Source: Candidatus Nitrosotenuis aquarius (GTDB taxonomy: Archaea > Thermoproteota > Nitrososphaeria > Nitrososphaerales > Nitrosopumilaceae). Taken from it: a stretch of 32,000 nt of DNA. The position numbers and the translations under genes were made by a program. The notes under the pieces are model-generated. The model was not told the DNA's origin, searched no databases, and was given only the letters and a program-made list of their open reading frames with translations. Positions 1 to 32,000 of the stretch are shown here, in pieces (within the stretch, counting starts at the first letter, position 1; the number at the start of each line of letters is the position of its first letter). The DNA lies in NCBI RefSeq assembly GCF_002787055.1, contig NZ_CP024808.1, positions 460,328 to 492,327 of the forward strand, given 5' to 3'.

Positions 1-482
1 CTAGAGCCGTATTTTTCACGGAGTGGTTGCAGTATTCTTCCCATTCCTGTGACATTGCAGCTTCCTTGCATGACATGTTTTTTGCCAAAGGCATCCTTGT
101 AGTTAACACGCGAGTTAAACAGTAAATCAGATACACGCTCATCCCCAAAGACAGACTCGCCTCCCTGATAGATTGCCATTACACCTTTTGGCTCATAGAG
201 CTGTTTTTTGTTGGTGTATCCAGTTCCTCCAGGGGCACCGTCAATTACAAGGTCACAGTTTGACAGTGCTTCTTCTATACTGCCTTTGATTTTGTAATTC
301 TTAAAAGAGTCAATGCTTTTTTGCGGCACATAGACATCAAAGCCTCTTGATATAGCATCGTTTACCTTTTCATCCGGAGAGAACTTGCCCACTCCGATTA
401 CCTTTATTTCAGGATCGTCTTTGATGAATTGTGCAATTCGGTTTCCAATGGAACCATATCCATTGACAAAAACCCGCTTCAT
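1..482 (-). CDS. gap: Glyceraldehyde-3-phosphate dehydrogenase, archaeal type II (N-terminal part; C-terminus runs off the window start)
   Basis: Absent from the ORF track because it is open at the window edge. My reverse-strand translation from ATG at 482 gives MKRVFVNGYGSIGNRIAQFIKDDPEIKVIGVGK...KHVMQGSCNVTGMGRILQPLREKYGS. It has an N-terminal NAD-binding NGYGSIGNR motif and the catalytic SCNxTG motif typical of archaeal GAPDH. Confidence 0.8.
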   Translation of the reverse strand, partial: MKRVFVNGYGSIGNRIAQFIKDDPEIKVIGVGKFSPDEKVNDAISRGFDVYVPQKSIDSFKNYKIKGSIEEALSNCDLVIDGAPGGTGYTNKKQLYEPKGVMAIYQGGESVFGDERVSDLLFNSRVNYKDAFGKKHVMQGSCNVTGMGRILQPLREKYGS

Positions 483-522
483 GGTTTTGTCCCAGAATTG
501 GGATTTATTTACATTTCACAGA

Positions 523-762
523 TTAGGTAGCAGGCGACAATTCAGATGATGTGGATTGGTCTTCTCGTATCGAGTCAAATTTTGCAATAGACTGTCCCAA
601 TCCGGATTCTATTTTTTGAGCGGTGCTTTCTTTGCTTAGCATCGGCGAAAGTAGAAAATATGCAAGTATTAGCAATGACGATAACGCCGCCACCACAGTA
701 ATCGTCCACAATCTATCATTTTGCACATAATACATGTTATTCACATTTAGATTAATGGGCAT
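523..762 (-). CDS. Hypothetical small membrane protein (one predicted TM segment)
   Basis: 79-aa ORF with the hydrophobic stretch WTITVVAALSSLLILAYFLL. Its ATG abuts the GTG of the divergent ORF at 763, so either the start or the reality of the gene is uncertain. Confidence 0.35.
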   Translation of the reverse strand: MPINLNVNNMYYVQNDRLWTITVVAALSSLLILAYFLLSPMLSKESTAQKIESGLGQSIAKFDSIREDQSTSSELSPAT

Positions 763-1542
763 GTGTTCGAATCACACAAAACAACTAAATGCATCCCGAT
801 TCTGGCTACAGCATTGATACATGCTCCATCTCTAGGCATAGGTGCAGGAATTGCAGCTGCCGTCATAATTGGAGCACTCTTTGTAATCAATGGACAAATG
901 CCAGAGACAGGCTTTAAGACAGAAGACATCAAGGATGTAGAAAGAGACCAGATTTTACAAGAACAGCCTCCACAACAAGTGCAAATGTCAGTCTTTTCTG
1001 CTAATGCATCACCAATACTTGGTGATCCAAATGCGCCAATCACAATAATAGAGTTTGGGGATTACCAGTGCTTTTACTGCAACAAGTTCTTCCACGATAC
1101 AGAACACCAGATTCATGACAATTATATCAAAACAGGCAAGGCAAAACTAGTCTTCAAAGATTTTACCATAATAGGGCCAGACTCTGTAGTAGCAGCCCAC
1201 GCAGCGCATTGTGCAGACGAACAAGGCAAGTTCTGGGAATATCATGATACACTATACAACAACTGGAATGGTGAAAACAACGGATGGGCATCGGCACAAA
1301 ACCAACTCAAATTTGCCCAACAGGTAGGCCTAGACGAGACAAAATTCACAGAATGCATGAACAGTGAGAAATACACAGAAAAGATTCAGGCAAGCTCCGA
1401 AGACGCAAAGACGTTAGGATTGACAGGAACCCCAGCATTCTTTGTGATTGGTCCAAACAACAAGATAGTCAAAGTCCCAGGCGCTCAGCCATATGACGTG
1501 TTTGCCAATATTTTAGACTCGGAAGAAATAATGGCAGACTAG
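763..1542 (+). CDS. DsbA-family thiol:disulfide oxidoreductase (thioredoxin fold), membrane-anchored
   Basis: It has an N-terminal TM segment (GIGAGIAAAVIIGALFVI) followed by a DsbA-like domain with the redox motif YQCFYCNKF and a C-terminal GTPAFFV motif. The GTG start at 763 is doubtful; an in-frame TTG at 817 is an alternative. Confidence 0.8.
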   Translation: MFESHKTTKCIPILATALIHAPSLGIGAGIAAAVIIGALFVINGQMPETGFKTEDIKDVERDQILQEQPPQQVQMSVFSANASPILGDPNAPITIIEFGDYQCFYCNKFFHDTEHQIHDNYIKTGKAKLVFKDFTIIGPDSVVAAHAAHCADEQGKFWEYHDTLYNNWNGENNGWASAQNQLKFAQQVGLDETKFTECMNSEKYTEKIQASSEDAKTLGLTGTPAFFVIGPNNKIVKVPGAQPYDVFANILDSEEIMAD

Positions 1543-1549
1543 TCTGATC

Positions 1550-2101
1550 ATGGAGTTTAATTGTGTAAAGGACTGCTCTCAATGCTGTATTGACCGAGAG
1601 TATTACCCATCAAAGAAATTCGGCAAAATAGGGGTATTGATTCTGCCCGATGAAAAGCAGAAAATAGAATCACTGGTAGAATCACTAGGAGTCACCGTAA
1701 ACATAATTCCAAGAATTGCAATATCTAATGATGACTCTAGGCCGGAAAAAATCATCGCATACCAGATGATGGGAAAAGAGCAAAACGGCAACACCTGCCC
1801 ATTTTTAGATACAGAGGAAAAATCACCCCATGGTGGATTTGCTTGTAAAATTTACAAAGATAGACCTCTTGCATGTAGGGCATATCCCCTCATAGAGACA
1901 AATCCCATCACACTAGACCAAAAATGCAAGTTCTGCCAGACGTGCCCCACTGCTGACTCTAATCTGAATTCAGAGATAGAGTCCCTAATCCAGATTAAAA
2001 ACAAGATGAATGCAGACATGCCAATAATATGGCGATATGCGACAGGCATTGGAGATCAAAAAGACATCCCAATCATACAAAAGGGATGGATCAAGGACTA
2101 G
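1550..2101 (+). CDS. YkgJ/UPF0153-like putative Zn/Fe-S cluster protein
   Basis: 183 aa with the N-terminal CVKDCSQCC motif plus further cysteine groups (CPF, CKIY...CRAYP, CKFCQTC), as in the CxxCxxCC family. Confidence 0.6.
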   Translation: MEFNCVKDCSQCCIDREYYPSKKFGKIGVLILPDEKQKIESLVESLGVTVNIIPRIAISNDDSRPEKIIAYQMMGKEQNGNTCPFLDTEEKSPHGGFACKIYKDRPLACRAYPLIETNPITLDQKCKFCQTCPTADSNLNSEIESLIQIKNKMNADMPIIWRYATGIGDQKDIPIIQKGWIKD

Positions 2102-2228
2102 GTAAATTCACAGATCCGCAACAAATGAGGATGTATTTGCAAAAAATTTCTGCAAAACGACAAAATTTCCGAATTTTTATAAATTTACACAACATAACTC
2201 GATTGTAGAACAGATTTAGCTGACAACC

Positions 2229-2236
2229 CTTATATT
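2229..2236 (+). promoter_or_regulatory. TATA-like box (CTTATATT) for the HMG-CoA synthase gene, spacing suggests a leaderless mRNA
   Basis: An AT-rich box is centred about 26 nt upstream of the ATG at 2258, and no Shine-Dalgarno sequence lies between them. Confidence 0.4.
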
Positions 2237-2257
2237 CAAAAATCCGAAGGGTAGCTC

Positions 2258-3652
2258 ATGGCAGCAGGTATTGACGACATTGCCATTTACATTCCGCGCT
2301 TGTTTGTAGATTCGACCGACTTTGCCCAAGCACGAGGCGTAGACCCAGTCAAGCTAAAGCAGGGACTGGGCATATCACGCATGGCAATAGTAGATTCCAA
2401 CCAAGACCCAGCGTGCCTGGCTGCAAACGCATGCCTAAAGATAATGCAGCGCAACAAGATATCCCCAGACGATATTGGTAGGCTATATGTAGCGACAGAA
2501 TCCTCATTGGACGAATCAAAGGCCCTAAACTCTTACGTCATTGGTATGCTAGAGCAGGTATATGGAGACGGCTCCTTTGAGCATTGTGGTGGGATAGAGT
2601 GCAAATTTGCATGTGTTTCAGGATCATATGCCCTGTATGATAACGCCAACTGGATTAGGGCAGGAGAGGCGGAAGGAAAACACGCAATTGTTGTAGTATC
2701 AGACATTGCAAAATACGACATGGGTTCTTCTGGTGAATACACACAGGGAGCAGGCGCCATTGCGATGTTACTTAACGATAATCCAAGACTGTTACAATTT
2801 GATTCCAAGGTCACATCAACATCAATTAAAAACGAGTACGACTTTTACAGGCCGTTTGGCAAAGAAACCCCAATTGTTCACGGACAATACTCTAATTTGC
2901 TGTACCTAATCCAGGTCAAAAAAGCATTTGAATCATACAAGAAAAAGGCAATAGAAACAGGAATCATCATGCTAAAGGAAGGAGAGACAATCTTGGACCA
3001 CATTGATTATCTTTGCATGCACTTGCCATATTCTAACATGGGCAAAAAAGCACTATCATACCTGCTAAGACGTGAATGGCGAAGCCTCCCAAGGTGGAAA
3101 AGAATAGTAGAACAGACAGGAATGGAAGAGCCTGTGCCAAAAGATCCTCGTGGCACAATTGAATCAATACTTGCAGACGAAGAATACATGGGCAAAGACC
3201 ACGAGTTTAACAAATTATTTACCAGAACCAAAGAATATCAGGCATTTTACGAGGACAAGCTTGCCAGCTCATTAATTGCATCATCGATGATAGGCAACCT
3301 ATACACCGCATCACTATATCTAGGATTTAGAAGCTGCCTTGAATTTGAATTCCAAAAAGGAGTCGACTTGGAAGGGAAGAGATTCGGATTTGGCTCATAT
3401 GGTAGCGGAAGCAGTGCAATGGTGTTCTCAGGCGTAGTTCAGCCATCATACAAGGAAATCGTCAAGAACATGAACTTGGAAGCAGAAATAGGCGAGCGAG
3501 TCAAGCTATCGCTAAAAGACTATGAGGAAATACATGAAAACAAACGCGCCCCAACACAAAGCATGCTAAGCGGTAAAAATGAATTTGTCCTAGTAAGCGT
3601 TGAGAAATCTCCTGAGAGTAGGGGAGAGCGCAAGTACGTATACTGCCAGTAA
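2258..3652 (+). CDS. Hydroxymethylglutaryl-CoA synthase (long, bacterial/eukaryote-like form)
   Basis: 464 aa. The thiolase-fold HMGS signatures are present: LYVATESSLDESKA (catalytic Glu region), ECKFACVSGSYAL (catalytic Cys), CMHLPYSNMGKKA (His) and GSYGSGS. Confidence 0.9.
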   Translation: MAAGIDDIAIYIPRLFVDSTDFAQARGVDPVKLKQGLGISRMAIVDSNQDPACLAANACLKIMQRNKISPDDIGRLYVATESSLDESKALNSYVIGMLEQVYGDGSFEHCGGIECKFACVSGSYALYDNANWIRAGEAEGKHAIVVVSDIAKYDMGSSGEYTQGAGAIAMLLNDNPRLLQFDSKVTSTSIKNEYDFYRPFGKETPIVHGQYSNLLYLIQVKKAFESYKKKAIETGIIMLKEGETILDHIDYLCMHLPYSNMGKKALSYLLRREWRSLPRWKRIVEQTGMEEPVPKDPRGTIESILADEEYMGKDHEFNKLFTRTKEYQAFYEDKLASSLIASSMIGNLYTASLYLGFRSCLEFEFQKGVDLEGKRFGFGSYGSGSSAMVFSGVVQPSYKEIVKNMNLEAEIGERVKLSLKDYEEIHENKRAPTQSMLSGKNEFVLVSVEKSPESRGERKYVYCQ

Positions 3653-3669
3653 TAGTCCAAATTCACATC

Positions 3670-4212
3670 ATGGACACATCATCGCCAATCAAGGACAGCC
3701 TATACCAGATAATTCAGAGCGTTCCTGAGAATATAGTTCAAGAAAAGATTGCAAAAAACCCAGACTCGTTCATGCGGGAAATATTCTCAAGGGCAGACAT
3801 GGACTCACTTGGTGGAAACAAGACTGAAAACTATGAAACATTTGCGGAATCGCTCATGCATTTTGTTCTGACTAATGCGCTTATTCCAAGCCAAAGAAAA
3901 ATAACACTAGGCCAAGCTGAGATAGATATTGTAATTCCAGACACTAGAACGTTAAAAACATCAAACAAAGACGCAATCGTGATTTTATTTCCAAAGACAG
4001 AAAACGTAAAATCAATACTACAAAGATTAGAAAAAACGCTCACCATTCAAACAATTAAAGAAAATATTTGGCTTGTGCAAAAGTCATCACTGGGATTACC
4101 ATACAAAACATACGAACTAGAGAGAAGTGGCTCGTTTTTTCACATTATTGAGGATGTCAAAAAGACAACGGCTGGCAAGAGTCAATCAAAATTAAAGATC
4201 TTTAAAGTTTAG
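3670..4212 (+). CDS. Hypothetical protein
   Basis: 180-aa ORF starting 18 nt after the HMGS stop. I recognise no family. The weak AEIDIVIPD...ILFPK pattern is not sufficient to call a nuclease fold. Confidence 0.5.
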   Translation: MDTSSPIKDSLYQIIQSVPENIVQEKIAKNPDSFMREIFSRADMDSLGGNKTENYETFAESLMHFVLTNALIPSQRKITLGQAEIDIVIPDTRTLKTSNKDAIVILFPKTENVKSILQRLEKTLTIQTIKENIWLVQKSSLGLPYKTYELERSGSFFHIIEDVKKTTAGKSQSKLKIFKV

Positions 4213-4882
4213 ACAACACAGAGTCTTTTTGCAAGATTTGTGATATTGTCATGATGTTACCATTTTGTATGTTGGGGATTTTACAAATGACATCGATGCC
4301 ACTCAGCGACACCAGATCCTCTTCTAGTTCTTGCATGACATATCCTTCAGTATCAGTCTGGTTAATTATCAGCCCCAAAACGTTTATTCCATATTTTTTG
4401 CATAGATTCAAGGCAAGTAACGTGTGGTTAACAGAGCCCATCTTGGTTCCAGTCACCATCAAAACATCAAGATTCAGATCTTTTATCAGATCCGCAACAA
4501 AGTAATCCCTCAAAATAGGAACAAGTATTCCACCAATTCCCTCAACTAGAACAACATCGTGGTTTGCTTGTAATTTCTCATAGCTCGATAAAACCAGGTC
4601 AACGTCTATTGTTTTGCCCAGTTTTTTTGCGGCTCGATACGGCGAAGTCGGAATTGGGAAAAAATACGGATTAATCAGTGATTCAGGATCATTTACGCCG
4701 GAATGGTGTACAAGTAATTCGACATCTTCAGATTTGAATCCGTTTTTTTGTGGAATTCCTGTTGCAAAAGGTTTCATTACGCCTACATCGACACCAGAAG
4801 ACTTTAGAGTACTTGTAAGGGCGCACGTAAAGACGGTTTTGCCTATGCCAGTGTCAGCACCAGTAATGAAAATCGACTTCAT
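4202..4882 (-). CDS. bioD: Dethiobiotin synthetase
   Basis: MKSIFITGADTGIGKTVFTCAL contains the P-loop GxxGxGKT, and EGIGGILVP is also present. I chose the internal ATG at 4882 because the longer ORF (to 5047) would overlap the divergent bioA start. Confidence 0.85.
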   Translation of the reverse strand: MKSIFITGADTGIGKTVFTCALTSTLKSSGVDVGVMKPFATGIPQKNGFKSEDVELLVHHSGVNDPESLINPYFFPIPTSPYRAAKKLGKTIDVDLVLSSYEKLQANHDVVLVEGIGGILVPILRDYFVADLIKDLNLDVLMVTGTKMGSVNHTLLALNLCKKYGINVLGLIINQTDTEGYVMQELEEDLVSLSGIDVICKIPNIQNGNIMTISQILQKDSVLSKL

Positions 4883-4955
4883 GTAAAAACTCCTAGTATA
4901 TGGAATTAATCCTTTTACCGCTTGATTATTAAAATGAAAATCACCCATACAGGCA

Positions 4956-6257
4956 ATGAGACCCAGTTCTGTGTGGCACCCATACACGCAAATGTCAGAA
5001 TGGGATTCATTTCCAAATATTGTCAGGGGGGATGGATTTTGGCTCATAGACTCTGATGGAAACAGATATCTGGATGGCGTGGCAAGTATGTGGTGTAACG
5101 TTTGGGGTCACTCTAAAAAAGAACTAGTTTCCGCAATCAGCAAGCAAGCAAAGAAAATCACCCATTCATCTTTGTTCAATCTTACAAACAACCAGGCAGA
5201 AAACTTGGCAGAAAAACTAATTGCGATATCACCAGGCATGAATCGAGTCTTTTACTCTGATAATGGTTCGACTGCCATGGAAATTGCATTCAAAATAGCA
5301 ATACAATACTGGCAAAACATCGGATACAAAAACAAGAACATGTTTGCCACACTACAAAACGGATATCACGGCGATACATTCGGTACAATGTCCGTAGGAT
5401 TTGTTCCAGCATTTTTTGCCAAATTCAAAAAAAACCTATACAAAACAATCCAAATTCCATTTGAGAACAGCTACAAAATAGCAAACATCGAAGAATATTA
5501 TTCTCAGACCCTAGAAAAAATTGAGGTCACATTAGCAAAGAACCAGAACATTGCAGCATTTGTAATGGAGAGTGGTGCACAGATAGCTGGTGGAGTCAAC
5601 ATATACCAAAACGATTTTCAATCACAGATTAGCAAAATTTGCAGAAAATACAACACATTACTGATATTAGATGAAATTGCTACAGGGTTCGGCCGTCTAG
5701 GATCATTAGTAGAATATACCGCACAGAAAAGCAAGCCAGACATTGTGACATATGGCAAGATGCTCACAGCAGGATACTTGCCAATGGCCGCAACGCTTGT
5801 GACAAAAAAGATCTATGATTCGTTTTTGGGCAAATATCACCAAATGAAGCATTTGTATCACGGTCACACATTTACTGGCAACACGCTTGCATGTGCAGTG
5901 GCAAATCAGAATCTGGATTTGTACCAGAAAACAAACTTGATCACAAATGTGAGAAAAACTGCAAGTCACTTGAAAGGACGCCTAGAGGAATTCTACGACA
6001 TACATACAGTAGGCGACATTAGGCACAAAGGAATACTTGTCGCAATAGAGTTGGTCTCAGATAGAGCAAAAAAGACGCCCATGTCGTTTGCAAAATCCAC
6101 AAACAAGATAGTCTTTGAGGAGGCAAAAAAGCACAAAATCTATCTCAGAACTCTAGGAAACATAGTCATGCTTGTACCGCCGCTTGCGATGCCCCAAAAA
6201 GAAATCGATTTTCTAATAGACGGCACAATCAAAACCATCAAAAACATATCAAAATAA
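4956..6257 (+). CDS. bioA: Adenosylmethionine-8-amino-7-oxononanoate aminotransferase
   Basis: 433-aa class-III aminotransferase with WHPYTQM, MWCNVWGH, LILDEIATGFGRLG and the PLP-lysine region TYGKMLTAGYLPMAA. Confidence 0.9.
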   Translation: MRPSSVWHPYTQMSEWDSFPNIVRGDGFWLIDSDGNRYLDGVASMWCNVWGHSKKELVSAISKQAKKITHSSLFNLTNNQAENLAEKLIAISPGMNRVFYSDNGSTAMEIAFKIAIQYWQNIGYKNKNMFATLQNGYHGDTFGTMSVGFVPAFFAKFKKNLYKTIQIPFENSYKIANIEEYYSQTLEKIEVTLAKNQNIAAFVMESGAQIAGGVNIYQNDFQSQISKICRKYNTLLILDEIATGFGRLGSLVEYTAQKSKPDIVTYGKMLTAGYLPMAATLVTKKIYDSFLGKYHQMKHLYHGHTFTGNTLACAVANQNLDLYQKTNLITNVRKTASHLKGRLEEFYDIHTVGDIRHKGILVAIELVSDRAKKTPMSFAKSTNKIVFEEAKKHKIYLRTLGNIVMLVPPLAMPQKEIDFLIDGTIKTIKNISK

Positions 6258-6327
6258 TTGTAAACCAGTCTGCAGTCTCAGGTTAACATTTGAAATATTA
6301 ATTAATAGAAAAAATCAAATCGCAGTG

Positions 6328-7296
6328 ATGGATTCCCAGTTTATTTTAGAATGCCAGAATAAGGTTTTGGGTGGAAGAAAACTAACAGAATCAGAACTAG
6401 AAGGACTCATCAATATTGAGAATTTGAAAGAACTATCGGATGCAGCAAATAAAATCACAAGGGCATTTCAGGGAAACAAGGTGGATGTAGAACAATTGGC
6501 AAACATCAAAAAAAACTATTGTAGTGAGGATTGTGTTTTTTGCGGCCAATCGGCGTTTTTTAATACAGGAATAGATAGCTACCAGTTACTACCACCAGAA
6601 GAAATAGTCAAGACTGCAAAAAAGGCAAAAGACGAAGGCGCTGAATCATATTGTTTGGTAGCCGCGTGGCGTCAGCCATCAGATTCGGATTTTCTCAAAG
6701 TTTGCAATATCATAACTCAGATTAAAGACCAAGTCGGAATATCAATAGAGTGCAGCCTTGGATTTCTCACAGAGGCACAGGCAAGAAAGCTCAAAGAACT
6801 AGGTGTCAAGCGATACAACCACAACCTAGAAACCGCAAAATCAAAATTCTCGCAAATATGTACCACTCACACATATCAAGACAGACTAGACACATTACAC
6901 ATTGCGAGAAACGCTGGCCTTGAGCTTTGTACGGGCGGAATTATAGGAATGGGCGAAACACGCGCACAGCGGCTAGAATTAATTTCGGAATTGGCAAGAC
7001 TAGAGCCAGAAGAAGTCACAATAAACCTGCTAGTGGCAATTCCTGGAACACCACTCGAATTGCAAACCCCGATATCATTTGAAGAGATCCTGCGGGTTTT
7101 TGCAGTGACTAGATTTGCGTTGCCAAGGTCGATCATCAAGATTTCAGGTGGGCGTGAAGTACACCTAGAAGATTCTGGTGAAGAACTCTTGCTAAGCGGT
7201 GCAAATGGCATAATTAGTTCTGGCTATCTTACTTTGGGTGGAAATCCAATGAACAAAGATCTTGAAATGATCAAAAACATCAAACTTGAAGCTTGA
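6328..7296 (+). CDS. bioB: Biotin synthase (radical SAM)
   Basis: CSEDCVFCGQS is the CxxxCxxC radical-SAM motif, and YNHNLET and GGIIGMGET are also present. ATG at 6328 is preferred over the adjacent in-frame GTG at 6325. Confidence 0.9.
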   Translation: MDSQFILECQNKVLGGRKLTESELEGLINIENLKELSDAANKITRAFQGNKVDVEQLANIKKNYCSEDCVFCGQSAFFNTGIDSYQLLPPEEIVKTAKKAKDEGAESYCLVAAWRQPSDSDFLKVCNIITQIKDQVGISIECSLGFLTEAQARKLKELGVKRYNHNLETAKSKFSQICTTHTYQDRLDTLHIARNAGLELCTGGIIGMGETRAQRLELISELARLEPEEVTINLLVAIPGTPLELQTPISFEEILRVFAVTRFALPRSIIKISGGREVHLEDSGEELLLSGANGIISSGYLTLGGNPMNKDLEMIKNIKLEA

Positions 7297-8410
7297 TTAC
7301 ATAGCTCAAAAACTAGCAGAGCTAAAAAAACAAAACCTATACAGAAACCTCAGAAATGTCAGAATCAGCGGGCCATACATCACGATAAATGCAAAAAAGC
7401 GAGTAAATTTCTGCTCAAATGATTACTTGGGGTTATCTGACTGGAACATCAAGCCAAGACAGCTTCAATCCAGCTCAAGGCTAGTATCTGGAAATGATGA
7501 GTCATTTATCAGATTAGAAAAAAAACTCGCAGCTCATAAATCGCAAGAATCGTCTTTGGTTTTTCCAACTGGATACATGGCAAACCTTGGTGCAATACCT
7601 GCCATTGCAGACAAGCAATCCACGATATTTAGCGATGAGCTAAACCACGCAAGCATAATTGAGGCATGTAGACTAAGCGGGGCCAAAACCCAGGTATACA
7701 AACACAATGATTCCCAAGATCTTGGGAAAAAAATATCCAAAATCAAAGGCAGAAAATTCGTCATAACCGAGGGAATATTCAGCATGGATGGCGATTTTGC
7801 CAATTTGGAGGAAATCTCGGAAATAACTGAAAAAACAGATTCTATCTTGGTGATAGATGACGCACATGGAGACTTTGTCGTGGGTAAAAACGGCAAAGGC
7901 ACGCCAAATCATTTCGGTGTAGAAAAAAGAATAGACGTCTACATTAGTAGTCTGAGCAAGGGACTGGGTTCTTTTGGCGGGTATGTGGCATCATCAAACC
8001 AAGTCACAGAGTTGTGCATAAACAAGGCTCGCTCGTTTATCTACACATCCGCATTGCCGTCGTTTTTAGTTGAATTGTCATTATCAAGACTAGTACAAAA
8101 CAGAGCAAAACAACAAAAAAAACTGAAACAAAACGTATCTCATTTATCATCAGGCCTAAGAAAAATAGGATATGACATCAGGTCCCAGACGCACATCATA
8201 CCAATCATAATCGGCAGTGAAAAGAAAACTCTGGAATTTGGCAAATTCATGTATGATAATGGAATCTTTGCACAGCCCATCAGATATCCAACAGTTCCAA
8301 AGAACTCGGCAAGGCTGAGAATCTCAGTTACTGCATGGCTATCAAAAAAGCAGATCGATGATGCATTAGAGGTATTCGATAAAGCAGGTAAAAAGTTTGA
8401 TTTGGTGTGA
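7286..8410 (+). CDS. bioF: 8-amino-7-oxononanoate synthase
   Basis: 374 aa with FCSNDYLGL, DELNHASII, VIDDAHG and the PLP-lysine motif SSLSKGLGSFGG. The TTG start overlaps the bioB stop by 11 nt. Confidence 0.9.
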   Translation: MKLDYIAQKLAELKKQNLYRNLRNVRISGPYITINAKKRVNFCSNDYLGLSDWNIKPRQLQSSSRLVSGNDESFIRLEKKLAAHKSQESSLVFPTGYMANLGAIPAIADKQSTIFSDELNHASIIEACRLSGAKTQVYKHNDSQDLGKKISKIKGRKFVITEGIFSMDGDFANLEEISEITEKTDSILVIDDAHGDFVVGKNGKGTPNHFGVEKRIDVYISSLSKGLGSFGGYVASSNQVTELCINKARSFIYTSALPSFLVELSLSRLVQNRAKQQKKLKQNVSHLSSGLRKIGYDIRSQTHIIPIIIGSEKKTLEFGKFMYDNGIFAQPIRYPTVPKNSARLRISVTAWLSKKQIDDALEVFDKAGKKFDLV

Positions 8411-8411
8411 G

Positions 8412-8516
8412 CTATCTGCGCATGTCAAAGCCCATAAACGCAGGTGAGCCTACAAAGACTGCGATTGCCACTATGATTCCAAGCGCGATTCCAACTATGA
8501 TGAATCTCTTGTTCAC
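8412..8516 (-). CDS. Candidate micro-ORF, 34-aa single-pass membrane peptide
   Basis: Below the ORF-track cutoff. My translation from the GTG start gives (M)NKRFIIVGIALGIIVAIAVFVGSPAFMGFDMRR. It resembles the second micro-ORF at 22768-22875. Confidence 0.25.
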   Translation of the reverse strand: MNKRFIIVGIALGIIVAIAVFVGSPAFMGFDMRR

Positions 8517-8602
8517 GAGTTTTACCCATGCAACTTAGATAAAAAGCAATACCAGAAAAATCTGGAACAATGCTTTAATAAAAAAATTCAACAACTGTTG
8601 TA

Positions 8603-9334
8603 TTGGCAGACATAACTATTGGGATTGCCGCAATTGCCGGACTGGGCTCATTTCTGGCACCATGCATTCTGCCTGTGATTCCAGCATTTTTGGCCTATAT
8701 CTCAGGCACGACAATTACTGATCTTCAGAGAAACCGCGGCATGCAAAGCCTGGCGACAAGCAAACTAAACATTTTACTAAACACAATATTTTTTGTTCTT
8801 GGATTTTCCATAGTTTTTTCAATATTTGGCGTGATACTAAACAGCGTACTTGTTAACAATGCAACCAATCTGATTTCAAGTTTTAACCAGATAGGAGGAG
8901 CAATAATTATCGGATTTGGAGCGTTCATGTTATTATCAACTAGAATTACGAAACTGAACTTTGAGAAGAAAATTTTCCCAAAGGTAGGAAAAGTAAGCTA
9001 CACGCTCTCGTTTGTGTTCGGCTTGGCGTTTGCGACAGGATGGACTCCATGCATTGGTCCGATTCTCGGAAGCATTCTCACATTAGCTGCGACAACACCA
9101 AGTCAGGCATTTACGTTGCTGCTTGCATATTCCATCGGATTGGGAATTCCGTTTATCCTAATGGGGGTATTTTTTTCAAAAATGACTCGAGTCATTAATG
9201 TGCTGAGCAGACATCTGAAATATTATTCCGTCATAATGGGAGGGCTAATCATACTGCTTGGAGTCCTAGTTTTAACAAACCAGCTTGCGACAATAGCTAG
9301 TTTTCCCATTTTGAACAATTTGTTACTTGGATGA
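8603..9334 (+). CDS. ccdA: CcdA/DsbD-family transmembrane thiol-disulfide electron transporter
   Basis: 243-aa polytopic membrane protein with the two conserved cysteine motifs FLAPCILPVIP and GWTPCIGPILG. The start codon is TTG. Confidence 0.85.
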   Translation: MADITIGIAAIAGLGSFLAPCILPVIPAFLAYISGTTITDLQRNRGMQSLATSKLNILLNTIFFVLGFSIVFSIFGVILNSVLVNNATNLISSFNQIGGAIIIGFGAFMLLSTRITKLNFEKKIFPKVGKVSYTLSFVFGLAFATGWTPCIGPILGSILTLAATTPSQAFTLLLAYSIGLGIPFILMGVFFSKMTRVINVLSRHLKYYSVIMGGLIILLGVLVLTNQLATIASFPILNNLLLG

Positions 9335-9338
9335 TATT

Positions 9339-10418
9339 ATGAAACCAGAGATAAGAACTGCATTAATCATGGGCGCAATAATTTCAGGACTAGTCGGTGG
9401 GCTAGGCACATATTTTTCCACTCTAGACCAACCTGATGATTTTACTGCACAAGACATGTCCAAAACTGACAAGAGCCGCTTCAAAAAGGCCCCAGAACTA
9501 GTCGGAATTGCAGGCTATATCAACTCGGATTCAACATTGCAGGAAGAGATCAGAGGCAAAGTAGTCCTATATGACATTTGGACATATAGCTGCATAAACT
9601 GCCAGCGAACCCTCCCATACATTACAGCATGGGATGAGAAATATTCAGACCAAGGACTAGTAATAATAGGAATACATTCGCCTGAATTTGAATTTGAAAA
9701 AGACATCAACAATGTAAAACGAGCAGTGGAAAAATTTGGAATAAAATATCCAGTGGTACTAGACAATGACAAAAAAACATGGGATGCGTTTGAAAATAGA
9801 TACTGGCCAAGAAAATATCTTGCAGATGATGAAGGATACATCAGATATGATCACATCGGCGAGGGAGCATATGATGAAACTGAAATGGTCATCCAGGAAT
9901 TACTAGAAGAGCGAGCAGAAAAGCTTGGAATCAAGGTATCTGCGCAGCCGCTAGTGGACATCGAACAATACAGACACGGATCTCGAACTCCAGAGCTGTA
10001 CTTTGGATATGACTTTGCGTTTGGCCGAAGTCAGATTGGAAACCCCGAGGGATTCAGACCAAACCAAGAAGTAACATACACAATACCAGACAAACTACAT
10101 GAAAACAATTTCTATTTGGATGGAACCTGGAAAAACCTTGAAGACAGAATGATATTGACATCAGAGTCAGGCAGAATTGTTTTGCCATACTTTGCAAAAC
10201 AAGTAAACATTGTGGCTGCCGGAGAATCAGAGATACAGATATTGCTTGATGGCAAAACAATTTCAGCTCAACATGCCGGCACAGATGTCAGAGATGGCAA
10301 AACAGCCATCAAAGAGGCCACGCTGTACAACCTAGTCAGTATGGAAGAGTCGTCATCTCACGTACTAGAGATTCAGGCAAGATCTGGCTTTGAAATCTAT
10401 ACGTTTACCTTTGGTTAG
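9339..10418 (+). CDS. Membrane-anchored thioredoxin-like (redoxin) protein with a C-terminal beta-rich domain, DipZ C-terminal-like
   Basis: It has a signal-anchor (MKPEIRTALIMGAIISGLVGGLG) and a redoxin domain with WTYSCINCQRT (CxxC) and YWPRKY, followed by about 150 further aa. ATG at 9339 lies 5 nt after the ccdA stop; the track ORF begins at an upstream TTG at 9327. Confidence 0.8.
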   Translation: MKPEIRTALIMGAIISGLVGGLGTYFSTLDQPDDFTAQDMSKTDKSRFKKAPELVGIAGYINSDSTLQEEIRGKVVLYDIWTYSCINCQRTLPYITAWDEKYSDQGLVIIGIHSPEFEFEKDINNVKRAVEKFGIKYPVVLDNDKKTWDAFENRYWPRKYLADDEGYIRYDHIGEGAYDETEMVIQELLEERAEKLGIKVSAQPLVDIEQYRHGSRTPELYFGYDFAFGRSQIGNPEGFRPNQEVTYTIPDKLHENNFYLDGTWKNLEDRMILTSESGRIVLPYFAKQVNIVAAGESEIQILLDGKTISAQHAGTDVRDGKTAIKEATLYNLVSMEESSSHVLEIQARSGFEIYTFTFG

Positions 10419-10420
10419 AC

Positions 10421-10469
10421 TTGTAACCATACCACCATGTAACCAGAGTTACACCATGTAAGGTTACAA
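10421..10469. promoter_or_regulatory. Nested palindrome immediately upstream of the cdvB-like promoter
   Basis: The outer 8-bp inverted repeat is TTGTAACC (10421-10428) / GGTTACAA (10462-10469). The inner 6-bp repeat is TGTAAC (10438-10443) / GTTACA (10448-10453). CCATGTAA occurs twice. A TTTAAAAG TATA-like box follows at 10475-10482. Confidence 0.45.
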
Positions 10470-10503
10470 ATTTCTTTAAAAGTAATTTTTCAAGCATTTT
10501 GAC

Positions 10504-11154
10504 ATGGGGTCATTAAGCGACAAATGGAATGATTTTGGAAGATCAGAAAGCCTCACACAAAAAATTGTCGATAAAGTAAAGCCAGACGTCCCACTCAAAA
10601 ACAAAATCGACGTAGCCCAGAAAAACCTCCAACTACAGATTGTCAAACTGGACGGAATCTCTCAAAAAATAAAACAAAAACACGATTACATTTTCAGCAA
10701 AATAGTTTCAGCACAAAAATCAAACAACAACTTGCACGCAAAGGCATATGCAACCGAATTATTGGAAATTAGAAAAATGCACAACATGGTAAATGGTGCA
10801 AAACTCGCACTAGAACAAATTCAGCTCAGACTTAACACAGTGTCAGAGCTTGGAGACATCGTGGTGACATTGAGCCCATGCATGTCTGTAATCAAGGGGC
10901 TAGGCAGCTCACTTTCTGGAATAATGCCAGAGGCAACATCATCGATGCAAAACCTCTCGCAAATACTAGGCGATGTGCTAACTGGATCTTCAATGAATGC
11001 TGCAGATGCCACGGTGTCCACATATAGTCCAAATTCAGACACGCTTGCAATACTAGAGGAAGCCCAAGCAGTAATTGAAGGCCAAGCAAGGGCAAGCATT
11101 CCAGAACCACCAACAAGCATAGCTAGTCAAGCAAGAAGAGAATCAATCATTTAG
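10504..11154 (+). CDS. cdvB: ESCRT-III / Snf7-family protein (CdvB paralogue)
   Basis: 216 aa with a predicted long helical hairpin pattern typical of Snf7/CdvB (KNLQLQIVKLDGISQKIKQK...ELLEIRKMHNMVNGAKLALEQIQLRLNTV). The C-terminal tail has a proline-rich IPEPP motif. No winged-helix extension is present. Confidence 0.75.
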   Translation: MGSLSDKWNDFGRSESLTQKIVDKVKPDVPLKNKIDVAQKNLQLQIVKLDGISQKIKQKHDYIFSKIVSAQKSNNNLHAKAYATELLEIRKMHNMVNGAKLALEQIQLRLNTVSELGDIVVTLSPCMSVIKGLGSSLSGIMPEATSSMQNLSQILGDVLTGSSMNAADATVSTYSPNSDTLAILEEAQAVIEGQARASIPEPPTSIASQARRESII

Positions 11155-11482
11155 ATTTCTTTTTGCTTTTTTCAATTAGAATTTTCTTTATCCTGGAAAT
11201 TGTAGGATAGCTGTATCCGCGGCGTCTGTAATTTGAGATCATCATTTTCCAGTTTTTTAGACGCCATTGCGCCTGCTCGTTTGTTATGGAGTGGATTTCT
11301 TTTTGTATGATGCTTTTTCTGCCCACCTTGAGAACCCCCGCGTCTTTTGCAGACCACCGGTTCTTGGCAAACTTGAGCCCTAGTAGAATTTCTTCAATAG
11401 GCATTTCTCTAAAACAATCTTCAATTATTTTGAGCTGAGCATCAGATGGTGTCTTTTGCACCTCAAGTTTTATCTCATCCAC
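11147..11482 (-). CDS. Hypothetical protein with possible C-terminal helix-turn-helix and a basic tail
   Basis: 111-aa ORF. RRRGYSYPTISRIKKIL resembles an HTH recognition segment, and the protein ends with KSKKKSK. I recognise no family. Confidence 0.5.
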   Translation of the reverse strand: MDEIKLEVQKTPSDAQLKIIEDCFREMPIEEILLGLKFAKNRWSAKDAGVLKVGRKSIIQKEIHSITNEQAQWRLKNWKMMISNYRRRGYSYPTISRIKKILIEKSKKKSK

Positions 11483-11618
11483 GTACGGCCTGACATGTTA
11501 TTTCTTAATAGAGAACTGATAAGCTAGTTTTAACAAAATACCAAGTGTATGTCTTGCCAACCTGTTTGTTTGTATAGTACAAAACCCATGATATTATGTG
11601 TGCAATGCAAGACAAATC

Positions 11619-12032
11619 ATGGTAGAAAAACACCTGCAAAAAAAAGACTTGCAAGCTGGAGGAGACGATCCGTTTGGAATCCAGGTCAGAAAACTGTATT
11701 TTCGAGAAGAAGAGACTGACACTAGAGAGCATTCTGAAAAAGTCAAAGATAAATTCGTAGAGGCGGGAAATGACACCAGAAATGCGAATCAGTATGTAAA
11801 ATTTGTAAATGCTCATTTGCAAGACAAAGTATCAAAACTTGAGAAAATTAAAGCAGATCAAAACAGATTTTGGGGGGAATTGGACATGTTCAAATCTGAA
11901 CCAAAGCCAGAACCAACTAGTACCAGACCGGAAATAGAGGAAGCAATGATAGTGCGGGATCTGTCTGCGATGATAAACAAATACGGCATTGAAAAGCTGA
12001 TCAGTGCGCTAGACAAAATATCAAGACAGTAA
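11619..12032 (+). CDS. Hypothetical charged/coiled-coil protein
   Basis: ORF with ATG at 11619 (the track ORF begins at an upstream GTG at 11598). It has a highly charged composition and I recognise no family. Confidence 0.45.
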   Translation: MVEKHLQKKDLQAGGDDPFGIQVRKLYFREEETDTREHSEKVKDKFVEAGNDTRNANQYVKFVNAHLQDKVSKLEKIKADQNRFWGELDMFKSEPKPEPTSTRPEIEEAMIVRDLSAMINKYGIEKLISALDKISRQ

Positions 12033-12068
12033 CAAAATTCAAGTACCATATCACATAATATCATTTTG

Positions 12069-12377
12069 ATGCGAGTCTTTTATTCGCAAAAAACAGAACA
12101 AGTAATCAGAATCCAGTTGACACAGTGGCGACAAATGATACAAGAACACCTGACTCGAAAACATCAAGACCTATCAGACAACTGGAAGACTTGTGCCCTA
12201 GGTGAGAGAATAAAAACAGAGGGAAAAGATCTTCAAAACCTCAAGGATCTGTCCCCAGAAGCAATAAAGTTAGGCTATGACTTTTCAGTAGCACTGCAAG
12301 AGCGAAATAATGCTCTGGCGCTGGAAATCATAGAAAAAATAGAAAAACTATCCACCATTTGGAGAAATGAATCGTAA
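12069..12377 (+). CDS. Hypothetical protein
   Basis: 102-aa ORF starting at ATG 12069 (TTG at 12066 in the track). I recognise no family. Confidence 0.45.
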   Translation: MRVFYSQKTEQVIRIQLTQWRQMIQEHLTRKHQDLSDNWKTCALGERIKTEGKDLQNLKDLSPEAIKLGYDFSVALQERNNALALEIIEKIEKLSTIWRNES

Positions 12378-12436
12378 GGCGATCTTGGATTAATTCTGAG
12401 ATTAGTTTAATAACCCAAATCAGGCGTAAAATTATC

Positions 12437-12682
12437 ATGAATAAGATTATGTCTGCCGCAATCTTTGCATCAGTTGTCCTAATGTTCGGCACAGTCGCAT
12501 CAGTACTAGAAATGGTACCAGATGCAGAGGCAATAAAGGCAAGAGGCACGTATCTGAAGGATACTGCTTCGAGTCAGAGACATACAGCATCCAAAGTCTG
12601 TGGCGACCAATTATGTGGAGGACTGATTGACTCGTCAACAGGATTGAAAAAGGGACAAATCAGCAGAGGCTTTTCAAGATAA
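12437..12682 (+). CDS. Small secreted/anchored protein, VCGDxLC family member 1
   Basis: 81 aa. It has an N-terminal hydrophobic signal segment (SAAIFASVVLMFGTVASV) followed by QRHTASKVCGDQLCGG. A TATA-like TTTAATAA box is centred about 27 nt upstream of the ATG. Confidence 0.55.
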   Translation: MNKIMSAAIFASVVLMFGTVASVLEMVPDAEAIKARGTYLKDTASSQRHTASKVCGDQLCGGLIDSSTGLKKGQISRGFSR

Positions 12683-12698
12683 GCACGACATCCTCTGA

Positions 12699-12725
12699 CT
12701 TTTTACTTTTTTAAACTAAAAAATA
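12699..12725. terminator. Bidirectional oligo-T terminator region between convergent genes
   Basis: The sequence CTTTTTACTTTTTTAAACTAAAAAAT lies in the 46-bp gap between the stops at 12682 (+) and 12729 (-). It gives T-tracts on both strands, the usual archaeal termination signal. Confidence 0.4.
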
Positions 12726-12728
12726 GAA

Positions 12729-13001
12729 TTATTGCCCTTTAATTTTCAGTAATTCTTGGTGTGTGTATGTATCGTATGGAGATTTGAATGTCTTTGACTT
12801 GAAGTTCCATTTGAAATATGGTTGACCTTCGCATAATTGATCACCACAGACACTGTTTCCCATCCATTTTGAGATCTTGTGTCTCTGCAGACCTTTACCT
12901 GAGGACTTTTTTGCTTCTGCAAATTGTCCTGCCTCGAGTGCATTAATTACTGTCATGGACAATAATATGCTGACTCCAATTAATGCTGCTAATTTGAGCA
13001 T
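12729..13001 (-). CDS. Small secreted/anchored protein, VCGDxLC family member 2
   Basis: From ATG 13001 the product begins MLKLAALIGVSILLSMTVINALEA, followed by ...QRHKISKWMGNSVCGDQLCEG. The longer ORF (start 13040) would contain the ATTAATTAAT TATA-like box that aligns with the promoter of the paralogue at 13314. Confidence 0.6.
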   Translation of the reverse strand: MLKLAALIGVSILLSMTVINALEAGQFAEAKKSSGKGLQRHKISKWMGNSVCGDQLCEGQPYFKWNFKSKTFKSPYDTYTHQELLKIKGQ

Positions 13002-13049
13002 GTTTTTGCTGAACTTTATTGCATTAATTAATCCATCCATTTATCGATA

Positions 13050-13071
13050 TTTCAAAACTCGAATTTAGAAA
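13050..13071. repeat. Near-palindromic box copy 1 (TTTCAAAACTCGAATTTAGAAA)
   Basis: Identical to copy 3. 18 of 22 positions are self-complementary. It lies 18 nt after the stop of the 13090-13314 gene and 17 nt upstream of the TATA-like box of the 12729-13001 gene. Confidence 0.8.
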
Positions 13072-13089
13072 TAAAGAATTTTAATGGTG

Positions 13090-13314
13090 TTAGTTATGTG
13101 GAGCGCTCTTGCCTATTCGCTTGACGGTTTTAAGGTGCGTGCCCTCTTTACAGAGCTCATCACCACAGACCTTCTTTGACCATTTGCTGAATTTGTGCTT
13201 TGGAGAGTCTTTTGCCGGCTTTGCGTCTGCTGGTTGATCGGCTGAGAAGCCCATCAATAACGCGCCAGAAAGCAATACTGCCATTGCTACAAGACCCATT
13301 GTTTTAGCAGCCAT
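13090..13314 (-). CDS. Small secreted/anchored protein, VCGDxLC family member 3
   Basis: 74 aa with the signal segment GLVAMAVLLSGALLMGFSA, followed by a Lys-rich PKHKFSKWSKKVCGDELCKEG. An AATTAATTA box is centred about 28 nt upstream of the ATG. Confidence 0.65.
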   Translation of the reverse strand: MAAKTMGLVAMAVLLSGALLMGFSADQPADAKPAKDSPKHKFSKWSKKVCGDELCKEGTHLKTVKRIGKSAPHN

Positions 13315-13360
13315 GTTAAACGTACCAATTGCTGTCTAATTAATTGATCTTTTTGTAATG

Positions 13361-13382
13361 TTTCAAAACTCGAATTTAGCAA
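13361..13382. repeat. Near-palindromic box copy 2 (TTTCAAAACTCGAATTTAGCAA)
   Basis: One mismatch to copies 1 and 3. It lies 6 nt after the NUDIX stop and 14 nt upstream of the TATA-like box of the 13090-13314 gene. Confidence 0.8.
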
Positions 13383-13388
13383 TATTTG

Positions 13389-13838
13389 TCATTTGTGCCT
13401 AGAATTCAACGCGTCACGAATCATCTTTTTGTGATGTGGCAAGGTCTTGCCAGGCAGCCTTGTAAAAAACCCATAGTCATCGCTTTGGTAATCTGTCTTG
13501 ATTTTTCCCCTTGATGGCACCACTATGAATCCATGCGAAATATCATGACGGAATTTGTTGAGGCTCTCATAGACTCCAACAAATCTTTTGATTTTTACAT
13601 TGAGGTTTAGCTCTTCTTTTGCGGATCTTTTGACTGCGCCTTGCAGAGTTTCATCCTTGTGGACCATGCTTCCAGGCAAATGCCAGTATCCCTTGTATGG
13701 ATTTCTGGTTCTTCTAGTCAGCAGGACAGACTTGCCATCAAGTATTATCAGGTCAACACATGAAAAAGCAAAATACTTTCTAAAGTGTTCATAGTCTTTT
13801 TGCGGTGCTTTTTTGACCAAGTTTTGGCAGACCCCCAC
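13389..13838 (-). CDS. NUDIX hydrolase
   Basis: The Nudix box is GSMVHKDETLQGAVKRSAKEELNL (Gx5Ex7REx2EExG-like). The GTG start at 13838 is uncertain. Confidence 0.85.
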   Translation of the reverse strand: MGVCQNLVKKAPQKDYEHFRKYFAFSCVDLIILDGKSVLLTRRTRNPYKGYWHLPGSMVHKDETLQGAVKRSAKEELNLNVKIKRFVGVYESLNKFRHDISHGFIVVPSRGKIKTDYQSDDYGFFTRLPGKTLPHHKKMIRDALNSRHK

Positions 13839-14406
13839 CTTTTGGAGTAAAACTGGGCTAAATTAACCAATTCTGTATGCCTAAAAATCCAAGATTTGGT
13901 AGAAATTTTGCCAATATTAGAAAACATCAAATTTTGCAAAACCATTCGTAAATGCTAAACCCCCCGGTATGAAGGCCTGGCTTACTCATGTAGTGATTTT
14001 TTCAAAAATGCTCAAAAACCATGGGGGTTTAACGTTTGTGCGTAACTAATACAGGCAAGCACCAAAACACCCCCATTGCCCAGCTAAGGACCTTGCAATT
14101 ATTTTTGATACGAGTAAAAGCTAAACCCCCGGTTTTTGGCAATTTTTTACCATTTTTTGGGTCAGTTTTTGATACCAAGTTTTGGTCTTTTTTCATCATT
14201 TTCTAAATTGAGTTTACTGGTGGTTTTTTGGAAAAATGTGCCCTCATTTCCCCATATTCTAAAATGGAAAATAATGGTAAATTTTTTAGAAAAAATAGAT
14301 AGAACTAGATGGGTTTTGTATCACACCACAATGCAAAACCAGGTAGTTTTGCGCGTATTTTTGTATTGTCGTAATTTAACACTGGTAGTACGGGGTTTAA
14401 ACTAGA
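13839..14406. other. 568-bp ORF-poor, T-tract-rich spacer carrying four G5/C5 repeat units in two inverted pairs
   Basis: The units are GCTAAACCCCCCGGT (13954-13968), AAAAACCATGGGGGTTTAACG (14014-14034), GCTAAACCCCCGGTTTTT (14120-14137) and CGGGGTTTAAAC (14391-14402). Several T5-T6 runs occur on the plus strand. Only low-quality ORFs are present. Confidence 0.6.
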
Positions 14407-14655
14407 CTAGTTTGTAAGGGTGACCTTTTCGCGGTTTTCTATGATTTCTACTTCTATTGTTTCCAACGGATCTTCTACCTGATTTCGCCTAATTGATAAT
14501 AATTTGGGTTTCTCAAAGTCCACCGTACAATCAGGACATGCATATACCAAGACCCTATGTTCGTTTGGCGCCTTTGGATTTGATAATCTGGGGTAATAGG
14601 TCAGTCTGCCACCGCAATCAATACAATAACGGTTGGCCCTTCTAGTTCTGGCCAT
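14407..14655 (-). CDS. Hypothetical zinc-ribbon protein
   Basis: 82 aa with CIDCGG...CPDC (two CxxC pairs). A strong Shine-Dalgarno GGAGGT sits 6 nt upstream of the ATG. Confidence 0.6.
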   Translation of the reverse strand: MARTRRANRYCIDCGGRLTYYPRLSNPKAPNEHRVLVYACPDCTVDFEKPKLLSIRRNQVEDPLETIEVEIIENREKVTLTN

Positions 14656-14746
14656 TGTAAACCTCCTGCATTATTGGATATCTGCGATCAGATATTAGAT
14701 CGGTTCGGTCTAAATGTATAAACCAGAATGGTTGCAACGATCAATG

Positions 14747-14768
14747 TTTCAAAACTCGAATTTAGAAA
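14747..14768. repeat. Near-palindromic box copy 3 (TTTCAAAACTCGAATTTAGAAA)
   Basis: Identical to copy 1. It lies 24 nt upstream (minus-strand sense) of the TTTATACATTTA TATA-like box of the zinc-ribbon gene. Confidence 0.8.
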
Positions 14769-14828
14769 TATTACACACAACACACATGCAAACCGGACTT
14801 GATGATTTGCCATCAGCAAAAACAAATA

Positions 14829-14850
14829 TTTCAGAATTCGAATTTAGAAA
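14829..14850. repeat. Near-palindromic box copy 4 (TTTCAGAATTCGAATTTAGAAA)
   Basis: Two mismatches to copy 1, with a perfect 10-bp central palindrome AATTCGAATT. It lies 5 nt beyond the 3' CCA end of tRNA-Asn. Confidence 0.75.
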
Positions 14851-14855
14851 GATTA

Positions 14856-14932
14856 TGGCGCCGCCCGTCAGACTTGAACTGACGACCCCCTGATTAACAG
14901 TCAGGCGCTCTACCACGCTGAGCTAGGGCGGC
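14856..14932 (-). tRNA. tRNA-Asn (anticodon GTT), CCA encoded
   Basis: The reverse strand reads GCCGCCCTAGCTCAGCGTGGTAGAGCGCCTGACTGTTAATCAGGGGGTCGTCAGTTCAAGTCTGACGGGCGGCGCCA. The acceptor stem is GCCGCCC/GGGCGGC, the D arm GCTC/GAGC, the anticodon stem CCTGA/TCAGG with loop CTGTTAA, and the T arm GTCAG/CTGAC with loop TTCAAGT. It is much more GC-rich than its surroundings. Confidence 0.95.
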
Positions 14933-14956
14933 ACGAAGATTGTGCTTGGCGCATGC

Positions 14957-14966
14957 GATTTAATTC
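14957..14966 (-). promoter_or_regulatory. TATA-like box (GAATTAAATC on the minus strand) for tRNA-Asn
   Basis: Centred about 29 nt upstream of the tRNA 5' end at 14932. Confidence 0.35.
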
Positions 14967-14995
14967 TTGCGAGTATTGATTGTAAAATGAGAAAA

Positions 14996-15553
14996 TTATT
15001 TTTCTATGCCTTTTGCCTTGTGGTACTGGTATACACCATCTAGGAAGACTCGGTGATCCTTGTTTTTGACTTTGGTCACTGCCTCGATTTCTGCAGCAGT
15101 CTGTGTGACGTCATTTAAGACTGGGCCTGTGATTGTAATGTCGTCGCCTTTTGATACCACCTTTGTTGCGCCGTGGATTTTTGCCACGCGCGGTGCCCGC
15201 TCTCCTTGGAAATTCTCAATTAGTACCAGCTTGTCCTTTGTTTTTACTGTGATTGGAAAGTGCGCATACACAATTTTCATTTTTATGGTGTAGCCATTGA
15301 TTACGCCGTCGCAGAGGTTTCTGACCAGGGACAGTGCGGTGTTTGCAATTGCATAGTATTTTTTTCGAGTGTTGATTGCCTTGATTGATACTTTGCCGTC
15401 AGAGACTGACATTTCGACTGGGATTTTCTTGAAATTCTTGTAGACTTTGCCTAGTGGACCCTCAACTAGTAACATGTGCTTGTTTAGTGTGACTTTGACT
15501 TTTTGAGGCACTTCAAATGTTGTTTGGAATATTTCCTCTTGCTTAGTAGACAT
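14996..15553 (-). CDS. rpl6: 50S ribosomal protein L6
   Basis: 185 aa with a two-repeat L6 pattern (VKVTLNKHMLLVEGPLGK..., YAHFPITV, GERAPR). It is the last gene of the operon. Confidence 0.92.
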   Translation of the reverse strand: MSTKQEEIFQTTFEVPQKVKVTLNKHMLLVEGPLGKVYKNFKKIPVEMSVSDGKVSIKAINTRKKYYAIANTALSLVRNLCDGVINGYTIKMKIVYAHFPITVKTKDKLVLIENFQGERAPRVAKIHGATKVVSKGDDITITGPVLNDVTQTAAEIEAVTKVKNKDHRVFLDGVYQYHKAKGIEK

Positions 15554-15935
15554 ATCCTATTAGAAAACCTCCAATTCCCTTGTTTTGCGCGTCATGGTGC
15601 GACATTATACCCTGGTTTGTAGTTACTACTAGCATTCCTCGGTTGTATGCTGGCAGGTATTGTTGCTCCCACTCGTTGAACTCGCCTTTTTTTACCTTGA
15701 ATCTGGGCGTGATTGCGCCGCATTTTGTGATGTGTGCTAGTAGCTGAATCTTGAATTTGCCGCCTCGCTTGTCTTCTACGTGCTCAAATTCACCGATATA
15801 GTTGTGCTTTTGCAGAGTTTTGAGCACCTCGATTCCTAGCTTTGAGGTTGGCAGTATGACGCATTCGGTTCGTCGTCTTGCCTCGTTATTGTATAACGTG
15901 TTAAATAGATTGGAAAGAATGTTTGTCGCTGGCAT
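15543..15935 (-). CDS. rps8: 30S ribosomal protein S8
   Basis: 130 aa ending GIGGFLIGYVY, with an N-terminal LSNLFNTLYNNEARRR. It sits in the canonical position between S14 and L6. Confidence 0.93.
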   Translation of the reverse strand: MPATNILSNLFNTLYNNEARRRTECVILPTSKLGIEVLKTLQKHNYIGEFEHVEDKRGGKFKIQLLAHITKCGAITPRFKVKKGEFNEWEQQYLPAYNRGMLVVTTNQGIMSHHDAQNKGIGGFLIGYVY

Positions 15936-15942
15936 TGTTTGA

Positions 15943-16119
15943 TCACCGATATTTGTAAAAGCCCAGCGAATTTGCTACTTCCCTGAAGCAACGTCTGCAG
16001 ATCATAAGGTTGTATTTTTGGATTACTGCTGTATAGTCTCCGCATCGCTTGCACCATCGTGAGCCTTTTCCGAATTCGTGCTTGTGTCTTCCAGTATACT
16101 CGTATGATCTGTCCTTCAT
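15943..16119 (-). CDS. rps14: 30S ribosomal protein S14 (zinc-binding type)
   Basis: Below the ORF-track cutoff. My translation gives MKDRSYEYTGRHKHEFGKGSRWCKRCGDYTAVIQKYNLMICRRCFREVANSLGFYKYR (58 aa, CxxC...CxxC). Its ATG overlaps the L5 stop (ATATGA). Confidence 0.85.
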   Translation of the reverse strand: MKDRSYEYTGRHKHEFGKGSRWCKRCGDYTAVIQKYNLMICRRCFREVANSLGFYKYR

Positions 16120-16634
16120 ATGATGGTCACTCCAAACTCCCTAGTTAAGAATTCTTGGGCTTCTTCTCTTGAGATTCTGTGTTCGTGTCCAACTGAGGCC
16201 TTGTGTCTGCTTCTAAGCCTGATGCTAAAGCCCGGTCTTGTTAGCGTGATTGCAACTTCCATTCCAAGGATTCCTATTTGTGGATCGTACTTTATTCCCG
16301 GAATGTCGATGTGCTCTTTGATTCCAAAGGAAACGTTGCCGAAATTATCAAAGGATCTTCCCTTTAGTCGGTTTCCTACTGCCTCTAGCAGTCGTTTTAG
16401 CAGTATGGTTGCGTCTTCGTCTCTTATTGTTACTGCGACTCCGATTGGCTCTCCCTTTCGAACCCCCCAGTCTCGTTGCGTGCCCTTGGCGTCCCGGGAG
16501 CATGATTTTTTGCCAGAGATCTGGTCGAGTGCTCTTTTTGCAATTTCGATCGCATCTCCGGACTTGCCTACACCCATATTGAGGACTACTTTTTCTAGTC
16601 GAATTGTTTTCATTGCGTTTTGTGTTGCCGACAT
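16116..16634 (-). CDS. rpl5: 50S ribosomal protein L5
   Basis: Contains IRLEKVVLNMGVGKSGD and FGIKEHIDIPGIKYDP. ATG at 16634 was chosen; an in-frame GTG at 16643 overlapping the S4e stop is the alternative. Confidence 0.93.
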   Translation of the reverse strand: MSATQNAMKTIRLEKVVLNMGVGKSGDAIEIAKRALDQISGKKSCSRDAKGTQRDWGVRKGEPIGVAVTIRDEDATILLKRLLEAVGNRLKGRSFDNFGNVSFGIKEHIDIPGIKYDPQIGILGMEVAITLTRPGFSIRLRSRHKASVGHEHRISREEAQEFLTREFGVTII

Positions 16635-16639
16635 GATTA

Positions 16640-17356
16640 TCACGCTATTTGGATTACTGGCTCCTTTTTGCCAACCACCATTACAAGATCTGATGGAATT
16701 TCGATTTCACGCTTGCCTAATGATAATAATGCTCTCTTTGGAAGAACGAATGTTCCTTCCTTGATTTCTTTGACGTCCGCTAGTTGTCCTGCGTTTACTC
16801 CTTTGGTTACCAATACTTTGGCGCCTTTTTCCAGCGGAAGTACCTCGTTGATTTTTTGTTCCGGCACCTGCATGAGGCATGAATCTCCAACATTTGCCTT
16901 TGTGTCAGAGACTAGTGAGCGACCATCATGGAATCCTAGTTGGGTTTTGCCCTTTCGAATTGTGGTCTTGCTTGTGACCTTGACTAGCTTGACTGATTTT
17001 TCTGATGACTTTATCTTGATTGGCTCTAGTATGTGGCCCTGCTTTGGGACCAGTCTGTAAATGTCTTGGACTCCTGCTAGCTCCACAACATCCATCAGTC
17101 CGATTCCGTGGTGGACTGACTTTCTTTTTACTCCGTCAACTGATACCTTGCCGTTGTATATGGCATATTCTGCCTCTCTTGCTGTTGTGACCAGTTTTAG
17201 TGTGTCCCGGAGGAAGACTGCGCTAGGAATTGAGAAATTCTTTGAATGTGGTCCTGGTCGTACCGTTGTTACAAATCTTGGGCTCTTTCTGGTTATGCCC
17301 CAAAACATTGGAGCCATTTGTCTTTTGAGTTTCTTGCTTCCTGCTATTCGTGGCAT
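16640..17356 (-). CDS. rps4e: 30S ribosomal protein S4e
   Basis: 238 aa starting MPRIAGSKKLKRQMAPMFWGITRK, with PGPHS. This is an archaeal/eukaryotic-only ribosomal protein. Confidence 0.93.
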   Translation of the reverse strand: MPRIAGSKKLKRQMAPMFWGITRKSPRFVTTVRPGPHSKNFSIPSAVFLRDTLKLVTTAREAEYAIYNGKVSVDGVKRKSVHHGIGLMDVVELAGVQDIYRLVPKQGHILEPIKIKSSEKSVKLVKVTSKTTIRKGKTQLGFHDGRSLVSDTKANVGDSCLMQVPEQKINEVLPLEKGAKVLVTKGVNAGQLADVKEIKEGTFVLPKRALLSLGKREIEIPSDLVMVVGKKEPVIQIA

Positions 17357-17827
17357 TTACTTACTCTCCTTTTTTGGTTTGGCTGCTTTTGTTTCTTTGT
17401 CTTGCTTTTCTTTTTTTGGCGCTTCTGCTTTTGGTGTTGGTTTTGGAGCTGCTGGCTTTGCTTCCTTTGCTGGCTTGGTTGATTTGCCTTCCAGCTTTGC
17501 TGCTCGCCACTTGTCCTCGGTGTTTAGATCAGTTACTATAACATTTGATGTGTGTATGAATACGTCTAGGTTTCCGCCCTTTAGTTTTTCTTTTTTGATT
17601 CCTTCAACTGCGACTCCATTTTTCATGGCAGAAACTCGAGTTACTTTTCCAGAGACTCCCTTGAATTCCCCTCGAACCACTTTTACCGTATCGCCTTCGG
17701 TTACTCGGACGCTTCGCTTGTGGTATTTGTTTTTGAGGTCCTTGGAGAGATGGCCGCAGAGAAGCTTGCTTCTAAGAGACTGAGATGCTTGGTAAATTGT
17801 CCTGTTGCGGATTGTAGTTGGTTTCAT
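17357..17827 (-). CDS. rpl24: 50S ribosomal protein L24 with a Lys/Pro/Ala-rich C-terminal extension
   Basis: The KOW region is VRVTEGDTVKVVRGEFKGVSGKVTRV. The C-terminal approximately 45 aa are KPAKEAKPAAPKPTPKAEAPKKEKQDKETKAAKPKKESK. Confidence 0.92.
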   Translation of the reverse strand: MKPTTIRNRTIYQASQSLRSKLLCGHLSKDLKNKYHKRSVRVTEGDTVKVVRGEFKGVSGKVTRVSAMKNGVAVEGIKKEKLKGGNLDVFIHTSNVIVTDLNTEDKWRAAKLEGKSTKPAKEAKPAAPKPTPKAEAPKKEKQDKETKAAKPKKESK

Positions 17828-17831
17828 TGTG

Positions 17832-18269
17832 TTATACCACCATTGATGCCAGGTTTGCTACTCTTGGCCATTTCTCGGATGCTTCGGCTGCTACTGGTCC
17901 TTTGATGTCGGTTCCCTTGATTTCGCCTTCTGGCGTTACAAGTACTGCGGCATTGTCCTCAAATGAGACACGGACTCCATTTAATCTTCTAATTGGATAC
18001 TTTTGTCTAATGATTACTGCACCAAAGATCTGTTTTCTGAGCTCTGCTGGTCCTTTCTTTACTACAACATTTACAAAGTCGCCGACTGCCGCAGATGGAT
18101 ATCGAGATGTTCTTGTCTTTGCTCTCTTTACCATGATTATTTCCAAGATTTTTGCGCCGGTGTTGTCTGCACATGTGATCCTAGCGCCCAGTGGTAGTGC
18201 GCGGGTTACATATGGTCGGAATTCCTGTACGCCCTTTGCGGATACTGCGCGGGATTTTCCTGTAGACAT
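17832..18269 (-). CDS. rpl14: 50S ribosomal protein L14
   Basis: 145 aa containing ITCADNTGAK and ending NLASMVV. Confidence 0.94.
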   Translation of the reverse strand: MSTGKSRAVSAKGVQEFRPYVTRALPLGARITCADNTGAKILEIIMVKRAKTRTSRYPSAAVGDFVNVVVKKGPAELRKQIFGAVIIRQKYPIRRLNGVRVSFEDNAAVLVTPEGEIKGTDIKGPVAAEASEKWPRVANLASMVV

Positions 18270-18270
18270 T

Positions 18271-18570
18271 TTATGACTTGACCTCCACTACTACAAATGA
18301 TACTGACTTTGCAATTGGCCTGCATTCTGCAGCAACTACAATGTCGCCTTCTTTGATTTCTTGTTTAGCTGACTTGTAAGCATGGATTGTGCTTGTGCTT
18401 CTTGCGTATCGTTTTGTCTTGGTGATATACAGTGGGTTTTCTCGCTGGATAACTACTGTGTTTTTGTTCTTGGCGCTGACTACTTTACCTTCGAATAGCT
18501 TGCCTCTGACGCTGAGGTGCTCGCCGTTGTCAGTTATGATTCCTTTGTAGACTTTGGGTTGTTCTGTCAT
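18271..18570 (-). CDS. rps17: 30S ribosomal protein S17
   Basis: 99 aa containing GKVVSAKNKNTVVIQRE and GDIVVAAECRPIAKSVSFVV. Confidence 0.93.
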   Translation of the reverse strand: MTEQPKVYKGIITDNGEHLSVRGKLFEGKVVSAKNKNTVVIQRENPLYITKTKRYARSTSTIHAYKSAKQEIKEGDIVVAAECRPIAKSVSFVVVEVKS

Positions 18571-18812
18571 GCTTTCACCTTTATTCTGTCCTCTGGTCTT
18601 TTTGCTATTAGATTGCCATTAATGACTTGATCGTTTGCAAACTTCCATGAGGTGTGCTGTTTTGGGATGGTTTTTTGGCCATGGTTTGTGTTAATTGTAA
18701 AGGTTTGCTGAGTTTCAAATGCGATTTTACCATTTAGGCCAATCAGTGATGTGTTATTCGAGTCTACAATTTCTGTGTGCAATCCAATGAATTCGGAGTT
18801 TAGTGCCATCAT
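18567..18812 (-). CDS. rnp1: Ribonuclease P protein component 1 (Rpp29/Pop4-like)
   Basis: 81 aa containing FIGLHTEIVDSNNTSLIGLNGKIAFETQQTF (Sm-like Rpp29 core). It sits in the conserved archaeal position between L29 and S17, with ATGA overlaps on both sides. Confidence 0.75.
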   Translation of the reverse strand: MMALNSEFIGLHTEIVDSNNTSLIGLNGKIAFETQQTFTINTNHGQKTIPKQHTSWKFANDQVINGNLIAKRPEDRIKVKA

Positions 18813-19012
18813 TGCTTTTTCATCTCGTTTAGTCTTGTGAGCATTCTTGCGATTTCTTTTCGCAGTGCACGAATTTTGCCGGATTCCTTGCGCAGAGTTC
18901 CCTTTGCGGCATCGGTTCTCATCTTTGCAAGCTCGACTCGTGATTGCTCTAGTCTTGACTTAAGATCAACCTCGTTTAGCTCTCTGATTGACCTCATCTT
19001 TAATTGGGCCAT
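18809..19012 (-). CDS. rpl29: 50S ribosomal protein L29
   Basis: 67 aa containing IRELNEVDLKSRLEQSRVELAKMR. Confidence 0.92.
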   Translation of the reverse strand: MAQLKMRSIRELNEVDLKSRLEQSRVELAKMRTDAAKGTLRKESGKIRALRKEIARMLTRLNEMKKQ

Positions 19013-19013
19013 T

Positions 19014-19751
19014 TTACTTTAGTTTCTCCTCCACTTCTTCCATGAGATCCATTTGCTCAATCTTTTCCTGGTCGAGTTTGACTTGCTCGCTTTCTGTTCT
19101 TGCGATACGTTCCGATTCCTCTTTTGCCAGTCTGATTTCGCGCTCTTCTTTGGTTTCTTTTTTGCCCTTTAGCTCAAATTCTGGAATGTATCTTTCCTTT
19201 CTTGCAATTCTGATTCTAACGCCGATGTAGCCCATAGGGGTTGGAATCGGTGTTGTGTCTTCGTCAACTATGATGCTTGCAGAGTGGCCTGCTCGTGGTA
19301 AAACTCCCAGCGAGTGTTTTTCAAAGGATGAACGGTCACCTCGAAGTTTGCCTGAAACTGTGATCTGGACTCCCATTGCGCCAGCATTCATGATTTGTTG
19401 CAGTGTCCACATTGTTGCTCTTCTAAATGCTGTTCCTCGCTCGATTAGCTGCGCCAGTCTGTTGCACATGACACTTGCGGTAAGCTCTGGCTGTGAAATT
19501 TCATTTACTGCTATTTGTGGGCTTTTTAGGCCGAATCTTTTCTCCAGAGTTTCGGTTAGTTCTCTGATTCCGGTTCCTTTTCTACCAATTACGATACCGG
19601 GTCGTGTTACATGTAGTACAACTCTAGTGCCAGTTGGAGTTTTGGAAATCTCAACGTGTGAGAATCCTGCCTCTTTGATTGCACTTCGGAGATAATCTTT
19701 GAGAAGCATCATGTTGTAGTTGTCTTTGATTACATTTTTGACTGAAGACAT
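19014..19751 (-). CDS. rps3: 30S ribosomal protein S3
   Basis: 245 aa with a KH domain ([26 protein letters not shown]) and a C-terminal Glu/Lys-rich tail. Confidence 0.94.
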
Positions 19752-19755
19752 TTTT

Positions 19756-20214
19756 CTAAACCTCTTGAGCCACCAGCTCGACGTGTGTTAGGACGTTGTT
19801 CTTTGGAGTTGCCCTGCCTTGTGCTCTTGGAGTGAATCGCTTGATTAGAACACCCTTGTGTGTATTTGCAGAAATGATTTTGAGTCTGTCCAAGTCCATT
19901 CCCTTGTACTCGGCATTTGCTTCCAGATTATCCAGTAACTTGATGAATTCCTCAGCAGCCTTTCTTGGGTAACGACCAGACATTACGCCAGTGTCAGAGC
20001 GGTGTCCTACTTCGTTTTTGTATCTTCTAAATGGGACTGCTCTTTTCAGTGAGATTACTTCTTGTAATGCATCTCGTGCCTTTTCAATAGACATGCCTTT
20101 GATCATTTTGGCTACCTCACGTGCATGCTTGTGAGAGAATGATTTTTCTCGAATTGATGCTCTGACGTGTTTTGTCGAGTCAAAGTTTTGAAAAGCGTAA
20201 CCAAAGTCTGGCAT
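19756..20214 (-). CDS. rpl22: 50S ribosomal protein L22
   Basis: Contains [17 protein letters not shown] and [13 protein letters not shown] at 20214 was chosen; an in-frame GTG at 20223 overlapping the S19 stop is the alternative. Confidence 0.92.
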
Positions 20215-20219
20215 AGTAA

Positions 20220-20615
20220 TCACTTTAATGGTACATACAAGCTGGATCTTGATGCTCCGACGCCAGGTGCACCGTGAACGACTCGCTTGTTTGTTCTAAC
20301 ATATTCGCCGATAAAGTGGCCAATCATTTGTGGTGTGATTGTTACTGGAACGAATTCCTTTCCAGAAAATACGTTAACTGTTACTCCTACCATGTATGGC
20401 AGTACAATAAGATCTCGGATGTGTGTCTTGATTGGATTCTTGGACTTGCCTGCCTTGTCCGCCTTGATCTCTTCAATTAGTTTTCTTTTGCCGTCGGTGA
20501 TTCCACGGGTAAGGGATCGTCTTGCTCTCGCTGGGAATAGCTCGAATAATTTTTCTAGCGACATGTTTTGGAGTTGATCCAATGGAATGCCCCTATAGTC
20601 GAATTCCTTAACCAT
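20220..20615 (-). CDS. rps19: 30S ribosomal protein S19
   Basis: 131 aa containing THIRDLIVLPYMVGVTVNVFSGKEFVPV and GEYVRTNKRVVHGAPG. Confidence 0.94.
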   Translation of the reverse strand: MVKEFDYRGIPLDQLQNMSLEKLFELFPARARRSLTRGITDGKRKLIEEIKADKAGKSKNPIKTHIRDLIVLPYMVGVTVNVFSGKEFVPVTITPQMIGHFIGEYVRTNKRVVHGAPGVGASRSSLYVPLK

Positions 20616-20653
20616 TTATTGACACCTGTAGGTTTGAATTTTTGCGGTCCATA

Positions 20654-20920
20654 TTATAGCATTCCTATCTTTGTTGCAAGGTCGCGTGCTTTTTCGACAG
20701 TTTCAAATTTGACAAACGCTTTTTTGCCAGAAATTGTTCTTGCGGTATTGACATCAATTGCGTTTTCTTCGTATAGTATCTTGATTGCCTCTTTGATTGT
20801 CGCCTTGCTTGCGTCCTTGTCGACAATAAAGCAGATCCTGTTGTCTTTTTCAATTAGCGAGAATGTCTTTTCTGTGACGTATGGTCTTAGAATTATTTTT
20901 GTTGCTTGTGTGGTATTCAT
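20654..20920 (-). CDS. rpl23: 50S ribosomal protein L23
   Basis: 88 aa containing ILRPYVTEKTFSLIE and KKAFVKF. Confidence 0.92.
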   Translation of the reverse strand: MNTTQATKIILRPYVTEKTFSLIEKDNRICFIVDKDASKATIKEAIKILYEENAIDVNTARTISGKKAFVKFETVEKARDLATKIGML

Positions 20921-21726
20921 TGTAGTGCCTCCATAAGTTCAAGATGGCGTGACTTTAGGTTTCCAATTTCGTTTATTGCCCCCTTGGTGTAAACTGTTAA
21001 TCTAACTAGACTAGAACCTGGAGCCAAGTCTAGGATGGATAGATCACTTACTGCTCTCACATCTACTCCTAGGAATGCACCGCATGCCTTGGATAGGGAT
21101 TTTGCGTCTTTGGTTACAAAGAGAATTGATTTGCCCGTCTTTGTTTTTCTTCCTCTAATGGATGATCTGCCAGAACGTGCCTTTCTTTTTTCTAGTCGCT
21201 CAATGTCACCAGACAACTTTAGTGCAGACAGCACCTTGGAGATTTCTTTTGCTTTAGAGATCTTTTCAATGTCATCAGATACTATTACTGGAAATGATTC
21301 AATTCCCTTGATGATGTGTCCTCGTGAGGAGACCAAGTCCTTTGAAGCAGTAGCTGCAATTGCAGAACATAGCGCTAGTCGTTTTTCTTGTTTGTTTAGT
21401 TTCTTGTAGACTATTTTTTCAGATGTTGGGGGGTGTGCTTGTCTTCCGCCTCTGACCATTGCGACTTTGGCAGCTTGTCCACGTCTTGGACCGCCGCCAC
21501 GAATTCTTGCAACTCTTGCTTGGCCGTGACCTGTTGGCGGATCGTTTGATGCAGCAACTGTGTTTTGCCCAGCAGAGGGCATTCTTCCCTGTCTTTGGTA
21601 GTGGTGAGAGTCCAAGTTGACAAATGCTCGATGAATTAGATCCTTGTTTACTGGTGTTGAGAATACCATTGGCAACTCGATTTCATCTTGCTTTGTGCCA
21701 GTCAGTGACAGTGTTTGTGTTTTCAT
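20917..21726 (-). CDS. rpl4: 50S ribosomal protein L4
   Basis: 269 aa containing GHGQARVARIRGGGPRRGQAAKVAMVRGGRQAHPP. Confidence 0.94.
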   Translation of the reverse strand: MKTQTLSLTGTKQDEIELPMVFSTPVNKDLIHRAFVNLDSHHYQRQGRMPSAGQNTVAASNDPPTGHGQARVARIRGGGPRRGQAAKVAMVRGGRQAHPPTSEKIVYKKLNKQEKRLALCSAIAATASKDLVSSRGHIIKGIESFPVIVSDDIEKISKAKEISKVLSALKLSGDIERLEKRKARSGRSSIRGRKTKTGKSILFVTKDAKSLSKACGAFLGVDVRAVSDLSILDLAPGSSLVRLTVYTKGAINEIGNLKSRHLELMEALQ

Positions 21727-22715
21727 ACTACAATCTCCAATATGTTTGGCTTGAGAACTTTGTTTGGAACATTTCTTACTTGGGTTCTAAGTTTTACTAG
21801 TCTTCGGTATGTTCCTGGAACTGAGCCTTTGAGAACCACAAAGTCGCCGTTGACAAACCCATAGTGTTTGTATCCGCCAGTTGGGTTGATTTTGAAATCG
21901 TCTTTGTCGGTGTTACTCATGATCATGATTCGTTTGTTGTATTCTACTCTTTGATGGAAACCACGCTGGCCTGCGCGAGGTACGGTGTACATGATGCTAG
22001 ACGGTGAGATTGGACCCAATGTGCCAAGAGCTCGAACTGACTTTCTTGATTTGTGCTGCTTTTTCTTGACACCCCATCTTGTGATTGGACCTTCCCATCC
22101 TTTGCCTTTGGTAATTGATGCTACATCAACGCTTGAGCCAAGCTCAAAGACTTCTTCTACTTTGACTTGCTTTCCAAAGAGAGATTTTAGAAAATCAAAT
22201 TGTTTTTTGAGGTCGCCACCTTTTACTGCAACTTCAAAAACATATGGCTTCTTTTGTGAGATTCCTGCATTGTTTGGCAGTACTGCGACAATTGCATATA
22301 GTTCACTTGTGCGATTTAGCATTTTTTCTGCTCGCTCTAGTGTTCCTTCTTTTGGTTTTAGTGTGAATAATCTTGAAACTTCTTTTGGCATATCGTTAGA
22401 ATAGACGTCAAATAATGCATGTGCACCATCAATGTCTTCATAATATCCGCGAATTCCAATTACTGAGATTGGTGGTGTTGCAACTACAGTACCAAGGCTG
22501 ACTAGTTGTTTTCCATGGTTTGGTGTTTTTTCTCTATCATCAATGCTTACAATTTGGATGCATCCGACTTTGAATCCAGCATAGCCCAAAAGCTTTGGCT
22601 GCTCAGATACAATGTCCGGCCAGGTTCTGATTCTTGGTTCCATGCTTTTGGCACGTCCTCTAGGCAGATATGCAAGACTACCACGGCGTGGCTGGCTGTG
22701 TTTTCTATGACCCAT
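21723..22715 (-). CDS. rpl3: 50S ribosomal protein L3
   Basis: 330 aa starting MGHRKHSQPRRGSLAYLPRGRA and containing ITKGKGWEGPITRWGV. It is the first gene of the operon. Confidence 0.95.
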   Translation of the reverse strand: MGHRKHSQPRRGSLAYLPRGRAKSMEPRIRTWPDIVSEQPKLLGYAGFKVGCIQIVSIDDREKTPNHGKQLVSLGTVVATPPISVIGIRGYYEDIDGAHALFDVYSNDMPKEVSRLFTLKPKEGTLERAEKMLNRTSELYAIVAVLPNNAGISQKKPYVFEVAVKGGDLKKQFDFLKSLFGKQVKVEEVFELGSSVDVASITKGKGWEGPITRWGVKKKQHKSRKSVRALGTLGPISPSSIMYTVPRAGQRGFHQRVEYNKRIMIMSNTDKDDFKINPTGGYKHYGFVNGDFVVLKGSVPGTYRRLVKLRTQVRNVPNKVLKPNILEIVV

Positions 22716-22742
22716 GGATAATCGAAAACAATTGTTAACCCC

Positions 22743-22751
22743 ATTATATAC
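22743..22751 (-). promoter_or_regulatory. TATA-like box (GTATATAAT on the minus strand) of the ribosomal protein operon
   Basis: Centred about 32 nt upstream of the L3 ATG at 22715, in an otherwise gene-free gap. Confidence 0.4.
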
Positions 22752-22767
22752 CTAAAGATAACGAATG

Positions 22768-22875
22768 TTACGGATTTGTTAGTCCGCTGATCCTATACAG
22801 AATTGAAATTGCGCCAATTATGACACCTGCAATCCCTAGGCCTATTGCTAGCAAAAGAAAATTCTTCTTTGCCAT
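22768..22875 (-). CDS. Candidate micro-ORF, 35-aa single-pass membrane peptide
   Basis: Below the ORF-track cutoff. My translation gives MAKKNFLLLAIGLGIAGVIIGAISILYRISGLTNP. It lies between the SPOUT gene stop and the L3 promoter. Confidence 0.3.
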   Translation of the reverse strand: MAKKNFLLLAIGLGIAGVIIGAISILYRISGLTNP

Positions 22876-22894
22876 AACACGGTGATGGTGGGAC

Positions 22895-23707
22895 TTAATT
22901 TGAATGTGCCATGTTCAGAATCGACAAGATTCCGATCATGGATTCTTCCATGCGCACAGTATCGGTTGCCTGATTTGGGAAAAAGTTGAATGTTTTTGCG
23001 TTTTGGAATTGGTTTATCTTGTTGCCTAAAATGTCATACAGTCCTCGATCTGGTGCGCCAAAAACCACCAACAAAGGCTTATCGGTGTGACCATATTCTT
23101 GGAGCTGTTTTTGTGTTATTTCTTTGCCTTTTCGTGATGTTAGAATTATGGTGCCACTCCATTCTTCTAGGATTTTGATTAAGCTTGGGCGTTCTTTGAC
23201 TTTGTAGCCCCAATATTGCTTGATTTCGTGCTCTGAGATTTCTTTGAATGTTATCGGATCTGTGGTTTTGATTTGGACTGTGACTCGTTTTTTGTCCCAT
23301 TCTTTTCCATAGTACGGAAGCATTTGGTGAATTCCAATGTCGATGAACTTTTTTCCTTTGTGAAATATGATTGCACCTTCACGTACATCACCGGGCTTGA
23401 TGTTTTTTGGATTCGAGGACAGTGAATGGTGTGGGATTTGCAGAGGATGCATTATTCCTGCATAACGAAGGTCATCTATTTTTGGAAAAATTGTTTTGCG
23501 CAAATATTGTGGCGTTTCCAAATATCGCAGTATGGTTGCCAAGAGTAGCCGATCGGACGTGTTGCCTTGGCCTTCATCGTAGATGAAAATCGTTTGTACG
23601 CCAAAAATCGCACATGCTCTTGCAATTATGGAGACTTTGCGAGACTTGTCTAGCTTGGTTGCTTCGTCTTTAAGACAGGAATCTGGAATTGCTACAGAGA
23701 TATTCAA
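22895..23707 (-). CDS. SPOUT-superfamily RNA methyltransferase (DUF171-like)
   Basis: 270 aa containing ISVAIPDSCLKDEATKLDKSRKVSIIARACAIFGVQTIFIY and LETPQYLRK, a pattern I associate with the archaeal/eukaryotic DUF171 family. TTG start, 6 nt after the psmA stop. Confidence 0.7.
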   Translation of the reverse strand: MNISVAIPDSCLKDEATKLDKSRKVSIIARACAIFGVQTIFIYDEGQGNTSDRLLLATILRYLETPQYLRKTIFPKIDDLRYAGIMHPLQIPHHSLSSNPKNIKPGDVREGAIIFHKGKKFIDIGIHQMLPYYGKEWDKKRVTVQIKTTDPITFKEISEHEIKQYWGYKVKERPSLIKILEEWSGTIILTSRKGKEITQKQLQEYGHTDKPLLVVFGAPDRGLYDILGNKINQFQNAKTFNFFPNQATDTVRMEESMIGILSILNMAHSN

Positions 23708-23713
23708 AAAATT

Positions 23714-24451
23714 CTACGCATTTGGAATTGGGAACTTTTGTTTTCCAAGCTTTGCATAATTTGCAATTTGCTCTGGAGTTACTTTTTCAAATTGCTTGGT
23801 TGATGATTTGATAATTGACATTTTGATGTGGTCTGTCCCTTCTTTTTGATCACTTGCAATGTAGATGCAGGAAGTAGCAAGTGCAGCTGCGTCATCTAAT
23901 GATAGATCATGTTTGAAGTTCTTTTCAAGAAAGTCATTTGCTTGCTCAGAGCCTGCACCAATTGAGACTGCATCATATGCGATGTAGGTTCCACTGGGAT
24001 CAGTCAGATATAGTGAGTTACCATTAGAGTCGACGCCACCAATGATTAATGCGACGCCGAATGGTCTTGCTCCACCAAACTGAGTGTATTGTTGGCATTG
24101 GTCTGCAAGATGTTTTGCGACTGTTTCAACGTCTACGGCTTCATCGTAAATTATCCTGTTACTCTGTGAGAAAAATCTCGCATTGTCTGCTTGACTTCGG
24201 GCATCCGGAATGTAGCCAGCTGCTGCAAATCCGATGTGTTCATCAATTTGGAAAATTTTATGAGCTGATTCAGAGATTTGTAATTTGCGTGGTTTTTCTT
24301 CTACTGCCATTACAATTCCGTCTTTGCTTTTAATACCAACTGCGATTGCTCCGCGTCGTACTGTTTCGATTGCGTATTCTACTTGATAGAGTCGTCCATC
24401 CGGAGAAAATATTGTAATAGCTCTGTCATAGCCTTGTTGAGAAGGAAGCAA
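23714..24451 (-). CDS. psmA: Proteasome subunit alpha
   Basis: GYDRAITIFSPDGRLYQVEYA is the N-terminal signature. 245 aa, TTG start. Confidence 0.95.
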   Translation of the reverse strand: MLPSQQGYDRAITIFSPDGRLYQVEYAIETVRRGAIAVGIKSKDGIVMAVEEKPRKLQISESAHKIFQIDEHIGFAAAGYIPDARSQADNARFFSQSNRIIYDEAVDVETVAKHLADQCQQYTQFGGARPFGVALIIGGVDSNGNSLYLTDPSGTYIAYDAVSIGAGSEQANDFLEKNFKHDLSLDDAAALATSCIYIASDQKEGTDHIKMSIIKSSTKQFEKVTPEQIANYAKLGKQKFPIPNA

Positions 24452-24503
24452 TTCTGTTTTGAGATCTTTGAAAGTTTAATTTAAGTCTAGTCATGCGTGA
24501 ATC

Positions 24504-24920
24504 GTGCGATTTGAGATTCCATTTTTCGGACATGAAAACGTGCGGGCGCTACACACAAGGACAATAGAGATCACAACAGAACACGATCTGACACTTCAAG
24601 GAGACTGCATAGTCGGGGTTGGTGCAGATCATGGTTGTGTGAGCATACCAGAAAATCTAAAAGAAAAACTCCGCCGATCTGAATCAAAGATAATAATTAC
24701 AATTCAAGTTGATGATGAAGAGTTTGTCATCGAGGGCAAAGGTCATGAAGATCTCAGACTAGAAAACCCCCACGACATTGTAATTAGGAAAAGTAATTTT
24801 CTTTGTCCGCGAACCTTGGCAATTGGATGCGACAAGGCATCTGATGATATTCCAAGAAAAATGATAAAAAAATTACAAAACCCTAAAACAAAAGGATTGT
24901 TTGTAATCGAAGTTACTTGA
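24504..24920 (+). CDS. DUF371-like conserved archaeal protein
   Basis: 138 aa containing FFGHENVRALHTRTIEITTEHDLTLQGDCIVGVGAD, which matches my recollection of the DUF371 pattern. GTG start. Confidence 0.6.
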   Translation: MRFEIPFFGHENVRALHTRTIEITTEHDLTLQGDCIVGVGADHGCVSIPENLKEKLRRSESKIIITIQVDDEEFVIEGKGHEDLRLENPHDIVIRKSNFLCPRTLAIGCDKASDDIPRKMIKKLQNPKTKGLFVIEVT

Positions 24921-25431
24921 TCTTTTTTTGTCCTGTAAGGTCCTTGTTTTCAAGAACATTTGCCATAGCCCGATTTACGATTTCGGTGAGGACAAATTCA
25001 TTGTAAGCAGATTCTGACTTTTTTTGTAGTGCCGGCTTTTTTGCAATACCTTCTAGAATTTTCTCAATTTTTGCGGATGTTATTTTTATCATCGAGGAGT
25101 ATTTCGAATCAAAGTCTTTTGATGATGAATTTGAGAACAGTTTGATTGAGGTACCATAGAATTTTGCAATGGCCCCCCTCACTTCTTCAATTTTTACTAT
25201 CTCAATTAGGCCTGCTTCTTTGAGAATGTCCAAATGATGTCGGATTGTGGTGATGGCTTTGTTGTGTCCATTTTTTTGGAGTTCCTTTGCGATTTGTTCC
25301 GCTGTTAGTTGTTTGTGATACAGCATTTCCACTATCTTTACTCTGGCAGGATCTTCCAGGGCCTTTGCGTGTTCAACTGAGATGCTTACCACTCGGTTGA
25401 CCTTGATTGTTTTTTCTAGTAATGTTGACAT
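24913..25431 (-). CDS. ArsR-family winged-helix transcriptional regulator
   Basis: The wHTH region is ALEDPARVKIVEMLYHKQLTAEQIAKELQ...TIRHHLDILKEAGLIE, followed by a C-terminal helical extension. Confidence 0.7.
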   Translation of the reverse strand: MSTLLEKTIKVNRVVSISVEHAKALEDPARVKIVEMLYHKQLTAEQIAKELQKNGHNKAITTIRHHLDILKEAGLIEIVKIEEVRGAIAKFYGTSIKLFSNSSSKDFDSKYSSMIKITSAKIEKILEGIAKKPALQKKSESAYNEFVLTEIVNRAMANVLENKDLTGQKKIK

Positions 25432-25736
25432 GATACTTGCATCTGAAGCGTTCAGCTAAAAGATCCTAGTATCACATTTTTTTGTCCAATCGCATTAACT
25501 TTTTTACACTACGAAAAATCTCGTAGTGCAAACAGAAATATTGTTTTTGCTACTAGGAATGTAGTTGCAATACAATAACATTAGTAATAATGTTATAATT
25601 CTAGTATCAAAACTAGTAATTTGAAAAAATCTAAAAATTTGGCAGCTTGGGAAACTTTGGTTCCAAAATGAATGTAAGGATGGCATCAGAATGGTTGGCT
25701 CAACTCGCAATTCGAGTTGAAAATAATACTTTGTGC

Positions 25737-26561
25737 CTAAAGAGTCTTGCCAGAAATTAGTTTGTAGGAATCTACGTATCGACTTGACATTTTTTGTATA
25801 ATCTCAGGCGGTATGGAGGGCGCTATTGGTTCTTTGCCTGCCTTTCTTGCATCATCAAATTGTTTTTGATATCCGTTTGCAGTAAGCCAATCACGCAGAA
25901 TTTGTTTGTCGTAGGACTCTTGTATCTTGCCTACGACATATGTCTCCTTTGGCCACATTCGGTATTCATCTGGACCTATTGAATCACCTAGTGTGATTAC
26001 CCCATCAAGCTTGCCAAACTCCAGTTTGAGGTCTGCCAGTATGAATCCTGCGGCATCTGCAATCCCGTACATTGTATCATAGATTTCAAGCGATTTGGAT
26101 TCTAGGAAATTGTATTCGTCCTCAGTTACTAGTTTTCGTTCTAGTGCAATTTTTTTGTTGATTGGTTCATCATGTTCTGATTTTGTTGTAGGATCAAAGA
26201 TCGGCTTTGGCAGTTTGGCCGCAATTTCGGTTTTGCTCCCTTCTGGAATTACGATTTCGCCTGCATTCCATCGTGAAATTAGGCTACCATAGAAATATCC
26301 ACGTACTACACATTCTACAGGAATCATTTGCATTTTTTTGACAATGATTTCATTTTTTGAAACCGATTTTACAAAGTGATTTTTGACAGGTAGTTTCTCA
26401 AACCAGAATTCTGCAAATTTTGTTAGTGCTTCGCCTTTGTGTGGTATCGGATCATGAAACTTGACATCATATGCAGATACACGATCGCTGAATTTGAAAA
26501 GTAGAGTGCCATCTTCCATGTCATAGACGTCTTTTACCTTACCAGAACCTATGAATTTCAA
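25737..26561 (-). CDS. purC: Phosphoribosylaminoimidazole-succinocarboxamide (SAICAR) synthase
   Basis: 274 aa containing GKVKDVY, SDRVSAYD and ADLKLEFG. Confidence 0.9.
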   Translation of the reverse strand: MKFIGSGKVKDVYDMEDGTLLFKFSDRVSAYDVKFHDPIPHKGEALTKFAEFWFEKLPVKNHFVKSVSKNEIIVKKMQMIPVECVVRGYFYGSLISRWNAGEIVIPEGSKTEIAAKLPKPIFDPTTKSEHDEPINKKIALERKLVTEDEYNFLESKSLEIYDTMYGIADAAGFILADLKLEFGKLDGVITLGDSIGPDEYRMWPKETYVVGKIQESYDKQILRDWLTANGYQKQFDDARKAGKEPIAPSIPPEIIQKMSSRYVDSYKLISGKTL

Positions 26562-26628
26562 ATTACACTCAAGATCTAAAGCAAAACCAGTCGTTATAAC
26601 AATTTTTGAGTGGATTTTTAATTATGAT

Positions 26629-27921
26629 ATGGTAAGAAAAGACGTGAAGATTCTTCTTTTGGCTCTGTGTGTCTCCATGTCATTTTTGCCTGCCTTTGCA
26701 AGCCATACTGGGAATAGTGGAGATTCAGGTCCGGTCATATACGATCAAGGCCTAACAGTAGAACGCTATGTCAATGAAGGCATTCCAAACAGCCCAACTA
26801 CAATGGCCTTTGTTGGCGACAACCTATTGGTGTTGGAGCGATATACCGGACTGGTAAGATTGGTGCGAGACGGTCAGCTCAGTCCGTGGCCTGTCCTAGA
26901 CGTGTCGGTTGCAAAAGATGGAGAGCGGGGAATGCTTGGAATCACCACAATAGGAAATGATGTTTATCTTTATTTTACGGCGGCAGATTCTGACGCAGGT
27001 AAAGCAATAGAGAATAGAGTTTTCAAATATACTTGGAATGGGGACAAGCTTGTTGATCCAGTATTGCTAAAGACGTTACCAAGCGATAACTTTTATCACA
27101 ATGGTGGCGCAATGACAAACCACAACGGTCAAGTCTATGCAGTAATTGGAGATAATGGGAATTATGGTTGGCTGCAGAATAGGCCCCATGAATGGAAAAA
27201 TGACACCAGCGTGATTTTACGAGTCGACCCACCCGGCCCATATTATGCAATTGGAATTAGAAACAGCTTTGGCCTTGTAATCGATCCTGTTACTGGCAAC
27301 CTTTGGGATACTGAAAACGGGCCTGACGAATATGACGAGATCAATTTTGTGCCAGAGAACTTTAACAGTGGTTGGATTGAGATTATGGGTCCAACAGACA
27401 ATCAAACCAAAATTGATTCATTGCCAAAATACGAAAATTATGCATACAGCAATCCCGAATTTAGCTGGCAAAAACCCGTCGCCCCCACAGCAATTGAATT
27501 TGGCAGTAAGGAACTAGGACAAGAGAACAAGGTCTTTGTAGTTGACTGCAACACAGGCAATCTCTACAGATTTACCCTCAATCCAGATAGAACGGGTTTT
27601 ATTTTTGAATCGCCTGATTTGCAAGACTTGGTGCTAAATGTAGACGATTCACCAGATGAAATCATAGTTGGAAGTGGATTTGGTTGTTCGACGGATATTG
27701 AGCTAGGTCCTGACGGATTCTTGTACATTTTGTCATTGTCACAGGGGGCGATTTACAGAATAATCCCCACAGCATCAGGCGAGCAGCCAATCCCAGATGC
27801 ACCAAAAACAGAATTCCCAATAGAATACATACTGACCACATCTGCGATTGTTGCAACCATAATAGTTGCAGTTGTTGCTGCAATGTTGGTCAGAGTGATA
27901 ATAAAGAAAAGAAAATCCTAA
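26629..27921 (+). CDS. PQQ-dependent sugar (glucose/sorbosone) dehydrogenase-like beta-propeller, secreted, with a C-terminal TM anchor
   Basis: The signal peptide is MVRKDVKILLLALCVSMSFLPAFA. GSDH-type motifs are GERGMLGI, HNGG and IGIRNSFGLVIDPVTGNLWDTENGPDEYDEINFV. The C-terminus is TEFPIEYILTTSAIVATIIVAVVAAMLVRVIIKKRKS. ATG at 26629 was chosen because the track start at 26551 overlaps the purC start. Confidence 0.8.
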   Translation: MVRKDVKILLLALCVSMSFLPAFASHTGNSGDSGPVIYDQGLTVERYVNEGIPNSPTTMAFVGDNLLVLERYTGLVRLVRDGQLSPWPVLDVSVAKDGERGMLGITTIGNDVYLYFTAADSDAGKAIENRVFKYTWNGDKLVDPVLLKTLPSDNFYHNGGAMTNHNGQVYAVIGDNGNYGWLQNRPHEWKNDTSVILRVDPPGPYYAIGIRNSFGLVIDPVTGNLWDTENGPDEYDEINFVPENFNSGWIEIMGPTDNQTKIDSLPKYENYAYSNPEFSWQKPVAPTAIEFGSKELGQENKVFVVDCNTGNLYRFTLNPDRTGFIFESPDLQDLVLNVDDSPDEIIVGSGFGCSTDIELGPDGFLYILSLSQGAIYRIIPTASGEQPIPDAPKTEFPIEYILTTSAIVATIIVAVVAAMLVRVIIKKRKS

Positions 27922-27971
27922 CCAGATAGATAGTACAAAAATTTATCAATAGATTTTCCCAAAACCATACA

Positions 27972-28178
27972 ATGCGCGACATAAATGAAATCATGCCCAA
28001 GATCCCAAACATGAAGTGGGGGGCACTAACCAACAGATACCCTACAAACAATAATGTCAAAGAGCTAGACAAAATGCTGCCACATGACAAGAAATGGCAC
28101 ACAGTATTTGATTATGAGGACCAAGTTTATGTCGACGATGTTCGAGTCTGGAAAAAGGACAAAAAAGCCTGGACTTAG
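27972..28178 (+). CDS. Hypothetical small protein
   Basis: 68-aa ORF with no recognisable motif. Its 3' end overlaps the convergent gene by 4 nt. Confidence 0.3.
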   Translation: MRDINEIMPKIPNMKWGALTNRYPTNNNVKELDKMLPHDKKWHTVFDYEDQVYVDDVRVWKKDKKAWT

Positions 28179-28561
28179 CTTCCCATCATTCCAACCATTT
28201 TGGGTGGAGCCCTATACTCTTTGATGATTGATATTCCATTGTCTGCAGTTACCACTACTTGTTGTAAGGAATTGTCTTCTGGAGGAGATAAAATCACCTT
28301 TTGTCCTGGCTCTAGTGTCCCCAGTGGTTGAATGTCGCCATTGCCAAAGTTTACCACAATGTTGGTAAGAGGTTTAGAGCCAGTGTTTTGAATCATCACT
28401 CTGGCTGTGACAAAAAGATTTTGTGGGTCTTTGAACGGGTCCACATCTATCTGATATTCTTGTGTAGATATGACACCTTTTGTTAGTGACAGTACAGTAA
28501 GAATTCCAATTATTGCAATTGCTGCAACACCCGCAATGATAAAGAACCTGTATGTCGCCAC
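28175..28561 (-). CDS. Membrane-anchored protein with a CARDB-like beta-sandwich domain
   Basis: It has an N-terminal TM segment (FFIIAGVAAIAIIGILTVLSL) followed by VTARVMIQNTGSKPLTNIVVNF...LEPGQKVILS, typical of CARDB-type domains. GTG start. Confidence 0.55.
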   Translation of the reverse strand: MATYRFFIIAGVAAIAIIGILTVLSLTKGVISTQEYQIDVDPFKDPQNLFVTARVMIQNTGSKPLTNIVVNFGNGDIQPLGTLEPGQKVILSPPEDNSLQQVVVTADNGISIIKEYRAPPKMVGMMGS

Positions 28562-28592
28562 AGCGTGATTTTAGCTAAAGTTGCTATTAAGA

Positions 28593-28838
28593 CTATTTTC
28601 CGCCTTGTTCTGGAATTGTAGATAATGTAGTAGTCGATACCACGTTTTTGGTCTTGCGGATTTGCTTTGTTATGATATCAGAGACTACCTTGTGGTTTTG
28701 CCCCACCACTTTGACAAACAAATCATACATTCCGTATGTCCCATGGGCTTCTTTTACTCCGTCGATTTTGAGTATGTCACGCATGACATCCATTTCGTGC
28801 GCCGTTTCGCACTTTACAAGAACAAATGCAATTTCCAT
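28593..28838 (-). CDS. Stand-alone Lrp/AsnC-type ligand-binding (RAM) domain protein
   Basis: 81 aa reading MEIAFVLVKCETAHEMDVMRDILKIDGVKEAHGTYGMYDLFVKVVGQN...VSTTTLSTI, the beta-alpha-beta-beta-alpha-beta RAM pattern with no HTH domain. Its ATG overlaps the purF TAA stop by 1 nt. Confidence 0.75.
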   Translation of the reverse strand: MEIAFVLVKCETAHEMDVMRDILKIDGVKEAHGTYGMYDLFVKVVGQNHKVVSDIITKQIRKTKNVVSTTTLSTIPEQGGK

Positions 28839-30274
28839 TATTCCCCTTTCATCTCCTCACGGGTTTTAAACTGTGGCTTTATTCCCAGGGTCTCATAGTT
28901 TCCCGTAGTGCATGTAAAGCACATCGAATTGTGTGGAATTCCTACCGCAGTCGCCAAGTTTTGTGCGTCATTATATCCTAAAAAGTCTGCACCAATGTCG
29001 CTCCTAATTTTCTCAATGATTTCTTGTTCGGTTCTGTCTTGGTTTGCCCCAGTTGCCAGCTCGTCTTGCGATGGAAAGTCAATTCCAGCATAGCATGGAT
29101 ATTTGATTGGAGGATATGTGATCAGCATACTGATTTTTTTGGCACCAGCACGTCTGAGTGCTTTGATGATTGCCTTGGAGCTCGTACCGCGGACCAGACT
29201 GTCATCAATTACTACAACATGCTTGCCATTTATTATTTCAGAAATAGGTATGATCCAGCGATTTATCTCGACTCTGTCTGACTGGTGTGGCTCAATGAAG
29301 CTTCGCAGTGGTCCCTTCTTGCTGTATCTGTCCTTGAGCAGCCCTTCATCAAATATCAATCCTAGCTCTTGCGCATAACCTAATGCAGCCGGTCTTGCAG
29401 AGTCCGGAACTGGGATTACCAAGTCTGCATCTTTTATTGGGAATTTTTTTGCCAAGAATTGTCCGATTCTTTTTCTTGCGACATAGATGTTTGTTCCCTC
29501 CATTTTAGATGTCGGGTGTGCAAAATATGTGAATTCAAACGAGCAATGAGAGCGCTGTTTTGCCTCCGAGAACATTTCTGTTTCCATACCAGTCTTGCTG
29601 AACTTGAGCAGCTCTCCGGGAACAACATCTCGAACCAGTTTTGCCCCTATTGCAGAAAGCGCCGATGACTCTGACGCCACAATTGAAACTCCGCCTTCTT
29701 CCTTAGAGCCTAAAACCATCGGTCGGAATCCACGCGGATCGCGCGCTGCATAGACGGCATTATCGTCAGATACAAAAGTAAAGCAATACGAGCCTGCCAT
29801 TTCGTTTTTGAGAATGGATAGTGCAGATCCAAGTTTTCCATTAGTGGACATCAATGATACTAGGCGTTGTGCGGCAATCATGGTGTCACTAGAGTTTTGC
29901 GGGGTGAATGTACAACCACCAACCATGTTTGCTAGCTCCGCAACATTGGCAATTGTTCCATTGTGGGCAATGCAAAGATCCTTGACTTTGAGCGGTTGTG
30001 CGTTTTCTAGGCTGCTTCGTCCAACCGTAGAATATCTCACATGGCCAATCGCTGCAGGCGATGCGTATTCTTCTGTTATTTTTTGAAATTCGGATGATGC
30101 CGCAGAAACTAGACCCAATCGTTTCACGGGAGTCTTGTTTGGAACTGCTATCCCCCAAGCCTCTTGGCCTCGGTGTTGTAGTGCACGTAATGCATCAATT
30201 ACCATAGGTATTACATTAGAGCCATCTCTTGAGAAAATTCCCACTACACCACAATTCTCTTTTACTTTAGGCAT
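28838..30274 (-). CDS. purF: Amidophosphoribosyltransferase
   Basis: MPKVKENCGVVGIF (propeptide plus the N-terminal nucleophile Cys), GHVRYST, the PRTase motif VVVIDDSLVRGTS, and a C-terminal cysteine cluster. Confidence 0.95.
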   Translation of the reverse strand: MPKVKENCGVVGIFSRDGSNVIPMVIDALRALQHRGQEAWGIAVPNKTPVKRLGLVSAASSEFQKITEEYASPAAIGHVRYSTVGRSSLENAQPLKVKDLCIAHNGTIANVAELANMVGGCTFTPQNSSDTMIAAQRLVSLMSTNGKLGSALSILKNEMAGSYCFTFVSDDNAVYAARDPRGFRPMVLGSKEEGGVSIVASESSALSAIGAKLVRDVVPGELLKFSKTGMETEMFSEAKQRSHCSFEFTYFAHPTSKMEGTNIYVARKRIGQFLAKKFPIKDADLVIPVPDSARPAALGYAQELGLIFDEGLLKDRYSKKGPLRSFIEPHQSDRVEINRWIIPISEIINGKHVVVIDDSLVRGTSSKAIIKALRRAGAKKISMLITYPPIKYPCYAGIDFPSQDELATGANQDRTEQEIIEKIRSDIGADFLGYNDAQNLATAVGIPHNSMCFTCTTGNYETLGIKPQFKTREEMKGE

Positions 30275-32000
30275 GAAGCACCAGTTCCCTCAGTGAATTA
30301 AACCACTTTTCATGTGCCTTATCAACCCTTAGTTTGGCAACTTGATTTTTCTTGTTTGAAAATACGATTTCATTTCCTTGGAACGAACCGATCTGAGAAT
30401 GTGTTATGTTTTTCTTTTTGAGTGCGGCAAGCACTGGGGCTAGCTTTGATGGTTCCACTACAAGCAAATATCTAGAGTGACTCTCTGAAAACAAAATCTT
30501 GGCAGAGTCTAGCTTTTGTTGTGGCACTTTGTCTAGCGATACGACACATCCAATTTGGCTAGTCATGCACAGTTCCGATACTGCAATTGCCAATCCGCCC
30601 TTTGCACAGTCGTGTGCGGCCTTTACTTGCCCAGATTGGACTATTGACAATACCGCCTTCATGTTTTTCTTGGATTCTGAGAGGTCTATTTTTGGCGCTC
30701 GTCCGCCAATGAAATCATGAATGTATTCATAGTACTCAGAGCCGCCAAGCTCGTCTTTTGTTGTTCCAACAAGTATCAATGCGTCATTTGGCATGATTTT
30801 TTGAGGCTTGAGAGGAGTTTTCTCAATTAATCCCAGCACGCCTATCAGTGGAGTCGGCTTGATTGGACCTTGCGGAGTTTCGTTGTACAAGCTGACCTTG
30901 CCGCCAACACATGGAATCTCAAAATGTTTACAAAATTCAGTTATTCCTTTGAGCGATTCTAAAAACGTCCAAAAGATTTCTGGGTTTTCAGGGTTGCCAA
31001 ATTGCAGATGATCAACCATTCCAATTGGCTCGGCTCCTGTACACACTACATTTCTGCATGCCTCTTCAAAACACCCCATTGCACCATGCTTGGGATCCAA
31101 ATAGCAGTGTTTTGGGTTTCCGTCGATTTTGACTGCAAGGTATTTTTCATTGTCCAGTCGAAGTACGGCGGCGTCAGAGCCGGGCTTTACCACGGTTCTA
31201 ATGCCAACCTCGTGATCATATTGTCCATAGACCCAGATTTTACTTGCAATGTTTGGACTTGATAAAAGCGACAGGATTGTTTTTGATATATCCTTTGATG
31301 CAGTAGGTTCTTTTTTGTTTTGGAGTTGCTTTAGATATGCTGGCTCTTTTGACGGCCTGTTCAACAGCGGAGCATTTGCAACTATCTCTGCAGGCATCGA
31401 TGCGAGAACAGATTTTGAGTCCGTTACCTTCATGATCTTATCACCAGTTACCTTGCCGATAACAGAACAGCTGACTCGGAATTTTTTGCAAATCTTTTGT
31501 AGTTTTGGGAGTCTTTTTTTGTCGGTAATTACTAACATTCGCTCCTGTGATTCTGACGTCATGATTTCCACAGGCTTCATGTTTGGCTCACGTGTGTGGA
31601 CTAGGTTCACATCCAGCTCAATTCCTACACCCATCGCATCAGCAGTCTCTGAAATTGCACATGAGAGGCCTCCACCCCCTAAATCCTTGATTGCTTTGAT
31701 CAGGCCCTCATTTCGTGCCTCCAAAGTGGCTTCAATGATTAGTTTTTCAATGAACGGATCTGGGATTTGCACTGCAGAACGGTCTTCTGTTTCAAGCGAA
31801 TCTGATGCAAATTGTGCACCACCGATTCCGTCTCGCCCAGTTGAACCGCCCATCAATACAACCACATCACCTGCATTTGCATGATTTTTGATCAGTCTCT
31901 CTTTTTTCCCAAAGCCAACAGATGCAACATCGACTAACGCATAATTAGAATAACACTTGTCAAATTCGACTTCGCCACCAACTGTTGGGATTCCTAAACA
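30267..32000 (-). CDS. purL: Phosphoribosylformylglycinamidine synthase subunit PurL (FGAM synthase II), N-terminus outside the window
   Basis: Contains GGSTGRDGIGGAQFAS and DLGGGGLSCA. The reading frame stays open upstream of the track Met at 31865 up to the window end (...PTVGGEVEFDKCYSNYALVDVASVGFGKKERLIKNHANAGDVVVLMGG). Confidence 0.95.
   Translation of the reverse strand, partial: CLGIPTVGGEVEFDKCYSNYALVDVASVGFGKKERLIKNHANAGDVVVLMGGSTGRDGIGGAQFASDSLETEDRSAVQIPDPFIEKLIIEATLEARNEGLIKAIKDLGGGGLSCAISETADAMGVGIELDVNLVHTREPNMKPVEIMTSESQERMLVITDKKRLPKLQKICKKFRVSCSVIGKVTGDKIMKVTDSKSVLASMPAEIVANAPLLNRPSKEPAYLKQLQNKKEPTASKDISKTILSLLSSPNIASKIWVYGQYDHEVGIRTVVKPGSDAAVLRLDNEKYLAVKIDGNPKHCYLDPKHGAMGCFEEACRNVVCTGAEPIGMVDHLQFGNPENPEIFWTFLESLKGITEFCKHFEIPCVGGKVSLYNETPQGPIKPTPLIGVLGLIEKTPLKPQKIMPNDALILVGTTKDELGGSEYYEYIHDFIGGRAPKIDLSESKKNMKAVLSIVQSGQVKAAHDCAKGGLAIAVSELCMTSQIGCVVSLDKVPQQKLDSAKILFSESHSRYLLVVEPSKLAPVLAALKKKNITHSQIGSFQGNEIVFSNKKNQVAKLRVDKAHEKWFNSLRELVLHA

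What the first reader, a model, noticed from the sequence alone, without database searches (positions are those of the whole stretch)
12437..13314. Cluster of three paralogous small secreted proteins sharing an unrecognised His...VCGD(Q/E)LC motif
Three ORFs sit within 900 bp: 12437-12682 (+), 12729-13001 (-) and 13090-13314 (-). Each encodes an N-terminal hydrophobic signal or anchor segment, an acidic/Ala junction (PDAEA, ALEA...AEA, PADA) and a Lys-rich stretch. These are followed by a near-identical core: QRHTASKVCGDQLCGG, QRHKISKWMGNSVCGDQLCEG and PKHKFSKWSKKVCGDELCKEG. After the signal segment the only cysteines in each protein are the C-G-D-x-L-C pair. A conserved His lies 6-11 residues upstream of the first Cys. 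The two minus-strand copies also share upstream architecture (palindromic box, then an ATTAATTA TATA-like box, then ATG about 27 nt later), which suggests a tandem duplication of a whole expression cassette. I do not recognise this as a named family. A 4-residue disulfide loop or a His/Cys2 metal (Cu/Zn) site on a short basic secreted peptide are both plausible. The latter would be relevant in a lineage whose energy metabolism is copper-centred. Extracytoplasmic thiol-redox genes (DsbA-like, CcdA, Trx-like) occur in the same window, but linkage is not demonstrated.
Basis: partly seen in the sequence, partly recalled or inferred. Interest (0 to 1): 0.7.

Follow-up and report, generated by a model that had tools for sequence, protein, structure and literature searches.

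The report
Cys-loop tag of exported archaeal proteins
Three tiny neighbouring genes of an ammonia-oxidising archaeon (Nitrosotenuis) encode exported mini-proteins that are stand-alone copies of an undescribed N-terminal cysteine-loop segment, which many unrelated exported proteins of this archaeal family also carry, so it looks like a shared handle or address tag rather than a dedicated His/Cys metal site.

Summary
Three real, paralogous genes sit at 12437-12682(+), 12729-13001(-) and 13090-13314(-). Each encodes an N-terminal hydrophobic segment, an AxA junction, a Lys-rich stretch and an invariant VCGD(Q/E)LC with exactly two cysteines. Orthologues occupy the same slot in about 20 Nitrosotenuis species, with dN/dS of 0.15-0.19. 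No Pfam, NCBIfam, PDB or literature entry covers them.

The interpretation needs correcting. An exhaustive profile search shows the motif is not private to these peptides. It is the N-terminal head of at least 150 protein clusters of Nitrosopumilaceae, 53 to 1219 aa long. The consensus is signal segment, A-[DE]-A, K-[AS]-x-G, [YF]-G-S-x-T, VCGD[RK]LCSE. Passenger domains are unrelated: plastocyanin, metallo-beta-lactamase, Kazal, MopE, TSP3, SnoaL, lectin. The upstream His is kept in B and C orthologues but lost in about half of A orthologues and in 119 of 135 wider members, so it is not part of the core.

Best reading (inferred): a Sec-exported head stapled by a disulfide, acting as a shared docking or retention handle. 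The trio are head-only basic mini-proteins. B and C share a 22-bp perfect palindrome upstream of the TATA box, a widespread Nitrosopumilaceae cis element. Function is untested.

The parts
12437..12682 (+). Gene A, 81 aa. It has a hydrophobic N-terminus, PDAEA, then IKARGTYLKD...SKVCGDQLCGG and a basic tail. It is the closest of the three to the general head consensus (K-A-x-G-T-Y).
   Evidence: Orthologues are 55-98% identical. dN/dS is 0.16.
12406..12413 (+). TATA-like box TTTAATAA of gene A. The ATG lies 23 nt downstream, so a leaderless mRNA is inferred. There is no palindrome here.
   Evidence: Conserved as GTTTAATAA in all 12 A-type upstream regions.
12599..12616 (+). CGDQLC loop of A.
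12729..13001 (-). Gene B, 90 aa. It has a hydrophobic N-terminus, FAEA, then KKSSGKGLQRHKISKWMGNSVCGDQLCEG and a conserved aromatic/basic tail PYFKWNFKSKTFKSPYDTYTHQELLKIKGQ.
   Evidence: dN/dS is 0.19. The start at 13001 is supported by the TATA position.
12831..12848 (-). CGDQLC loop of B.
13024..13031 (-). TATA box (TTAATTAA) of gene B, 22 nt upstream of the ATG.
13050..13071 (.). 22-bp palindromic operator-like box upstream of the B TATA box. The consensus is TTTCTAAATTCGAATTTAGAAA.
   Evidence: 4 window copies against 0.01 expected; conserved in orthologous promoters.
13090..13314 (-). Gene C, 74 aa. It has a hydrophobic N-terminus, PADA, then KPAKDSPKHKFSKWSKKVCGDELCKEG and a basic tail. 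It is the only one of the three present in every Nitrosotenuis locus examined.
   Evidence: (P0010 is identical, from Ca. Nitrosotenuis aquarius). dN/dS is 0.15.
13150..13167 (-). CGDELC loop of C.
13337..13345 (-). TATA box (AATTAATTA) of gene C, 22 nt upstream of the ATG.
13361..13382 (.). 22-bp palindromic box upstream of the C TATA box.
14747..14850 (.). Two further copies of the same palindrome (14747-14768 and 14829-14850). They lie between tRNA-Asn and the Zn-ribbon gene 14407-14655(-). They probably belong to the same regulon as B and C.

Best explanation
A, B and C are independently transcribed genes whose mRNAs are probably leaderless. They encode small Sec-exported proteins that consist of little more than a lineage-specific N-terminal 'Cys-loop head'. 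The head is a hydrophobic export segment, an A-x-A junction, a Lys-rich stretch, an aromatic-Gly element and V-C-G-D-x-L-C. The same head opens many otherwise unrelated extracytoplasmic proteins of Nitrosopumilaceae. In those it is followed by a polar low-complexity linker and then the working domain.

Proposed mechanism:
1. Export through Sec.
2. Cleavage after A-x-A. This is favoured, at about 60%; otherwise the segment stays as a membrane anchor.
3. Oxidation of the two Cys into a disulfide. The disulfide closes a four-residue Gly-Asp turn and staples a short beta-hairpin.
4. This small cationic knob acts as a common handle. It docks or retains its carrier on a component of the cell envelope, either the membrane surface or the inner face of the S-layer.

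The trio are head-only versions with short, conserved, basic tails (mature pI about 10). On this reading they are small envelope-associated peptides, not enzymes. B and C are co-regulated through a 22-bp palindromic site placed just upstream of BRE/TATA.

Shown: gene reality, paralogy, membership of the wider head family, motif invariance, promoter architecture.
Inferred: cleavage, disulfide, docking role, regulation.
For: Gene reality: 108 homologues, fixed synteny in about 20 species, dN/dS of 0.15-0.19.

Wider family:
- The exhaustive profile search gives 150 listed hits of 53-1219 aa, all matching over profile positions about 1-70. Of 149, 144 carry [VI]CGxx[LIM]C, starting at median residue 50.
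- Trio and wider-head profiles align at 99.1% probability. With the signal segment removed they still align at 97.7%, E = 2e-12.
- Passenger domains are unrelated: plastocyanin, metallo-beta-lactamase, Kazal, MopE, TSP3, DUF7482, SnoaL, DUF1264, ConA-like lectin, Calx-beta/NHL.
- The 35 residues after the loop are enriched in P/E/K/S/T/D/Q (59% against 46%) and contain no Trp.
- The long members show no C-terminal hydrophobic anchor.

The unit is self-contained. It occurs twice in tandem in several proteins (P0174, P0218, P0245, P0291, P0303-P0313).

Core chemistry:
- C, G, D and C are invariant, and V and L nearly so.
- AlphaFold models only a helix for the hydrophobic segment and a two-residue hairpin exactly at the loop.
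- A DsbA-like oxidoreductase is encoded in the window.

A size range from almost nothing to more than 1000 aa behind one short conserved tag is the pattern seen for sorting signals such as PEP-CTERM and PGF-CTERM. That comparison rests on established knowledge, not on a test here.

Promoters.
Against: No experiment bears on cleavage, disulfide state or binding partner.

The hydrophobic segment is long, about 19-22 residues, with AlphaFold helices at 2-23 and 3-26. That length fits an uncleaved anchor as well as a signal peptide.

The structure models are of low confidence, with pLDDT of 60-64, so the hairpin is weakly supported.

The head is not universal. Only one head ORF was found in 0.56 Mb of other Nitrosopumilaceae DNA. 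No dedicated processing enzyme or receptor has been identified.

The tails of B and C are themselves well conserved, so the trio may have a function unrelated to the head.

His is retained in B, C and a fourth short paralogue type. Several head proteins have Met/His-rich or Cu-related passengers, which keeps a metal role open.
Confidence: 0.4

Rival explanations
1. Metal-binding peptides. The Cys pair, the loop Asp and the upstream His would bind Cu or Zn in the pseudo-periplasm. The peptides would act as small metallochaperones or buffers.
For: His is kept in 18 of 18 C and 12 of 13 B orthologues. A fourth short paralogue type is His-rich just before the loop: KHHHAHHVGNQVCGDKIC in P0131 and P0288. 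A soil-type branch has His inside the loop (CGDHIC) and Met-rich tails (P0290-P0312). Head-bearing proteins include plastocyanin, MopE Cu-binding repeats, Met/His-rich 'HxxHQxQMxxMW' proteins and Cys-rich metallothionein-like tails.
Against: His is absent in 6 of 11 A orthologues and in 119 of 135 wider members. The invariant residues are C-G-D-x-L-C with flanking V, typical of a tight turn. There is no CxxC, no Met and no second His in the core. Zn hydrolases, Kazal inhibitors, lectin and SnoaL domains carry the same head, so it is not tied to Cu proteins. The export compartment encodes DsbA-like oxidases, which favours a disulfide.
Confidence: 0.15
2. Uncleaved signal-anchor micro-proteins. 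The hydrophobic segment would stay in the membrane. A, B and C would be single-pass small membrane proteins whose juxtamembrane Cys loop and basic tail contact a membrane complex, as accessory subunits or regulators.
For: The hydrophobic stretch is 19-22 residues long and is modelled as one confident helix. The conserved polar run between the helix and A-x-A ([DE]-x-x-Q-x-A-[DE]-A) is longer than a usual c-region. Long head-bearing enzymes lack any other anchor.
Against: A at positions -3 and -1 is nearly invariant across at least 250 sequences, which is the signal-peptidase I rule. The Cys-loop unit also occurs as an internal second copy far from any membrane segment. No partner complex is indicated by the gene neighbourhood.
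Confidence: 0.15
3. Secreted cationic antimicrobial peptides, analogous to pediocin-like class IIa bacteriocins. The disulfide-stapled N-terminal hairpin would be the target-binding part.
For: The mature peptides are 43-60 aa, have a pI of about 10 and carry one C-x4-C loop. B reads K-W-M-G-N-S-V-C-G-D-Q-L-C, which superficially recalls Y-G-N-G-V-x-C-x4-C (a comparison from memory). Copy number is variable: A or B is missing in several species.
Against: There is no Pfam bacteriocin hit even at E up to 10. The YGNGV box is not present. No immunity gene or export ABC transporter lies in the syntenic block. The same head sits on ordinary enzymes. The locus is in a housekeeping neighbourhood and is vertically conserved.
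Confidence: 0.05
4. Precursors of processed signalling peptides or RiPPs. The head would be a leader, and the conserved tails would be released or modified.
For: The proteins are small, have a conserved head and subfamily-specific conserved tails. A fourth paralogue lies directly downstream of a response-regulator receiver gene.
Against: No modifying enzyme, protease or transporter is adjacent in any of about 20 loci. The head is shared with large enzymes.
Confidence: 0.04
5. Spurious or decaying ORFs with no function.
For: The ORFs are short and have no database family. A or B is absent in some species.
Against: dN/dS is 0.15-0.19. Promoters are conserved, with TATA at a fixed 22-23 nt from the ATG. 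There are 108 homologues. The motif is invariant.
Confidence: 0.01

Closest known systems
Short sorting or anchoring tags on exported proteins: PGF-CTERM and PEFG-CTERM/archaeosortase, PEP-CTERM/exosortase, Gram-positive YSIRK-G/S signal peptides, and the Bacteroidetes lipoprotein export signal
   Same: A short conserved segment next to a membrane-transit signal is shared by otherwise unrelated exported proteins of one lineage. These include mini-proteins that are little more than the tag. A low-complexity linker lies between the tag and the passenger.
   Different: The head is N-terminal and lies after the presumed signal-peptidase site, not at the C-terminus. It is built around a C-x4-C loop. 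No cognate sortase-like enzyme is known. It can be duplicated in tandem. Whether it sorts anything is untested.
Class IIa (pediocin-like) bacteriocins
   Same: Both are small cationic exported peptides with an N-terminal C-x4-C disulfide loop preceded by an aromatic-Gly-Asn element.
   Different: There is no YGNGV box, no Pfam match, and no immunity or transporter genes. The leader is Sec-type. The same head is present on enzymes, and the lineage is archaeal.
Periplasmic Cu-handling peptides and proteins (CopZ/Atx1 MxCxxC, Sco CxxxC+His, PcoE/SilE and Mets-motif proteins)
   Same: They are also extracytoplasmic, small and Cys/His-containing. Some head-bearing relatives have Met/His-rich or cupredoxin passengers.
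   Different: The Cys spacing is x4 with an invariant Gly-Asp. No conserved His or Met lies in the core. No ferredoxin-like or thioredoxin fold is present. The head also occurs on proteins unrelated to Cu.
Pfam DUF6215 (weak sub-threshold hits)
   Same: It has an N-terminal hydrophobic segment followed by a short polar region.
   Different: The scores of 12-15 bits are well below the 27.1-bit cut-off. The match is to the hydrophobic segment only.

Membership tests
Nitrosopumilaceae N-terminal Cys-loop head (unnamed; defined here) | N-terminal hydrophobic segment followed by A-x-A. | tested here: met
   A has PDAEA, B has FAEA and C has PADA. The A columns are nearly invariant in alignments of 90, 38 and 57 sequences.
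Nitrosopumilaceae N-terminal Cys-loop head (unnamed; defined here) | [VI]-C-G-D-x-[LI]-C about 50 residues from the start, with these two as the only Cys of the head. | tested here: met
   The loops are at residues 55-60 (A), 52-57 (B) and 50-55 (C). The family median start is residue 50.
Nitrosopumilaceae N-terminal Cys-loop head (unnamed; defined here) | Profile-level homology to the head of long, multi-domain members, independent of the signal segment. | tested here: met
   hhalign gives 99.1% over the full length. Over the mature part only it gives 97.7%, E = 2.3e-12.
Nitrosopumilaceae N-terminal Cys-loop head (unnamed; defined here) | K-[AS]-x-G and [YF]-G-S-x-T elements between A-x-A and the loop. 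| tested here: inconclusive
   A keeps K-A-R-G-T-Y. B and C replace the second element by H-K-x-S-K-W(-x-G-N).
Class IIa pediocin-like bacteriocins | YGNGV consensus box before C-x4-C, and a Pfam bacteriocin class II match. | tested here: not met
   The box is absent: B has W-M-G-N-S-V-C, with a one-residue register shift, and A and C lack it. There is no Pfam hit at E up to 10.
Class IIa pediocin-like bacteriocins | Adjacent immunity gene and dedicated ABC exporter or accessory gene. | tested here: not met
   The neighbours are NUDIX, a Zn-ribbon gene, tRNA-Asn, ribosomal protein genes and unknown cytoplasmic proteins.
Lipoproteins (lipobox) | [LVI]-[ASTVI]-[GAS]-C at the end of the signal peptide, with Cys as the first mature residue. 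| tested here: not met
   The first Cys lies 19-27 residues after A-x-A and is preceded by K/S-V.
c-type haem attachment (CX2-4CH) | His immediately after the second Cys. | tested here: not met
   The second Cys is followed by G-G, E-G or K-E in the trio, and by S-E in the wider family.
HMA/Atx1-type or Sco-type Cu sites | MxCxxC, or CxxxC plus a distal His, in a ferredoxin-like or thioredoxin fold. | tested here: not met
   The Cys spacing is x4. There is no Pfam HMA or Sco hit. No fold is predicted, with pLDDT of 60-64.
   His is conserved in B and C but in only 5 of 11 A orthologues and in 16 of 135 wider members.
Archaeosortase substrates (PGF-/PEFG-CTERM) | C-terminal motif, TM helix and basic tail. 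| tested here: not met
   The trio ends in polar basic tails. The long head-bearing proteins show no C-terminal hydrophobic segment.
Sec signal peptide cleaved by signal peptidase I | Actual cleavage after A-x-A. | not testable with these tools
   Only the -3/-1 rule could be checked, and it is met. SignalP, DeepTMHMM and N-terminal proteomics were not available.

The most novel reading that the evidence does not exclude
The Cys-loop head is a new kind of N-terminal, post-signal-peptide address or retention signal. Alternatively, it is a built-in thiol or Cu(I) hand-off site. Either way it defines a dedicated subset of the pseudo-periplasmic proteome of ammonia-oxidising archaea, including their plastocyanins and other metal proteins. 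On this reading the head-only trio acts as free competitors or regulators of the same receptor and is switched by the palindrome-binding factor.
Probability: 0.2. Interest if true: 0.8.

Novelty: new variant of a known kind. Interest (0 to 1): 0.55.

Why it matters
Ammonia-oxidising archaea run their energy metabolism in the space between the membrane and the S-layer. How proteins are addressed to that space, retained in it and matured there is essentially unknown.

A conserved 30-residue head shared by plastocyanin-type, metallo-hydrolase, protease-inhibitor and adhesin-like proteins gives a concrete, testable handle on that question. It also gives a sequence signature for annotating a class of 'hypothetical' exported proteins that current domain libraries miss.

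For the three genes themselves, the result moves them from 'possible new Cu peptides' to 'minimal members of a larger exported-protein head family'. That changes which experiments are worth doing.

Tried and rejected
1. Pfam and NCBIfam scans of the trio at E up to 10 gave only sub-threshold noise: DUF6215, GST_C, CclA, SPIN. Scans of 30 long head-bearing proteins found passenger domains, but none covers the head.

2. The head profile against PDB sequences gave 0 hits at E up to 10.

3. Two AlphaFold runs were made: B with a 90-sequence alignment and A with a 57-sequence alignment. pLDDT was 64 and 60. Only the hydrophobic helix and a two-residue hairpin were modelled. I therefore did not run fold searches, because they would be meaningless on such models.

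4. A word-indexed homologue search with the general head alignment returned only proteins of 123 aa or fewer and almost no names. It did not help to tie the head to named N. maritimus genes, so published proteome and transcriptome data could not be linked.

5. Literature searches found no description of the head or of the palindrome. I searched for the motif strings, for secretome and sorting-signal terms in ammonia-oxidising archaea, and for the palindrome sequence.

6. I tested whether the palindrome marks a head-specific regulon, and rejected the idea. A metagenome scan hit more than 120 contigs. Only 1 of 101 downstream ORFs carries the head. The recurrent targets are a Zn-ribbon protein, a 147-149-aa protein and a Snf7-like protein.

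7. Functional linkage to CcdA, Trx-like and DsbA genes is not supported beyond genus-wide block synteny.

8. Readings as a lipobox, a haem CX4CH motif, a class IIa bacteriocin, or an HMA/Sco site were each rejected on a defining feature (see the membership test).

9. I looked for extra head ORFs in the window. None exists besides the three.
Full report
**1. The observation**

The window is about 40% G+C. It carries three short ORFs at the coordinates given:
- A, 12437-12682 (+), 81 aa.
- B, 12729-13001 (-), 90 aa. An in-frame upstream ATG at 13040 would give 103 aa.
- C, 13090-13314 (-), 74 aa.

Each protein has, in order:
- a 19-22-residue hydrophobic N-terminus;
- an Ala/acidic junction that obeys the A-x-A rule (PDAEA, FAEA, PADA);
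- a Lys-rich stretch;
- the string V-C-G-D-(Q/E)-L-C.

These are the only two cysteines in each protein. The mature parts would be 43-60 aa with a pI of about 10. Protein C is identical to a protein recorded from Candidatus Nitrosotenuis aquarius (P0010). The window therefore comes from that organism or a very close relative.

**2. The genes are real**

- A profile of the three proteins retrieves 108 proteins. They fall into three orthologue groups of 81-82, 90/103 and 74-75 aa. Every named source is Nitrosotenuis.
- In species-representative genomes the genes occupy one fixed slot in about 20 Nitrosotenuis species. The order is S8, L6, tRNA-Asn, Zn-ribbon gene, NUDIX, C, B, A (opposite strand), four unknown genes, Trx-like, CcdA, BioF, BioB.
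- C is always present. B is missing in four loci and A in about seven, so copy number is dynamic.
- Pairwise codon analysis gives median dN/dS of 0.16 (A), 0.19 (B) and 0.15 (C), at dS of 1.3-1.6. That indicates clear purifying selection.
- A fourth short paralogue type of about 65 aa lies elsewhere in these genomes, directly after a response-regulator receiver gene. It reads ...KKGVRNHTAHYIGNQVCGDQLCDGSPYVKKVR, and some versions are His-rich.

**3. Promoters**

All three genes have their own TATA box, with the ATG 22-23 nt downstream:
- A: TTTAATAA at 12406-12413.
- B: TTAATTAA at 13024-13031.
- C: AATTAATTA at 13337-13345.

This spacing implies leaderless mRNAs (an inference from archaeal promoter geometry). 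It also fixes the start of B at 13001, because the TATA box lies inside the 103-aa extension.

B and C additionally share a 22-bp element about 10 nt upstream of the GATCARTTAATTAA block. Across species its consensus is the perfect palindrome TTTCTAAATTCGAATTTAGAAA. The window has four copies within three mismatches, against 0.01 expected. They are the B and C sites plus two sites (14747-14768 and 14829-14850) between tRNA-Asn and the Zn-ribbon gene 14407-14655.

The downstream genes are chiefly homologues of that Zn-ribbon protein, a 147-149-aa protein and a Snf7-like protein. Only 1 of 101 downstream ORFs has the Cys loop.

No paper in the library contains its sequence.

**4. What the motif really is**

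No Pfam or NCBIfam model reaches threshold on the trio.

An exhaustive HMMER search with a 90-sequence alignment against 1.84 billion representative proteins gave 150 listed hits at E up to 1e-3, which is the length of the list. Beyond the Nitrosotenuis orthologues, these are proteins of 53 to 1219 aa. The whole profile matches their first 60-75 residues or so. Of 149, 144 carry [VI]CGxx[LIM]C, starting at median residue 50, with a 5-95% range of 42-67.

The consensus of this wider set is:
- a hydrophobic segment;
- [QP]-x-A-[DE]-A;
- x-K-[AS]-[KQ]-G-[TV];
- x3-[KQ]-[YF]-G-S-A-T-K;
- x2-V-C-G-D-[RK]-L-C-S-E.

After the head comes a stretch enriched in P/E/K/S/T/D/Q (59% against 46% in the rest, and no Trp). 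Unrelated domains follow:
- plastocyanin/azurin;
- metallo-beta-lactamase, including a GntH-like hydrolase;
- Kazal repeats;
- MopE Cu-binding and TSP3 repeats;
- DUF7482, SnoaL-like and DUF1264;
- ConA-like lectin;
- Calx-beta/NHL/PKD;
- Met/His-rich helical regions and Cys-rich metallothionein-like tails.

None of these Pfam or NCBIfam hits covers the head. The long proteins have no C-terminal hydrophobic anchor.

Named sources are Nitrosopumilus sp., Nitrosarchaeum sp., Nitrosopumilaceae archaeon and Nitrosotenuis.

The trio profile aligns to the wider-head profile at 99.1% probability. After all columns up to A-x-A are removed, it still aligns at 97.7%, E = 2.3e-12. The relationship therefore does not rest on the hydrophobic segment. 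A is closest to the general consensus (AEA-IKARGTY...SKVCGDQLC). B, C and the fourth type form a branch with H-K-x-S-K-W(-x-G-N) before the loop.

In several proteins the 25-30-residue unit ending in KVCGDxLCS occurs twice in tandem (P0174, P0218, P0245, P0291, P0303-P0313). It is therefore a self-contained unit.

The head is not on every exported protein. In 0.56 Mb of other Nitrosopumilaceae DNA I found one genuine head ORF. That suggests a few to perhaps ten or so per genome, which is a rough estimate.

**5. The His**

It is replaced in 6 of 11 A orthologues, where the sequence reads KKNR or KKDR. It is present within 5-12 residues of Cys1 in only 16 of 135 wider members, against 89 of 106 in the trio family.

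The invariant columns in three independent alignments are C, G, D and C, with V and L nearly invariant. A general His/Cys2 site is therefore not supported.

A branch-specific metal role cannot be excluded. The fourth paralogue type can be His-rich (KHHHAHHVGNQVCGDKIC). A soil-type branch has CGDHIC and Met-rich tails.

**6. Structure**

AlphaFold2 was run on B with the 90-sequence alignment and on A with a 57-sequence alignment that included general-head proteins. Mean pLDDT was 64 and 60. Both models show a confident helix for the hydrophobic segment (2-23 and 3-26). The only other feature is a two-residue beta bridge on each side of the G-D turn. The rest is modelled as disordered. No PDB sequence matches the head profile. 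I did not run fold searches on such models.

**7. Mechanism (best reading, mostly inferred)**

1. The proteins are exported through Sec. No twin-arginine motif is present.
2. The nearly invariant A at -3 and -1 argues for cleavage by signal peptidase I. The long hydrophobic stretch keeps an uncleaved anchor possible. I put cleavage at about 60%.
3. In the oxidising extracytoplasmic space, and with a DsbA-like protein encoded at 763-1542, the two Cys most likely form a disulfide. It would close a four-residue Gly-Asp turn. V, L and the upstream aromatic residue would form a minimal hydrophobic contact, giving a stapled hairpin.
4. The same head precedes many unrelated passengers through a flexible linker. 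It can be repeated, and it ranges from head-only mini-proteins to proteins of more than 1000 aa. I therefore read it as a shared docking, retention or address handle rather than a catalytic or cofactor site.
5. On this reading A, B and C are head-only, strongly basic envelope peptides with subfamily-specific conserved tails. B and C are switched together through the palindromic site.

**8. Rivals**

- A metal-binding peptide (0.15).
- An uncleaved single-pass micro-protein that contacts a membrane complex (0.15).
- A pediocin-like antimicrobial peptide (0.05). This is rejected on the YGNGV box, on the Pfam result and on the lack of immunity or export genes.
- A signalling-peptide or RiPP precursor (0.04).
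- Spurious ORFs (0.01).

**9. Neighbourhood**

CcdA (8603-9334), a TlpA/ResA-like thioredoxin-fold protein (9327-10418) and a DsbA-like protein (763-1542) are in the window. Their association with the trio is only genus-wide block synteny. The block also includes bioB and bioF, a Snf7-like gene and the ribosomal protein operon. Marine relatives that keep these neighbours lack the trio. No functional link is shown.

**10. Novelty and verdict**

The head is absent from Pfam, NCBIfam and PDB sequences. Searches of the paper library for the motif strings and for related topics found no description of it.

In kind it resembles lineage-specific sorting or anchoring tags. It differs in position (N-terminal, after the signal segment), in chemistry (a C-x4-C loop) and in having no known partner enzyme. 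I classify it as a new variant of a known kind.

Interest is moderate to good (0.55). The three genes alone are a genus-specific curiosity. They nevertheless point to an unannotated feature of the exported proteome of ammonia-oxidising archaea that can be tested directly.

Noticed in passing
window 13050-13071, 13361-13382, 14747-14768, 14829-14850; loci L026-L145: A 22-bp perfect palindrome, TTTCWAAATTCGAATTTWGAAA (TTC-N4-TTCGAA-N4-GAA), lies just upstream of TATA boxes. It occurs on more than 120 metagenome contigs, mostly marine Nitrosopumilaceae. The genes downstream of it recur: a Zn-ribbon protein, a 147-149-aa 'RDNVERWLIHE' protein, a Snf7-like protein, bioB and small membrane proteins. 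It is probably the site of an undescribed global regulator. The sequence is in no paper searched.
   Followed up: partly
window 14407-14655 (-): This 82-aa CxxC...CxxC Zn-ribbon protein with an acidic C-terminus is highly conserved from Nitrosotenuis to marine Nitrosopumilus. The palindrome always lies about 90 nt upstream of it. No Pfam family matches. It is a candidate autoregulated binder of the palindrome, which is speculation.
   Followed up: partly
window ~13942-14131 (gap between NUDIX 13389-13838 and the Zn-ribbon gene): This non-coding stretch is conserved at 70-84% nucleotide identity in 15 Nitrosotenuis loci. It contains GGGGGTTTAGC(W)TTTAC twice and the complement GTTAAACCCCC once. 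RNAalifold pairs the complement with the 3' copy. All these pairs are invariant, so there is no covariation evidence. No Rfam family matches. It is possibly an unannotated structured RNA with alternative pairings.
   Followed up: partly
L019 6001-6186, L021 6001-6126, L146-L149 (gene at 6001-6198 in L146): A fourth short head-only paralogue type of about 65 aa has a His-rich stretch before the loop in some versions (KHHHAHHVGNQVCGDKIC). It is located directly downstream of a response-regulator receiver gene. A DsbA-like gene and CbtA/CbtB genes lie a few kb away.
   Followed up: partly
proteins P0119, P0126, P0136, P0148, P0167, P0192, P0201, P0206, P0209, P0253, P0257; L024 3561-3728: The largest sub-group of head-bearing proteins has a Met/His-rich helical region (…HxxHQxQMxxMWxxM…) with no Pfam match. 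Some members end in Cys-rich metallothionein-like repeats. They look like extracytoplasmic metal-binding proteins of ammonia-oxidising archaea.
   Followed up: no
proteins P0174, P0218, P0245, P0291, P0303-P0313: These proteins carry tandem duplications of the 25-30-residue unit that ends in KVCGDxLCS. An example is NVGSQDVIGRPGYQPDKVCGDRLCS repeated twice.
   Followed up: no
L013 (Ca. Nitrosotenuis chungbukensis MY2, NZ_CP130341.1 1291302-1303568): Many housekeeping genes in this locus (L6, the Snf7-like gene, the Trx-like gene, CcdA, BioF, BioB) give split, frame-shifted tblastn hits. This suggests indel errors in that assembly rather than pseudogenes.
   Followed up: no
window 14856-14932 (-): A tRNA-Asn (GTT) gene lies here. 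One palindrome copy starts 5 nt after its 3' end.
   Followed up: yes
window 12683-12728: The 46-nt convergent spacer between A and B has oligo-T runs on both strands (TTTTTACTTTTTT and TTTTTTAG). These are consistent with archaeal terminators for both genes.
   Followed up: no
window 10504-11154 (+): This 216-aa protein has a weak Snf7 (ESCRT-III) match, at E = 0.14. Its marine homologues also have the palindrome about 120 nt upstream.
   Followed up: no

Follow-up and report, generated by a model that had tools for sequence, protein, structure and literature searches.

The window, i.e., the whole 32,000-nt stretch of DNA analyzed here, derives from a Nitrosotenuis-like ammonia-oxidizing archaeon and contains four near-identical copies of a palindromic box set among a tRNA-Asn gene and several small protein genes (Table 1). 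Searched with the core TTTCAAAACTCGAATTTAGAAA at up to three mismatches, it gave exactly four matches against 0 expected by chance, and none of 100 dinucleotide-preserving shuffles gave any, which reproduces the four boxes at gene junctions described by an earlier, sequence-only reading of this DNA. That reading had also stated that the 32 kb holds no further full copy, and neither a relaxed palindrome pattern nor a position weight matrix trained on 131 archaeal copies found a fifth one; a repeat finder returned a single four-copy family, extending to approximately 40 nt. The self-complementarity around the TCGA centre (18 of the 22 core positions) was likewise as claimed.

Table 1. Boxes, genes, and intergenic parts of the region, with positions in the window
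Feature	Position	Strand	Remark
CdvB (ESCRT-III) paralog	10504..11154	+	Convergent with the 111-aa orphan
Orphan, 111 aa	11147..11482	-	No box upstream in the window
Small secreted CGDxLC protein	12729..13040	-	Downstream of box copy 1
Box copy 1	13050..13071		0 mismatches; 28-bp site ~13047-13074
Small secreted CGDxLC protein, 74 aa	13090..13314	-	Downstream of box copy 2
Box copy 2	13361..13382		1 mismatch; GCAA arm
NUDIX hydrolase gene	13389..13838	-	
Zn-ribbon protein, 82 aa	14407..14655	-	CxxC...CPDC
Promoter and 5' leader of Zn-ribbon gene	14656..14746	-	Highly conserved
Box copy 3	14747..14768		0 mismatches; promoter-proximal to Zn-ribbon gene
Spacer between box copies 4 and 3, 60 nt	14769..14828	-	
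Box copy 4	14829..14850		2 mismatches
tRNA-Asn (GTT)	14856..14932	-	Conserved upstream neighbour of the box cluster

Copy 4 stands 5 nt past the 3' end of the tRNA-Asn (14856), a position that is orthologous across Nitrosopumilales, copy 2 lies 6 nt past the NUDIX stop (13389), and copy 1 lies 18 nt past the stop of the 74-aa CGDxLC gene. On the promoter side, TATA-like elements are found 14 nt downstream of copy 2 (CAATTAATTAG, 13336-13346), where the start of the 74-aa CGDxLC gene is 46 nt from the box, 17 nt downstream of copy 1 (the element of the next CGDxLC gene, 13023-13033), and 24 nt downstream of copy 3 (GTTTATACATTTAG, 14709-14722). The gaps to gene ends given previously are therefore correct, and those to the TATA-like elements fall inside the claimed 14-24 nt. 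Besides its TATA-like element, the leader of the Zn-ribbon gene carries the motif TTAGAC-N6-GATCTAATA and the Shine-Dalgarno sequence GCAGGAGGT. The true start of the CGDxLC gene behind copy 1 is probably the ATG at 13001 (MLKLAAL...), which matches the L022 ortholog. The CdvB paralog is preceded by a box in Nitrosopumilaceae and Nitrosotalea, but not in the window. G-string repeats are present in the 570-nt gap of the window.

Conservation and placement of the box

A genome scan for the box returned 120 loci, approximately 95 of them from Nitrososphaerota, and the roughly 25 non-archaeal matches were excluded, being either tandem repeats of the TTCGAAAT type or lone matches due to chance. The element, with the consensus ATRTTTCTAAAYTCGARTTTAGAAAYAT, a perfect 28-bp palindrome, extends over all three orders of ammonia-oxidizing archaea (AOA), Nitrosopumilales, Nitrososphaerales, and Nitrosocaldales, in approximately 140 copies. 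Conservation reaches into the flanks, with T at -1 in 95% and A at -2 in 79% of the copies, and includes positions that the search pattern left unconstrained (T/A at 5 and A at 6); the centre shows a lineage preference, CTCGAG in Nitrososphaera and TTCGAA in Nitrosopumilus. Ten further Nitrosotenuis contigs, retrieved independently of the motif by their identical Zn-ribbon protein, all have the same four-box layout, and their 40 boxes vary only at positions 5, 6, 9, 14, and 16-18, the TTTC, AA, TCGA, and GAAA blocks being invariant.

Nearly all copies (~139/140) are intergenic, a box being counted as such where the ORF that contains it is spurious. Host copies occur in one conserved chromosomal neighbourhood, which runs from the L6 and tRNA-Asn genes to the biotin genes and the CdvB paralog; in each of the 15 records longer than 0.25 Mb, the strict matches are confined to one 8-kb stretch, at 0.56 of the sequence in the case of CP011097.2. 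The flanking genes vary between orders and the location of the boxes is kept. The box is thus a non-random intergenic element, strongly conserved in related genomes and practically absent from coding sequence, with the features of a dimeric protein's site ahead of promoters; as the earlier reading proposed, it is not randomly scattered, recurring at set distances from a shared group of genes. No description of the box was found in the searchable literature, and nothing relevant turned up on AOA promoter, regulon, or biotin-regulator motifs.

A few small genes have most of the copies in front of them, with 4-33 nt from the box to the TATA-like element. The most constant of the downstream genes is that of the Zn-ribbon protein, whose start codon is 91 nt from the box (24 loci, the spacing being kept in more than 15 Nitrosopumilales loci) and whose distant homolog in a Nitrososphaerales MAG is also preceded by a box. 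Starts are found 67-68 nt from the box for DUF2299 and 66 nt for bioB, and bioA, CGDxLC, radical-SAM, luciferase-like (LLM) oxidoreductase, and CdvB paralog genes also recur downstream. At the orthologs of the 111-aa orphan, and at the radical-SAM and LLM oxidoreductase genes, the box abuts the TATA with its outer arm at the position of the BRE (the TFB-recognition element). Divergent starts flank the box in five host site families, far from any gene end, and at least two families occupy convergent gaps (a PPOX-like gene facing a Lys/Ala-rich one, and a C80 gene facing tRNA-Asn). Where a stop codon or a tRNA 3' end precedes the box, the gap is typically 2-20 nt, e.g., 5 nt for bioF, 12 nt for the PPOX-like gene, 3 nt for the TM75 membrane-protein gene, 13-19 nt for Trx, and 6-11 nt for NUDIX.

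Small virus-like circles

The box is also present, once in each, in approximately 100 circular virus-like contigs of 4.3 kb, at a position that varies among the circles. In those of type A (90 genomes) it lies midway in a divergent gene pair, 31 nt from each start, and a TATA-like element abuts each arm; in the AB-type subgroup it lies in a convergent gap. Approximately one third of the viral family has another palindrome in place of the box, and in circles with 92% genome identity a different 25-28-bp palindrome is found at the very same spot, a swap at a viral promoter that is the behavior of an exchangeable operator. The circles have no recognizable integrase or Rep gene, and no similarity to GenBank phages or PLSDB plasmids was detected. 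Among the 160 loci listed, all on contigs of at most 5.5 kb, there was no integrated circle or box-flanked provirus. Given the lack of known relatives and a box held in common with AOA, the latter would be their hosts; the shared sequence points to this link, and suggests that the circles read or exploit a host factor via the box.

A viral origin of the host's box-flanked genes was rejected, tblastn and profile searches having found no homology. A viral core protein co-varying with the type of operator was likewise sought, and all core proteins, including the RHH-like V11, are identical in types A and B. Only the Cys-rich V12 is enriched (61/90 type A, 3/48 type B, and 0/10 type AB), which is a lead rather than a proof.

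Discussion

We consider the boxes to be the putative operator of a conserved dimeric DNA-binding protein that would control a small local set of genes, a reading to which we assign a probability of about 0.5. The dyad symmetry of the 28-bp consensus is compatible with a dimeric binder, and it is almost certain that a DNA-binding protein docks at the box. A two-fold symmetric, sequence-specific protein of all AOA would bind ATRTTTCTAAAYTCGARTTTAGAAAYAT as double-stranded DNA, in the window at two sites fronting the paralogous secreted CGDxLC genes and at one proximal and one distal site ahead of the Zn-ribbon gene. If it behaves as regulators of other archaea do, its effect would be set by position relative to the BRE and TATA: sites 14-33 nt upstream of the TATA would change how the general factors TBP and TFB are recruited, with activation or co-operative control the likeliest outcome, and at TATA-abutting sites the outer arm at the BRE would occlude TFB and hence repress, a geometry seen at the orphan-111 orthologs, the radical-SAM and LLM genes, and both divergent viral promoters. 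Binding by a protein, the identity of that protein, the direction of regulation, and its signal are, in this scheme, what we infer. Because the genome is compact, the bound protein would also sit just behind the preceding gene, where it could block read-through as well.

Some observations argue against an operator. The convergent-gap sites, in at least two host families and one viral subgroup, have no promoter to control; the distance to the TATA is variable (4-33 nt); the location stays the same although the genes around it change from order to order; and a single neighbourhood is unusual for a regulon, though normal for a local regulator. Moreover, ordinary operators seldom have a core that hardly varies throughout a class, which one would sooner expect of a partition or recombinase site.

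The candidate regulators encoded beside the boxes would be the 111-aa orphan and the Zn-ribbon protein. The orphan had been put forward before as a conceivable cognate binder, and the genomic context speaks for it, since in 11 of 19 loci (from Nitrososphaerales and one deep-branching MAG labelled Nitrosopumilales, L018) a box precedes the start of its ortholog by 24-39 nt. On the other hand, no recognizable DNA-binding fold is predicted: the model is all-alpha (pLDDT 71) and has no structural neighbours, and no PDB fold or sequence match was found. The model of the Zn-ribbon protein (pLDDT 47) is unusable, and neither protein has a Pfam or NCBIfam match.

In the main alternative, which we regard as less likely, a site-specific recombinase would have the box as its core site, or the box would be a related site for chromosome maintenance (dif/cer/pdif or parS type), in either case common to host and episome. 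The host would use the site in one dedicated region, with small gene cassettes between the copies, and small episomal viruses, with one copy each, would exploit what the host provides to resolve multimers, integrate, or segregate. The box can be divided into two 11-bp arms and a 6-bp centre (ATRTTTCTAAA / YTCGAR / TTTAGAAAYAT) or, alternatively, into 13+2+13, and it varies mostly where the central hexamer meets the arms; tandem, divergent, and convergent gaps all harbor copies, and the genes between the clustered copies differ by lineage and are mostly small orphans. Each 4.3-kb circle, with no recognizable integrase, has exactly one box. In Nitrososphaerales, where the arrangement recombinase, box, bioB-bioF, box occurs, a Pin-like serine recombinase (Resolvase + HTH_7) is conserved and encoded 190-640 nt from a box in approximately 20 loci, and between two different species of Nitrososphaera (L040 and L024) the bioB-bioF segment is inverted exactly from box to box. 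However, no recombinase was found near boxes in the Nitrosopumilales loci or in the window, and a representative search for relatives of the enzyme in marine AOA gave only short, context-free contigs without boxes. No dedicated enzyme is needed for inverted repeats to give a lone inversion, and no orientation polymorphism was seen among eight contigs of one Nitrososphaera clade, a small sample. Neither deletion nor inversion between boxes has occurred among the ten Nitrosotenuis strains, in which the sole indel of the region is not bounded by boxes, and the often fully symmetric centre implies no directionality. The circles themselves also weigh against recombination, as none was seen integrated among the 160 listed loci, their proteins have no homology to those of the host's box-flanked genes, and the box replaces another palindrome precisely at a promoter. 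In favor of this alternative, xerA is reported to be missing from Thaumarchaea, which are not known to have a dif site either (PMC2958812). A doubtful, more specific version would have the box as the site of a new AOA chromosome-maintenance system, either for recombination (dimer resolution or a "dif-module" cassette) or for segregation, that replaces the missing XerA/dif, is served in Nitrososphaerales by a domesticated Pin-like serine recombinase, and is parasitized by the widespread 4.3-kb episomal viruses of the sea, which carry exactly one copy each and have no recombinase of their own.

That the box acts mainly as a protein road-block or insulator, halting convergent collisions and read-through into the next unit from the gene before it (tRNA-Asn, NUDIX, or CGDxLC) instead of controlling initiation, seems improbable to us. 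The copies a few nucleotides past a stop codon or tRNA 3' end, those in convergent gaps of the host and of AB-type viruses, and the T-run (TTTGTTTTTG) that follows the tRNA-adjacent copy 4 on the minus strand would all fit, but the five site families and 90 type-A viral genomes with a box between divergent starts would not, and the stop codon of the Lys/Ala-rich convergent gene is already followed by a T6 terminator ahead of the box. Furthermore, short gaps between stop codon and box are expected anyway for a site upstream of the next promoter in a compact genome. Least credible of all is that the box works at the RNA level, in the form of a hairpin terminator or of a stability element in 3' or 5' UTRs. 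A transcript of palindromic DNA could in principle fold, symmetric pairs are more frequent than expected at positions 9/14 (96 versus 74) and 5/18, and the adjacent copies 3 and 4 pair mutually (-29 kcal/mol, z = -3.9). Nevertheless, folding of all four single boxes (-0.4 to -4.1 kcal/mol, z near 0) gave hairpins no more stable than those of shuffled sequence, and orthologs break the pairs, the arm positions 5/18, 6/17, and 9/14 being often non-complementary and the arms drifting independently, so the weak hairpin or terminator suggested by the sequence-only reading did not hold. What is conserved is sequence and not structure, including the self-complementary "loop" TCGA; the excess of arm symmetry follows from the lineage preference of the centre; and any two copies of a palindrome would pair as copies 3 and 4 do. 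In an Rfam scan of the window the tRNA was the sole match, with no family for the box, and most copies, being upstream of TATA boxes, are absent from the downstream mRNA.

The 60-nt segment between copies 4 and 3 had been proposed as a small transcript, a candidate that was rejected: in an alignment of 30 orthologous regions, column identity between genera was 42% for the spacer versus 76% for the box, the spacer length varies from 38 to 60 nt, and relatives have one, two, or three boxes at this place, with box starts 60-82 nt apart. A replication origin with ORB elements was also rejected, as the 32 kb has no orc1/cdc6, the copies are separated by genes, and there is no literature support; a single origin has been reported for N. 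maritimus and was recovered by the prediction tool Ori-Finder 2. With respect to function, the earlier proposal of an activator or operator site, a terminator/insulator module, or both is partly supported. The AOA-wide spread, the convergent and divergent gaps, the single neighbourhood, the viral circles, and the inversion breakpoint had gone unnoticed in it.

Ammonia-oxidizing archaea drive global nitrification and, to our knowledge, almost nothing is known of their gene regulation; they also lack genetic tools. A 28-bp element that is nearly invariant from the thermophilic Nitrosocaldus to the marine Nitrosopumilus provides a concrete 30-mer bait, with which a lineage-wide protein of gene regulation or chromosome maintenance, among the first from AOA, could be found. 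If the recombination reading were true, the box would address the question of what replaces Xer/dif in Thaumarchaeota. Through the box, the abundant and uncharacterized marine 4.3-kb circles gain evidence linking them to a host, and the box with its promoter contexts may be of use in future AOA genetic systems.

Among known systems, palindromic operators of dual-function archaeal regulators are exemplified by the Thermococcales TGM motif (TrmBL1/Tgr) and the SurR sites. Like these, the box is a dyad-symmetric site of 20-30 bp adjoining BRE/TATA, a position upstream of the core promoter should have another effect than one overlapping it, and the box defines a small conserved gene set. Unlike these, it has an unrelated sequence and no cognate regulator family was found for it, and it occurs in one neighbourhood, partly in convergent gaps, with a class-wide near-invariant core and viral copies. 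With Xer/dif, described in archaea with XerA (PMC2958812), and with plasmid cer and the pdif modules of Acinetobacter (tyrosine-recombinase cores of 11-6-11), the box shares a highly conserved, intergenic 28-bp inverted repeat, presence on small replicons without a recombinase of their own, and the bracketing of gene cassettes, one of them inverted between species. It differs from Xer/dif in having several copies per region, an often symmetric centre, and no linked Xer-type enzyme, and neither integration or excision products nor recombination among the ten strains were seen.

The crossover sites of small serine recombinases (hix, gix, and res site I, of Hin, Gin, and Tn3/gamma-delta resolvase, respectively) are, like the box, imperfect palindromes of 26-28 bp with a central dinucleotide, and, as with Hin and Gin, the Pin-like gene of Nitrososphaerales adjoins a two-box segment found in both orientations. 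In this case, however, the recombinase was seen only in Nitrososphaerales loci although the box is AOA-wide, the inversion was seen only between species, and the half-site is dissimilar to hix/gix; the invertible bioB-bioF segment carries its own promoter and is therefore no obvious on/off switch. Phages, for their part, are known to carry operators of host regulators, e.g., the LexA boxes on temperate phage and CTX-phi promoters. Unlike those, the viral AOA box is found in a terminator-type gap as well, and about a third of the family uses another palindrome. As with the LexA boxes, however, the very sequence found in host intergenic DNA recurs in a small mobile genome, where it occupies the central promoter region, and such an identical cis-element in host and virus suggests the readout of a host factor.

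Copies of the box and its reading as DNA

The four copies of a near-palindromic box announced by the sequence-only reading were borne out by a pattern search of the 32-kb window, in which the 22-nt core TTTCAAAACTCGAATTTAGAAA (30-mer form of the box, AATATTTCTAAATTCGAATTTAGAAATATT) matched four times, against 0/100 in dinucleotide-preserving shuffles. No fifth core match at up to three mismatches was present anywhere in the window, nor any weaker copy by a relaxed palindrome pattern or by a weight matrix from 131 related copies, and a repeat finder grouped the four boxes in a single repeat family that reaches about 40 nt in length. The distances to neighboring genes were also correct: boxes lie 5 nt behind tRNA-Asn, 6 behind NUDIX and 18 behind the 74-aa CGDxLC gene, and AT-rich TATA-like elements follow 14, 17, and 24 nt past the boxes.

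A weak RNA hairpin and a small transcript between boxes 4 and 3 had been proposed as well, and neither held. On its own a box folds no more stably than shuffled sequence, orthologous copies hold arm combinations unable to pair, and the spacer reaches a column identity of 42% (box, 76%; Zn-ribbon promoter and leader, 77%), with 60 to 82 nt between box starts ahead of the Zn-ribbon gene across relatives. What is conserved is sequence, not structure, the majority of copies lie upstream of promoters, and an Rfam search gave no match to the box, all of which argue against a function as RNA, to which we give almost no credence; we read the box as DNA.

Coordinates of the boxes, genes, and other features in the window and in related loci (L-numbers are handles of retrieved host or viral loci)
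Feature	Locus	Position	Strand	Remarks
Box 1	window	13050		0 mismatches
Box 2	window	13361		1 mismatch
Box 3	window	14747		0 mismatches
Box 4	window	14829		2 mismatches
Inter-box spacer	window	14769-14828		
GTAACC/GGTTAC array	window	10420-10472		TGTAACC/GGTTACA repeats, TTGTAACCATACCACCATGTAACCAGAGTTACACCATGTAAGGTTACAA
CdvB (ESCRT-III) paralog	window	10504-11154	+	
Orphan-111	window	11147-11482	-	111 aa
Small secreted protein	window	12437-12682	+	signal peptide, VCGDxLC(E/G)G motif
Small secreted protein	window	12729-13040	-	signal peptide, VCGDxLC(E/G)G motif
Small secreted protein	window	13090-13314	-	signal peptide, VCGDxLC(E/G)G motif
Gene-free gap	window	13839-14406		570 nt, separates NUDIX from Zn-ribbon gene; GCTAAACCCCC twice in direct orientation (~13954, 14120), inverted GGGGGTTTAAC at 14023
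Zn-ribbon gene	window	14407-14655	-	82 aa
Zn-ribbon promoter/5' leader	window	14656-14746		
tRNA-Asn	window	14856-14932	-	
Ribosomal-protein cluster	window	from 15 kb onwards		
ArsR/HTH_20-type regulator	window	24913-25431	-	172 aa
Biotin operon, HMG-CoA synthase, NUDIX, proteasome	window			
Recombinase gene	L040	1798-2478		
Recombinase gene	L024	4995-5588		
Box-bioB-bioF-box segment	L040	2667-4895		inverted relative to L024
Box-bioB-bioF-box segment	L024	2376-4607		
Tandem boxes	L122	4530, 4601, 4672		complete Nitrosopumilus chromosome
Intron-containing tRNA-Asn	L121	3428-3540	-	also L102, L054
Lys/Ala/Arg/Pro-rich gene	L011	~2470-2900		also L075, L059, L027
Lys/Ala/Arg/Pro-rich gene	L015	~2660-3100		
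Virus-like circles	L133-L148, L150-L157, L159-L164, L167-L185, L186-L330			
Box in circle L143 (1-4305)	L143	67-88		

Conservation and host contexts

When one genome per prokaryotic species was scanned with the pattern TTTCNNAAYTCGARTTNNGAAA, at least 120 loci were found; about 95 of the matches listed belong to Nitrososphaerota, and the remaining listed matches are TTCGAAAT microsatellites or isolated chance hits, not box copies. The genera carrying the box are Nitrosopumilus, Nitrosarchaeum, Nitrosopelagicus, Nitrosotalea, Nitrosotenuis, Nitrososphaera, Nitrosocosmicus, and Nitrosocaldus, and the box is a class-wide element of ammonia-oxidizing archaea (AOA). Positions left free by the pattern are conserved too, and the consensus, ATRTTTCTAAAYTCGARTTTAGAAAYAT, is perfectly palindromic. 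Two unbiased samples confirm the conservation of the core: in 40 boxes from ten contigs retrieved through an identical protein, variation is restricted to positions 5, 6, 9, 14, and 16-18, and in 54 viral copies retrieved through protein homology the core hardly varies outside 9 and 14 (one exception each at 5 and 17). Ten Nitrosotenuis strains keep the four-box layout exactly as in the window.

By content the window is archaeal (tRNA-Asn, ribosomal-protein cluster, CdvB paralog, proteasome genes), and the near-identical relatives of its Zn-ribbon and orphan proteins come from entries named Nitrosotenuis, among them the complete genome CP011097.2. The three paralogous secreted proteins received no family assignment; among them the box is present only at the two minus-strand copies, and in Nitrosotenuis box-plus-gene units recur every 311-356 nt.

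With genes in related loci taken from our own ORF-based calls and spurious ORFs removed, about 139/140 copies among the matches listed are intergenic. Nitrosopumilales carry one to three boxes between tRNA-Asn and the Zn-ribbon gene, the proximal one 91 nt before the start of that gene; Nitrosopumilaceae, a box between TM75 and DUF2299 (67-68 nt) and, together with Nitrosotalea, between Trx and the CdvB paralog; Nitrosotenuis, as in the window, the order NUDIX, box, CGDxLC, box, CGDxLC. In Nitrososphaerales the box separates bioF from orphan-111, RHH from bioA, and orphan-111 or a recombinase from the divergent bioB, and in Nitrosocaldus (L030, L117) and the deep-branching MAG L018 it precedes a radical-SAM gene or stands between tRNA-Asn and TM92. 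In these contexts, apart from the divergent pair at bioB, the genes named on both sides of a box are transcribed in the same direction. The TATA-like element lies 4-33 nt from the box across host contexts and abuts it at orphan-111, radical-SAM, and LLM oxidoreductase, where the outer arm would thus take the BRE position. Convergent-gap copies occur in at least two host families, one between the PPOX-like gene and a Lys/Ala-rich gene with its own T6 terminator, the other between C80 and an intron-containing tRNA-Asn. All of these contexts belong to one ancestral neighborhood, which begins at the L6/tRNA-Asn side of the ribosomal cluster and reaches as far as bio/CdvB/thiolase; in records above 0.25 Mb (n = 15), the strict matches among those listed fall within a single 8-kb stretch each. 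The intron-bearing tRNA-Asn of Nitrososphaerales-type loci, beside the L6 gene, was seen by eye and overlooked by the tRNA finder.

Small virus-like circles

An IMG/VR scan detected the same box in some 50 contigs, 4.1-4.6 kb long with 38-42% G+C and in several cases terminally redundant, and protein-based searches added about 100 further relatives from marine metagenomes; every contig is at most 5.5 kb and no integrated form was seen. These circles share 11 conserved orphan core genes, including those for a basic 70-aa protein, Zn-ribbons, glycine-rich membrane proteins, and a 250-aa HxH-motif protein, with no Rep or integrase match in Pfam or PHROG, nothing similar among GenBank phages or PLSDB plasmids, and no homology between viral genes and the host box-flanked genes. 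In type A (90 genomes) the box centers a quasi-symmetric divergent promoter region, with gene starts 31 nt to each side and a TATA-like element abutting each arm; type B (48 genomes) has another palindrome, ATTCTCTATTCTTAGAATAGAGAAT, in its place, and an A/B pair can share 92% identity elsewhere. In type AB (10 genomes) the promoter retains the B palindrome, and the box lies elsewhere, where the two other gene clusters converge on a gap. No core protein co-varies with type; V12 (Cys-rich, 57-64 aa) is enriched in type A (61/90 vs 3/48 in B and 0/10 in AB). The circles, of about 4.3 kb, are an uncharacterized family, abundant in marine metagenomes, with exchangeable palindromes at the main divergent promoter, and the shared box suggests AOA as their hosts.

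Candidate binding proteins and neighboring features

Orphan-111 occurs in both major orders and starts 24-39 nt past a box in 11/19 loci; in Nitrosopumilaceae the box stands instead at its convergent partner, the CdvB paralog, and in the window neither gene is preceded by a box. Its predicted structure is all-helical at moderate confidence, with no structural neighbor of the model and no sequence neighbor. Downstream of the box, no gene recurs more constantly than that of the Zn-ribbon protein, whose structure model was unusable; one Nitrososphaerales MAG has a distantly related homolog that likewise follows a box. Both proteins are candidates; neither can be called the binder.

The Zn-ribbon promoter and leader are conserved about as well as the box, and hold GGTTTAYTCTATTAGAC-N6-GATCTAATA-N3-GATCGCA and a strong Shine-Dalgarno sequence, GCAGGAGGT. 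Since an inverted TTAGA...TCTAA pair flanks the predicted transcription start, a second control layer is likely here. Upstream of this gene, L122 has three boxes in perfect 71-nt tandem units, formed by duplication of box plus spacer, and Nitrosopelagicus loci (L050, L087, L089, L114) retain only a decayed box remnant at that position.

The gene-free gap also contains T-rich runs, and two Logan contigs terminate within it. Some strains sharing an identical Zn-ribbon protein have a 152-181-aa membrane-protein gene at this position, which is absent in others and in the window; the gap is probably either the remains of a lost gene or a variable spot, and an ORB-like role was not supported. In loci of Nitrosopumilaceae, Nitrosotalea, and Nitrososphaera, much as in the window, the CdvB paralog is preceded by GTAACC...GGTTAC arrays, a second conserved cis-element that is distinct from the box and possibly a cell-division regulator site. 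The window's ArsR-type regulator, which lies some 10 kb away from the boxes and lacks a PPOX-like partner, resembles by family type alone the ArsR-like gene that in Nitrosopumilaceae precedes the PPOX-like gene and box.

Interpretation

On these data, the box is almost certainly a DNA palindrome recognized by a protein. The reading that we favor, with a probability of about 0.5, is that a conserved dimeric DNA-binding protein uses the box as its operator to control a small set of local genes. In favor of it are the promoter-proximal placement in most host contexts, the TATA-abutting geometry at some promoters, the arrays before one gene, and the viral promoter at which the box takes the place of another palindrome. 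That the box is purely a road-block seems decidedly improbable, and less likely than either an operator or a recombinase site.

The serious rival, unlikely as we hold it, is a recombinase or chromosome-maintenance site, which would accommodate the convergent-gap copies, the confinement to one neighborhood where the cassettes differ by lineage, a core of 11-6-11 form that hardly varies, and the single movable copy on circles devoid of a recombinase. It is also favored by a box-to-box inversion beside a conserved recombinase: in about 20 Nitrososphaerales loci a chromosomal Pin-like serine recombinase (Resolvase + HTH_7, 197 aa; 65-99% identical across genera), convergent with bioA, lies between bioA and the box, and the box-bioB-bioF-box segment is inverted between L040 and L024 relative to both flanks, with breakpoints coinciding with the boxes. 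The L024 clade shares one orientation in 8/8 contigs, neither the window nor any Nitrosopumilales locus examined contains such a recombinase, and its nearest representatives elsewhere lie on short, uninformative contigs. The xerA gene is reported to be absent from Thaumarchaea (Cortez et al., PMC2958812).

Neither the box sequence nor AOA promoter or regulon motifs were found in the full-text literature within reach, which excludes subscription papers and figure-only logos, and we therefore treat the box as undescribed. Its sharing between host and virus and its possible role in recombination are what make it worth pursuing. Downstream of the PPOX-like gene, with its 3' end converging on the box, Nitrosopumilaceae encode a basic, highly repetitive Lys/Ala/Arg/Pro-rich protein (…AAPKRKAAKRRAAP…) that resembles histone-H1-like or nucleoid proteins.
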